Positions 1-40,266 of a stretch of DNA of 40,266 nt are shown piece after piece; within the stretch, counting starts at the first letter, position 1; every line of letters starts with the position of its first letter. The notes below the pieces were generated by a model, which saw only the letters and a program-made list of their open reading frames with translations, searched no databases and was not told the DNA's origin. Made by a program: the position numbers and the translations under genes. Source of the DNA: Gammaproteobacteria bacterium (GTDB lineage Bacteria > Pseudomonadota > Gammaproteobacteria > JAKDMP01); NCBI GenBank assembly GCA_030452225.1, contig JAKDMP010000003.1:1-40266 (forward strand), in the 5' to 3' direction.

Positions 1-158
1 TGTCCTCGTTGCCGAGAATCGTGACCTTGCGTAATTTCGCATTGCATCCAACGGACAAATCCGGCTCGGGTGCCGAACTTTCCTTTACCGTCACGGCTGA
101 AACCTATCGTTATCGCAGCGATTTGAACGGCGGCGATTCAAAGGATGGGAAACAATGA
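1..158 (+). CDS. pilO: Type IV pilus assembly protein PilO, C-terminal part (5' end outside window)
   Basis: Frame starting at 3 reads SSLPRIVTLRNF...FTVTAETYRYRSD...KQ*. LPRIVTL and TYRY are typical of the PilO C-terminus; the stop overlaps the pilP ATG (ATGA 155-158). Confidence 0.85.
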   Translation, partial: SSLPRIVTLRNFALHPTDKSGSGAELSFTVTAETYRYRSDLNGGDSKDGKQ

Positions 159-694
159 GATTGAACACGCTTCATCATTGCCGATTTGTGTTGGCGGGCG
201 CGTTGGCGCTGACCGGTTGCCTGGTTTTGTCGGGCTGCAGCGACGGCAACATGGATGAGCTGCACACCTGGGTTGCCCAGGTCAAGGCACGCCCCGGGCC
301 GCCGCTGAAACCGATCCCGACCATGCGGCCGTATCAGCCTTACACCTATCCCCAGACGGACTTGCGCTCACCTTTTGTCGAAGTCGCCCCCCAAAGGGTG
401 AGCAAGATACACCCCGATCTGGAGCGGCCAAAAGAGTATCTGGAACGCTTTCCCCTGGACGCGCTCAAGTTTGTCGGGGTCATCACCTTTGGCGGTACGA
501 GATATGCACTGATCCGGGACCCCGAAGGCGTGGTTCACCGCGTCAGCGCAGGGCATTATCTGGGCCAGAACAATGGACGAATCGAGACCATTCTGGGCGG
601 CAAGGTCGAACTTGTCGAAATTGTGCCCAATGGCACCGGCGGCTATATGCGGCGTCCAGCGTCGCTCAAGCTCGCCCAATCAAGCGGAGACTAG
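155..694 (+). CDS. pilP: Type IV pilus assembly lipoprotein PilP
   Basis: Lipobox LSGC; motifs LRSPF, RPKEYLERFPLDALKFVG and GHYLGQNNGRI; lies between pilO and pilQ. Confidence 0.93.
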   Translation: MRLNTLHHCRFVLAGALALTGCLVLSGCSDGNMDELHTWVAQVKARPGPPLKPIPTMRPYQPYTYPQTDLRSPFVEVAPQRVSKIHPDLERPKEYLERFPLDALKFVGVITFGGTRYALIRDPEGVVHRVSAGHYLGQNNGRIETILGGKVELVEIVPNGTGGYMRRPASLKLAQSSGD

Positions 695-695
695 T

Positions 696-2843
696 ATGAA
701 ACGCATCTTTCCAAGGCACGGTACGGCAATGCTTTGCGCCGCTGCGATGTTGATTGGCGGGAGTTTGTCCGGGGCATGGGCTGCGCCCTCCACCACGCGC
801 ACCCTGAATTCAATCCAGACGATTTCGCTTGGCGGCGGCAAGGTCGAAGTGGATCTCGAGCTGAGTGCTCCACCGCCCCAGCCAATCAGCTTCAGCGTCA
901 ACCAACCGGCCATGATCGTCCTGGACCTTCCCGGGACTGCCTCGGCTCTCGAAAAGTCAAGCCAGATCGTGAACGTCGGGGGCATCACGCGCATCGATAC
1001 CGCCTCGACGTCGGGCAAGACACGGGTTGTTATCCATCTGACCGATATGGTCGGCTACCAGACCGAAGCCAAAGGGGATCACATTTACCTCACACTGGGG
1101 GGCGCTACCCATCAAGTTGCCGCGGGCAAGGCCGGCGCGCAACAAACCTTTGGTCCGGTTTCGGGCGCCAGCCCCGGCGCCGCTCCACAGTCCGGCGCCA
1201 TTACGGACGTGACTTTCCATCGTACGCCCGGGGGCGCGGGGCGAATTGAAGTTACGCTCTCCGGCGCCTCGGTTGCGGGAAACGTCAAACGCGAAGGGGA
1301 TCGGGTCATCGTCACTTTTCCCGAGACGGATGTCCCGGCACGCCTGGTCGAGCGCCTGAACGTCACCGATTTTGCCACGCCGGTTACCGCGGTGACGACT
1401 CGAAATACGCAAGCGGGCGCGCGTGTGACAATTCAGACCAGCGAGCCGTTCGAACAACTTGCCTATCAGGCGAATAATACCTTTGCGGTCGTGTTGAAAC
1501 CGGATTCCGCGCAGCAAAAGGCCGCTGCGACGATTGCCGAAAAGCAGTACACGGGGGAAAAACTCACCCTGAACTTCCAGAGCATTCCGGTGCGCTCGGT
1601 ACTCCAGATTCTGGCCGAATTCACGGGCAAAAACATCGTGGTCTCCGGAAGCGTCAACGGCAACATCACTCTGCGGTTGCATGATGTTCCCTGGGACGAG
1701 GCGTTGGATATCATTTTGAAAACCCAGGGCTTGGCCATGCGCAAGGTGGGTGACGTGATCATGATTGCGCCGGCGGTCGAATTTGCCAGGCAGGAAAAAG
1801 CGCGCCTGCAGGCGCAGAGCCAAGTAAACAAACTCGTTCCGTTGCGTACCGCTTACCTGCAGGTCAATTACGCCAAGGCGGCCGATTTGGCGGCCCTGAT
1901 ACAGGCACAGAAGAACTCCCTTCTATCCGACCGGGGTACCGTGACTACCGACAAGCGCACCAATACCCTCATTGTGCGGGATACTCCCAGTCATATATCC
2001 CAAGTGCGCAAGCTGGTCAGTGTGTTGGACATTCCCGTACAACAGGTGCTCATCGAGTCGCGTATCGTCATCGCCCAGAACACCTATGAACGCGATCTTG
2101 GCGTTCGTTTCGGTGCGACGGGCGTGGCCGTCGGTGATAGCAGCACCATCGTAACCACCGGCAGCCTGGACGGCACGAGTACCATGCTCAATGGAAAAAC
2201 CGGGGGCGCGCCCGGCCCTTACCCGGTTCCCCCCGACCTGAACGATCGGCTCAATGTCAATCTGCCGGTAAGCCCTGCCGCGGGTCAATTCGCCATTTCC
2301 ATCCTCAATAGTGCGTTCCAGCTGGATCTGGAATTGTCCGCGATGCAGGCCGAGGGCAAGGGCAAGGTGGTTTCCAGCCCGCGGGTCATTACCGCCGATC
2401 AACAGACGGCAACCATCGAGCAGGGCGTGGAAATCCCGTACCAGAATGCCAGCTCCAGCGGCGCCACGGCGGTGCAATTCAAGAAAGCGGTGATGAGCCT
2501 CGAGGTGACGCCCCAAATTACACCGGACGAGCGCATTTTGATGGCCATAGAAGTGCACAAGGACAGCGTGGGCAAATTCGTGCCCACCGCCAACGGGGGC
2601 CAGGTCCCGAGCATCGACACCCGTACGGTCACCACGAGCGTGCTGGTCAACAATGGCGACACCGTGGTGTTGGGCGGAATTTATGAAATCGAGCAGTCGC
2701 ATTCCACCAACAAGGTTCCGATTCTTGGCGACATTCCGATTCTCGGCTATTTGTTCCGCAGCACCACGACGGTGAACAACAAGAAGGAATTGTTGATCTT
2801 CGTGACGCCGAAGATACTCTCTTCGGAATTGTCTCGACGTTGA
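696..2843 (+). CDS. pilQ: Type IV pilus secretin PilQ
   Basis: Likely start ATG 696 (MKRIF..., signal peptide); AMIN-like N-terminal domains; YTGEKLTLNFQ, VPWDEALD; secretin C-terminal motif KVPILGDIPILGYLFRS...ELLIFVTPKI. Confidence 0.96.
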   Translation: MKRIFPRHGTAMLCAAAMLIGGSLSGAWAAPSTTRTLNSIQTISLGGGKVEVDLELSAPPPQPISFSVNQPAMIVLDLPGTASALEKSSQIVNVGGITRIDTASTSGKTRVVIHLTDMVGYQTEAKGDHIYLTLGGATHQVAAGKAGAQQTFGPVSGASPGAAPQSGAITDVTFHRTPGGAGRIEVTLSGASVAGNVKREGDRVIVTFPETDVPARLVERLNVTDFATPVTAVTTRNTQAGARVTIQTSEPFEQLAYQANNTFAVVLKPDSAQQKAAATIAEKQYTGEKLTLNFQSIPVRSVLQILAEFTGKNIVVSGSVNGNITLRLHDVPWDEALDIILKTQGLAMRKVGDVIMIAPAVEFARQEKARLQAQSQVNKLVPLRTAYLQVNYAKAADLAALIQAQKNSLLSDRGTVTTDKRTNTLIVRDTPSHISQVRKLVSVLDIPVQQVLIESRIVIAQNTYERDLGVRFGATGVAVGDSSTIVTTGSLDGTSTMLNGKTGGAPGPYPVPPDLNDRLNVNLPVSPAAGQFAISILNSAFQLDLELSAMQAEGKGKVVSSPRVITADQQTATIEQGVEIPYQNASSSGATAVQFKKAVMSLEVTPQITPDERILMAIEVHKDSVGKFVPTANGGQVPSIDTRTVTTSVLVNNGDTVVLGGIYEIEQSHSTNKVPILGDIPILGYLFRSTTTVNNKKELLIFVTPKILSSELSRR

Positions 2844-2879
2844 TGCAAGCGCGGAGCGGTCTTTGAAATGGAGAAGAGC

Positions 2880-4661
2880 ATGAAATGCAAATTCGGAGTC
2901 ATCGGTGCGCTGGGAATTTCGCTCCTGATTGCCGGTTGCGGTGGAGGTAGTCTGAACGGAGGCGATGAGCCGCCGCCCCCGATCGAGTCGGCAGTCCAGC
3001 TTGGCAGCGTCGTCGGCGGCGCGTTCCAGGCAGGGGTACTGGAAATAACTACTCCACAATTGTCGGCGGGCGGCTCGACGACCGTCTCGGCAGCGTTGCA
3101 ATACACCGATGGTACGCCGTACACGGGCTCCGCCACCATCACGTTTACTTCTTCCTGCTACCAGAACGGACTGGCAACTTTTACGGTCGACGGCGAGGCA
3201 ACCAACGCTGTGACCACGGCCACCGGACAGGCAAATATTACTTATTCGGCCAAAGGTTGCAGCGGGTCGGATACGATCACCGCGACGACCAGCATTGACG
3301 CCGACACCCTGACCGCCACCGGCGTTGTCACGGTGGCGCCGGCCAGCGTGGGATTCATCCAGTTCGTTTCCGCCACCCCCGATATCATCTCCTTGAATGG
3401 CACCGGGGGGCCGCAGACCTCGACGGTGATTTTCCAGGTCACAAACTCTTCCGGCGGACCCGTACCCGGAGCCAGAGTGGAGTTTTCACTCGACACAACG
3501 GTCGGCGGCATTACCCTGGCGCCCTCGAGCGCCACCACGGGCAACAACGGCCAGGCGCAAACGATTGTAAGGGCGGGAACGCAGCACACCACCGTGCGCG
3601 TGACGGCCACCGTCCACACCGACGACGGCAGAACCATCTCCACCCAGTCGCCGGGGATCGTCATCAGCACCGGTATTCCGACGCAGAAGCATTTCTCGCT
3701 TTCCCTCTCGAAGCATAATCTGGAAGGCTTCAATACCGACGGCCTGACCTCGAGCGTGCAGGTCATTCTTTCCGATCGGTTCGGCAATCCGGTTCCGGAT
3801 GGCACCCAGATCGCATTTACCACCAATGGCGGGCAGATCGGTCCATCGTGTACTACCCTTGGCGGTAGTTGCTCGGTACCTTGGACGAGCGCCAATCCAC
3901 GCCCCTCAAACGGCCCTCTGTCCGTCATCGGGCATGCGACGATTCTTGCCTATGCCACCGGCGAGGAGAGTTTTACCGACGTCAACGGCGACGGCATCTT
4001 CAACGTCGCGAACGGAGTAGCGGATACGTTCAGTCTGGTCCCGAATCCGGGGGCGCCGAACAATCCCGGCGACAATTTCTACGGCATGCCGACGGCGGAC
4101 GAAATTGGAGAGGTGTACCTGGACCAGAATCAGAACGGGGCATACGATCTGGGGGAATTCTTCTTCGACTTCAACCATGACAGCGTGCGCAACAACCCCG
4201 GCTGGGAGCTGGCCGCCAAGGGCGCTCGTCAATATCACGGTTACGGTTGCGAGGGGCCGGTCCCGGTCCCGGATCCGAACAACCCGGGTGCAACGATCCC
4301 GGTCCAATGCGGAACCTCGACGGTGGGCGTGGGGCTGGAGGATTGCATCGTAATGACGACTTCGGCCGTCGTTATCAGCGGGCCGGGCAACCTCAATCCC
4401 GGCCAGAGCGTCACGTATTCCGTGTCGGATTTGAACGGCAACGTACCGCCGGCGGGCATGCAGTTTACCATCCTTGCCAATGGCGCCGACGCGAGCGTCC
4501 TGCAGGAGGAGGTGCCCGATATCGGGGGTTGCCCCATACCGCCCGCCGCCTACACGATCAATGTCACCGTTTCCGCTACGTCCCAGCCGGGAAGCTTTCG
4601 AATCCAGGCCGTATCCCCCCAAGGGCTCGTGAGTTACAGCAACGCGATCACCGTGAACTGA
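2880..4661 (+). CDS. Predicted outer-membrane lipoprotein with bacterial Ig-like (Big_1/invasin-type) domains
   Basis: GGAGAAG upstream of ATG 2880; lipobox LIAG-C then GGGS; Thr/Gly-rich beta repeats (FQVTNSSGGPVPGARVEFS; LSDRFGNPVPDGTQIAFTT); DxNxxG loops in the C-terminal half. Confidence 0.75.
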   Translation: MKCKFGVIGALGISLLIAGCGGGSLNGGDEPPPPIESAVQLGSVVGGAFQAGVLEITTPQLSAGGSTTVSAALQYTDGTPYTGSATITFTSSCYQNGLATFTVDGEATNAVTTATGQANITYSAKGCSGSDTITATTSIDADTLTATGVVTVAPASVGFIQFVSATPDIISLNGTGGPQTSTVIFQVTNSSGGPVPGARVEFSLDTTVGGITLAPSSATTGNNGQAQTIVRAGTQHTTVRVTATVHTDDGRTISTQSPGIVISTGIPTQKHFSLSLSKHNLEGFNTDGLTSSVQVILSDRFGNPVPDGTQIAFTTNGGQIGPSCTTLGGSCSVPWTSANPRPSNGPLSVIGHATILAYATGEESFTDVNGDGIFNVANGVADTFSLVPNPGAPNNPGDNFYGMPTADEIGEVYLDQNQNGAYDLGEFFFDFNHDSVRNNPGWELAAKGARQYHGYGCEGPVPVPDPNNPGATIPVQCGTSTVGVGLEDCIVMTTSAVVISGPGNLNPGQSVTYSVSDLNGNVPPAGMQFTILANGADASVLQEEVPDIGGCPIPPAAYTINVTVSATSQPGSFRIQAVSPQGLVSYSNAITVN

Positions 4662-4683
4662 TACCTGCCGCTTGCGTGATCGC

Positions 4684-5241
4684 ATGGCGGATGCATCCAT
4701 CTCCACGGCCCGGCGCCATGCGGGCAAGCGCTTGGCCCTTGTCGGTCTGCCGGGCAGCGGCAAGACGACGGTCGGGCGGCTGCTTGCCCACAGGCTGGGC
4801 TTCGGGTTTTGCGATTGCGATGCCAGGTTCGAGACGGATACGGGTTGGACCATCGGCGCATGGGTTGCCGAAAACGGCTGGCCGGCTTTCCGTGCCCGCG
4901 AAAGCGATCTCCTGCTCGCCGTGTTGAAGCGCGACCAATGTGTAATCGCCACCGGAGGCGGCGTGGTGGAATACGAGAAGAACCGCTCGGCGCTGGCCGG
5001 GCGTTCCAGGGTGGTTTGGCTCGACGCGCCGATCGCCGTACTGCAGTCGCGGCTTTCCTCGGCGCCGGCCCGACCGCTTTTGGGAGGCAAGCCGAATCGG
5101 CTCCTGGCCGATCTCGCGCGGCAGCGTGAGCCGCTGTACCGGGAAATTGCCGATTTTGTCGTCGCGGCCGGCAGTGAGGGCCCCGAGGGCGTTGTGGACC
5201 GCGTCGTCCATGGTCTCAACCTGTCCCGTGACCGGGCATGA
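4684..5241 (+). CDS. aroK: Shikimate kinase
   Basis: Walker A GLPGSGKTTVG, FRARE, VIATGGG, RPLL, REPLY; directly upstream of aroB. Start codon uncertain (4672 or 4684). Confidence 0.93.
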   Translation: MADASISTARRHAGKRLALVGLPGSGKTTVGRLLAHRLGFGFCDCDARFETDTGWTIGAWVAENGWPAFRARESDLLLAVLKRDQCVIATGGGVVEYEKNRSALAGRSRVVWLDAPIAVLQSRLSSAPARPLLGGKPNRLLADLARQREPLYREIADFVVAAGSEGPEGVVDRVVHGLNLSRDRA

Positions 5242-6332
5242 GCGGTTTCGAGTTGGCAGTCGAGGGAATCGATTACCCGGTATGGGTCGGCGCACGTGAA
5301 GAGATCGATGACAGGTTGAATCGGCTGATTGCGGGCCGGGACCTTCTGGTGGTGACCGACGGCAACGTCGCCTCCGTTCATCTGGAATCGTTTCGGGCCT
5401 CGTTTGCGTCCGCTGCACGCCTGGAGACGCTCGTGCTGCCTCCCGGAGAAAGTGAAAAGACCCTGGCCGGGTTCGAGCGGATCATCGCCGCGCTGGTCGC
5501 CGGCAGATTTCACCGCGACGCCGTGGTGGTGGCGCTGGGCGGCGGCGTGGTGGGAGACACGGCAGGTTTTGCCGCCGCCTGTTATCAGCGCGGGGTGGAC
5601 TGGATTGCCGTGCCGACGACCTTGCTTGCGCAGGTGGACGCTGCGCTTGGCGGCAAGACCGCCGTCAACCATCCGGCAGGCAAAAACCTCGTGGGCGCCT
5701 TCCACGATCCGGTGGCGGTATGGATCGACCCCGCGACACTGGCCAGCTTGCCGCCACGCGAACTCCGCGCCGGCTTCGGTGAAGTGGTCAAATACGGACT
5801 GGGTTTCGATGCCGGTTTTTTTGCGTGGCTGGAAGATCATGCCGAAGCGCTGGGCATGGGCGAGCAGGCCGGGTTCGCCGCGGTGGTTGAGCATTGCGCG
5901 CGCATCAAGCTCAAAATCGTGGCGGCGGATCGCACCGAACACAGCGAACAGGGCGGGCGTGTATTGCTCAATCTCGGTCATACCCTGGGACATGCGCTGG
6001 AAACCGCACTGGGCCACGGCTATTGGTTGCACGGCGAGGCGGTGGCCGTCGGGCTTGTGGTTGCTGCGGAACTTTCCCGCGCCCGCCGCAGGATTGACCC
6101 CGATTTGCCGACACGGCTTCGCCGCTTGTTGCACGCGCTGCATTTGCCCGCGGCAATTCCTGATGCGCTCGAAACGGAGTCGCTCATGCAGGGCCTTGCG
6201 CTCGACAAGAAGATCGCAGGGGGCAGGCTGCGCTTTGTCGGGCTGGAAGCACCGGGGCGTGCAGTGGCCTGGAACGATGTGGCCGCGGATGAGCTCGAGC
6301 AGGCCATCGATGCCGCCCGTACCCGCCCATGA
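5238..6332 (+). CDS. aroB: 3-dehydroquinate synthase
   Basis: GGGVVGD, PTTLLAQVDAALGGKT, GKNLVGAFH, LNLGHTLGHALE, LHGEAVAVG, DKK motifs. Confidence 0.96.
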   Translation: MSGFELAVEGIDYPVWVGAREEIDDRLNRLIAGRDLLVVTDGNVASVHLESFRASFASAARLETLVLPPGESEKTLAGFERIIAALVAGRFHRDAVVVALGGGVVGDTAGFAAACYQRGVDWIAVPTTLLAQVDAALGGKTAVNHPAGKNLVGAFHDPVAVWIDPATLASLPPRELRAGFGEVVKYGLGFDAGFFAWLEDHAEALGMGEQAGFAAVVEHCARIKLKIVAADRTEHSEQGGRVLLNLGHTLGHALETALGHGYWLHGEAVAVGLVVAAELSRARRRIDPDLPTRLRRLLHALHLPAAIPDALETESLMQGLALDKKIAGGRLRFVGLEAPGRAVAWNDVAADELEQAIDAARTRP

Positions 6333-6369
6333 AGGCGTGCAGCGGGCGCCTGACTGGATTGATCCCATA

Positions 6370-6431
6370 GGGCACACAGAACGCAGAGCTTGCCGAGTGC
6401 GAGTATTCGCCTCCGTGCGTTCTGCGTACCC
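6370..6431. repeat. Intergenic inverted repeat (REP-like hairpin)
   Basis: GGGCACACAGAACGCA (6370-6385) vs TGCGTTCTGCGTACCC (6416-6431), 14/16 complementary, with an inner GCGA-GTAT-TCGC hairpin. Confidence 0.55.
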
Positions 6432-6514
6432 GCCGGTGAACCATGAGCGGATACAGGTTCAAGGTTCTTCCGTCATTGCCTTACAATTTGCAGTGCTGGT
6501 TCGGGAATTTAGCC

Positions 6515-7222
6515 ATGACGACGACAGTCGATGCGCGTGAAAGACTGATTTTTGCGCTCGATGTGCCCACGATCGAGGAAGCCGAGGCTCTGGTCGGTCG
6601 GCTGGGTGATGCCGTCGTGTTCTACAAAATCGGGTTGGAGTTGTTCACGGCGGGAGACGCCGCGGGTTTCGTGCGTCTCCTCAAGCAGGCGGGCAAAAAG
6701 GTGTTTGTCGATCTCAAGCTGTTTGATGTGCCGGCAACGGTGGGGCGTGCGGTGGCGCGGCTGGCCGAACTCGAGGTGGATTTTTTGAGCGTGCACGGCA
6801 ACCAGGCGATGATGGAAGCCGCCGCCGCAGCCAGGGGATCGAGCAGGGTGCTGGCGGTGACGGCGCTTACCAGCCTCGACGAGGGCGATATGCGCGATCT
6901 GGGGTTCCCGTGCGAAATTCTCGAACTGGTGGCCTCGCGTGCGCGCCGCGCCATGGAAGCAGGGCTCGACGGAGTCATTGCTTCCGCGCGCGAGGCCGCC
7001 ATGCTGCGCGCCGAATTGGGCTCGCGGCTGATGGTGGTCACGCCCGGCATCCGGCCCGTCGCCAACCGCGAGGAGGACGATCAAAAGCGCGTCATGACGC
7101 CCGCCGAAGCCATTCGGGCGGGTGCGGATCACCTCGTCGTCGGCCGGCCGATCCGCGACGCGGCCGACCCGTCTGCCGCCGCCGAGGCCATCGTGGCCGA
7201 AATAGCGGCCGCATTGTCTTGA
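6515..7222 (+). CDS. pyrF: Orotidine-5'-phosphate decarboxylase
   Basis: LIFALD, YKIGLEL, catalytic DLKLFDVPATV, VTPGIRP, DDQKRV, LVVGRPI. Likely start ATG 6515. Confidence 0.96.
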   Translation: MTTTVDARERLIFALDVPTIEEAEALVGRLGDAVVFYKIGLELFTAGDAAGFVRLLKQAGKKVFVDLKLFDVPATVGRAVARLAELEVDFLSVHGNQAMMEAAAAARGSSRVLAVTALTSLDEGDMRDLGFPCEILELVASRARRAMEAGLDGVIASAREAAMLRAELGSRLMVVTPGIRPVANREEDDQKRVMTPAEAIRAGADHLVVGRPIRDAADPSAAAEAIVAEIAAALS

Positions 7223-8268
7223 GTTCGCGCCACGACTTCATTCGCGCGCTCAGGCGCGAGCCGGTCACGCGCCGCCCCGTGTGGTTGATGCGCCAGGCGG
7301 GGCGCTACTTGCCGGAATACCGGGCGCTACGCCAGCACGCCGGCGGTTTTCTCGACCTGCTGAAAAATCCCGACAACGCCTGCGAAGTGACCCTTCAGCC
7401 GGTGCGCCGCTTCGATCTCGATGCGGCGATCCTGTTCGCGGACATCCTCACCATTCCCGATGCGATGGGGCTCGGCCTCGAATTCGTGGCCGGCCGTGGA
7501 CCGCTGTTCAGGCGCTCCATTTCCCGCCTGACCGAGGCGCGTGCTCTGCCCGTCCCCGACCCGCAGACCGATCTGGCCTATGTGCTGGATACGGTGAAAA
7601 TCGTGACGCAGGAACTCGATGGTCGCCTGCCGCTGATCGGTTTTGCCGGCGGCCCCTGGACGCTCGCCGCCTACATGCTCGAGGGGGGCGGTGGGGCGCG
7701 CGAATTCCCCCGTGCCCGCGCAGTGGTCAATGCGCAGCCGGAATTGGTCGAGGTTCTTGCGGCGAAACTGGTACCGGCAACGATCGCTTATCTCCTCGCC
7801 CAGGCGCGGGCCGGGGCCGAGGCCCTCATGCTGTTCGAAAGCTGGGCCGGGCTGCTCGCGCCGGAGGGTTTCCGTCGCCATGTTCTGGCGCCGCTCGAGG
7901 AGATTGTGACCGTCGTCAAGGCGGACCCCGCTGCGCAGGACAAACCCATGATTCTCTTCGCGAAGGGCGCGGGCCAGCATGCCGCGGCGCTCGGCGGGCT
8001 CGGCGCAGAAGCTTTGGGCGTGGATTGGACCGTGAGCCTTGCAGACGTTCGCCGCGCGACCAACAACCATGTGGCGTTGCAGGGCAATCTCGATCCTGCG
8101 GCCCTGCTTGCGCCGGAAGATGCCTTGCGTGCCGCCGTGCGAGCCGTAATTGCGGACTTCGGTCCGGGACCCGGCCATGTGTTCAATCTCGGCCATGGCG
8201 TGACGCCCGATGTCGATCCGGAGAGGGTCGGGGCGTTGGTCGATGAAGTGCATGGTGCGCCGGTCTGA
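7219..8268 (+). CDS. hemE: Uroporphyrinogen decarboxylase
   Basis: PVWLMRQAGRYLPEY, DAAILFADIL, LIGFAGGPWTLAAY, LQGNLDP, HVFNLGHG; TTG start overlapping the pyrF stop (TTGA). Confidence 0.96.
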   Translation: MSSRHDFIRALRREPVTRRPVWLMRQAGRYLPEYRALRQHAGGFLDLLKNPDNACEVTLQPVRRFDLDAAILFADILTIPDAMGLGLEFVAGRGPLFRRSISRLTEARALPVPDPQTDLAYVLDTVKIVTQELDGRLPLIGFAGGPWTLAAYMLEGGGGAREFPRARAVVNAQPELVEVLAAKLVPATIAYLLAQARAGAEALMLFESWAGLLAPEGFRRHVLAPLEEIVTVVKADPAAQDKPMILFAKGAGQHAAALGGLGAEALGVDWTVSLADVRRATNNHVALQGNLDPAALLAPEDALRAAVRAVIADFGPGPGHVFNLGHGVTPDVDPERVGALVDEVHGAPV

Positions 8269-8270
8269 CC

Positions 8271-8277
8271 CTATAAT
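8271..8277 (+). promoter_or_regulatory. Candidate -10 element (CTATAAT) for the SDR-GH15 unit
   Basis: Consensus TATAAT at 8272-8277 with a preceding C, 30 bp upstream of ATG 8308; no clear -35. Confidence 0.4.
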
Positions 8278-8307
8278 CGGGCTCGTACTTATTGAACAGG
8301 GAACCTC

Positions 8308-9096
8308 ATGGAAATGGATTTGAAAGACAAAAGGGCATTGGTGACCGGCGGAAATTCGGGGATCGGCAAGGCCATCGCCGAAGCATTCGCCGCGGCGGGC
8401 GCCCGCGTCGCCATCAACTATGTGGCTCACCCCGAGGCGGCCAAGACGATGTGCACGGCGATCAATCGCGGGCGCAGGGAGGAATCGGCGATTGCCATCG
8501 AGGCCGATGTGTCCGATCCGTCCGCCGTCGAGGCCATGTTTGCCGAAGTGGACACACACTGGAACGGCGTGGATATTCTCGTCAACAACGCGGGTATCGA
8601 CGGGGCGCGCAACGTCGGTTGGGAGGCGGAGCCCGATGCGTGGCGAAAGACGGTCGAGATCAACCTGTTCGGTGCGTTCTACTGCGCACGCGAGGCCATG
8701 CGGCGCATGGTGGCGCAAAAGCAGGGCGTGGTGATCAACATGAGTTCGGTGCACGAAGTCATCCCCTGGGGCGGCTATTCCGCCTATGCCGCCAGCAAGG
8801 CGGGCGTTTCCATGCTGACGAAAACGCTGGCCCAGGAGGCCGGCGAGCATGGCGTGCGCGTAGTGGCGATTGCGCCCGGCGCGGTCAAGACGCCCATCAA
8901 CCGCTCGGTGTGGTCCGACCAGAAGGGGCTTGCCGATCTCCTCGACAAGATCCCGGCAGGCGATCTCGGCTTGCCGGAAGATATTGCCCGCATGGCGCTC
9001 ATGCTCGCCTCCGATGCCAGCCGCTATGTGACGGGCACCACGGTGTTCGTGGACGGCGGCATGACGCTTTATCCCTCGTTTCGACACGGCGGCTAG
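8308..9096 (+). CDS. SDR family oxidoreductase, glucose 1-dehydrogenase-like
   Basis: TGGNSGIG, VNNAG, NMSSVHEVIPW, YAASK, APGAVKTPIN and C-terminal VDGGMTLYPSF, the last characteristic of glucose 1-dehydrogenase-type SDRs. Confidence 0.88.
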   Translation: MEMDLKDKRALVTGGNSGIGKAIAEAFAAAGARVAINYVAHPEAAKTMCTAINRGRREESAIAIEADVSDPSAVEAMFAEVDTHWNGVDILVNNAGIDGARNVGWEAEPDAWRKTVEINLFGAFYCAREAMRRMVAQKQGVVINMSSVHEVIPWGGYSAYAASKAGVSMLTKTLAQEAGEHGVRVVAIAPGAVKTPINRSVWSDQKGLADLLDKIPAGDLGLPEDIARMALMLASDASRYVTGTTVFVDGGMTLYPSFRHGG

Positions 9097-9109
9097 AAGG
9101 AGACCGGAT

Positions 9110-10969
9110 ATGGCCGAGATGCGTGAGTACCACCCCGACAAGATGCCCGACTACAAACCGATCGAAGCCTACGGCCTGATCGGGGACTGCCGCAGCGCAG
9201 CGCTGATCGGCGACGATGGTTCGCTGGACTGGGCCTGTTTCCCGGACTTCGACAGTCCGACAACCTTCGCGGCGCTCCTGGATCCGGAGAAGGGAGGCCG
9301 CTTTGCTCTCCGGCCGACCGAGCCATTTCGCGCGTACCAGGAGTATGAGGTCGGCACCAATGTACTGATTACCCATTTCTTGACCGCCGGCGGGTCGGTA
9401 CGCGTGCGTGATTTCATGCCCATACTCGAGGAAAGGCGCCGCCCCTCCTCGGAAGTTCATCGCCAGATCGAAGGCGCAGCCGGCCGCGTGCCGATGACAC
9501 TGGTGTTCGAGCCGCGTTTCAATTACGGCAAGGACGTGCCGCACTTCGAGCCGCTGGAACATGGCGTGCTTGCGCATCATGACCACGAGGACTGGGAACG
9601 CGAGCACTCTTTGTCGCTCGCCTGTCCGTTTGACCTCGTTGTTGACGAGCGCGGGGCCCGTGCCGGGTTCGAAGTCTCCGCCGGCGAGCAATTCTGGGTA
9701 GTGGCGGATTACGACAGCCATCGGCCGCACCCGGTCGTTGCCTATGGTTCCGAACGGCGCCTGCATCTGACCCGCTCTTATTGGCGGCACTGGGTATCGA
9801 GAATGGTGTACCAGGGCAATTATCGCAAAAGGGTGGAACGCAGCCTGCTGGTCTTGAAGTTGCTCAATTCCAGCGTGAGCGGTGGATTCATCGCCGCGCC
9901 CACCACGAGCCTGCCCGAATGGATCGGCAGTGGGCGCAACTGGGATTACCGTTACGCGTGGGTGCGCGATTCCGCTTTCATCATGCACGCGCTGTTCAAC
10001 GCCGGCTACGTCAAGGAAGGTACCGCATACTTTGACTGGATCCTGGAGAGTTGCCTGAGCACCGATGACGGCCTGAAGATCATGTATTCCGTCCATGGGG
10101 AAACGGATCTCCCTGAAAGCGAACTGCCGCTGCGCGGCTACCTGGACTCCCGGCCGGTGCGCATCGGAAATGCCGCTTCCAATCAGTTTCAACTCGATAT
10201 TTACGGCAGCCTGATCGAGGCAGCCGTGCACTACCAGCGCGCGGGAGGCGTGTTGACGATGGTCGAAATGGAACGGCTCTCGGGGATTGTCAACCATGTA
10301 CGCGAAAGCTGGCGCAAGCCGGATGATGGGATCTGGGAGGCGCGCGGGCAACGCCAGCACTACACGTACTCCAAGGTGTGGGCCTGGGTGGCGCTCGATC
10401 GCGGCTGGCGCGCGGCGCGCAGGCTGGGGTTGAATGTACCGTGGAAAGAATGGCGCAACGAAGCCGAGAAAATTCGCGAGGAAGTCCTCGAAAAGGGCTA
10501 CAACAAGAAGCTGGGGGCCTTTACGCAATACTACGGTGGCGAAATTCTCGACTCGGCCGTTTTGTGCATGCCGATCGTGGGCATCATCGATGCCGACGAT
10601 CCCCGTTTTCATTCGACGCGCGAGGTAATCTGCCGGGAATTGGCTGCCGGCCCTTATCCCTTGCTGTATCGCTACAATCCCGAAATCGCCAAGGACGGTG
10701 TCGGCGGCCCCGAAGGCGCCTTCCTGATGCCGTCATTCTGGCTGGTGGAAGACCTCGAGCTGGCGGGGATGCACAGGGAGGCGGCAGCGACGCTGGAGAA
10801 ACTGCTGCGTCTCGCATCGCCGCTGGGCTTGTACAGCGAGGAGATTCATCCGGAGAACCGGCGCCTGCTGGGCAACTTTCCCCAGGGATTCAGCCATCTG
10901 GGGATGATCAACGCGGCGCTGCGGCTGGAATCCCGAGACCTGGTGCAGCGTGTGCGCGCCCATGTCTGA
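9110..10969 (+). CDS. Glycoside hydrolase family 15 protein (trehalase/glucoamylase-like)
   Basis: YGLIGDCRSAAL, SLDWACFPDFDSP, AAPTTSLPE, RNWDYRYAWVRD, QLDIYG, DDGIWE, EGAFL, LGNFPQGFSHLG; AGGAG RBS. Confidence 0.93.
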   Translation: MAEMREYHPDKMPDYKPIEAYGLIGDCRSAALIGDDGSLDWACFPDFDSPTTFAALLDPEKGGRFALRPTEPFRAYQEYEVGTNVLITHFLTAGGSVRVRDFMPILEERRRPSSEVHRQIEGAAGRVPMTLVFEPRFNYGKDVPHFEPLEHGVLAHHDHEDWEREHSLSLACPFDLVVDERGARAGFEVSAGEQFWVVADYDSHRPHPVVAYGSERRLHLTRSYWRHWVSRMVYQGNYRKRVERSLLVLKLLNSSVSGGFIAAPTTSLPEWIGSGRNWDYRYAWVRDSAFIMHALFNAGYVKEGTAYFDWILESCLSTDDGLKIMYSVHGETDLPESELPLRGYLDSRPVRIGNAASNQFQLDIYGSLIEAAVHYQRAGGVLTMVEMERLSGIVNHVRESWRKPDDGIWEARGQRQHYTYSKVWAWVALDRGWRAARRLGLNVPWKEWRNEAEKIREEVLEKGYNKKLGAFTQYYGGEILDSAVLCMPIVGIIDADDPRFHSTREVICRELAAGPYPLLYRYNPEIAKDGVGGPEGAFLMPSFWLVEDLELAGMHREAAATLEKLLRLASPLGLYSEEIHPENRRLLGNFPQGFSHLGMINAALRLESRDLVQRVRAHV

Positions 10970-10994
10970 GTACTGCCGGGCGTTGTGATGCCTG

Positions 10995-11333
10995 TCAGCC
11001 GACGGCAGGCGTGGTCGTCAGCGGCGGTGCCTTGCGCGGGTCGGTCCAAACCGTGTGAATCACGATGCTGCGCTCGAAATAGACCGTGTAATCGGGGTAC
11101 ACCCAGCGGATGATGGGAGGTTTCAGAGGGCCTTGCGCGGTCGCCGGATCGGGGGGCATGATGCGTTGGGGGTCGCCGAACCGGGCACGCACTTCGGCCA
11201 TGGTCATCCCGCGGCTCGGAGAAGCCTGTGCCGCCCCGGAGGAGGCGGCGTAAACGCCCGGCGCAGGCAGGAGCGCTATCGTAACGGCGCAGAGCAGCAG
11301 GGAGGCGAGGGGCAATCCAAAATGTTTCGACAC
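10995..11333 (-). CDS. Small secreted protein with a BamE/SmpA-like PxRGMxM...FGxP...WxY motif
   Basis: GAAGGAG then GTG at 11333; signal peptide; PSRGMTMAEVRARFGDP...PPIIRWVYPDYTVYFE...VIHTV. Confidence 0.75.
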   Translation of the reverse strand: MSKHFGLPLASLLLCAVTIALLPAPGVYAASSGAAQASPSRGMTMAEVRARFGDPQRIMPPDPATAQGPLKPPIIRWVYPDYTVYFERSIVIHTVWTDPRKAPPLTTTPAVG

Positions 11334-11473
11334 GGGGCAAAATCTCCTTCGAGCTGGCAAAAGCCGGCGCTCTCAATTGCTTCGGCAGGAAAACTATAGC
11401 ATTTTGAGCACAATTTGACGATGCTCCGCGTAGAATGCCCGCACGACCTTCGCATTTTCAGGCTTGTTCAGGC

Positions 11474-12721
11474 ATGTTGCGTCCTTTGCCCCTGGCCATC
11501 GCATTGCGGTATCTGCGTGTGCGGCGCCGCAGCCGTTTCGTATCCATCGTGGCGGCGGTAGCGGTGGGGGGGGTGGCCCTGGCCGTTGCGGCCCTGATTA
11601 TCGTGCTCTCGGTCATGAACGGCATGCAGGGGACGATCACCCAGCGGCTATTGAGCGTCAATGCCGAGGTGAATGTTTCGGCGCACGGGGGGCAGGCGCT
11701 GTCGGACGTGAAAGAGCTTGCGACCCGTACCGCGGCGCTGCCGGAAGTGATCGCCAGTGCCCCCTACACACAGCGCCAGGTGGTGCTGGGTCACGGTGAA
11801 GCCCTGACCGGTGCGCGCCTGCGCGGCATCGTTCCGGAGGAACGCGACCGCGTGAACACGTGGCAAGACCACATGCTGATCGGCTCTCTCGAGGGGTTGG
11901 CAATGGAACGCTATGGCGTGATACTCGGGCGCGACCTGGCCGTGGCGCTCAATGTCTTTCCGGGCGACAAGGTGGCGGTGATCGTCCCGCGGGGCCTGGT
12001 CACGCCGATCGGCTTCATTCCACGCATGCGCCGTTTCACGGTCGTGGGGGTGTTTTCGGCGGGTTCGCCGCGAGCCGATTCCGGCCTGGCCATCACCAAC
12101 CTGGCCGCGATCAATACCTTGTTCGGCCTGTCGGGGCCGGCCAGCCTGAAGTTGAAACTCGCTGATCCCCTGCGGGCCGGCGCCGTGGCGCAAAAACTGC
12201 AAGCGCTGTTGCCGGAAAACCTCGAGGTGAACTCATGGGAAAGGCAGCATCAGAGCCTGTTCCAGGCACTCGCCAATGAACAGCGGATGTTGTTCGTGCT
12301 GGTAGCGTTGGCGGTGCTGATTGCCGCCTTCAACGTGCTGGGCGTGCTCAGCGTGCTGGTGGCGGACAAGCGCGCCGAGATTGCCGTACTCACCAGCCTC
12401 GGGCTCACGCCGCGCGGTGTGTTGACGAGTTTCCTCGCGCTGGGAGGCCTGATCGGCGCTTGCGGCATCGGGCTCGGGCTGCTGATTGGCTTGCTGGTTG
12501 CCTTCCATGTCAACGAAATCGTGTCGAGCCTGGGGCAGTGGCTGGGGCATCCACTGTTTGCTTCCGGCTCGGTCCGGATTGTCGGCCTGCCCTCCGAAGT
12601 AATGGCCGGGCAGGTGGTGGGCGTCGTGGTGCTGGCCGCGGTGCTCGTGCTGATTGCAGCCTGGCTGCCGGCAAGGCGCGCGGCCCGCATGAGCCCGGTG
12701 GAGGCCCTGAGTGGCGGCTGA
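11474..12721 (+). CDS. lolC: Lipoprotein-releasing ABC transporter permease, LolC-like
   Basis: IALRYLR, IIVLSVMNG, IAAFNV, KRAEIAVLTSLG, PARRAARMSPVEAL; upstream of lolD. Confidence 0.85.
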   Translation: MLRPLPLAIALRYLRVRRRSRFVSIVAAVAVGGVALAVAALIIVLSVMNGMQGTITQRLLSVNAEVNVSAHGGQALSDVKELATRTAALPEVIASAPYTQRQVVLGHGEALTGARLRGIVPEERDRVNTWQDHMLIGSLEGLAMERYGVILGRDLAVALNVFPGDKVAVIVPRGLVTPIGFIPRMRRFTVVGVFSAGSPRADSGLAITNLAAINTLFGLSGPASLKLKLADPLRAGAVAQKLQALLPENLEVNSWERQHQSLFQALANEQRMLFVLVALAVLIAAFNVLGVLSVLVADKRAEIAVLTSLGLTPRGVLTSFLALGGLIGACGIGLGLLIGLLVAFHVNEIVSSLGQWLGHPLFASGSVRIVGLPSEVMAGQVVGVVVLAAVLVLIAAWLPARRAARMSPVEALSGG

Positions 12722-13421
12722 TGCGAGGGGTGCGATCGTGCTCTCGGCACGCAGCCTGAGCCGCGATTATCCGCAGGGCAGTGAGCGCCTTGCCGTGCTG
12801 CGCGGCATCGATCTGGATCTTGCCGCGGGCGAGCGGGTGGCCGTCCTGGGCGCGTCCGGCAGCGGCAAATCCACGCTGCTGCACCTGCTTGCCGGCCTCG
12901 ATCGACCGAGCGCCGGGCATGTCACGCTTGCGGGCGTGCGGCTCGACGAGCTCGATGTCACCGGACGGGTGAAGCTCCGCAATCGGTCGCTGGGTTTCGT
13001 TTACCAGTTTCACCATTTGCTGATGGAGTTTTCCGCCCTGGAGAATGTTGCACTACCGCTGGTGATAGCCGGCGTCCGGCAACGGCGCGCGCGGCGCGAA
13101 GCCGAGCGGCTGCTCGAGCGCGTGGGTCTTTCCAGGCGGCGGCATGCCCGGCCTGCGAAACTCTCGGGTGGCGAGCGCCAGCGCGTGGCCATCGCGCGCG
13201 CGCTGGCAACGCGCCCGCCCGTTGTGCTCGCCGACGAGCCTACCGGCAACCTCGATGAGGAAACCGGTGCCGAGGTGTATGCGCTCATGCTGGAGATCAA
13301 CCGGGAGTTCGGCACGGCCTTTCTCATCGCGACGCATGATGCGGTCATCGCGCGCGGTGCCGGGCGTGTGCTGCGCCTGGATCACGGCCGCTTGGGCCCA
13401 TCGCCGCGGGACAGCGCATGA
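12711..13421 (+). CDS. lolD: Lipoprotein-releasing ABC transporter ATP-binding protein
   Basis: GASGSGKST, LolD motif GFVYQFHHLL, LSGGERQRVAIARAL, ADEPTGNLD. Confidence 0.95.
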   Translation: MAADARGAIVLSARSLSRDYPQGSERLAVLRGIDLDLAAGERVAVLGASGSGKSTLLHLLAGLDRPSAGHVTLAGVRLDELDVTGRVKLRNRSLGFVYQFHHLLMEFSALENVALPLVIAGVRQRRARREAERLLERVGLSRRRHARPAKLSGGERQRVAIARALATRPPVVLADEPTGNLDEETGAEVYALMLEINREFGTAFLIATHDAVIARGAGRVLRLDHGRLGPSPRDSA

Positions 13422-14638
13422 TATTCAGCATCGCCTGGCGGTTCCTGTTCGCCCGCGGGCGACAGGCGACCCTGCTCGCAGGGGTGGCGGTGGGCGGGCT
13501 GACATTGGGCGTGCTGGTGCTCACGACGGTGTTGAGCGTCATGAACGGCTTCGAGTCCACCCTGTCCGGCAAGCTGGTGGCGCTATCGGGGGAAGTGACG
13601 GTCAACCCTCCCGCCGGCACGGACTGGCGGGACTTGGCCGGGCGGCTTGAGCAACAAGAAGGAGTGGTGGCGGCCGCACCGCGTCTCACCGGCGAGGCCC
13701 TGCTGATGGCGGGGGGCGCGCTGGCTCCGATTGCCCTGCAGGGCATCGACGCCGATGCCGAAGCCCGCGTCTCGGCAGTCGACAAACATCTTTCCGGCCG
13801 CCGGCTCGCGGCACTCGTCCCCGGATCGCACAGGTTGATCGTGGGCGAGGCGCTGGCCGAGCAGCTCAAGCTCGAGATCGGCGACGACGTGACCCTGCTC
13901 ACGGCCGCCCCGAGCGCGGGAAACCGGATTTTCGAGCCGGCGCTGGCGCGCTTCCAGGTGGCGGGAATCTATCATCTGGGCATCTATCAGCTGGAGCTGC
14001 ACAAGGCCTATGCGGCGCTCGGCGATGTCCGCGCACTGTTTCCGCAGGCCGGCGCGCCAAGCATCGTGCTGCGAAGCGCCGCACCGCTGGCCGCCCCCGA
14101 ATTGTCTGCCCGCCTGCGCAGCAGGCTCGGCGCCGGTTATGCAGTGAGCGACTGGACGGAGCATCAGGCCGCCTTGTTCGCCACCATCGGTCTCGAAAAG
14201 CGCATGCTTTTCGTCGTGCTCGCCGCGATTCTTGCCGTGGCGGCGTTTGCCGTGGTGGCCACGCTGTTGGTGGCCGGGCTCGACCGCGAAGCGGACATTG
14301 CCGTGTTGAAAACCCTGGGCCTGGTACCGCGCCGCATAGCCGGCGTCTTCCTCGCACAGGGGTTCCTGCTCGGTGCCGTGGGCACGGCCCTGGGGCTGGG
14401 GCTGGGCGCACTGCTGGCGGTGAACGTCAACAATCTCCTGGGCGCCCTGGATCAGCTTTTCGACACCCGCCTGTTGCCGCCCTCGATCTATCTCATCAGC
14501 GAGTTGCCGGCCGAATTTCGCTGGCCCGATCTGGTCGTGACAGCGGCGGTGGCCATTGTGCTGGCCCTCGCGGCGGCGGTGTATCCCGCCCTGCGCGGGG
14601 CGCGCACCGCGCCCGCCGATGCATTACGCTATGAGTGA
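13418..14638 (+). CDS. lolE: Lipoprotein-releasing ABC transporter permease, LolE-like
   Basis: VLSVMNGFE, EKRML, DIAVLKTLG, IYLISELP, YPALRGA, C-terminal ALRYE; ATGA overlap with lolD. Confidence 0.85.
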   Translation: MIFSIAWRFLFARGRQATLLAGVAVGGLTLGVLVLTTVLSVMNGFESTLSGKLVALSGEVTVNPPAGTDWRDLAGRLEQQEGVVAAAPRLTGEALLMAGGALAPIALQGIDADAEARVSAVDKHLSGRRLAALVPGSHRLIVGEALAEQLKLEIGDDVTLLTAAPSAGNRIFEPALARFQVAGIYHLGIYQLELHKAYAALGDVRALFPQAGAPSIVLRSAAPLAAPELSARLRSRLGAGYAVSDWTEHQAALFATIGLEKRMLFVVLAAILAVAAFAVVATLLVAGLDREADIAVLKTLGLVPRRIAGVFLAQGFLLGAVGTALGLGLGALLAVNVNNLLGALDQLFDTRLLPPSIYLISELPAEFRWPDLVVTAAVAIVLALAAAVYPALRGARTAPADALRYE

Positions 14639-14748
14639 CAAGAATTGATACAGGCTTGAAGCCTGCATAACAACTGCGGGAGGGATTCAGGTTGGGCTGG
14701 ACCGGATTGACCGGCGCCCGGCGGCTTGTCGCCGTCGTGACGAAATGC

Positions 14749-17049
14749 ATGGCCGGGCGCGGGCCTGTGCCGCCATGGACGTGGCTGGCCGCGGCCTGGC
14801 TTGCCGGCGGCGCCCTGTCGCTTGCCGGGCATCATCTTTTCGCGATTCCGTGGTTGCTGGGAGCGGCGGGCGTGGCCTTGCTGAGCGCGCTTTGGGATCG
14901 CCGTGCGGTGCTGCTTGTGACCGCCGTGCTGGGCGCCTTGTGGGTGACCTGGTCGGCGGGCGAAGCCATGTCGGAGCGTCTGGCGCCGTCCTTGGCAAAG
15001 GATACGCTAGTCGTGACGGGCAGCGTGGCGAATCTGCCACGCATCGAGGGGCGGAGAATACGTTTTCGCTTCGCGGTTGATTCGGCCAGGAACGCCAAGG
15101 GTCAGCCGGTTCCCTGCCCGCGGTTGATCGCCCTGAGCTGGTATTACCCGCCTTCCGGAACCACCTTGCGCACCGGAGAGCGCTGGCGGTTTGCCGTGCG
15201 CCTCAAGCGGCCACGCAGTCTCGCCGATCCGGCCGTATTCGACTACGCGGGCTGGGCGCTCGCCCATGGCATCGGTGCGGGCGGCTATGTGTACGACGAT
15301 CGCGGCAAGCGCGTTGCGCCGGCTGCCCCCGGGCTGAATATCCTGCGCGCACGGATCGCGACGGACATTGCCTCTGCCTTGCCGGACAGCCCTTACGTGG
15401 GCTTGGTGGCCGGACTGGCCGTGGGCGAGCGCGGCGAGGTGAGCGAGGCGCAATGGCAGACGCTGCGCGATACCGGCACGATTCACTTGTTGTCCATCTC
15501 GGGGCTGCATCTCGCCTTCGGCGCCTTTCTGGTGTATTTCATCGCCTTGTTCGGGCTGCGGCGGCTCTCGCCGCTTGTGCGGCGCATGCCCGCCCGCATT
15601 CCCGCCGCCGGCCTGGCCGCCCTTGCGGCGATCGGCTATGCGGCGCTCGCCGGCTTCGCGATGGCCACCGAGCGCTCGCTGATCATGCTGATCCTGCCCC
15701 TGTTCACGCTCTCCCTGCGCCGGCGTGTACGCATCGCCGATACCCTGGCGCTGGCGGCGGTTGCCGTGATCCTGATTTCGCCCCTGGCGTTGATCACGGC
15801 AAGCTTCTGGCTGTCTTTCGGCGCCGTGGCAGCGCTCGTCTACGGCCTGACTTCGGCGCACCCGGCCTGGGGACTGATCCGCGCGCAAATCGTGGTGTCG
15901 CTCGGCATCGCGCCGCTGCTGGTGGCGTTTTTCGGCCAGGTATCGCTGATCGGGCCGCTGGCCAACCTGATCGCGATTCCCTATGTGAGCTGGCTCGTGG
16001 TTCCCGTCGATTTGCTCGGCGTGATGGCGAACCTCGTGCACGGCGGCTGGGGGGCGCCTCTGTTTCAACTCGCCGCCCTGTTGCTGTCCTGGTTGTGGCC
16101 GGTGCTCGAGTGGTTCGCGGCCTTGCCGCACGCCACATTTTCCCTCGGCGCCACGGGGTGGATGGCCACCGCCGCCGCGCTCGTCGGAGTCGTTTTTCTG
16201 ATCGCACCGCGCGGGCTGGGCCTGAGGTTGGCCGGGGCGGCCTTGTTGCTGCCGTTGCTGATGCCGGCCGTGTCGCGGCCGTCGCCAGGCAATTACCGCG
16301 TCACCGTGCTCGACGTGGGCCAGGGCCTGGCGACCGTGGTGACGACCGCGCATCATACCTTGCTGTTCGATACGGGACCTTCCTGGTGGGGCGGGAACAA
16401 TGCCGGACGCACGATCGTGGTGCCGTTTTTGCGCGCCCATCGCCTGGGCCGACCCGATCGGGTGATCGTCTCGCACGGCGACGAGGATCATTCCGGTGGG
16501 CTCCCTGCCATTCGGCGCCTGTGGCCGGATGTGGCGGTCCTGACCAGCGCCCCGGAGCTGCATGGCGAGCCTTGCCTGGCAGGGGAGCATTGGCGCTGGG
16601 ACGGGGTGCGTTTTGCCATTCTCTCCCCGCAACCCCATGCCGGCGGTTCGGACAACAATCGTTCCTGCGTGCTCAAGGTCAGCGGTGCCGGCGGCAGGGC
16701 CCTGTTTCCGGCCGATATAGAGGCGGAGCGCGAGCGCTGGCTGCTGCGGCATGACGGTGCCCGCCTGCAGGCCGACTTGCTGGTCGCGCCGCACCATGGC
16801 AGCGCGAGTTCTTCCACGGCCGGATTCGTACGCGCCGTGCACCCGGATTACGTCGTCTTTTCGACCGGCTTCCTCAACCGCTATCATTTCCCGCGAACGC
16901 CGGTGGTGGCGCGCTACCGCCATGTTGGCGCCCGCTTGGTCAATACCGCGCATGCCGGCGCCGTGACGTTTGCGGTGACCAGGGACGGGGGCGTGAGGTT
17001 GATTTCGCGCTATCGCCCGGAACACGCTCGACCCTGGACCGACCACTGA
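14749..17049 (+). CDS. comEC: DNA uptake channel ComEC/Rec2
   Basis: TGTIHLLSISGLH, SFWLSF, metallo-beta-lactamase domain LDVGQG, FDTG, SHGDEDHSGG, NNRSCVL, PHHGS, NRYHFP. Start approximate. Confidence 0.94.
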   Translation: MAGRGPVPPWTWLAAAWLAGGALSLAGHHLFAIPWLLGAAGVALLSALWDRRAVLLVTAVLGALWVTWSAGEAMSERLAPSLAKDTLVVTGSVANLPRIEGRRIRFRFAVDSARNAKGQPVPCPRLIALSWYYPPSGTTLRTGERWRFAVRLKRPRSLADPAVFDYAGWALAHGIGAGGYVYDDRGKRVAPAAPGLNILRARIATDIASALPDSPYVGLVAGLAVGERGEVSEAQWQTLRDTGTIHLLSISGLHLAFGAFLVYFIALFGLRRLSPLVRRMPARIPAAGLAALAAIGYAALAGFAMATERSLIMLILPLFTLSLRRRVRIADTLALAAVAVILISPLALITASFWLSFGAVAALVYGLTSAHPAWGLIRAQIVVSLGIAPLLVAFFGQVSLIGPLANLIAIPYVSWLVVPVDLLGVMANLVHGGWGAPLFQLAALLLSWLWPVLEWFAALPHATFSLGATGWMATAAALVGVVFLIAPRGLGLRLAGAALLLPLLMPAVSRPSPGNYRVTVLDVGQGLATVVTTAHHTLLFDTGPSWWGGNNAGRTIVVPFLRAHRLGRPDRVIVSHGDEDHSGGLPAIRRLWPDVAVLTSAPELHGEPCLAGEHWRWDGVRFAILSPQPHAGGSDNNRSCVLKVSGAGGRALFPADIEAERERWLLRHDGARLQADLLVAPHHGSASSSTAGFVRAVHPDYVVFSTGFLNRYHFPRTPVVARYRHVGARLVNTAHAGAVTFAVTRDGGVRLISRYRPEHARPWTDH

Positions 17050-17144
17050 GGCCCCATCCCGAGGGGCCCAAGCTGCGTAATCCGGCCGGCTGTGCGACAA
17101 TTTCCGCTTGTGATTGCTTTATTTTCGAGCGGAAGGGAAAGCGG

Positions 17145-17831
17145 ATGATTGAACTTTTTCGCGAAGGCGGCTGGATCATGTGGCCGATCCTGCTCTGTTC
17201 CGTGGTCGCGCTCGGTATCGTCCTGGAACGTCTTTGGGTCCTGCGCGTCAGCCGGGTTTGTCCGGAGCATCTGCTGGCCGAAGTGTGGTTGTGGGTCAAG
17301 GCGGGCAAAATCGACGAAAAGAAGGTGGAAGCGTTGCGGCGCAGCTCCCCGCTTGGCCAGGTTCTGGCCGCCGGGCTCTCCCGCCATGAGGCGAGCCGGG
17401 ATCTGATGAAAGAGGCGGTGGAAGATACCGGTCGGCACGTCGTGCACGAACTCGGCCGCCATCTGAATACCCTGGGCACCATCGCCGCGATTTCACCCCT
17501 CCTGGGCCTGCTCGGCTCCGTACTCGGCATCATGCGGGTGTTCTCCGGCATTTCCGCTACCGGCGCCATCACCAGCCAGGTGCTGTCGGGCGGTATCGCC
17601 GAAGCCTTGATCACGACCGCCGCCGGGATCATGATCGCCGTTCCTTCGCTCATTCTTTACCGCTATTTTCGCGGCAAGGTGGATGACCTCGTGGTGCGCA
17701 TGGAAGCGGATGCGATTCGACTGATCGAGACGCTCGGCAAGCTCCATGCCGAGGGAAAGGAAGCTGCCCGCCCGCGCAAAAAAACCACGCGCAGCAGCCC
17801 TGCAGCGAAAAAGGGCAGGCGCGTGGCGTGA
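17145..17831 (+). CDS. MotA/TolQ/ExbB proton channel family protein
   Basis: GGWIMWPILLCS, LGTIAAISPLLGLLGSVLGIM, GIAEALITTAAG. Confidence 0.92.
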   Translation: MIELFREGGWIMWPILLCSVVALGIVLERLWVLRVSRVCPEHLLAEVWLWVKAGKIDEKKVEALRRSSPLGQVLAAGLSRHEASRDLMKEAVEDTGRHVVHELGRHLNTLGTIAAISPLLGLLGSVLGIMRVFSGISATGAITSQVLSGGIAEALITTAAGIMIAVPSLILYRYFRGKVDDLVVRMEADAIRLIETLGKLHAEGKEAARPRKKTTRSSPAAKKGRRVA

Positions 17832-18253
17832 ACCTTCGCCCGCATGCCCATCAGTCTGAGGATGTGGAACTGAGCATCGTTCCGCTGGTTGACGTCATGT
17901 TGATGCTGCTTGTTTTTTTCATGCTGACGACGACCTTCGTTCACTTTGGACGCATTCACGTCACCCTGCCCGAAGCCAGCGTGCAGCAAAGTTCCGAGAA
18001 GGCGCCGATTGTGGTGACGATCACGCGTGACGGAAACTTTCTGGTGAACGAGCGCGCTCTGGTGAATTCCCGACCGGAGACGCTGCGGGCGGCTCTGGCC
18101 AGGATCGCCGGCGAAAATCGCGGCATTCCGATTCTGGTGCGTGCGGACAAGCGCTCGCATACCCAGGCCATCGTGACGGTGATGGATGTGGCGGGCGCAC
18201 TTGGCTTCAAGCGCATCAACATCCTGACCGCCCAACGGGACAACCAGCCGTGA
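17828..18253 (+). CDS. ExbD/TolR family biopolymer transport protein
   Basis: IVPLVDVMLMLLVFFM transmembrane motif with conserved Asp, LPEA, RAD, VMD. Confidence 0.92.
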   Translation: MNLRPHAHQSEDVELSIVPLVDVMLMLLVFFMLTTTFVHFGRIHVTLPEASVQQSSEKAPIVVTITRDGNFLVNERALVNSRPETLRAALARIAGENRGIPILVRADKRSHTQAIVTVMDVAGALGFKRINILTAQRDNQP

Positions 18254-20001
18254 GTGAAGACCACCACGCGGCGATCAAGGTATACAAGCGCCTGCTTGGC
18301 TACGCGAAGCCTTATTGGCCGCTATTTTGCGTGGCGCTGGTCGCCATGCTGGTTTATTCGCTCTCCCAGGCCGCCTTTTCGTACCTCATGAAGCCGCTAA
18401 TGAACGGCGGGCTTGTGGAAGGCAATCCGCACGTCATCATGATTGTGGCGGGCGAAATTGCGGCACTCTTTGTGGTTCGGGGTATTGCAAGTTTCGTCCT
18501 GAATTACTCCATGAGCTGGATCGGGCGGCAGGTTATCCGGCATCTGCGCGGGGATCTTTTCGACAAGCTGCTCCGGCTGCCGACCCGTTTTTTCGATACC
18601 AGCGCGACGGGAATATTGCTGTCCAAGTTGACCTACAACACCGAACAGGTGGCCGAATCCACCACCAACTCGGTCAAGGTCATCATCAACGACTCGGTGA
18701 CGGTGCTGGTATTGCTGGCCTGGATGTTCTACCTCAACTGGGTACTCAGCGCGCTGGTGCTGGTCGTGGTGCCGGCGATTGCCTGGCTGACCCGTTACGT
18801 CAGCCGCCGTTTTCGTCGCGTTTCGACCCGCATCCAGGACAGTATGGGCGAGATTACGCGCACGAGCGAGGAGGTGATTGCCGGCCACCGCATGGTCAAG
18901 CTCTACAGTGCCGAAACGGCCGAACGCGCGCGTTTCGACAAGGCCAATGACTGGAACCTGACGCAAAATCTGAAGCTGGCCTTTACCAATTGCGCTGCCA
19001 ACCCCCTGATTCAGATTATCGCCGGTTTCGGGCTCGCACTGGTGATTTATGTCCTGGCGCTCAACCCCGTCGGCGCGGCCAATACGGTCGGCGATTTCAC
19101 CTCTTTTCTGGTTGCGGCGACCCTGCTGCTTCCACCCCTGCGCCGTCTGACCAATGTGAACGCTGCCATCCAGAAAGGCGTTGCCGCCGGAGAAAGCATT
19201 TTCCATTTGATCGATCTCGACGAGGAACGACGCGATGCCGGCAAGCCATTGGAGCGGGTGCGCGGGCGCATCGAGTTCGAACGGGTCGGTTTTGCCTATC
19301 ATCCGCGCAAGGGCGAGGTGCTCAAGTCCCTGTCCTTCTGTATCGAGTCGGGCGAGATGATCGCCCTGATCGGGCGTTCCGGGAGCGGCAAGAGTACGCT
19401 TGCGAGCCTCGTGCCGCGCTTTTACGATGTAACGGCAGGGCAAGTCACGCTGGACGGAGAAGACATCCGCGGCTTGCGGTTGTCGGACCTGCGTCGCCAG
19501 ATAGCCATGGTCACGCAGGACGTGGTCCTCTTCAATGACACGATTGCGGGCAATATTTCCTATGGCGCCGCGGGCGAGGTGGATGCGGAAGCGATTCGCG
19601 AGGCCGCCCGCGCTGCGCATATCCTCCAGGACATCGAAGCCCTGCCGGACGGCTTTGACACCTTGGTCGGCGAGCGCGGGATCCTGCTTTCCGGCGGGCA
19701 GCGCCAGCGCGTGGCCATTGCCCGTGCGCTGATGAAGAATGCGCCGATCCTGATTCTCGATGAAGCGACCTCGGCACTCGATAACGAATCCGAACGGCAG
19801 GTACAGCGCGCACTCGACGAATTGATGCAGGGGCGCACCACGCTGGTGATCGCCCATCGCCTGTCCACCATCGAGCGTGCCGATCGCATTCTCGTACTCG
19901 AGAACGGCCGTATCGTGGAAGAAGGCAGCCACGACGAACTGATTGCGCACAGCGGTGTGTACGCCGGTCTGCATCGATTGCAGATACGCAGTACGGCTTG
20001 A
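18250..20001 (+). CDS. msbA: Lipid A export ABC transporter MsbA
   Basis: N-terminal transmembrane domain plus ABC domain GRSGSGKST, LSGGQRQRVAIARA, LDEATSALD; followed by lpxK. Confidence 0.94.
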   Translation: MSEDHHAAIKVYKRLLGYAKPYWPLFCVALVAMLVYSLSQAAFSYLMKPLMNGGLVEGNPHVIMIVAGEIAALFVVRGIASFVLNYSMSWIGRQVIRHLRGDLFDKLLRLPTRFFDTSATGILLSKLTYNTEQVAESTTNSVKVIINDSVTVLVLLAWMFYLNWVLSALVLVVVPAIAWLTRYVSRRFRRVSTRIQDSMGEITRTSEEVIAGHRMVKLYSAETAERARFDKANDWNLTQNLKLAFTNCAANPLIQIIAGFGLALVIYVLALNPVGAANTVGDFTSFLVAATLLLPPLRRLTNVNAAIQKGVAAGESIFHLIDLDEERRDAGKPLERVRGRIEFERVGFAYHPRKGEVLKSLSFCIESGEMIALIGRSGSGKSTLASLVPRFYDVTAGQVTLDGEDIRGLRLSDLRRQIAMVTQDVVLFNDTIAGNISYGAAGEVDAEAIREAARAAHILQDIEALPDGFDTLVGERGILLSGGQRQRVAIARALMKNAPILILDEATSALDNESERQVQRALDELMQGRTTLVIAHRLSTIERADRILVLENGRIVEEGSHDELIAHSGVYAGLHRLQIRSTA

Positions 20002-20029
20002 GGCGCGCTTCCGGTCCCCGGACGGCCCA

Positions 20030-21058
20030 ATGAAAGGCAAACGGCGCAAATCTCCGGCCGAGTGGCTATCCGCCCGCTGGTACGGGACCCGGCCGGCGTG
20101 GTTCCTGTGGCCCCTCGCCGTCCTGTTTCGTCTCCTCGCATGGCTGCGCCGGAGCTTGTACCGGCTTGGCCTGTTTCGGACCCGGCAGGTTGCGGCCCGG
20201 GTGGTGGTGGTCGGCAACATCACGGTGGGCGGCAGCGGCAAGACGCCGCTGGTCGCATGGCTGGCGCGCGAGCTTTCGGCCGCGGGCGTAAAAACCGGCA
20301 TCGTAACGCGCGGTTATGGAGGCAACCGCAACGACGTTCGCCTGATCCGCACCGATGCTTCGGCCGATGAGGCGGGCGACGAACCCTTGTGGCTGGCGCG
20401 TGAAACGGCGGTTCCCGTGGTCGCGGGGCGGGACCGCGCGGCGGCGGCCAGGTATCTTGTCGAGAGCCATCGTCCCGACGTGGTTGTCTCCGATGACGGG
20501 TTGCAGCACTATCGGTTGGTCCGCGACGTGGAGATTGCGGCCATCGATGCGCGGCGTGGATTCGGAAACGGGGCCCTCCTGCCGGCCGGGCCGTTGCGTG
20601 AAATGCCTTCTCGGCTCGAACGGGTGAATGCAGTCGTTCTCAAGGGGCGCGGACAGGTTGCATTACCGCCCGGCGTGACGGTATTCAACATGCTCCTGAG
20701 TGTATCCCGCGCGCTGCCCGTTGGCGGAGGCGAGTCCGTTCCCTTGGCGCACTTTCGTGGCAAACCCGTGCATGCCGTGGCGGCGATTGCCGATCCGGAA
20801 GGTTTTTTTGTTGTACTGGAAGCGGCCGGCCTCGAGGTCGAACGTCACCCGTTGCCCGATCACGCGCCGATCGACTCGACCCTCGAGATGCTCGGCACGG
20901 GCCGGCCCATTCTTCTCACCGACAAGGATGCGGCGCGGCTCGCCGAGCGGCCCGTCAACGCCTGGCGGGTGCCGCTTGCGATAGGATTTTCCGGGGAGGA
21001 TGCCGCAGGCTTGCTGGCACTCGCCGGCGGGCCGCATTTTTTCATGGAGGAAAGCTGA
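20030..21058 (+). CDS. lpxK: Tetraacyldisaccharide 4'-kinase
   Basis: [49 protein letters not shown]. Confidence 0.95.
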
Positions 21059-21246
21059 TGGATTCCAAACTGCTTGACATACTCGTCTGCCCGCTCTGCA
21101 AGGGCCCGTTGCAGTACGACAGGAAGGCCGGAGAGTTGATCTGCCGTGCCGATCGTCTGGCCTTTCCAATTCGCGATGACATCCCCGTCATGCTCGAAGA
21201 GGAAGCGCGCAAGGTAGAACTCGAAGAGCTGGACAAATACAAGTGA
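21058..21246 (+). CDS. ycaR: Trm112-like protein (YcaR/UPF0434)
   Basis: [18 protein letters not shown]...[13 protein letters not shown]; sits between lpxK and kdsB. Confidence 0.92.
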
Positions 21247-21998
21247 GCGTACGGGTCGTCATTCCCGCACGCTACGGCTCCAGCCGCTTGCCCGGGAAGC
21301 CGCTGGTCGAAATAGCGGGCAAGCCGCTCGTTTGCCATGTTTGCGAGCGGGGACTGGAAAGCCGGGCCGAAGAGGTCTGGCTGGCAACCGACGACGAACG
21401 TATTGCCGCGGCAGTCGAGGACATGCCCGTTCGCGTGGCGCTGACTTCCGGTGTGCACGCGTCGGGTACCGATCGCATCGCCGAAGTCGCCGCGCGCGAG
21501 AATTGGGAAGACGAGGATATCGTGGTCAACCTGCAGGGCGACGAGCCCCTGATGCCCGCGGATGCCATCGATGCCGTGGCCGCCTCGCTGCAGGCTAACC
21601 CGGAAGCCGAGATGGCAACCTTGGCCGTGCGTTTGTATGAAGCGGAATTGTTTGCCGACCCTCATGTGGTCAAGCTGGTCACGGATACGAACGGCGATGC
21701 GCTTTATTTCAGCCGTGCCCCGATTCCTCGCCCGCGAGAAGCGGATCGCGAGTTGCCCGCCGAAGCGCTGCGGCATGTCGGCTTGTATGCCTATCGCGTC
21801 GCCGCTCTTGCTCGACTGGCTGCCGAACCGCCGTGTGCGATGGAACGCGAAGAGGGCCTCGAGCAGTTGCGCGCTCTGTGGCTGGGCATGCGCATCCGCG
21901 TCGAGGTGGCGGACGAGATCCCGATGACCTCGGTGGACACGGCGAAGGACATTGCGCGCACCGAACGATGGCTCGATGGGCAAACCCCCGAAACCTGA
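21243..21998 (+). CDS. kdsB: 3-deoxy-manno-octulosonate cytidylyltransferase
   Basis: [52 protein letters not shown]. Confidence 0.96.
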
Positions 21999-22008
21999 CA
22001 ACGGAGTC

Positions 22009-22075
22009 GCAGGAGCGGCCCATATGCCCGCGACCGGGGCGACGACATTGGTCGCAAGCAAGCTCTCGCTCCCGC
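22009..22075. repeat. REP doublet (REPIN-like), G(T/C)AGGAGCG...CGCGA type
   Basis: GCAGGAGCG...CGCGACC faces GGTCGC...CGCTCCCGC as an imperfect inverted pair. Confidence 0.55.
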
Positions 22076-22100
22076 CGGAAACTCTCCCGGCAGTAGAGTT

Positions 22101-22311
22101 AGGGCGTCTCTGATTGATTCGTCATTCCCGCGAAAGCGCGACTGCGAAGGCGGAACGCCGGAGCGAACATGTGCGAAGCACATGTCCTGAGGGGCGAGCG
22201 ACGCAAGTCGCGAGTAATCCATCTTCTTGATTGGGCTGGATTCCCGCCGCAGCCTGCCCCCGCGAAGGCGGGGGCGGGAATGACGGACAATGAATTGTTC
22301 AGAAATGCCTT
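22101..22311. mobile_element. Candidate MITE-like element enclosing a CGTCATTCCCGC...GCGGGAATGACG REP pair
   Basis: Imperfect 20-bp terminal inverted repeats (22101-22120 vs 22292-22311, 14/20) around a perfect 12-bp inverted repeat (22120-22131 / 22274-22285); no ORF of recognisable function. Confidence 0.55.
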
Positions 22312-22351
22312 TGTAGATACTCTGTTCCAAGTCAAGCCCACTCAAAAGCGA

Positions 22352-22428
22352 GCAGGGCGGACAAGCCTGCACAGCAGGCGCATCCATCGAATCCACACCG
22401 GCGGATGCGCTGTGCTTATCCGCCCTGC
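22352..22428. repeat. REP doublet, GCAGGGCGGATAAGC type
   Basis: GCAGGGCGGACAAGC (22352-22366) and GCTTATCCGCCCTGC (22414-22428), 14/15 complementary; inner GCGCATCC/GGATGCGC pair. Confidence 0.7.
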
Positions 22429-22429
22429 A

Positions 22430-22545
22430 GCAGGAGCGGACGTCCCGGGCGCGATACGACGTTGGAATGTGTTCATGCCCATCGCGACGGGGCCGTCACT
22501 CCTGCCCGGGCCCTTAATCGGGTGTAGCAGCAAGCTTGCTCGCGA
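22430..22545. repeat. Second GCAGGAG-type REP doublet plus a single AGCTTGCTCGCGA REP
   Basis: GCAGGAGCG...GCGCGAT (22430-22455) vs ATCGCG...CTCCTGC (22481-22505); GTAGCAGCAAGCTTGCTCGCGA at 22524-22545. Confidence 0.55.
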
Positions 22546-22557
22546 TTTTTCCGGCGT

Positions 22558-24918
22558 TCAGCCCCTGTCGTCGTGACCCGCGGACTCGCTGTTCCTTTCC
22601 TGCTCAAACAGGGCGGCCAGGCGCGGCGTTTCCTCGGTCGGCGGCCCCTTCCTCTCGGCCCGGCCCGCATGGGGCTTGCCCGGAGCCTGTCCCGGATCGG
22701 TTTGGGCCGCAGAGGTGACGAGCGACTTGCCGGCGGCTTTCTCGTCTTGCATGCTCTGCGCCTTCCCGGAACCCTGGTCGTCGGATGGCCGTTCGTTGGA
22801 CTGGCTGTTCCCATTGCCGGCGCTGCGGCGCCTGCGCCCGCCGCGGCGGCCACGGCGCGTTCGGGAGCGCCCGGAGCCTTCGTTGCCGGCGGTCGATCGG
22901 GTCTCACTGCCTGCTCGGGATGACGCTGATTCCTCGGCCTTTGCAGTGGCGCTGCCTTGTGCGGGGGGCTGCTTTTTGTCGTTGGGTTTTCGTGCGGCCT
23001 GCTTCCGGTTGCTGCTTCCGGCCGGATCCCCGGACGGTGCGTTGCGCGCACGGTTCCCGCCGGCGCGTTGCGCCCCGCCGCGCGAATCGCGCTTTGCGTT
23101 GTTCGAAGCCGGGCGTTGCCTGCGGCTGCGGGTAGCGTTTTCGCCGCGTTGGCCGGAGTCGCTGCGACGGTTGCGGTTCACGCTGGATCGTTTGCGTTGT
23201 GCGGGTGCCGCAGAACCGGATCCGCTTGTATCCTGCTCCTGCGATGCCAGCCTTCCCAGCAACCGCGTGAACCAGCCATTGCGCGAGCCTGCCTTGGCCT
23301 TGGCCTCGGGGGCGGGAGCGGGCGGCGGGGTTGCCGGCCGCAGGGCGCTGACGGCGGGCTGCTCGGCCGGTGCGGGCTTGCCCGGCATGGCGGGCGCTTC
23401 GGGTTCTTCCGCCAGTTCGTGCGAGGGCAGCACCTGGGCGCCAAGCTGGTCGCTGCGGATTCTTTCCACCCGGTAGTTGGGCGTGTCCATGTGGGGGTTG
23501 GGAATGATCACGATGCCGATACACAGCTGGTTTTCTATTTCCACCAGATCCGTCCGCTTCTCGTTGACGAGAAAGGTGGCGACGCTTACCGGCAACTCCG
23601 CCGTGATTCGGGCGGTTCGTTCCTTCAGTGCTTCCTGTTGAATGTGGCGCAGGATCGAGATGGCGAGCGATTCGACCGAACGGATCATGCCCTTGCCGGA
23701 GCAACGCGGGCAGGGTTCGAATACCGCCTCGGAAAGCGCCGGGCGCAGCCGTTGGCGCGACATCTCCAGCAGGCCGAAGCGCGAGATGCGCCCGATCTGG
23801 ATGCGCGCCCGATCGAGGGCGAGCGACTGGTGCAACTTGTTTTCGACCTCGCGCAGGTTGCGGGCGTTGTTCATGTCGATGAAATCCACCACAATCAGGC
23901 CGCCGATGTCGCGCAACCTGAGTTGGCGCGCAATCTCCTCGGCGGCTTCGAGATTGGTGTTGAGCGCGGTCTCGTTGATGTCGCTGCCCTGGGTGGCGCG
24001 CGCCGAGTTGACGTCCACCGCGACCAGCGCTTCGGTTTGATCGAGTACCAGGGCGCCGCCGGACGGCAGGCGAACCTGGCGCTGGAAGGCGGCATCGATC
24101 TGGCTTTCGATCTGAAAGCGGGTGAACAGCGGAAGCCGATCCTCGTGCCGCTTGAGCTTGCCCAGATGCTGCGGCATGACCATCTCGACAAATCCGCGCG
24201 CTTCCTCGAGTACGTCGGCATCGTCAATGACGACCTCGCCGATATCCTTTGAAAAGTGGTCGCGCAGCGCGCGGATGATGACGTTCGATTCCTGGTAGAT
24301 CAGGAAGGGCGCCGAACGGTCGTCGGCCGCATGGCAGATTGCCTCCCAGATGTTCTTGAGGTAATCGAGGTCCCACTGGAGTTGTTCGAGGCTGCGCCCG
24401 CCCCCGGCGGTACGCACGATGACGCCGGCGCCCTGTGGCAGGACGAGCTCCGAAAGCAGGCTGCGGGTCTCGTCGCGATCGGCGCCCTCGATTTTGCTCG
24501 ACACGCCCCCGGCACTGGGGTTGTTGGGCATGAGTACGAGATAGCGGCCGGCAAGACTGACGAAGGTCGTGAGTGCTGCGCCCTTGGTGCCGCGCTCTTC
24601 CTTGGTCACCTGGACAATGACTTCCTGGCCTTCCCTGACGGCATCCTTGATGGTCAGTCGGGTACCGGATTCGGATTTGCTCTGGTGGTAGGCCGGCGCA
24701 ATTTCGCGCAGCGGCAGGAAGCCGTGGCGCTCGGCCCCGTACTCGACGAAGCAGGCCTCGAGGCTGGGTTCCACCCGCGAGACGCGGCCCTTGTAAATAT
24801 TGTCCTTCTTCTGGCCGTGGCCGGGGACTTCGATATCCAGATCGTACAGCGTCTGGCCATCGACGATTGCGACGCGCAGCTCTTCGGGCTGGGTCGCATT
24901 GATCAACATACGTTTCAT
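22558..24918 (-). CDS. rne: Ribonuclease E
   Basis: MKRMLINATQPEELRVAIVDGQ, NIYKG, HGFLP, DVNS, LRLRDIGGLIVVDFIDM, SRFGLLEMSRQR, Zn-link CPRCSGKG; membrane-targeting helix GWFTRLLGRL; Arg-rich disordered tail. Confidence 0.97.
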   Translation of the reverse strand: MKRMLINATQPEELRVAIVDGQTLYDLDIEVPGHGQKKDNIYKGRVSRVEPSLEACFVEYGAERHGFLPLREIAPAYHQSKSESGTRLTIKDAVREGQEVIVQVTKEERGTKGAALTTFVSLAGRYLVLMPNNPSAGGVSSKIEGADRDETRSLLSELVLPQGAGVIVRTAGGGRSLEQLQWDLDYLKNIWEAICHAADDRSAPFLIYQESNVIIRALRDHFSKDIGEVVIDDADVLEEARGFVEMVMPQHLGKLKRHEDRLPLFTRFQIESQIDAAFQRQVRLPSGGALVLDQTEALVAVDVNSARATQGSDINETALNTNLEAAEEIARQLRLRDIGGLIVVDFIDMNNARNLREVENKLHQSLALDRARIQIGRISRFGLLEMSRQRLRPALSEAVFEPCPRCSGKGMIRSVESLAISILRHIQQEALKERTARITAELPVSVATFLVNEKRTDLVEIENQLCIGIVIIPNPHMDTPNYRVERIRSDQLGAQVLPSHELAEEPEAPAMPGKPAPAEQPAVSALRPATPPPAPAPEAKAKAGSRNGWFTRLLGRLASQEQDTSGSGSAAPAQRKRSSVNRNRRSDSGQRGENATRSRRQRPASNNAKRDSRGGAQRAGGNRARNAPSGDPAGSSNRKQAARKPNDKKQPPAQGSATAKAEESASSRAGSETRSTAGNEGSGRSRTRRGRRGGRRRRSAGNGNSQSNERPSDDQGSGKAQSMQDEKAAGKSLVTSAAQTDPGQAPGKPHAGRAERKGPPTEETPRLAALFEQERNSESAGHDDRG

Positions 24919-25227
24919 TTCTTGTAAATACCCGTTACGGGGCGCTCACCAGGCGGCATGGCCGGCTTTCAGCGTGACGGGAAGACAGTTTGCGCTTGGC
25001 TCGGCGGCGGCTTCGATGCCCCGCCTTGTGAATTGCCTTGGCCCCGCTCAGCGCTTCGCAACCATGCAATCGGCATGGGAGCGCCTGTGATTGAATGACC
25101 GCCGGTCGAACCGGCGCGTTGCAAAATCCTGCCTTGGAAGTACCGTTGGCCCTTGCCGCCCGGAACCCAAGGCAAGTTGCCCATCCGGCAACGACGTTAC
25201 TATAACAGAGGCGGCATAGGGAAACAA
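24919..25227 (-). promoter_or_regulatory. Candidate rne promoter and structured 5' leader (about 275 nt)
   Basis: Minus strand TTGTTT (25227-25222), 17 bp, TGT-TATAGT (-10 at 25204-25199); hairpins GTTGCC/GGCAAC (25176-25192) and TGCCTTGG/CCAAGGCA (25130-25174). Confidence 0.5.
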
Positions 25228-25231
25228 GTTT

Positions 25232-26251
25232 TTGAAGGATAAACAGGCGTTTGCAAACGGCGACGCGCATCAGGGCGTGCGCCGCCTGAAGGTTGGTGAA
25301 GAGTTTGCCGGACAGCGGCTGGACAATTTCCTTGCGCGGGAACTCAAGGGGGTACCGCGCGGGCATGTTTACCGTTTGCTCAGGACCGGGCAGGTGCGGG
25401 TCAATGGCGGGCGCCGCCGGCCCAAATACCGGCTTGCCGACGGGGACGAGGTGCGCCTGCCGCCGGTGCGGCTGCCCGAGCGCGAGCCCTCGACCGGCCC
25501 CTTGAAGCGTACCGAAGCGCTGCTCGCCTCCGGCATCCTGTTCGAGGACAAGGTTCTCCTGGCGGTGAACAAACCGCCGGGCATGCCCGTGCACGGCGGC
25601 AGCGGCCTCAACGGCGGCTTGATCGAGGCGCTGCGCACCTTGCGCAAGGAGCCGGAGCTGGAACTGATCCATCGGCTGGATCGGGACACCTCGGGTTGCC
25701 TGCTCATCGCGCGCAGGCGGAGCGCTCTGCGCGCCCTGCATGCCGCCCTGCGCGAGGGCAAGGTCGACAAACGCTACCTCGCCTTGTTGGTGGGCCGCGT
25801 GGACCAGCCCTTCGTGGCCGACGCGCCGCTCGAGCGCTACGTAAAGCGCGGCGGCGAGAGACACGTGACCGTGAGCCGCGAAGGCAAGGCCGCAAAAACG
25901 TTCTTCGAGCCGCTGGCAAGCGGCGAGCGGGCAAGCCTGGTGCTTGCGCGTCCCGCAACCGGCCGCACCCACCAGATCCGCGTGCATGCACTCGAAGCCG
26001 GTCATCCGGTCGCGGGCGATTCCCGCTACGGCGACAAGGCTGCCAACCGGCAGTTGCGTGACCTCGGTCTCCGGCGTTTGGGCCTGCATGCCGCCAGCCT
26101 CTGCTTCGAGCATCCCCAGACCGGCGAAAACCTGTCGATTGAGGCCCCCTTGCCCGACGATCTCGCCGCCGCCATCCACGCTCTGACCGCCGGCGCTGAG
26201 AACCAAACCCTGCGATTCATCCGGTCTCAAGGGCCCGGCATCCCTCCATGA
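25232..26251 (+). CDS. rluC: 23S rRNA pseudouridine synthase RluC
   Basis: S4 domain GQRLDNFL...VYRLLRTGQVRVN, NKPPGMPVHGGSG, HRLDRDTSG, TGRTHQIRVH; divergent from rne. Start approximate. Confidence 0.94.
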   Translation: MKDKQAFANGDAHQGVRRLKVGEEFAGQRLDNFLARELKGVPRGHVYRLLRTGQVRVNGGRRRPKYRLADGDEVRLPPVRLPEREPSTGPLKRTEALLASGILFEDKVLLAVNKPPGMPVHGGSGLNGGLIEALRTLRKEPELELIHRLDRDTSGCLLIARRRSALRALHAALREGKVDKRYLALLVGRVDQPFVADAPLERYVKRGGERHVTVSREGKAAKTFFEPLASGERASLVLARPATGRTHQIRVHALEAGHPVAGDSRYGDKAANRQLRDLGLRRLGLHAASLCFEHPQTGENLSIEAPLPDDLAAAIHALTAGAENQTLRFIRSQGPGIPP

Positions 26252-26263
26252 GGCCGTTGCGCA

Positions 26264-26863
26264 ATGACTGGATTGATTCAGAACATCATTGAGCAGAGCG
26301 GTTATTTCGGCATTTTTGCCCTGATGATTCTCGAAAATGTCTTTCCGCCCATTCCGTCGGAAATCATTGTGCCGTTCGCCGGCTACGTCGCCGCGCGTGG
26401 GGATCTGAGCGCAATCGGCGTCGTCATCTCGGCCACGCTCGGCTCGGTTTGCGGCACATTCATCTGGTATTTGCTGGCGCGCTGGTTCGGCGAAGAGCGC
26501 CTGCGCCGACTGGTCGCCAGGCATGGGCGCTGGATCACGATGAATCAACGCGACATCACCCGCGCCAGCAAGTGGTTCGAGCGCTTCGGCGCCTGGGCGG
26601 TTTTCCTCGGCCGGCTTGTTCCGACCGTTCGTACGCTGATCTCCATCCCGGCCGGCCTCGTTTGCATGTCGCCGCTCAAGTTTTTCCTGTGCACACTTGC
26701 CGGCTCGCTACTGTGGGTGTGCGTGCTGACTTGGCTGGGATTGCAACTGGATGAGCACTATGACCGTGTCGAGGCATGGCTGTCACCGGTGACCACTGCG
26801 GTGATCGCGGTGATTGTCATCACCTATATCTGGAGGGTCATCCGCTACAAGCCCGACGAGTGA
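26264..26863 (+). CDS. DedA family membrane protein
   Basis: LENVFPPIPSEIIVPFAG, WFERFG, GRLVPTVRTLISIPAG. Confidence 0.93.
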   Translation: MTGLIQNIIEQSGYFGIFALMILENVFPPIPSEIIVPFAGYVAARGDLSAIGVVISATLGSVCGTFIWYLLARWFGEERLRRLVARHGRWITMNQRDITRASKWFERFGAWAVFLGRLVPTVRTLISIPAGLVCMSPLKFFLCTLAGSLLWVCVLTWLGLQLDEHYDRVEAWLSPVTTAVIAVIVITYIWRVIRYKPDE

Positions 26864-27033
26864 TCGCCGCGGGGAGGCTGCTGAGCTTTAGATCGGTCAG
26901 GGAGCATCAGGAGGTCAAGTTGCAGACTTGCGTAACTCTGCCGGTCGCATGTCGTAAAAGTTTGTCCGCTCCTTGTTAAACGAACTTCTGAGGCAGGACA
27001 TTATTGATCCGGCAACTAAACAGTAGTAACTTT

Positions 27034-27110
27034 CCGTTCGTGCTGAGTGTAGCGCAGCGAAGTCGAAGCAGGCCTTCGACTCCGGTCTGCGACCTACGCT
27101 CAGGCCGAAC
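27034..27110. repeat. Palindromic REP-like element (CCGTTCG..CTGAG / CTCAG..CGAAC type)
   Basis: GTTCG-TG-CTGAG vs CTCAG-GC-CGAAC outer stem and AGTCGAAG/CTTCGACT inner stem; lies between convergent genes. Confidence 0.65.
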
Positions 27111-27168
27111 TGAGGACAGGAGCGCTCACACACGGCCAGCGTCAAGTTCATACCAATTAATTACCGGC

Positions 27169-27627
27169 TCAATAGGCGGGTTTTGCCACCATAAGGTAAA
27201 CATTGATGAGGGGAAGGATGACGGCGATGGTTCCGAAGACCATCCACAGGATGTTGAGCCGCCAGTACCGTGGGGGAATTTCGCCGCCGCTACGGAAGAT
27301 GCGTGCCATTCGGGCCTGGAGTATCTCCACGGAAATCAGTATCGCCAGCCATATGACGCCGGAGCCGACGAACAGCATGATGCCCAGGTCGAGCCAATCT
27401 GTATGATCATAATCACCGGCCATTGCGGTGCCGGTGATGGCAAGCAGGGCGGCGCCGGTTGCGGTGAAGGCGATATCCGTAACCATGACCAGGCGCTGGC
27501 CGAACGCGACGATTACCGGGTTGCGGGTGCGGTCGGCCAACCCCTTCCATAGGGCCGTGACAATGATATTGCCGAGGAAAACAACGGCGCCCAGCACGTG
27601 CAGGGCCTTGAGCAATTCGTATGACAT
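27169..27627 (-). CDS. DUF2269-like integral membrane protein
   Basis: LKALHVLGAVVFLG, TDIAFT, four hydrophobic segments, C-terminal YLMVAKP. Confidence 0.8.
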   Translation of the reverse strand: MSYELLKALHVLGAVVFLGNIIVTALWKGLADRTRNPVIVAFGQRLVMVTDIAFTATGAALLAITGTAMAGDYDHTDWLDLGIMLFVGSGVIWLAILISVEILQARMARIFRSGGEIPPRYWRLNILWMVFGTIAVILPLINVYLMVAKPAY

Positions 27628-27658
27628 CCAGTTTTTTCTCCGATTGCTCGAGGCGGTA

Positions 27659-28009
27659 TCAGCGTGCGTTCCGCAAGGCGCGGAACCAGCCGCCGGTCAC
27701 CACGAAGCGTGGAAACGTAAGCCACTGCTCAAAGAACAGCCGCGTGAGTGCATTGCCCGGCCCGGTAAAGGGGTCCGTAGGATTGGGTTCGGACTTGTGA
27801 CCACGCCCCTGGAGGGCCAGGGACAGGAGCATGGTGAATGCCCCGGCCGCCGCAATGATCCAGGCTTGCCCAAGCAGAGCGACGACGAGGGCGATGTTGC
27901 CCGCCAGAAACAGGGGCACCAGCAGGACATGAAGGATCAGATTGGCCTTCGACTGGTGATACTCCGAGTAACCGTTCAACTGTGTTTGCAGCACTTCTCT
28001 CAAATTCAT
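27659..28009 (-). CDS. Mpo1/DUF962-like membrane protein
   Basis: GAGGAG RBS before ATG 28009; YSEYHQ...NLILH...VP and LQGRGHKSEPNP histidine motifs. Confidence 0.72.
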   Translation of the reverse strand: MNLREVLQTQLNGYSEYHQSKANLILHVLLVPLFLAGNIALVVALLGQAWIIAAAGAFTMLLSLALQGRGHKSEPNPTDPFTGPGNALTRLFFEQWLTFPRFVVTGGWFRALRNAR

Positions 28010-28084
28010 GACTTCTCCTCCATGTGTATTCGGGACGATTCCTTGACACCGACCCCTTGCAGAGCAAGGGCGTCCAGAGCCAAT

Positions 28085-28126
28085 GTTTACGCTGTTAAGT
28101 TTAGCATTAATCTTTACATTGTCAAG
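28085..28126. promoter_or_regulatory. Two imperfect palindromic operators (consensus CTTGAC-N3-GTCAAG) overlapping divergent sigma70-type promoters
   Basis: GTTTAC-GCT-GTTAAG (28085-28099) and CTTTAC-ATT-GTCAAG (28112-28126). Minus-strand TTGACA-16-TAAACT with an extended TG; plus-strand TTTACA-16-CACAAT with an extended TG. Confidence 0.65.
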
Positions 28127-28147
28127 TTTTATGGCACAATGCCCATG

Positions 28148-28759
28148 ATGAGCAAAACCCACAGACCGGCACGCCCGTACCATCACGGCAACCTGCGCGA
28201 GGCGCTCGTGGAGGGCGCGGAGGCGCTGCTGAATGAAAGCGGCACGGAGAAATTCAGCCTGCGCGCGGTGGCGCGGCGAATCGGGGTTTCACCGGCGGCG
28301 CCCTATGCGCATTTTGAAAATCGCCAGGCGTTGCTTGCAGCGGTAGCCACGCGCGGTTTCAAGCGGCTGAGTGCATACCAGAAGCAGGCGGAAAATCGCT
28401 CGCAGGGCAGTGCCGAGTGGATGCACAGTCTGGCCCGGGGGTATGTCCGTTTTGCGGTGGATCATCCGATCCTGTTCCGCCTCATGTTCAGCGCCGAACT
28501 GGATGGTGTCGACGATGAAGCGCTGTGGGCGGCGGCGGATCAAAGCTATGCCTTCATCCGGACTGCCGTCGCCGACCGATTGTCACAAGCGGCTGATCGC
28601 CGCATGAATGCGGGCGCGGGCAGCCGGGGGGCATGGGCGCTGGCGCATGGCCTGGCCATGCTGATCGTGGATGGCAAGGTGGACTGGCCGCCCACCGAAT
28701 CGGTCCGGGACGCGATGATCAATGAAATAGCGGGCGTCTATTCGTCGGGTCTGCTGTAG
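28148..28759 (+). CDS. TetR/AcrR family regulator with WHG-type C-terminal domain
   Basis: YHHGNLREAL, HTH FSLRAVARRIGVSPAAPYAHF, YVRFA..HP.LFRLMF, AWALAHGLAML. Start at 28145 or 28148. Confidence 0.93.
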   Translation: MSKTHRPARPYHHGNLREALVEGAEALLNESGTEKFSLRAVARRIGVSPAAPYAHFENRQALLAAVATRGFKRLSAYQKQAENRSQGSAEWMHSLARGYVRFAVDHPILFRLMFSAELDGVDDEALWAAADQSYAFIRTAVADRLSQAADRRMNAGAGSRGAWALAHGLAMLIVDGKVDWPPTESVRDAMINEIAGVYSSGLL

Positions 28760-28792
28760 CGAGGTACCCGGCACATCGGCGTTGGCTTGTTT

Positions 28793-29057
28793 CTACCGGC
28801 AGTTCAGGCGGCTGTGGCCGCGGCTGAGGTTGGCCGGCACTGCCGCCGGGCTCGCCATCGTCACTGAAACGATACTTTTGCCCCGGCCGCCGGGCCCGGC
28901 AGTTGGGGCTGGCCGAATGGTGGTCAACCGATTCCAGAAAAGTCATGGCCTGTGCTTCATCCGCTATCGACGCAGCCCGGGCGAGAAAGCGGCTCCTGCG
29001 AATGATGGTCTCGTGACGAGTGGTTTTTTGCCGAGCGTGAATGGGTTTTTCAGGCAT
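28793..29057 (-). pseudogene. yigZ: YigZ/IMPACT family remnant with an apparent internal deletion
   Basis: IRRSRFLA...FSDDGEPGGSAGQP matches the YigZ N-terminal domain, then similarity stops. A shifted frame gives NLSRGHSRLNCR*, resembling a YigZ C-terminus. Confidence 0.7.
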
Positions 29058-29096
29058 GCAGGCAGTTTGTCATTACAATTTGTGCAGCCTGGCAGA

Positions 29097-29675
29097 TCAG
29101 GGCAGGGCGTAACCGTGTTCGCGCAGGAGGCGCGCCGTGGCAATGAGCGGCAGGCCGGCGAGGGCGGTCGGGTCTTCGGTTTCGATGCGTTCGCACAGGG
29201 CGCTGCCGAGACTTTCGAGCTTGAGTCCGCCGGCGCAGTCGATCGGGTTTTCCTTTGCTACATAGCGACGAATTTCGTCCCGGTCCAGGGGGCGCAAATG
29301 GACGCGACTCTCGTCGAGATGAGTGACGGGCGTGTCGTTGCCCGATATGAGCAGGGCGATGGCGGTGTAGTAGGTGAGGATGCGCCCCGAGAATTGCTCG
29401 AGATACTGTTCTGCCGTACCGGTGTCTGCGGGTTTGCCGACTGGCTGACCGTTGAATGAGGCAAGCTGGTCGCCGGCCAGGATCAAGGCGTCCGCGCGCT
29501 GCCCGGCGGCGGCGCGGGCCTTGGCACAGGCGAGGCGCAGGCCGGCGTCTCCCGGCGTTTCGTTTGCCCGGAGACTCTCGTCCACCTCGGGGGCGAAGGT
29601 TTCGAACTCCACGCCCAGCCGGCCGAGGAGTTCGCGCCGGTATGGCGAGGTGGAGGCGAGTATCAGTGTGGGCAC
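29097..29675 (-). CDS. yceF: Maf family nucleotide pyrophosphatase, YceF type
   Basis: LILASTSPYRRELL, VDE, GDQ, GKP, DCAG.LKLESLG, DPTALAGLPL; divergent from yceD; GTG start after AAAGAGG. Confidence 0.9.
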   Translation of the reverse strand: MPTLILASTSPYRRELLGRLGVEFETFAPEVDESLRANETPGDAGLRLACAKARAAAGQRADALILAGDQLASFNGQPVGKPADTGTAEQYLEQFSGRILTYYTAIALLISGNDTPVTHLDESRVHLRPLDRDEIRRYVAKENPIDCAGGLKLESLGSALCERIETEDPTALAGLPLIATARLLREHGYALP

Positions 29676-29720
29676 GGCCTCTTTGACCACCGGTGGGCTT
29701 CCACAATACGATAACGAGTT

Positions 29721-30245
29721 ATGGATATGACGCCATGGAGCCGGCTCGACCTGGAAGCACTCGCCGATACCGGAGGGCATCTCGAAGGGCGGTTCGATGC
29801 GGCCGCGCTCGACCCGCGCCTGGCGGGCGCGCTCGACCGCGACGAAGTGACCGGGGAGGTGCGTTATGCGCTGGATTTTCAGCGGCTCGCCAACGGCGAA
29901 GTTGGGGTGCGCGGAGCGATTCGGGCGCGCCTGGGGGCGTGCTGTCAGCGCTGCCTGGAGCCGTTCGAGCTGCAGGTGTCGGCCGGCCCGCGTCTGCAGG
30001 TGTCGTCCACGGATGAGCGCGCGGAACCCGAGGAAGGCTGGGAGCCGGGCGACCCCGATCCGTCGCCGACGCTGGGGGCCCTGATCGAGGATGAACTGTT
30101 GCTTGCGTTGCCGCTCTCACCGCGCCACCCGGAAGCGGATTGCCCGGTGAGCGCCGCGGCCGGCGCCGTCCCCAAGACCGATACGCAACGGCCCTTTACC
30201 GGTCTGGCGCGTGCGCTGGCGGAGCGGGACGGACGCAAAGACTGA
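29721..30245 (+). CDS. yceD: YceD/DUF177 family protein
   Basis: [22 protein letters not shown]; upstream of rpmF. Confidence 0.9.
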
Positions 30246-30345
30246 GGATCTGCGCCTGGACGGCGACGATAATTGGCCCCCTTGTCGCTTGCGCAGCCCT
30301 TACGCGTTACAATATGCGGCATTTGACGCACTCCCCCGAATACCC

Positions 30346-30531
30346 ATGGCCGTTCAACAGAATCGCAAAACGAGCTCCAAGCGCGACCAGCGCCGCTCCC
30401 ACGATGCCCTCAAAGGGCCGACGTTGTCCCGTGATCCCACCACCGGCGAGCTGCATCGCCGCCATCATTTGAGCGTGGATGGCTATTATCGCGGCCGCAA
30501 GGTGGTCGACGTCGCTACGCCCGAAGACTGA
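30346..30531 (+). CDS. rpmF: 50S ribosomal protein L32
   Basis: [22 protein letters not shown]...GELHRRHH...GYYRGRKV. Confidence 0.96.
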
Positions 30532-30596
30532 GCCTGTCTCGGCCTTTATCCGCAACCCGGCCAAGCATCGAAACCGTCTTAAAGCCAATCTGAATC

Positions 30597-31634
30597 ATGC
30601 CGGCTCATGACAGGTCGATAAGCATTGCCATTGACGCCATGAGTGGCGATCATGGCCCTTCGGTGATTGTTCCGGCCGCTCTCGATGCGTTGAACGAGTA
30701 CCCACGGCTTTCCATCCAGCTTGTCGGCGACGAGCGCGCGCTCCGGGCCGTGCTGGATGACGCAGGCTCGGCGTTGCGCGAGCGCATCGAAATCAAGGCG
30801 GCGAGCGAAGTGGTGGCGATGGACGAATCGCCCCGCCACGCCCTGCGCTCGAAGCGCGATTCCTCCATGCGCGTCGCGATCAGGCAGGTCAAGACCGGTG
30901 CGGCGCAAGCCTGCGTGTCCGCCGGAAACACCGGTGCGCTGATGGCCACGGCACATTTCGTGCTCAAAATGTTGCCGGGCATCGACCGCCCGGCGATCTG
31001 TTCTGCGATCCCCACTGTCACCGGGCATGTCTACATGCTCGATCTGGGGGCCAACGCCGATTGCACTCCCGAGCATCTGCTGGAATTCGCGGTGATGGGT
31101 TCGGCGCTCGTCTCCGCCGTGGACGGAACTGCGGAGCCTCGCATTGGTCTTCTCAACATAGGCGAGGAGGAAATCAAGGGCAATGGTCGCGTGAAGCATG
31201 CCGCGCAGATGTTGTCGGCCTCCGGGCTCAACTATACCGGCTACATAGAAGGCAACGACATTACCTCGGGCAAGGTCGATGTGATTGTCAGCGACGGCTT
31301 CGCCGGCAACGTTGCGATCAAGTCCATCGAAGGCACGGCAAGTTTCATTGCCCTCATGCTGCGCGAGGAATTCCGTCGCCACCCTATCGCCAAATTGGCG
31401 GGGCTGATGGCCTGGCCCGTCTTGCGTCGCCTGAGTCGCCGACTCAATCCGGGCAGCTACAATGGCGCGAGTTTCCTCGGGCTGCGCGGTATTGTGGTAA
31501 AAAGTCATGGTAGTGCGGATCGCCTGGGCTTCAAGACGGCCATTCGTGCGGCGATACTCGAAGTGGACCAGAATGTCCCAGAGCGGATTAGCCACATGCT
31601 GGCCGAGACGCATACCCCGGAGCTTGAGGCATGA
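30597..31634 (+). CDS. plsX: Phosphate acyltransferase PlsX
   Basis: IAIDAMSGDHGP, SSM, VSAGNTGALM, GIDRPA, LDLGAN, LNIGEEEIKG, DGFAGN, VVKSHG. Confidence 0.96.
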   Translation: MPAHDRSISIAIDAMSGDHGPSVIVPAALDALNEYPRLSIQLVGDERALRAVLDDAGSALRERIEIKAASEVVAMDESPRHALRSKRDSSMRVAIRQVKTGAAQACVSAGNTGALMATAHFVLKMLPGIDRPAICSAIPTVTGHVYMLDLGANADCTPEHLLEFAVMGSALVSAVDGTAEPRIGLLNIGEEEIKGNGRVKHAAQMLSASGLNYTGYIEGNDITSGKVDVIVSDGFAGNVAIKSIEGTASFIALMLREEFRRHPIAKLAGLMAWPVLRRLSRRLNPGSYNGASFLGLRGIVVKSHGSADRLGFKTAIRAAILEVDQNVPERISHMLAETHTPELEA

Positions 31635-32599
31635 GCTACGCGCGAATCATCGGCACCGGCAGCGCCCTGCCGGACCGCGTTTTGACCAATGCCGATCTCG
31701 AACGCATGGTCGACACCAATGACGAGTGGATTCGCACGCGTACCGGCATCGAAAGACGCCATATCGTCTCCGAGAACGAGACCACCGCCGATCTGGCCGA
31801 GACCGCCGCACGCCGGGCGCTCGATGCGGCAGGCGTAAGGCCCGAAGAGCTGGACTTGATCATCGTCGGCACGACGACGCCCGACTACATTTTCCCGAAC
31901 CTCGGCACGCTGGTACAGGATCGCATTGGTGCGAACGGCTGCGCGGCGGTGAGCTGCGAGGCCGCCTGCGCGGGTTTCCTCTACGCGCTCGGGATCGCCG
32001 AGAAATTCATCCGCGTGGGCGAGTCCGAGCGCGTGCTGGTCATCGGTGCGGAGACGCTTTCGCGCTTTACCGACTATACCGATCGCTCGACCTGCGTGCT
32101 TTTCGGCGATGGGGCCGGCGCCGTCGTCCTGGCGCCCGACGAGAAGCACGGTATCCTGCGCACGCAGCTCTACGCCGATGGCAAGTACCGCGATTTGCTG
32201 TATTTCCCCTCGGGTGTATCCAGGGGTTTCAACGATCTGAAATCCGGCAAGGACTTCGTCAAGATGCAGGGCAACGAAGTGTTCCGCGTGGCCGTGCGCG
32301 AATTCATCAGGGCGGCAAAAAATATTTTCGCCGCCACCGGCATGAGCCCCGACGAACTGGACTGGTTCGTGCCGCACCAGGCCAATCTTCGCATCATCGA
32401 AGCCGTCGCCAAGCGGGTCGGCATACCGATGGACAAGGTCGTCGTCACCATCCAGGAGCACGGCAACACCTCCGCCGCCTCCGTGCCGCTGGCCCTCGAC
32501 GTGGCCGTGCGCGACGGGCGCATCAAGCCCGGCCAGACGCTCCTGTTCGAAGCCTTCGGCGGCGGGTTTACCTGGGGGTCGGCCCTCCTGCGCTACTGA
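31631..32599 (+). CDS. fabH: 3-oxoacyl-ACP synthase III
   Basis: DTNDEWIRTRTGI, AACAGF (catalytic Cys), FGDGAGA, PHQANLRII, GNTSAAS, GGGFTWG. Confidence 0.97.
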   Translation: MSYARIIGTGSALPDRVLTNADLERMVDTNDEWIRTRTGIERRHIVSENETTADLAETAARRALDAAGVRPEELDLIIVGTTTPDYIFPNLGTLVQDRIGANGCAAVSCEAACAGFLYALGIAEKFIRVGESERVLVIGAETLSRFTDYTDRSTCVLFGDGAGAVVLAPDEKHGILRTQLYADGKYRDLLYFPSGVSRGFNDLKSGKDFVKMQGNEVFRVAVREFIRAAKNIFAATGMSPDELDWFVPHQANLRIIEAVAKRVGIPMDKVVVTIQEHGNTSAASVPLALDVAVRDGRIKPGQTLLFEAFGGGFTWGSALLRY

Positions 32600-32617
32600 T
32601 AAAACTCCAATTTATGC

Positions 32618-32655
32618 GTCATTCATGACGTTGCGAAGCGACGATCCGGAATGAC
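32618..32655. repeat. GTCATTC...GAATGAC hairpin (REP-like; could also act as a terminator or stability hairpin after fabH)
   Basis: 7-bp outer stem with inner CGTTGC-GAA-GCGACG; same termini as the 22120-22285 element. Confidence 0.55.
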
Positions 32656-32698
32656 AGGGCGTCAATTGATCGGCGCTGTCTAATTCACAGCTACGCGC

Positions 32699-32963
32699 TG
32701 CGTCGTTGGGCGCGCCGAGAAGCGCAGCCCGGCGCGAGAGAAAGGGCGACGTGTTTGAGGGCGAAGCCCGAGTTGTCGCCCGGCTCGTGGCGGGCGAGCA
32801 TCGCAGGGGAGCCGGAGTGCCGGCAGGCACGCAGGCCGCGCTCGTCGGCGCGCTGCTTTTGGTTACTTTTGGCGAAACAAAAGTAACCCCGCCCGGAGGG
32901 CAATCAAGCCGGCAAGATGCCGGCGCTCCGGATAGTTGCTTTCTCGGCGCGCTCCGCGGCGCA
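32699..32963. mobile_element. 265-bp non-coding element bounded by inverted repeats (MITE-like)
   Basis: TGCGTCGTTGGGCGCGCCGAGAA (32699-32721) vs 32941-32963, 19/23 complementary with a perfect 12-bp core; internal perfect 10-bp stem GTTACTTTTG-GCGAAA-CAAAAGTAAC (32862-32887). Confidence 0.55.
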
Positions 32964-33033
32964 GGAATGTCGGTATAGAGGCGGCCCGGCTTTCTGCTAA
33001 GCTTGCGACCTTGACCGATCGGGGCCCGGACGC

Positions 33034-34341
33034 ATGAGGCAACTCGCGTGGCTGAAGCGATTCTTCAGGCCGCTTCACATGCAAATCCTCGCGGCCCTCG
33101 TCCTCGCGGTGATTGCCGGCCAGTTGAGCGGCACGGATGCCGGCCTGTTCGGCGTCACGTTTTATTCCATCTACGACTTTTTCGGGCGCCTGTTCCTCAA
33201 CGCGCTGCAGATGCTGATCGTGCCGCTGGTGGCGGCCTCGATCATCACCGGTATGTCTTCGATCGGGAAATCGGGGCGTCTGGGAGGCGTCGGCGCGAAG
33301 ACCCTGATCTTTTATATCGTCACCACCTTGCTGGCCGTGCTGGTGGGGTTGGCCCTGGTCAACGCCGTGCAACCGGGCCTGTCAAACGGCCGGCCCGTGG
33401 GCGAGCAGCTCTCGCTCGATGCGAGCAGCGCCCAGGTGGCGCACAACATCAAATCCGGCAGCGCATCGGACGTGGTGGACGTCTTTATTCGCATGGTGCC
33501 GCCCAATATCCTCGATGCGGCGACCAGCAACAACGCGATCCTCGCGGTCATCTTCTTCAGCATCCTGTTCGGCTTTTTCATGACGCGGGTATCGGGAAAG
33601 CCCGGCGAGACCTTGCGGAATTTCTGGCAGGGCGTCTTCGAGGTGATGATGAAGATGACTCACTGGGTCATGCTGTTCTCGCCGATCGGGGTATTCGCGC
33701 TCGTCGCCAAGGTGGTTGCCGAAACCGGTTTCGCCGCGGCACTGCCGCTGGTAATTTTTGCCTTGACGGTCGTGGCCGCCCTTCTGGTGCAATCGCTCCT
33801 GGTTTTGCCCGGCCTGTTGTATTTCATTGGCCGCGTCAACCCGTGGAAGATGTACCGGGCCCTCTCGCCGCCGTTGTGGATCGCCTTTTCCACGGCCTCC
33901 TCGAACGCCGCCTTGCCCTCGAACATGGAGTGCACGGAAAAGAACGTGGGGGTGTCCGAGCGCATCACCAACTTCGTGCTGCCGCTCGGGGCGACCGTCA
34001 ATCAGAACGGCTCGGCCCTGTACGAGTGTGTGGCCGCCCTGTTTCTGGCCCAGGCCTACGGCGTGGAGCTGACCTTCGCCACGCAGTTCACGGTGGTGGT
34101 CCTGGCATTGGTCACCTCGATGGGCGTGGCGGGCGTCCCGGCCGCCTCGCTGGTGGCCATAACCCTGATCATGAGCGTAATCGGCGTGCCTCTGGAGGCG
34201 ATCGGCGTATTGTTTGTGTTCGACCGCATCCTCGACATGATGCGCACGGCCGTCAACGTCTTCGGCGATTCCGCCGGCGCGGTTGTGGTGGCGCGCCTGG
34301 AAGGCGAGACGGACTTCAAGGTTTCCACCGTGCCGGGCTGA
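33034..34341 (+). CDS. Dicarboxylate/amino acid:cation symporter (DAACS, GltP/GltT-like)
   Basis: FLNALQMLIVPLV, AFSTASSNAALP, LPLGATVNQNG, GVAGVP, DRILDMMRTAVNVFGD. Confidence 0.94.
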   Translation: MRQLAWLKRFFRPLHMQILAALVLAVIAGQLSGTDAGLFGVTFYSIYDFFGRLFLNALQMLIVPLVAASIITGMSSIGKSGRLGGVGAKTLIFYIVTTLLAVLVGLALVNAVQPGLSNGRPVGEQLSLDASSAQVAHNIKSGSASDVVDVFIRMVPPNILDAATSNNAILAVIFFSILFGFFMTRVSGKPGETLRNFWQGVFEVMMKMTHWVMLFSPIGVFALVAKVVAETGFAAALPLVIFALTVVAALLVQSLLVLPGLLYFIGRVNPWKMYRALSPPLWIAFSTASSNAALPSNMECTEKNVGVSERITNFVLPLGATVNQNGSALYECVAALFLAQAYGVELTFATQFTVVVLALVTSMGVAGVPAASLVAITLIMSVIGVPLEAIGVLFVFDRILDMMRTAVNVFGDSAGAVVVARLEGETDFKVSTVPG

Positions 34342-34436
34342 CGGCGCGGGATGCAGGCACACAGCAGCCGGCATCCGACCCGGCTCGGACCCGCTGAACG
34401 TCGTCTTGCCAGCGTTCGGCTTGGTAAAAGAGGCCC

Positions 34437-34458
34437 GTGGGGGCGAGCTTGCTCGCGA
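34437..34458. repeat. Single REP-like palindrome GTGGGGGCGAGCTTGCTCGCGA
   Basis: GCGAGC-TT-GCTCGC hairpin; shares AGCTTGCTCGCGA with 22533-22545. Confidence 0.6.
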
Positions 34459-34507
34459 CGGTTCGCGCGTTAAAATGGCCCATTGATGTCCCGGGATGGC
34501 TGCGCCC

Positions 34508-35212
34508 ATGAGCGAGTCCGTTTCCGACCTCTGGATTACGCCGTCGGTGCTCTCCGCCGACCTTGCCCGGCTGGGCGAGGAGTCGGCTGCGGTGCTGGCC
34601 GCGGGGGGCGATCGTATCCATTTCGACGTGATGGACAACCATTACGTTCCCAACTTGACCTTTGGCGCGCCGGTGCTCAAAGCCCTGCGCGATTATGGCA
34701 TTACCGCGCCGATTGATGCGCATCTCATGGTCAAGCCCACCGACCGGTTGATCGGGGATTTTCTTGAGGCCGGCGCCGCGACGATCCTGATTCATCCCGA
34801 GGCAACCGAGCACGTGGATCGGAGCCTGCAGAAAATCCTGGACGGCGGCGCCGCGGCTGGGCTCGTACTTAATCCGGCGACGCCGCCGGATGTGCTTGAT
34901 TTCGCGATGTGGCGGCTCGACTGGATTCTCGTGATGTCGGTCAATCCCGGGTTCGGCGGCCAGAAGTTCCTGCCCGAGAGTCTGCGCAAGATCGGCATGC
35001 TGCGCGAGAAGATCGAGAAATCGGGCCGCGATATTCGTCTCGCGGTGGACGGTGGCGTGGACGCTGAAAATATCGCCGCGATTGCAGGCGCAGGCGCCGA
35101 CACCTTCATCAGCGGCTCCGCGGTTTTCGGAAGCAGTGACTACAAGGCGACGATCGGCGCCATGCGCGAGGCACTTGCCGGGGTCGCGGCGGCCGGCCGG
35201 GAGACGCGCTGA
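34508..35212 (+). CDS. rpe: Ribulose-phosphate 3-epimerase
   Basis: [47 protein letters not shown]. Start at 34496 or 34508. Confidence 0.96.
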
Positions 35213-36036
35213 TGGCCGCTCCGGAAGTGGGGCCGTCCGGCAAGTTGCGTTTGCATGGTTTCAACAATCTCACCAAGACGCTGAGCTTCAATTTTTACGA
35301 TATCTGTTATGCAAAGACTCTCGCGCATCGCGCCGAATACATCGCCTACATCGATGAGGAATACAACGCCGACCGGCTTACCAACAGCCTGACGCAGGTC
35401 GCGCAGATCATCGGCGCGTCGGTGTTGAACATTGCACGCCAGGATTACGAGCCCCAGGGCGCCTCGGTGACCATGTTGATTGCCGAGGAGCCCGTCAAGG
35501 TGCCGATCGGCGAGGATCTGCAGCCCGAGGCGCCCGGTCCGCTGCCCGAGTCGGTGGTTGCGCATCTGGACAAGAGCCACATGACCGTGCACACCTATCC
35601 CGAGAGCCATCCGTCGGGGGATATCAGCACGTTTCGTGCGGATATCGACGTGTCTACCTGCGGGGAGATTTCGCCGCTCAGAGCGTTGAATTACCTGATC
35701 CACGAGTTCGAATCCGACATCGTCACGGTGGACTACCGCGTGCGCGGCTTCACGCGCGATGTGGACGGCTGCAAGTATTTTCTCGACCACGAAATCAATT
35801 CGATCCAGAACTTCATGTCCGACGACGTGAGCGACGAGTTCCAGATGATGGACATGAACGATTACCAGAACAATACCTTCCATACCCGCATGACCCTGAA
35901 AAACTTCGATCTCGACAATTACCTGTTCGGTACGGGCGTGGAAGATCTCGAGGAGGAGGAGGCGGAGCGGATTCGTGCGCGCATCGAAACGGAGATGGAG
36001 GAAATCTTTTACGGCCGCAACGTGGCGGACGACTGA
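35212..36036 (+). CDS. speD: S-adenosylmethionine decarboxylase proenzyme (E. coli-type long form)
   Basis: [25 protein letters not shown], cleavage motif [28 protein letters not shown]. Confidence 0.96.
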
Positions 36037-36142
36037 TCCGACAGTCTGAATTCGCCAGCCCGGAGAAGACCGGCATCCACGATTCTTTTTTGGGCTGCGT
36101 TTGCGCCCGAGCGGCGGCGGAAAATCAGCGAGTCAAGGCAGG

Positions 36143-36802
36143 CTAGAACCAGTAGGCGGTTGTCGTCATGACGCGCGAGGTCGCCTTCATCGCGAGACGA
36201 ACCGGTGCCGGCGGGCGCTTGCCGCCCCGTGCCTTGGCCGCCTGGCCGTGATGCGCTTCATCCACGCGCATTTGCTGCAGGACGCGACGCGACGCCTCGT
36301 CCTCTTGCGGCAGGCGTTCGAGCTGGCCGTCGAGGTGATCGACGACCTGCCTTTCGGTCTCTTCGAGAAAGCCGAGGCTCATGCGGTCGCCGCAACGCCC
36401 GGCGAGCGCGCCGATGGCGAAGGAACCCGCGTACCAGAACGGATTGAGCCGGCTGGGGGTCGTGCCGAGCGCCGTCAACCGTGAGCGGCACCAGATCAGG
36501 TGGTCGTTTTCTTCCTCGGCGGCCTTTCGCAGGTGGTCGGCAATAGCCGGATCCCTGGCCCCGGTGCTTTGACCATGATACAACGCCTGGGCGGCGACTT
36601 CGCCGCTGTGATTGACGCGCATCAGCCGCCCCGCTTCACGGCGCGCGGCCGATGAAATTTTCCCATGACTGCCGGCGCGGGGGCCTCCCGCAGGGTTCGT
36701 ACGGCCGCTGCCCCGCGGCGCGCCGTACAGGGTTCGAAGGACCCGGTCGACACCGACGAGGAGCCGATCCAGTGGCGACAAGTTTGTTTGCGTGCCCATC
36801 AT
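36143..36802 (-). CDS. coq7: Demethoxyubiquinone hydroxylase (di-iron carboxylate)
   Basis: LMRVNHSGEVAAQALY, EEENDHL, LNPFWYAGSF, SLGFLEETERQVVDHL, DEAHH, YWF. Confidence 0.94.
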   Translation of the reverse strand: MMGTQTNLSPLDRLLVGVDRVLRTLYGAPRGSGRTNPAGGPRAGSHGKISSAARREAGRLMRVNHSGEVAAQALYHGQSTGARDPAIADHLRKAAEEENDHLIWCRSRLTALGTTPSRLNPFWYAGSFAIGALAGRCGDRMSLGFLEETERQVVDHLDGQLERLPQEDEASRRVLQQMRVDEAHHGQAAKARGGKRPPAPVRLAMKATSRVMTTTAYWF

Positions 36803-38004
36803 GGAATTGTAGCGTTTGTGGCCTTGTGCAGGAGGCGCGCCAGGAAACTGGCCAGATGAACCACCTCGGTCGTACCGTCGCCCGTCAATCCTGCGGCAAG
36901 ATGAAGCCGGCAGCCGATGTTGGCGGTCACGACGCAATCGAACCGCGCCGACTGAATCGCCTCGACAAGGGGCTCGCGCAGATGTTCGGCGTCCGCCGGG
37001 CGATCGAGGAAATAGCTGCCTGCTGCGCCGCAACAGCCCATGGGGAGCCGGGTGACGGCTACGTTTGGGATTTGGGCAAGCGCGCGATCGAGCGCATCCG
37101 AACGCAGGATATTGCGCTGCGTACAGGGCGTGTGCAGGGCTATGTCGAGGGGTTTGTCATTGCGGATTTCGAGGCGTCCCGATTCGAGCGCATCCGCGAG
37201 CACTTCGGTGACATCGCGAACCTTTGCCGAGAAGCCGGCGTCGTCGCCAAACACTGCGTCGTACTCGGAAAGATGGGCCGTGCAGCCACTGGCCGTCGCG
37301 ACAATGCGTTCCTGCGAATTGAAGGCCCGCGTATTGCGCCGCGCAAGTCTCGCGGCGTGGCGGCGCTCGCCGCCGTGATGGGCGAGGGCTCCGCAGCAGG
37401 TCTGGCGTGCCGGCACTTCGATGCGGTATCCGGCGGAGGCAAGCAAGGCGGCACTCGAGGCCAGGGTTTCGGTGTCCGCCGCGCGTGCGATGCAGCCCAA
37501 AAACAGGGCGAGCGGCTCACCGTCCACCGGGCCGGCGGCAAGCTTCGGTGCAGGGCCGAGGGCCTCGACATAGGGTCGCAGCCGGGAGCGGCGAGTGAAG
37601 AGCAGCCGGGCGGGATGGCGCAGTGCGCGCAGCATGGCGCCCAACAGGCGCGGATGGCGGGTCGCAAATTGCAGTAGGCCCTGTCGCCAGCCGCCGGGTT
37701 TTCGTGCCCCGAGTTCGTTGCGGGCGCCATCGATCAAGCGACCGTACGGCACGTCCGCCGGGCAGACCGCCTCGCAGGCCCGGCAGGTCAGGCAGCCGTC
37801 CAGATGCCCGGTCACGGCCGGATCGGCTTCCAGGGTGCCTTCGGCCAGCGCCTCGATCAGCGCAATGCGCCCGCGCGGGGAATCGCCTTCCTCGCCCTTG
37901 AGCCGGTAGGTCGGGCAGTGTGGAAGGCAGACCTGGCACTTCACGCAACGGGCCGCAGCTTCTTCAAGTGAAACTTGCACAGGGGCTTCTAAAGCATTAA
38001 TCAA
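36799..38004 (-). CDS. GlcF-like Fe-S protein (two 4Fe-4S motifs and two CCG domains)
   Basis: CVKCQVCLPHCP, SPRGRI, CLTCRACEAVCP, FLGC, TCCGAL, HTPC, GCCGAAG, TANIGCRLH. True start may be nearer 37980. Confidence 0.88.
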   Translation of the reverse strand: MINALEAPVQVSLEEAAARCVKCQVCLPHCPTYRLKGEEGDSPRGRIALIEALAEGTLEADPAVTGHLDGCLTCRACEAVCPADVPYGRLIDGARNELGARKPGGWRQGLLQFATRHPRLLGAMLRALRHPARLLFTRRSRLRPYVEALGPAPKLAAGPVDGEPLALFLGCIARAADTETLASSAALLASAGYRIEVPARQTCCGALAHHGGERRHAARLARRNTRAFNSQERIVATASGCTAHLSEYDAVFGDDAGFSAKVRDVTEVLADALESGRLEIRNDKPLDIALHTPCTQRNILRSDALDRALAQIPNVAVTRLPMGCCGAAGSYFLDRPADAEHLREPLVEAIQSARFDCVVTANIGCRLHLAAGLTGDGTTEVVHLASFLARLLHKATNATIP

Positions 38005-38016
38005 TCATTTATCATA

Positions 38017-38829
38017 ATGCCAAGTTCGGCTTGGAGTTTGCGTGTGTCGTTGTTGTTAGCAGCCATGCTTGCCACCAGCCTGGTTGGTGCAGGCGTCAAT
38101 CTCGGGCCGGCCGGGCTCGCCAGTTTTGCCAATTACAGCCTGATTCAGGATCCCGAGAAGCAACCGGAAAACCTGGGTTTCGGCGGCAAGTTTACGCTCG
38201 GCTACCTCGCCACGAACAGCATGACCTCATCCACCAGTTTCAATGCCGAGGTACTGCTCGGTTACAACACGCTGCTGTGGCAACACCGGTTGACTTTGCA
38301 GGCCGTCTATTCGAGCGTGGACTCTACCACCGTTGCCGAGCAATATTTTGGCGCCTGGCAGTCCAATCGCCTGTTGTCCGAGCGCAGCTACGTTTTTGGC
38401 TACGCCGGATATATTCATGATCGGTTCAGCGGTTACGTTTATCAGGGCTCGGCTGTGGTCGGTTACGGTATAAAAGCGCTCGAGACGAAGTCCCAGGAGC
38501 TGAAATTCGAGCTTGGTGCCGGCTGGACCCGCGCCAAGGAAAACGGCGGTTCGACTTTGAGTTCTGCTGCGGCGCGGTTGCGCGAGATTTACAGCTGGAG
38601 TTTTGGCGAGAGCAGTTCGCTGGCACAGAGCCTGACCCTGGAGAAAAGCAGCTTCAACCTGTATTCCAGGTTCGACACCAAAGTTACCGCCCAACTGATC
38701 GGTAATCTCGCTTTTGTCGTCGCCTATACCATCCAGCACAATTCGCACGTAACCCTCGGTAATCCGCATACCACCAGCATCACGTCGATTTCACTGCAGT
38801 ACGTTTTCGGCGGCATTTTCACGGAATAA
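38017..38829 (+). CDS. DUF481/YdiY-like outer-membrane beta-barrel protein
   Basis: Signal peptide; amphipathic strands; AEQY, DRFSGY, GYG, ELGAG, C-terminal SLQYVF. Confidence 0.72.
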   Translation: MPSSAWSLRVSLLLAAMLATSLVGAGVNLGPAGLASFANYSLIQDPEKQPENLGFGGKFTLGYLATNSMTSSTSFNAEVLLGYNTLLWQHRLTLQAVYSSVDSTTVAEQYFGAWQSNRLLSERSYVFGYAGYIHDRFSGYVYQGSAVVGYGIKALETKSQELKFELGAGWTRAKENGGSTLSSAAARLREIYSWSFGESSSLAQSLTLEKSSFNLYSRFDTKVTAQLIGNLAFVVAYTIQHNSHVTLGNPHTTSITSISLQYVFGGIFTE

Positions 38830-39146
38830 TGGCTTATTACCGCAGGCATCTGTTCATTTGCGTCAACGAGCGCGACACGGATCGGGTTTGCTGCGCGCAA
38901 CGCGGCTCCGTTGCGGTGCGGGCCCATGCCAAGCGCCGCCTGAAGGAGCTCGGCCTGAGCGGGCCGGGCAAGTTCCGGGCCAATGCCTGTGGTTGTACGG
39001 ACCGCTGCGAGGAAGGCCCGATCGCCGTGGTCTACCCGGATGCCGTCTGGTACAGCTATGAGGACGCCGAGGACATGGACGAGATCATCGATCGGCACCT
39101 CGTCGGCGGCGAGCCCGTGGAGCGCCTGCGCCTGCCGGACAGCTGA
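38829..39146 (+). CDS. Thioredoxin-like [2Fe-2S] ferredoxin
   Basis: HLFICVNER...CC...[21 protein letters not shown]...[10 protein letters not shown]; start overlaps the upstream stop (TAATG). Confidence 0.92.
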
Positions 39147-39200
39147 CTTTCACAACTTCGGACGTCGGCGTTTCGAGCCCGCCCGATCCCTTTCCGTGCC

Positions 39201-39229
39201 TTGTCGTGGCGCTGATTTTGCTATACAAT
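39201..39229 (+). promoter_or_regulatory. Candidate sigma70 promoter of rplM-rpsI
   Basis: TTGTCG (39201-39206), 17 bp, TACAAT (39224-39229), followed by the GC-rich discriminator AGCGGGC. Confidence 0.6.
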
Positions 39230-39265
39230 AGCGGGCTCGATTCGATCTTCATGAGCACCCTTTCG

Positions 39266-39694
39266 ATGAAAACCCTCTCGGCCAGGGCCGAAACCGTGGA
39301 GCAGGGCTGGTACGTCGTCGATGCCGACGGGCAGGTGCTTGGGCGTCTTGCCGTCGAGCTCGCCCGCCGCCTGCGCGGCAAGCACAAGCCCCGGTTCACA
39401 CCGCATGTGGACACCGGCGACCACATCGTGGTTCTCAACGCGGAAAAGGTTCGCGTGACCGGGCGCAAGCGCAAGCAGAAGACCTACTACCGCCACACGG
39501 GCTACATCGGCAACCTGAAGTCGATCACCTTCGACAAGCAGATCGAAAAGGATGCGCGCCGTGTCATCGAGCACGCCGTGGAAGGGATGCTGCCGAAAGG
39601 CCCGCTGGGACGCGCCATGCTCAGGAAGCTGCGGGTCTACAACGGCGCCGAGCACCCGCACGCCGCCCAGCAGCCCGAAGAACTGAAACTGTAA
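39266..39694 (+). CDS. rplM: 50S ribosomal protein L13
   Basis: MKTLSA...[48 protein letters not shown]. Confidence 0.97.
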
Positions 39695-39706
39695 GGGACC
39701 ACATTC

Positions 39707-40105
39707 ATGGCAACCACCATCGAACAGGATTACGGCACGGGCCGGCGCAAGACCTCCTCGGCGCGCGTGTTCCTGCGCCGCGGCAGCGGCCAGGTGACCG
39801 TCAACCAGCGCTCGCTCGATCAGTATTTCGGGCGCGAGACCTCCCGCATGATCGTGCGTCAACCTCTCAAGCTCGTGGAGCGCGACGACAACCTCGATGC
39901 CTTCGTCACGGTTTCCGGCGGCGGCACCACCGGCCAGGCCGGCGCCATCCGCCATGGCATTGCCCGGGCGCTGGTGGAGTACGACGAGACGCTGCGTTCG
40001 CCGCTGCGCAAGGCGGGCTTCATTACCCGGGACGATCGCGAGGTTGAGCGCAAGAAGGTCGGCCTGCACAAGGCCCGCCGCGCGCCGCAATACTCCAAGC
40101 GCTGA
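39707..40105 (+). CDS. rpsI: 30S ribosomal protein S9
   Basis: [52 protein letters not shown]. Confidence 0.98.
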
Positions 40106-40185
40106 AATGCTGCCGCGTTCTGCCGCGGATTGAATCCGGGCGGAGTTTGTCATGACCCGTGGCGCTTCTTCGATCACTACATTGC

Positions 40186-40259
40186 TGGGGGATCGTCTAG
40201 CGGTAGGACTACGGACTCTGACTCCGTCAACCCAGGTTCGAATCCTGGTCCCCCAGCCA
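40186..40259 (+). tRNA. tRNA-Gln (anticodon CTG)
   Basis: Acceptor stem TGGGGGA/TCCCCCA with U1-A72; anticodon arm ACGGA-CTCTGAC-TCCGT; T arm CCAGG-TTCGAAT-CCTGG; encoded CCA end. Confidence 0.96.
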
Positions 40260-40266
40260 AACACGG

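Follow-up and report, generated by a model that had tools for sequence, protein, structure and literature searches.

Between pilQ and aroK, the window (the whole stretch of DNA analysed here, 40,266 nucleotides) carries a gene for a 593-residue lipoprotein, to which we give an even chance of being a surface Ig-stalk adhesin of the InvL kind that is co-expressed with type IVa pili. Such a protein would sit in the outer membrane as a lipoprotein exposed to the outside of the cell, where the lipid anchor and a short Gly/Pro tether would bear a rod of three Ig-like domains (Ig1-Ig2-Ig3) of the invasin/intimin type, with a calcium-loop module and then a variable distal Ig domain beyond the rod. Its gene would be transcribed together with pilQ, and the product would probably reach the surface by a type II secretion system (T2SS) with GspN, the route taken by InvL and PulA. 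It may act as a calcium-stabilised adhesin or as a surface-contact stalk, made simultaneously with type IVa pili and complementing the long-range attachment of the pilus with attachment at short range, and it would not be a structural component of the pilus machine. The initial annotation had named a lipid-anchored adhesin among its candidates, and the protein does have such a build, with a lipobox and Ig-like domains.

The lipoprotein gene and its place beside pilQ

The open reading frame (ORF) was listed as 2868..4661 on the forward strand (597 aa). The in-frame ATG at 2880, which yields 593 aa, is the better start, since a GGAG lies 6 nt before it and nothing comparable is found ahead of the ATG at 2868. 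With this start, the gap from the pilQ stop codon (TGA, 2841-2843) is 36 nt, and the stop of the ORF itself (4659-4661) is separated from aroK by 10 nt or 22 nt, depending on whether shikimate kinase starts at the TTG at 4672 or at the in-frame ATG at 4684. A consensus scan of 2600-5000 gave neither promoter-like nor terminator-like sites (0.7 and 2.4, respectively, in shuffles). For positions 2400-5300, a search for sequencing runs listed DNA runs from a single study and no RNA run. Coordinates and scan thus agree with what had been annotated, that is a same-strand ORF that begins 36 bp past the pilQ stop and ends 22 bp before aroK with no obvious terminator. The upstream neighbour is identified as PilQ by TIGR02515 (521 bits; cut-off 284), together with PF00263, PF11741 (two stretches), PF03958 and PF07660 (Table 1).

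Table 1. Features of the pilP-aroB region, in window coordinates
Feature	Position	Strand	Details
pilP	155..694	+	179 aa; PF04351 PilP 5.7e-43
pilQ, type IVa pilus secretin	696..2843	+	715 aa from ATG 696; 2 AMIN domains, N0, N1, secretin domain
pilQ-to-ORF spacer, 36 nt	2844..2879	+	Shine-Dalgarno GGAG at 2870-2873, read from sequence
Whole ORF, 593-aa Ig-stalk lipoprotein, stop codon included	2880..4661	+	
Lipoprotein signal peptide, lipobox LIAG-C, lipidated Cys20	2880..2939	+	translation
Sorting motif and tether, GGG-S-LNGG then Pro-rich linker, residues 21-37	2940..2990	+	predicted disordered
Ig1, residues 38-157, membrane-proximal, conserved Cys93/Cys127	2991..3350	+	model; invariant columns
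Ig2, residues 158-262, Pfam Big_1 domain	3351..3665	+	PF02369 4.4e-9, residues 177-252
Ig3, residues 263-362, conserved Cys324/Cys331, ANPRP motif	3666..3965	+	model; alignment
Loop-rich calcium-loop module, residues 363-493, conserved Cys457/Cys477	3966..4358	+	models; loop pattern count
EF-hand-like loop DVNGDGIFN	3978..4004	+	in residues 363-493 module
EF-hand-like loop DQNQNGAYDLGE	4122..4157	+	in residues 363-493 module
C-terminal Ig-like domain, residues 494-593, distal, most variable	4359..4658	+	model; fold match
aroK, shikimate kinase	4672..5241	+	start TTG 4672 or ATG 4684; PF01202 2.4e-43
aroB, 3-dehydroquinate synthase	5238..6332	+	DHQ_synthase PF01761 3.4e-44, PF24621 1.5e-37; start overlaps aroK stop

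Relatives of the lipoprotein are numerous. Out of 8000 candidates scored, 1662 proteins matched at E<=0.001, with full-length relatives sharing 40-67% identity with the query, which rules out a chance ORF in high-GC DNA. The C-terminal module was matched by 880 cluster representatives at E<=1e-30. The names given to family members by their sources were uninformative in every case seen, an NCBIfam scan of the lipoprotein returned no family, and literature searches found no description of a conserved fifth-position gene in the pilMNOPQ-aroK-aroB string.

In the 80 best homologous loci, the gene follows a same-strand pilQ in 61 of 69 cases and precedes aroK in 62 of 70, and both neighbours are present in 51 of 61. 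The gap between pilQ and the lipoprotein gene has a median of 40 nt and is at most 60 nt in 57 of the 63 homologous loci. The pilQ adjacency that the initial annotation had proposed to survey therefore proved strong and wide, and these counts indicate that the pilMNOPQ-aroKB operon of several gammaproteobacterial lineages includes a conserved additional gene, which lies between pilQ and aroK in several bacterial groups from soil and water. No listed pathogen was seen among the carriers. Distances among the lipoproteins also co-vary with those among the PilQ proteins (Pearson 0.72, a value reached in 0 of 999 permutations of a Mantel test), and the lipoprotein gene is co-inherited with pilQ. 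Where aroK is displaced, the lipoprotein gene remains beside pilQ (three loci), and minor-pilin genes (GspH/FimU-like and PilW) come next in one of these loci.

The pilMNOPQ-aroK-aroB string is among the most stable gene orders in proteobacteria. Since the pilQ-aroK order is itself frozen with no functional link known to us, a position kept by inheritance alone is weak evidence of function. Tight conservation beside pilQ fits a machine accessory equally well.

Domain build and fold of the protein

The lipobox LIAG-C with Gly at +2, noted initially, is present in the translation, where MKCKFGVIGALGISLLIAG followed by C conforms to the pattern [LVI][ASTVI][GAS]-C, and all 73 family proteins have a lipobox within their first 60 residues. 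The mature chain is rich in Gly (12.9%) and Thr (12.2%) and contains 0.7% Lys, 1.6% Arg, 4.7% Asp and 2.8% Glu, with eight Cys in conserved pairs. In the AlphaFold model (mean pLDDT 80.6), the chain forms four beta-sandwich domains and a loop-rich module, residues 1-35 being below pLDDT 50. The tandem Thr/Gly-rich Ig-like repeats that had been annotated thus hold at the level of fold, as modelled sandwiches, but not as sequence repeats, given that Big_1 reached significance in Pfam only once, over residues 177-252 (36.8 bits; cut-off 34.9). PF02369 and PF09134 are both seen among homologues. The Pfam scan of the lipoprotein revealed no enzyme domain and neither TPR nor LysM (the latter at E<=0.1).

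Conservation is uneven along the chain. Mean identity to the query is 48-57% over Ig1-Ig3, with the highest value for Ig2 (57%), and falls to 26%, the lowest, in the distal C-terminal domain. Two EF-hand-like loops occur in the query, where 0.05 would be expected from shuffles, and 59 of 72 homologues have at least two. The module that contains them also has a lineage-specific disordered insert at residues 387-406. Length and copy number vary as well: in an ortholog from the same genus, the lipobox is followed by at least 12 Ig1 domains in tandem (in a fragmented MAG, split over two contigs), other orthologs reach 1100 aa, and the family as a whole spans Ig1 copy numbers of 1 to at least 12. 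Tandem copies of the C-terminal module are also seen in proteins of 1.7-4.8 kaa, for which Big_1/Invasin_D3 were the main Pfam matches in 7 of 8 scanned.

Fold searches placed the C-terminal domain with invasin-type structures. In VIA-align it matched intimin D0-D1 (6tpl, Z 9.2, rmsd 2.4 over 89 aa), invasin (1cwv, Z 8.1) and LigA (Z 7.3), with FdeC also among the matches. Foldseek and VIA-align on the C-terminal fragment gave no match for the calcium-loop module (363-493), the last Ig domain alone being matched; the C-terminal 100 residues had Ig-like fold matches only and no C-type lectin-like one, but module 363-493 remained unmatched. Other searches returned little: a PDB sequence-profile search gave only a sialidase Ig domain (E 0.01), Pfam on 40 C-terminal fragments gave nothing significant (SdrD_B in 7 of 40, best E 0.011), and the ESM Atlas held nothing beyond Big_1 or hypothetical clusters. 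With the full model, Foldseek listed generic multi-Ig proteins (TM 0.13-0.25), bacterial alpha-2-macroglobulin MG domains among them. Bacterial alpha-2-macroglobulins are proteins of about 1500 aa that have a thioester domain besides their MG domains. We rejected this identity for a protein of 593 aa that has no A2M or thioester family in Pfam and shares with them a generic Ig/MG fold alone.

Sorting motif and comparison with known systems

Positions P2'-P4' after the lipidated Cys read GGG (C-GGG-SLNGG). Within the family, GGG occurs in 35 of 73 members and GG at P2'-P3' in 59 of 73, compared with GG in 7 of the 111 genomic ORFs that a crude criterion marks as lipoprotein-like. Surface lipoproteins that depend on T2SS and GspN are described, in the available part of PMC12802150, as having a Gly/Ser-rich (GGG) or ND(N/D) motif at P2'-P4', the Gly/Ser-rich form being required, though not sufficient, for the GspN/T2SS-dependent surface display of InvL. 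The Lol-mediated outer-membrane sorting initially deduced from the non-Asp residue at +2 is superseded by this published surface-display motif. The genome also has both GspD (517 bits against a cut-off of 351, G000:C66) and GspN (108.5 bits against 29.6, G000:C14), and from these two genes and the C-GGG motif we infer a T2SS/GspN route. GspN was present in all nine genomes of the order and in all 10 other carriers examined, but in only 9 of 32 class genomes from other families. Two same-family genomes without the lipoprotein gene (G003 and G005) also have GspN, and the association of GspN with the gene is confounded by relatedness. Slam (PF04575) had no match in the genome, in a search whose control likewise matched nowhere. 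The four other large C-GG lipoproteins of the genome have Big_9/cadherin domains, Calx-beta with Lcl_C, TIG with a propeller, and a beta-helix.

An Ig domain is estimated to span about 4 nm. At this length, the ortholog with at least 12 Ig1 domains, known from one fragmented MAG, would exceed the width of the periplasm. The variable distal domain and the giant Big_1 repeat relatives likewise point to the cell exterior.

The closest parallel is InvL of Acinetobacter baumannii, which also has a lipobox in place of a beta-barrel, GGG at P2'-P4' and an invasin-type Ig chain (available parts of PMC9245377 and PMC12802150); the presence of GspD and GspN in the genome adds to the likeness, which is one of motif and domain build. 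It differs in that the lipoprotein here ends in an Ig-like tip after the calcium-loop module, with its secretion route and adhesion predicted only, and adjacency to pilQ is not reported for InvL in the available text of the same two sources. The inverse autotransporters intimin and invasin share Big_1 (by Pfam), the fold (Z 9.2 and 8.1) and a variable number of stalk domains, but they start with an N-terminal beta-barrel/LysM, whereas our protein is lipid-anchored, with Ig from residue 38 and no barrel by Pfam or model. InvL, invasin and intimin all have a lectin-like tip; none was detected in the lipoprotein, where module 363-493 had no fold match. The Leptospira Lig proteins, which are surface-exposed and calcium-binding, resemble it as lipid-anchored tandem Ig-like chains (LigA Z 7.3) and differ in being Big_2 instead of Big_1, spirochaete-specific and free of any pilus-operon context.

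Known accessories of type IVa pili were also considered. The pilotins PilF/PilW/Tgl are outer-membrane lipoproteins tied to PilQ function, and the present lipoprotein is likewise encoded in the pilQ operon. As initially annotated, it is distinct from PilF/PilW, TsaP and PilY1: the Pfam scan gave no TPR family, the model is all-beta, and LysM was not matched at E<=0.1. We rejected a pilotin replacement, since PilW occurs both in carriers and in genomes that lack the gene, TIGR02521 exceeding its cut-off in 8 of the 9 genomes surveyed, which are all that the order holds (own PilW at G000:C82). A separate PilY1 in 9 of 9 of them equally set aside a PilY1 replacement. SlkA and SlkB, periplasmic plug proteins encoded elsewhere according to the available part of PMC13392014, are unrelated.

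Alternatives to a surface adhesin

Among 41 relatives, just 9 gave any match to the lipoprotein. In G003 and G005, which lack the gene, pilQ abuts aroK and both PilW and PilY1 are kept, and pilQ is also followed directly by aroK in G043 and G045. At two loci of one lineage (L090 and L092), the gene stays with aroK and pilMNOPQ lies elsewhere; no PilQ, PilM or PilP was found in G041, a possibly incomplete genome that carries the gene uncoupled from pilMNOPQ. The lipoprotein is dispensable in close relatives, and it is not found wherever the type IVa pilus machine is, as a core component would be. With two same-family genomes free of the gene and one lineage in which it is uncoupled, the annotated role as an accessory component of this machine is not supported.

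In that line, the conserved membrane-proximal Ig domains might bind the PilQ multimer at or near the outer membrane, as a belt, cap, stabiliser or lineage-specific assembly factor of the pilus pore, which we judge quite unlikely. A secretin partner would suit the same-strand pilQ adjacency with its short gap, the co-variation with PilQ, the gene's fidelity to pilQ in the three loci with displaced aroK (one of them leading into minor-pilin genes) and the location of the conserved part in the anchor-proximal Ig1-Ig3. However, vertical co-inheritance alone would yield the same co-variation, the losses and the uncoupling above speak against it, no residue or indel in the alignment separates PilQ proteins with the neighbour (57) from those without (6, a small negative set), and Ig1 copies from 1 to at least 12 would be odd for a stoichiometric ring subunit. 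There is a precedent in DR_1364 (GspP) of Deinococcus radiodurans, an Ig-like-fold lipoprotein that forms a 15-fold belt on the secretin; yet GspP, as described in the available part of PMC10828601, is a single IPT/TIG domain of 155 residues in a 15-mer ring, whereas five modules of variable copy number are found here and the link to PilQ is one of gene neighbourhood. It is very unlikely, in our view, that PilQ exports the lipoprotein to the surface or keeps it there, be it as a lipidated cargo that leaves through or with this secretin and the rest of the type IVa pilus machinery, in the manner of PulA and InvL with the T2SS, or as an extracellular Ig-domain collar at the pilus exit. The T2SS is homologous to the type IVa pilus machine and each of the two uses a secretin, the gene adjoins pilQ and the sorting motif is of the surface type, and a pilus machine that serves as a lipoprotein display system parallel to T2SS-PulA/InvL would explain the gene's place behind pilQ. 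Nevertheless, we know of no GspN-like gene that is part of a pilus machine, and the GspD and GspN route exists in every carrier checked, including G041.

A reading independent of pili is that the protein faces the periplasm as a Lol-sorted outer-membrane lipoprotein with an envelope role (spacer, binding or shielding, with macroglobulin-like Ig domains), its place between pilQ and aroK being an ancestral insertion inherited within a rarely broken gene string. We regard this as unlikely. In E. coli, lipoproteins that lack Asp at +2 are by default sorted by Lol into the inner leaflet, which favours such a location, as do the contiguity of pilQ-aroK-aroB in G003, G005, G043 and G045 with no functional link known to us, the loss or uncoupling of the gene in some lineages, a Mantel result compatible with a single old insertion and the MG domains among the Foldseek matches of the whole model. 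Set against these are the protein's size of only 593 aa with no thioester/A2M domain in the Pfam scan, the variable distal domain and the giant Big_1 repeat relatives, the forms with at least 12 Ig1 domains or 1100 aa that, when extended, exceed the periplasm by estimate, and a C-GG(G/S) motif that the family conserves, that few lipoproteins of the genome have and that is described as a surface-display motif in the available part of PMC12802150.

If the protein is indeed a surface adhesin, the InvL/PulA class would extend to environmental Gammaproteobacteria (for example Steroidobacteraceae, Woeseiaceae and Salinisphaeraceae), the C-GGG motif would become testable as a predictor of surface display outside Acinetobacter, and the locus would tie the display of a short-range adhesin to the expression of the pilus pore. 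If it is a secretin partner instead, the type IVa pilus machine would gain a new accessory. Both the adhesin and the secretin-partner readings can be tested, since one carrier, the strain behind L083, is in culture.

The lipoprotein gene in the pilQ-aroK string

The ORF that the initial annotation had placed between pilQ and aroK is present there, separated by a 36-nt spacer from the pilQ stop (2841-2843) and by 22 nt from the aroK ATG at 4684, or by 10 nt if aroK starts at the in-frame TTG at 4672. The ATG at 2880 is a likelier start than the one at 2868, since GGAG (2870-2873) lies 6 bases before the former and the sequence has no GGAG-like site ahead of the latter. The neighbours were identified as PilP upstream (Pfam, 5.7e-43), PilQ (NCBIfam TIGR02515, 521 bits for a cut-off of 284; two AMIN stretches, N0, N1 and a secretin domain in Pfam), AroK and AroB (Pfam, 2.4e-43 and 3.4e-44). 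A consensus scan of positions 2600-5000 returned 0 promoter-like and 0 terminator-like sites, which agrees with the reported absence of an obvious terminator and is compatible with read-through from pilQ, though not proof of it. An 823-aa frame on the opposite strand overlaps three well-supported genes (lipoprotein, aroK, aroB) and was for that reason taken as a high-GC artefact.

Coordinates of the lipoprotein gene and related features
Feature	Position	Strand	Remarks
Open frame	2868..4661	+	six-frame listing and sequence
Lipoprotein ORF from in-frame ATG	2880..4661, stop 4659-4661	+	593 aa
Antisense open frame	3906-6377	-	823 aa
Ortholog in G001 (same genus), N-terminal part	L130 = G001:C20:1-7000, 1-4554	-	Ig1 copies 50-62% identical to the window's Ig1
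Ortholog in G001, remainder	L007 = G001:C305		Ig2-Ig3-CaL-Ig5 and aroK, second contig
Lipoprotein in another family's genome (L131)	G038:C36, 1791-3284	-	498 aa, C-GGS, between pilQ and aroK
C-GG lipoproteins of the window's genome (G000; L138-L141)	C44:14794-16857, C46:16241-17548, C57:7956-9941, C175:18534-19964

Among GTDB-representative genomes, at least 604 stretches matched our search patterns and at least 484 encode a relative; the best 80 loci were kept. The neighbourhood survey proposed by the initial annotation bore out the adjacency to pilQ: among these 80, of the 69 loci that extend 1.5 kb or more in the upstream direction, 61 encode PilQ there in the same orientation; of the 70 that extend 1 kb or more downstream, 62 have AroK on that side; and both flank the gene in 51/61. 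Between the pilQ stop and the predicted start lie a median of 40 nt, and no more than 60 nt in 57/63 loci. Record titles among the matches listed include Steroidobacteraceae, Woeseiaceae, Salinisphaeraceae, Chromatiaceae-labelled MAGs and the cultured Spectribacter hydrogenoxidans. The lipoprotein and PilQ correlate in their pairwise distances (Pearson 0.72, reached by 0 of 999 permutations), so that the adjacent loci are best read as a single ancient insertion co-inherited with the operon rather than many independent events. The lipoprotein changes faster than PilQ (mean p-distance 0.51 vs 0.41).

The lipoprotein is dispensable. Within the window's order, of 9 genomes only, 7 carry the gene; in the others, both from the window's family (G003, 95% complete, and G005, 75% complete), it is absent, pilQ directly abuts aroK, and PilY1 and PilW/PilF (over cut-off) are kept. 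These order and class counts include two genomes flagged unpublished (G004, G006), and the public-record locus survey gives the same arrangement when they are left aside. In a Woeseiaceae genome (G043) and a Sinimarinibacterium genome (G045), pilQ and aroK are contiguous and a paralog lies elsewhere. Nevskiales paralogs (L074, L081 and L088, from Hydrocarboniphaga, Stagnimonas and Sinimarinibacterium) lie away from pilQ, measure 949-1012 aa and contain the Ig2-Ig3-CaL-Ig5 block twice; next to L088 lies a phage-type integrase, next to L074 a type IV secretion coupling protein, and the three copies may be carried on mobile elements. In three of the best 80 loci the string is also broken and the gene remains next to pilQ: in a Steroidobacteraceae MAG (L052:7613-10247) aroK is replaced by GspH/FimU-like and PilW minor-pilin genes, and a two-component system follows the gene in L075 and L089. 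In L090 and L092 the gene stays with aroK, an ABC transporter being encoded upstream on the other strand. The L092 genome has pilMNOPQ on a different contig; in that of L090 neither PilM nor PilP nor a PilQ over cut-off was detected, an absence that is not established given its unknown completeness. Finally, no residue or indel separates PilQ proteins with (57) and without (6) the lipoprotein neighbour. These losses, moved copies and the missing PilQ signature weigh against a core-machine role.

Domain build of the family

The N-terminus MKCKFGVIGALGISLLIAG followed by Cys20 forms the claimed lipobox, found in 73/73 proteins examined. In an AlphaFold model built on 20 full-length homologues (mean pLDDT 80.6, pTM 0.57), residues 1-35 are disordered and beta-sandwiches occupy approximately 38-157 (Ig1), 158-262 (Ig2) and 263-362 (Ig3), followed by a loop-rich module (363-493, the calcium-loop module or CaL) and a last sandwich (494-593, Ig5). 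CaL contains a lineage-specific Pro/Asn/Gly-rich insert, predicted to be disordered (387-406, window 4038-4097) and confined in this alignment to the window's closer relatives. Since ORF, neighbours, spacers and lipobox are as claimed, the observation is confirmed, its sole correction concerning the "tandem Ig-like repeats": the domains are indeed Ig-like, but they are divergent rather than repeats in sequence, and Pfam finds a single significant Big_1 stretch (177-252).

When residues 338-593 were modelled separately (40 sequences) and compared by VIA-align with 48,161 chains, Ig5 was the only part matched: intimin D0-D1 (6tpl; Z 9.2, rmsd 2.4, 89 aa), macroglobulin MG domains (Z 9.1-9.2), invasin (Z 8.1), FdeC (Z 8.1) and LigA (Z 7.3). 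CaL had no fold match among these chains. Its loops are DVNGDGIFN at residue 367 and DQNQNGAYDLGE at residue 415, the latter fitting the canonical 12-residue EF-hand loop but for Tyr at position 8. Shuffled versions of the window's protein contain 0.05 such loops on average; 59/72 locus proteins have at least two. The mature chain has eight Cys in conserved pairs (93/127, 324/331, 457/477, plus 489 and 551), little Lys (0.7%), Arg (1.6%), Asp (4.7%) and Glu (2.8%), and abundant Gly, Thr and Ser, and Pfam and NCBIfam (with Pfam also run on C-terminal fragments) found no enzyme, TPR, LysM or barrel domain. Together these features fit an exported, disulfide-bonded rod predicted to bind calcium.

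A word-indexed search scored 8000 candidates and returned 1662 proteins at E<=0.001, in which full-length relatives have 550-600 aa and 40-67% identity. In their source records they are called nothing more than "hypothetical", "Ig-like" or "Big-1", apart from one apparent misnomer: P0011 (a close homologue, 61% identity) carries the name "methionine-rich copper-binding protein CopC", which none of the searches run supports. The order Ig1-Ig2-Ig3-CaL-Ig5 holds in 63/73 proteins, and in the longer forms the extra Ig domains lie on the membrane-proximal side. In the G001 ortholog the lipobox precedes at least 12 tandem Ig1 domains in a frame that leaves the contig end, a case of domain amplification inside a single genus; another ortholog has 1100 aa. 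Conservation is lowest in the distal domain (on average 26% identical to the query, vs 48-57% for Ig1-Ig3). A profile of the C-terminal module matched 4303 cluster representatives at E<=0.001 (880 at E<=1e-30), among them proteins 1.7-4.8 kaa long in which as many as 23 stretches are matched. Of 8 such proteins scanned with Pfam, 7 had Big_1 and Invasin_D3 as their chief hits, an architecture resembling that of giant adhesins. In the L131 protein, Ig1 is the only part matching family HMMs (33% identity over residues 10-377); this protein may be an ortholog that has diverged or exchanged domains.

Proposed surface location and export route

Several lines point to the cell surface, among them the variable distal domain and the giant Big_1-rich proteins described above. 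At an estimated 4 nm or so per Ig domain, rods of at least 12 Ig1 domains or 1100 aa would exceed the width of the periplasm. The lipid-bearing Cys is followed by GGG-S-LNGG, and 59/73 family members have GG at P2'-P3' and 35/73 GGG at P2'-P4'; among 111 lipoprotein-like ORFs picked from the window's genome by a crude regex, only 7 have GG and 2 have GGG. Roberts et al. (PMC12802150) describe Gly/Ser-rich "GGG" or "ND(N/D)" at P2'-P4' in T2SS-dependent surface lipoproteins of A. baumannii, among them InvL, which carries GGG and loses surface exposure when its signal peptide and P1'-P8' are swapped for Pal or LirL versions. They also report that this transport requires the AsmA-like GspN.

The window's genome encodes GspD (517 bits for a cut-off of 351) and GspN (108.5 for 29.6). 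GspN is over cut-off in 9/9 genomes of the order, hence in both non-carriers, in 10/10 further carrier genomes, including one with no detectable PilQ, and in 9/32 genomes from other families of the class, a contrast that overstates the association because the carriers are mutually related. Four other large C-GG(G/S/D) lipoproteins of the window's genome bear domains typical of extracellular proteins (TIG and PQQ propeller; Big_9/cadherin; beta-helix; Big_9, Calx-beta and Lcl_C) and are candidates for a surface set displayed through GspN and the T2SS.

A proposed lipid-anchored stalk made with the pilus pore

We give about even chances to the lipoprotein working like InvL, an invasin-like chain of Ig domains that has a lipid anchor instead of a barrel and is placed on the surface by the T2SS (PMC9245377). 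The likeness is one of build and motif, and no lectin-like cap is seen in the lipoprotein. Lacking a barrel, the lipoprotein falls outside the intimin/invasin autotransporters. SlkA and SlkB, plug proteins of PilQ that were described recently, are not related to it.

A lipoprotein that faces the periplasm and is merely frozen in place would be consistent with sorting by Lol, the default, and with a single insertion. We find this reading unlikely; it poorly accommodates the GGG motif, the extended orthologs and the divergent distal domain. That the protein is a PilQ partner seems rather unlikely: the gene losses, the uncoupled lineage, the variable number of Ig1 domains and the absence of a PilQ signature (57 vs 6 sequences) speak against it. 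In its favour are the close juxtaposition with pilQ, the conservation of the domains nearest the membrane and, as a precedent, the belt of an Ig-like lipoprotein described round the Deinococcus secretin (PMC10828601). The boldest reading, export through PilQ itself, we hold to be very improbable, and the probability left over belongs to readings not yet thought of. As for the initial interpretation of a co-transcribed pilus accessory or adhesin, its adhesin and operon parts are supported; membership of the machine is unproven, the losses and the uncoupled lineage arguing against a core role.

Lipid-anchored, invasin-like proteins of the cell surface are already known as a kind; a full-text literature search found no paper describing a lipoprotein gene between pilQ and aroK, and as far as it shows, what is new is this family, with its calcium-loop module and its constant position in the pilus-secretin operon. 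In the InvL-like reading, the pilMNOPQ-aroKB transcript would carry the lipoprotein message and the T2SS would place the product on the surface as a calcium-stabilised adhesin or contact stalk, which, owing to the shared transcript, would appear at the same time as the pilus pore.
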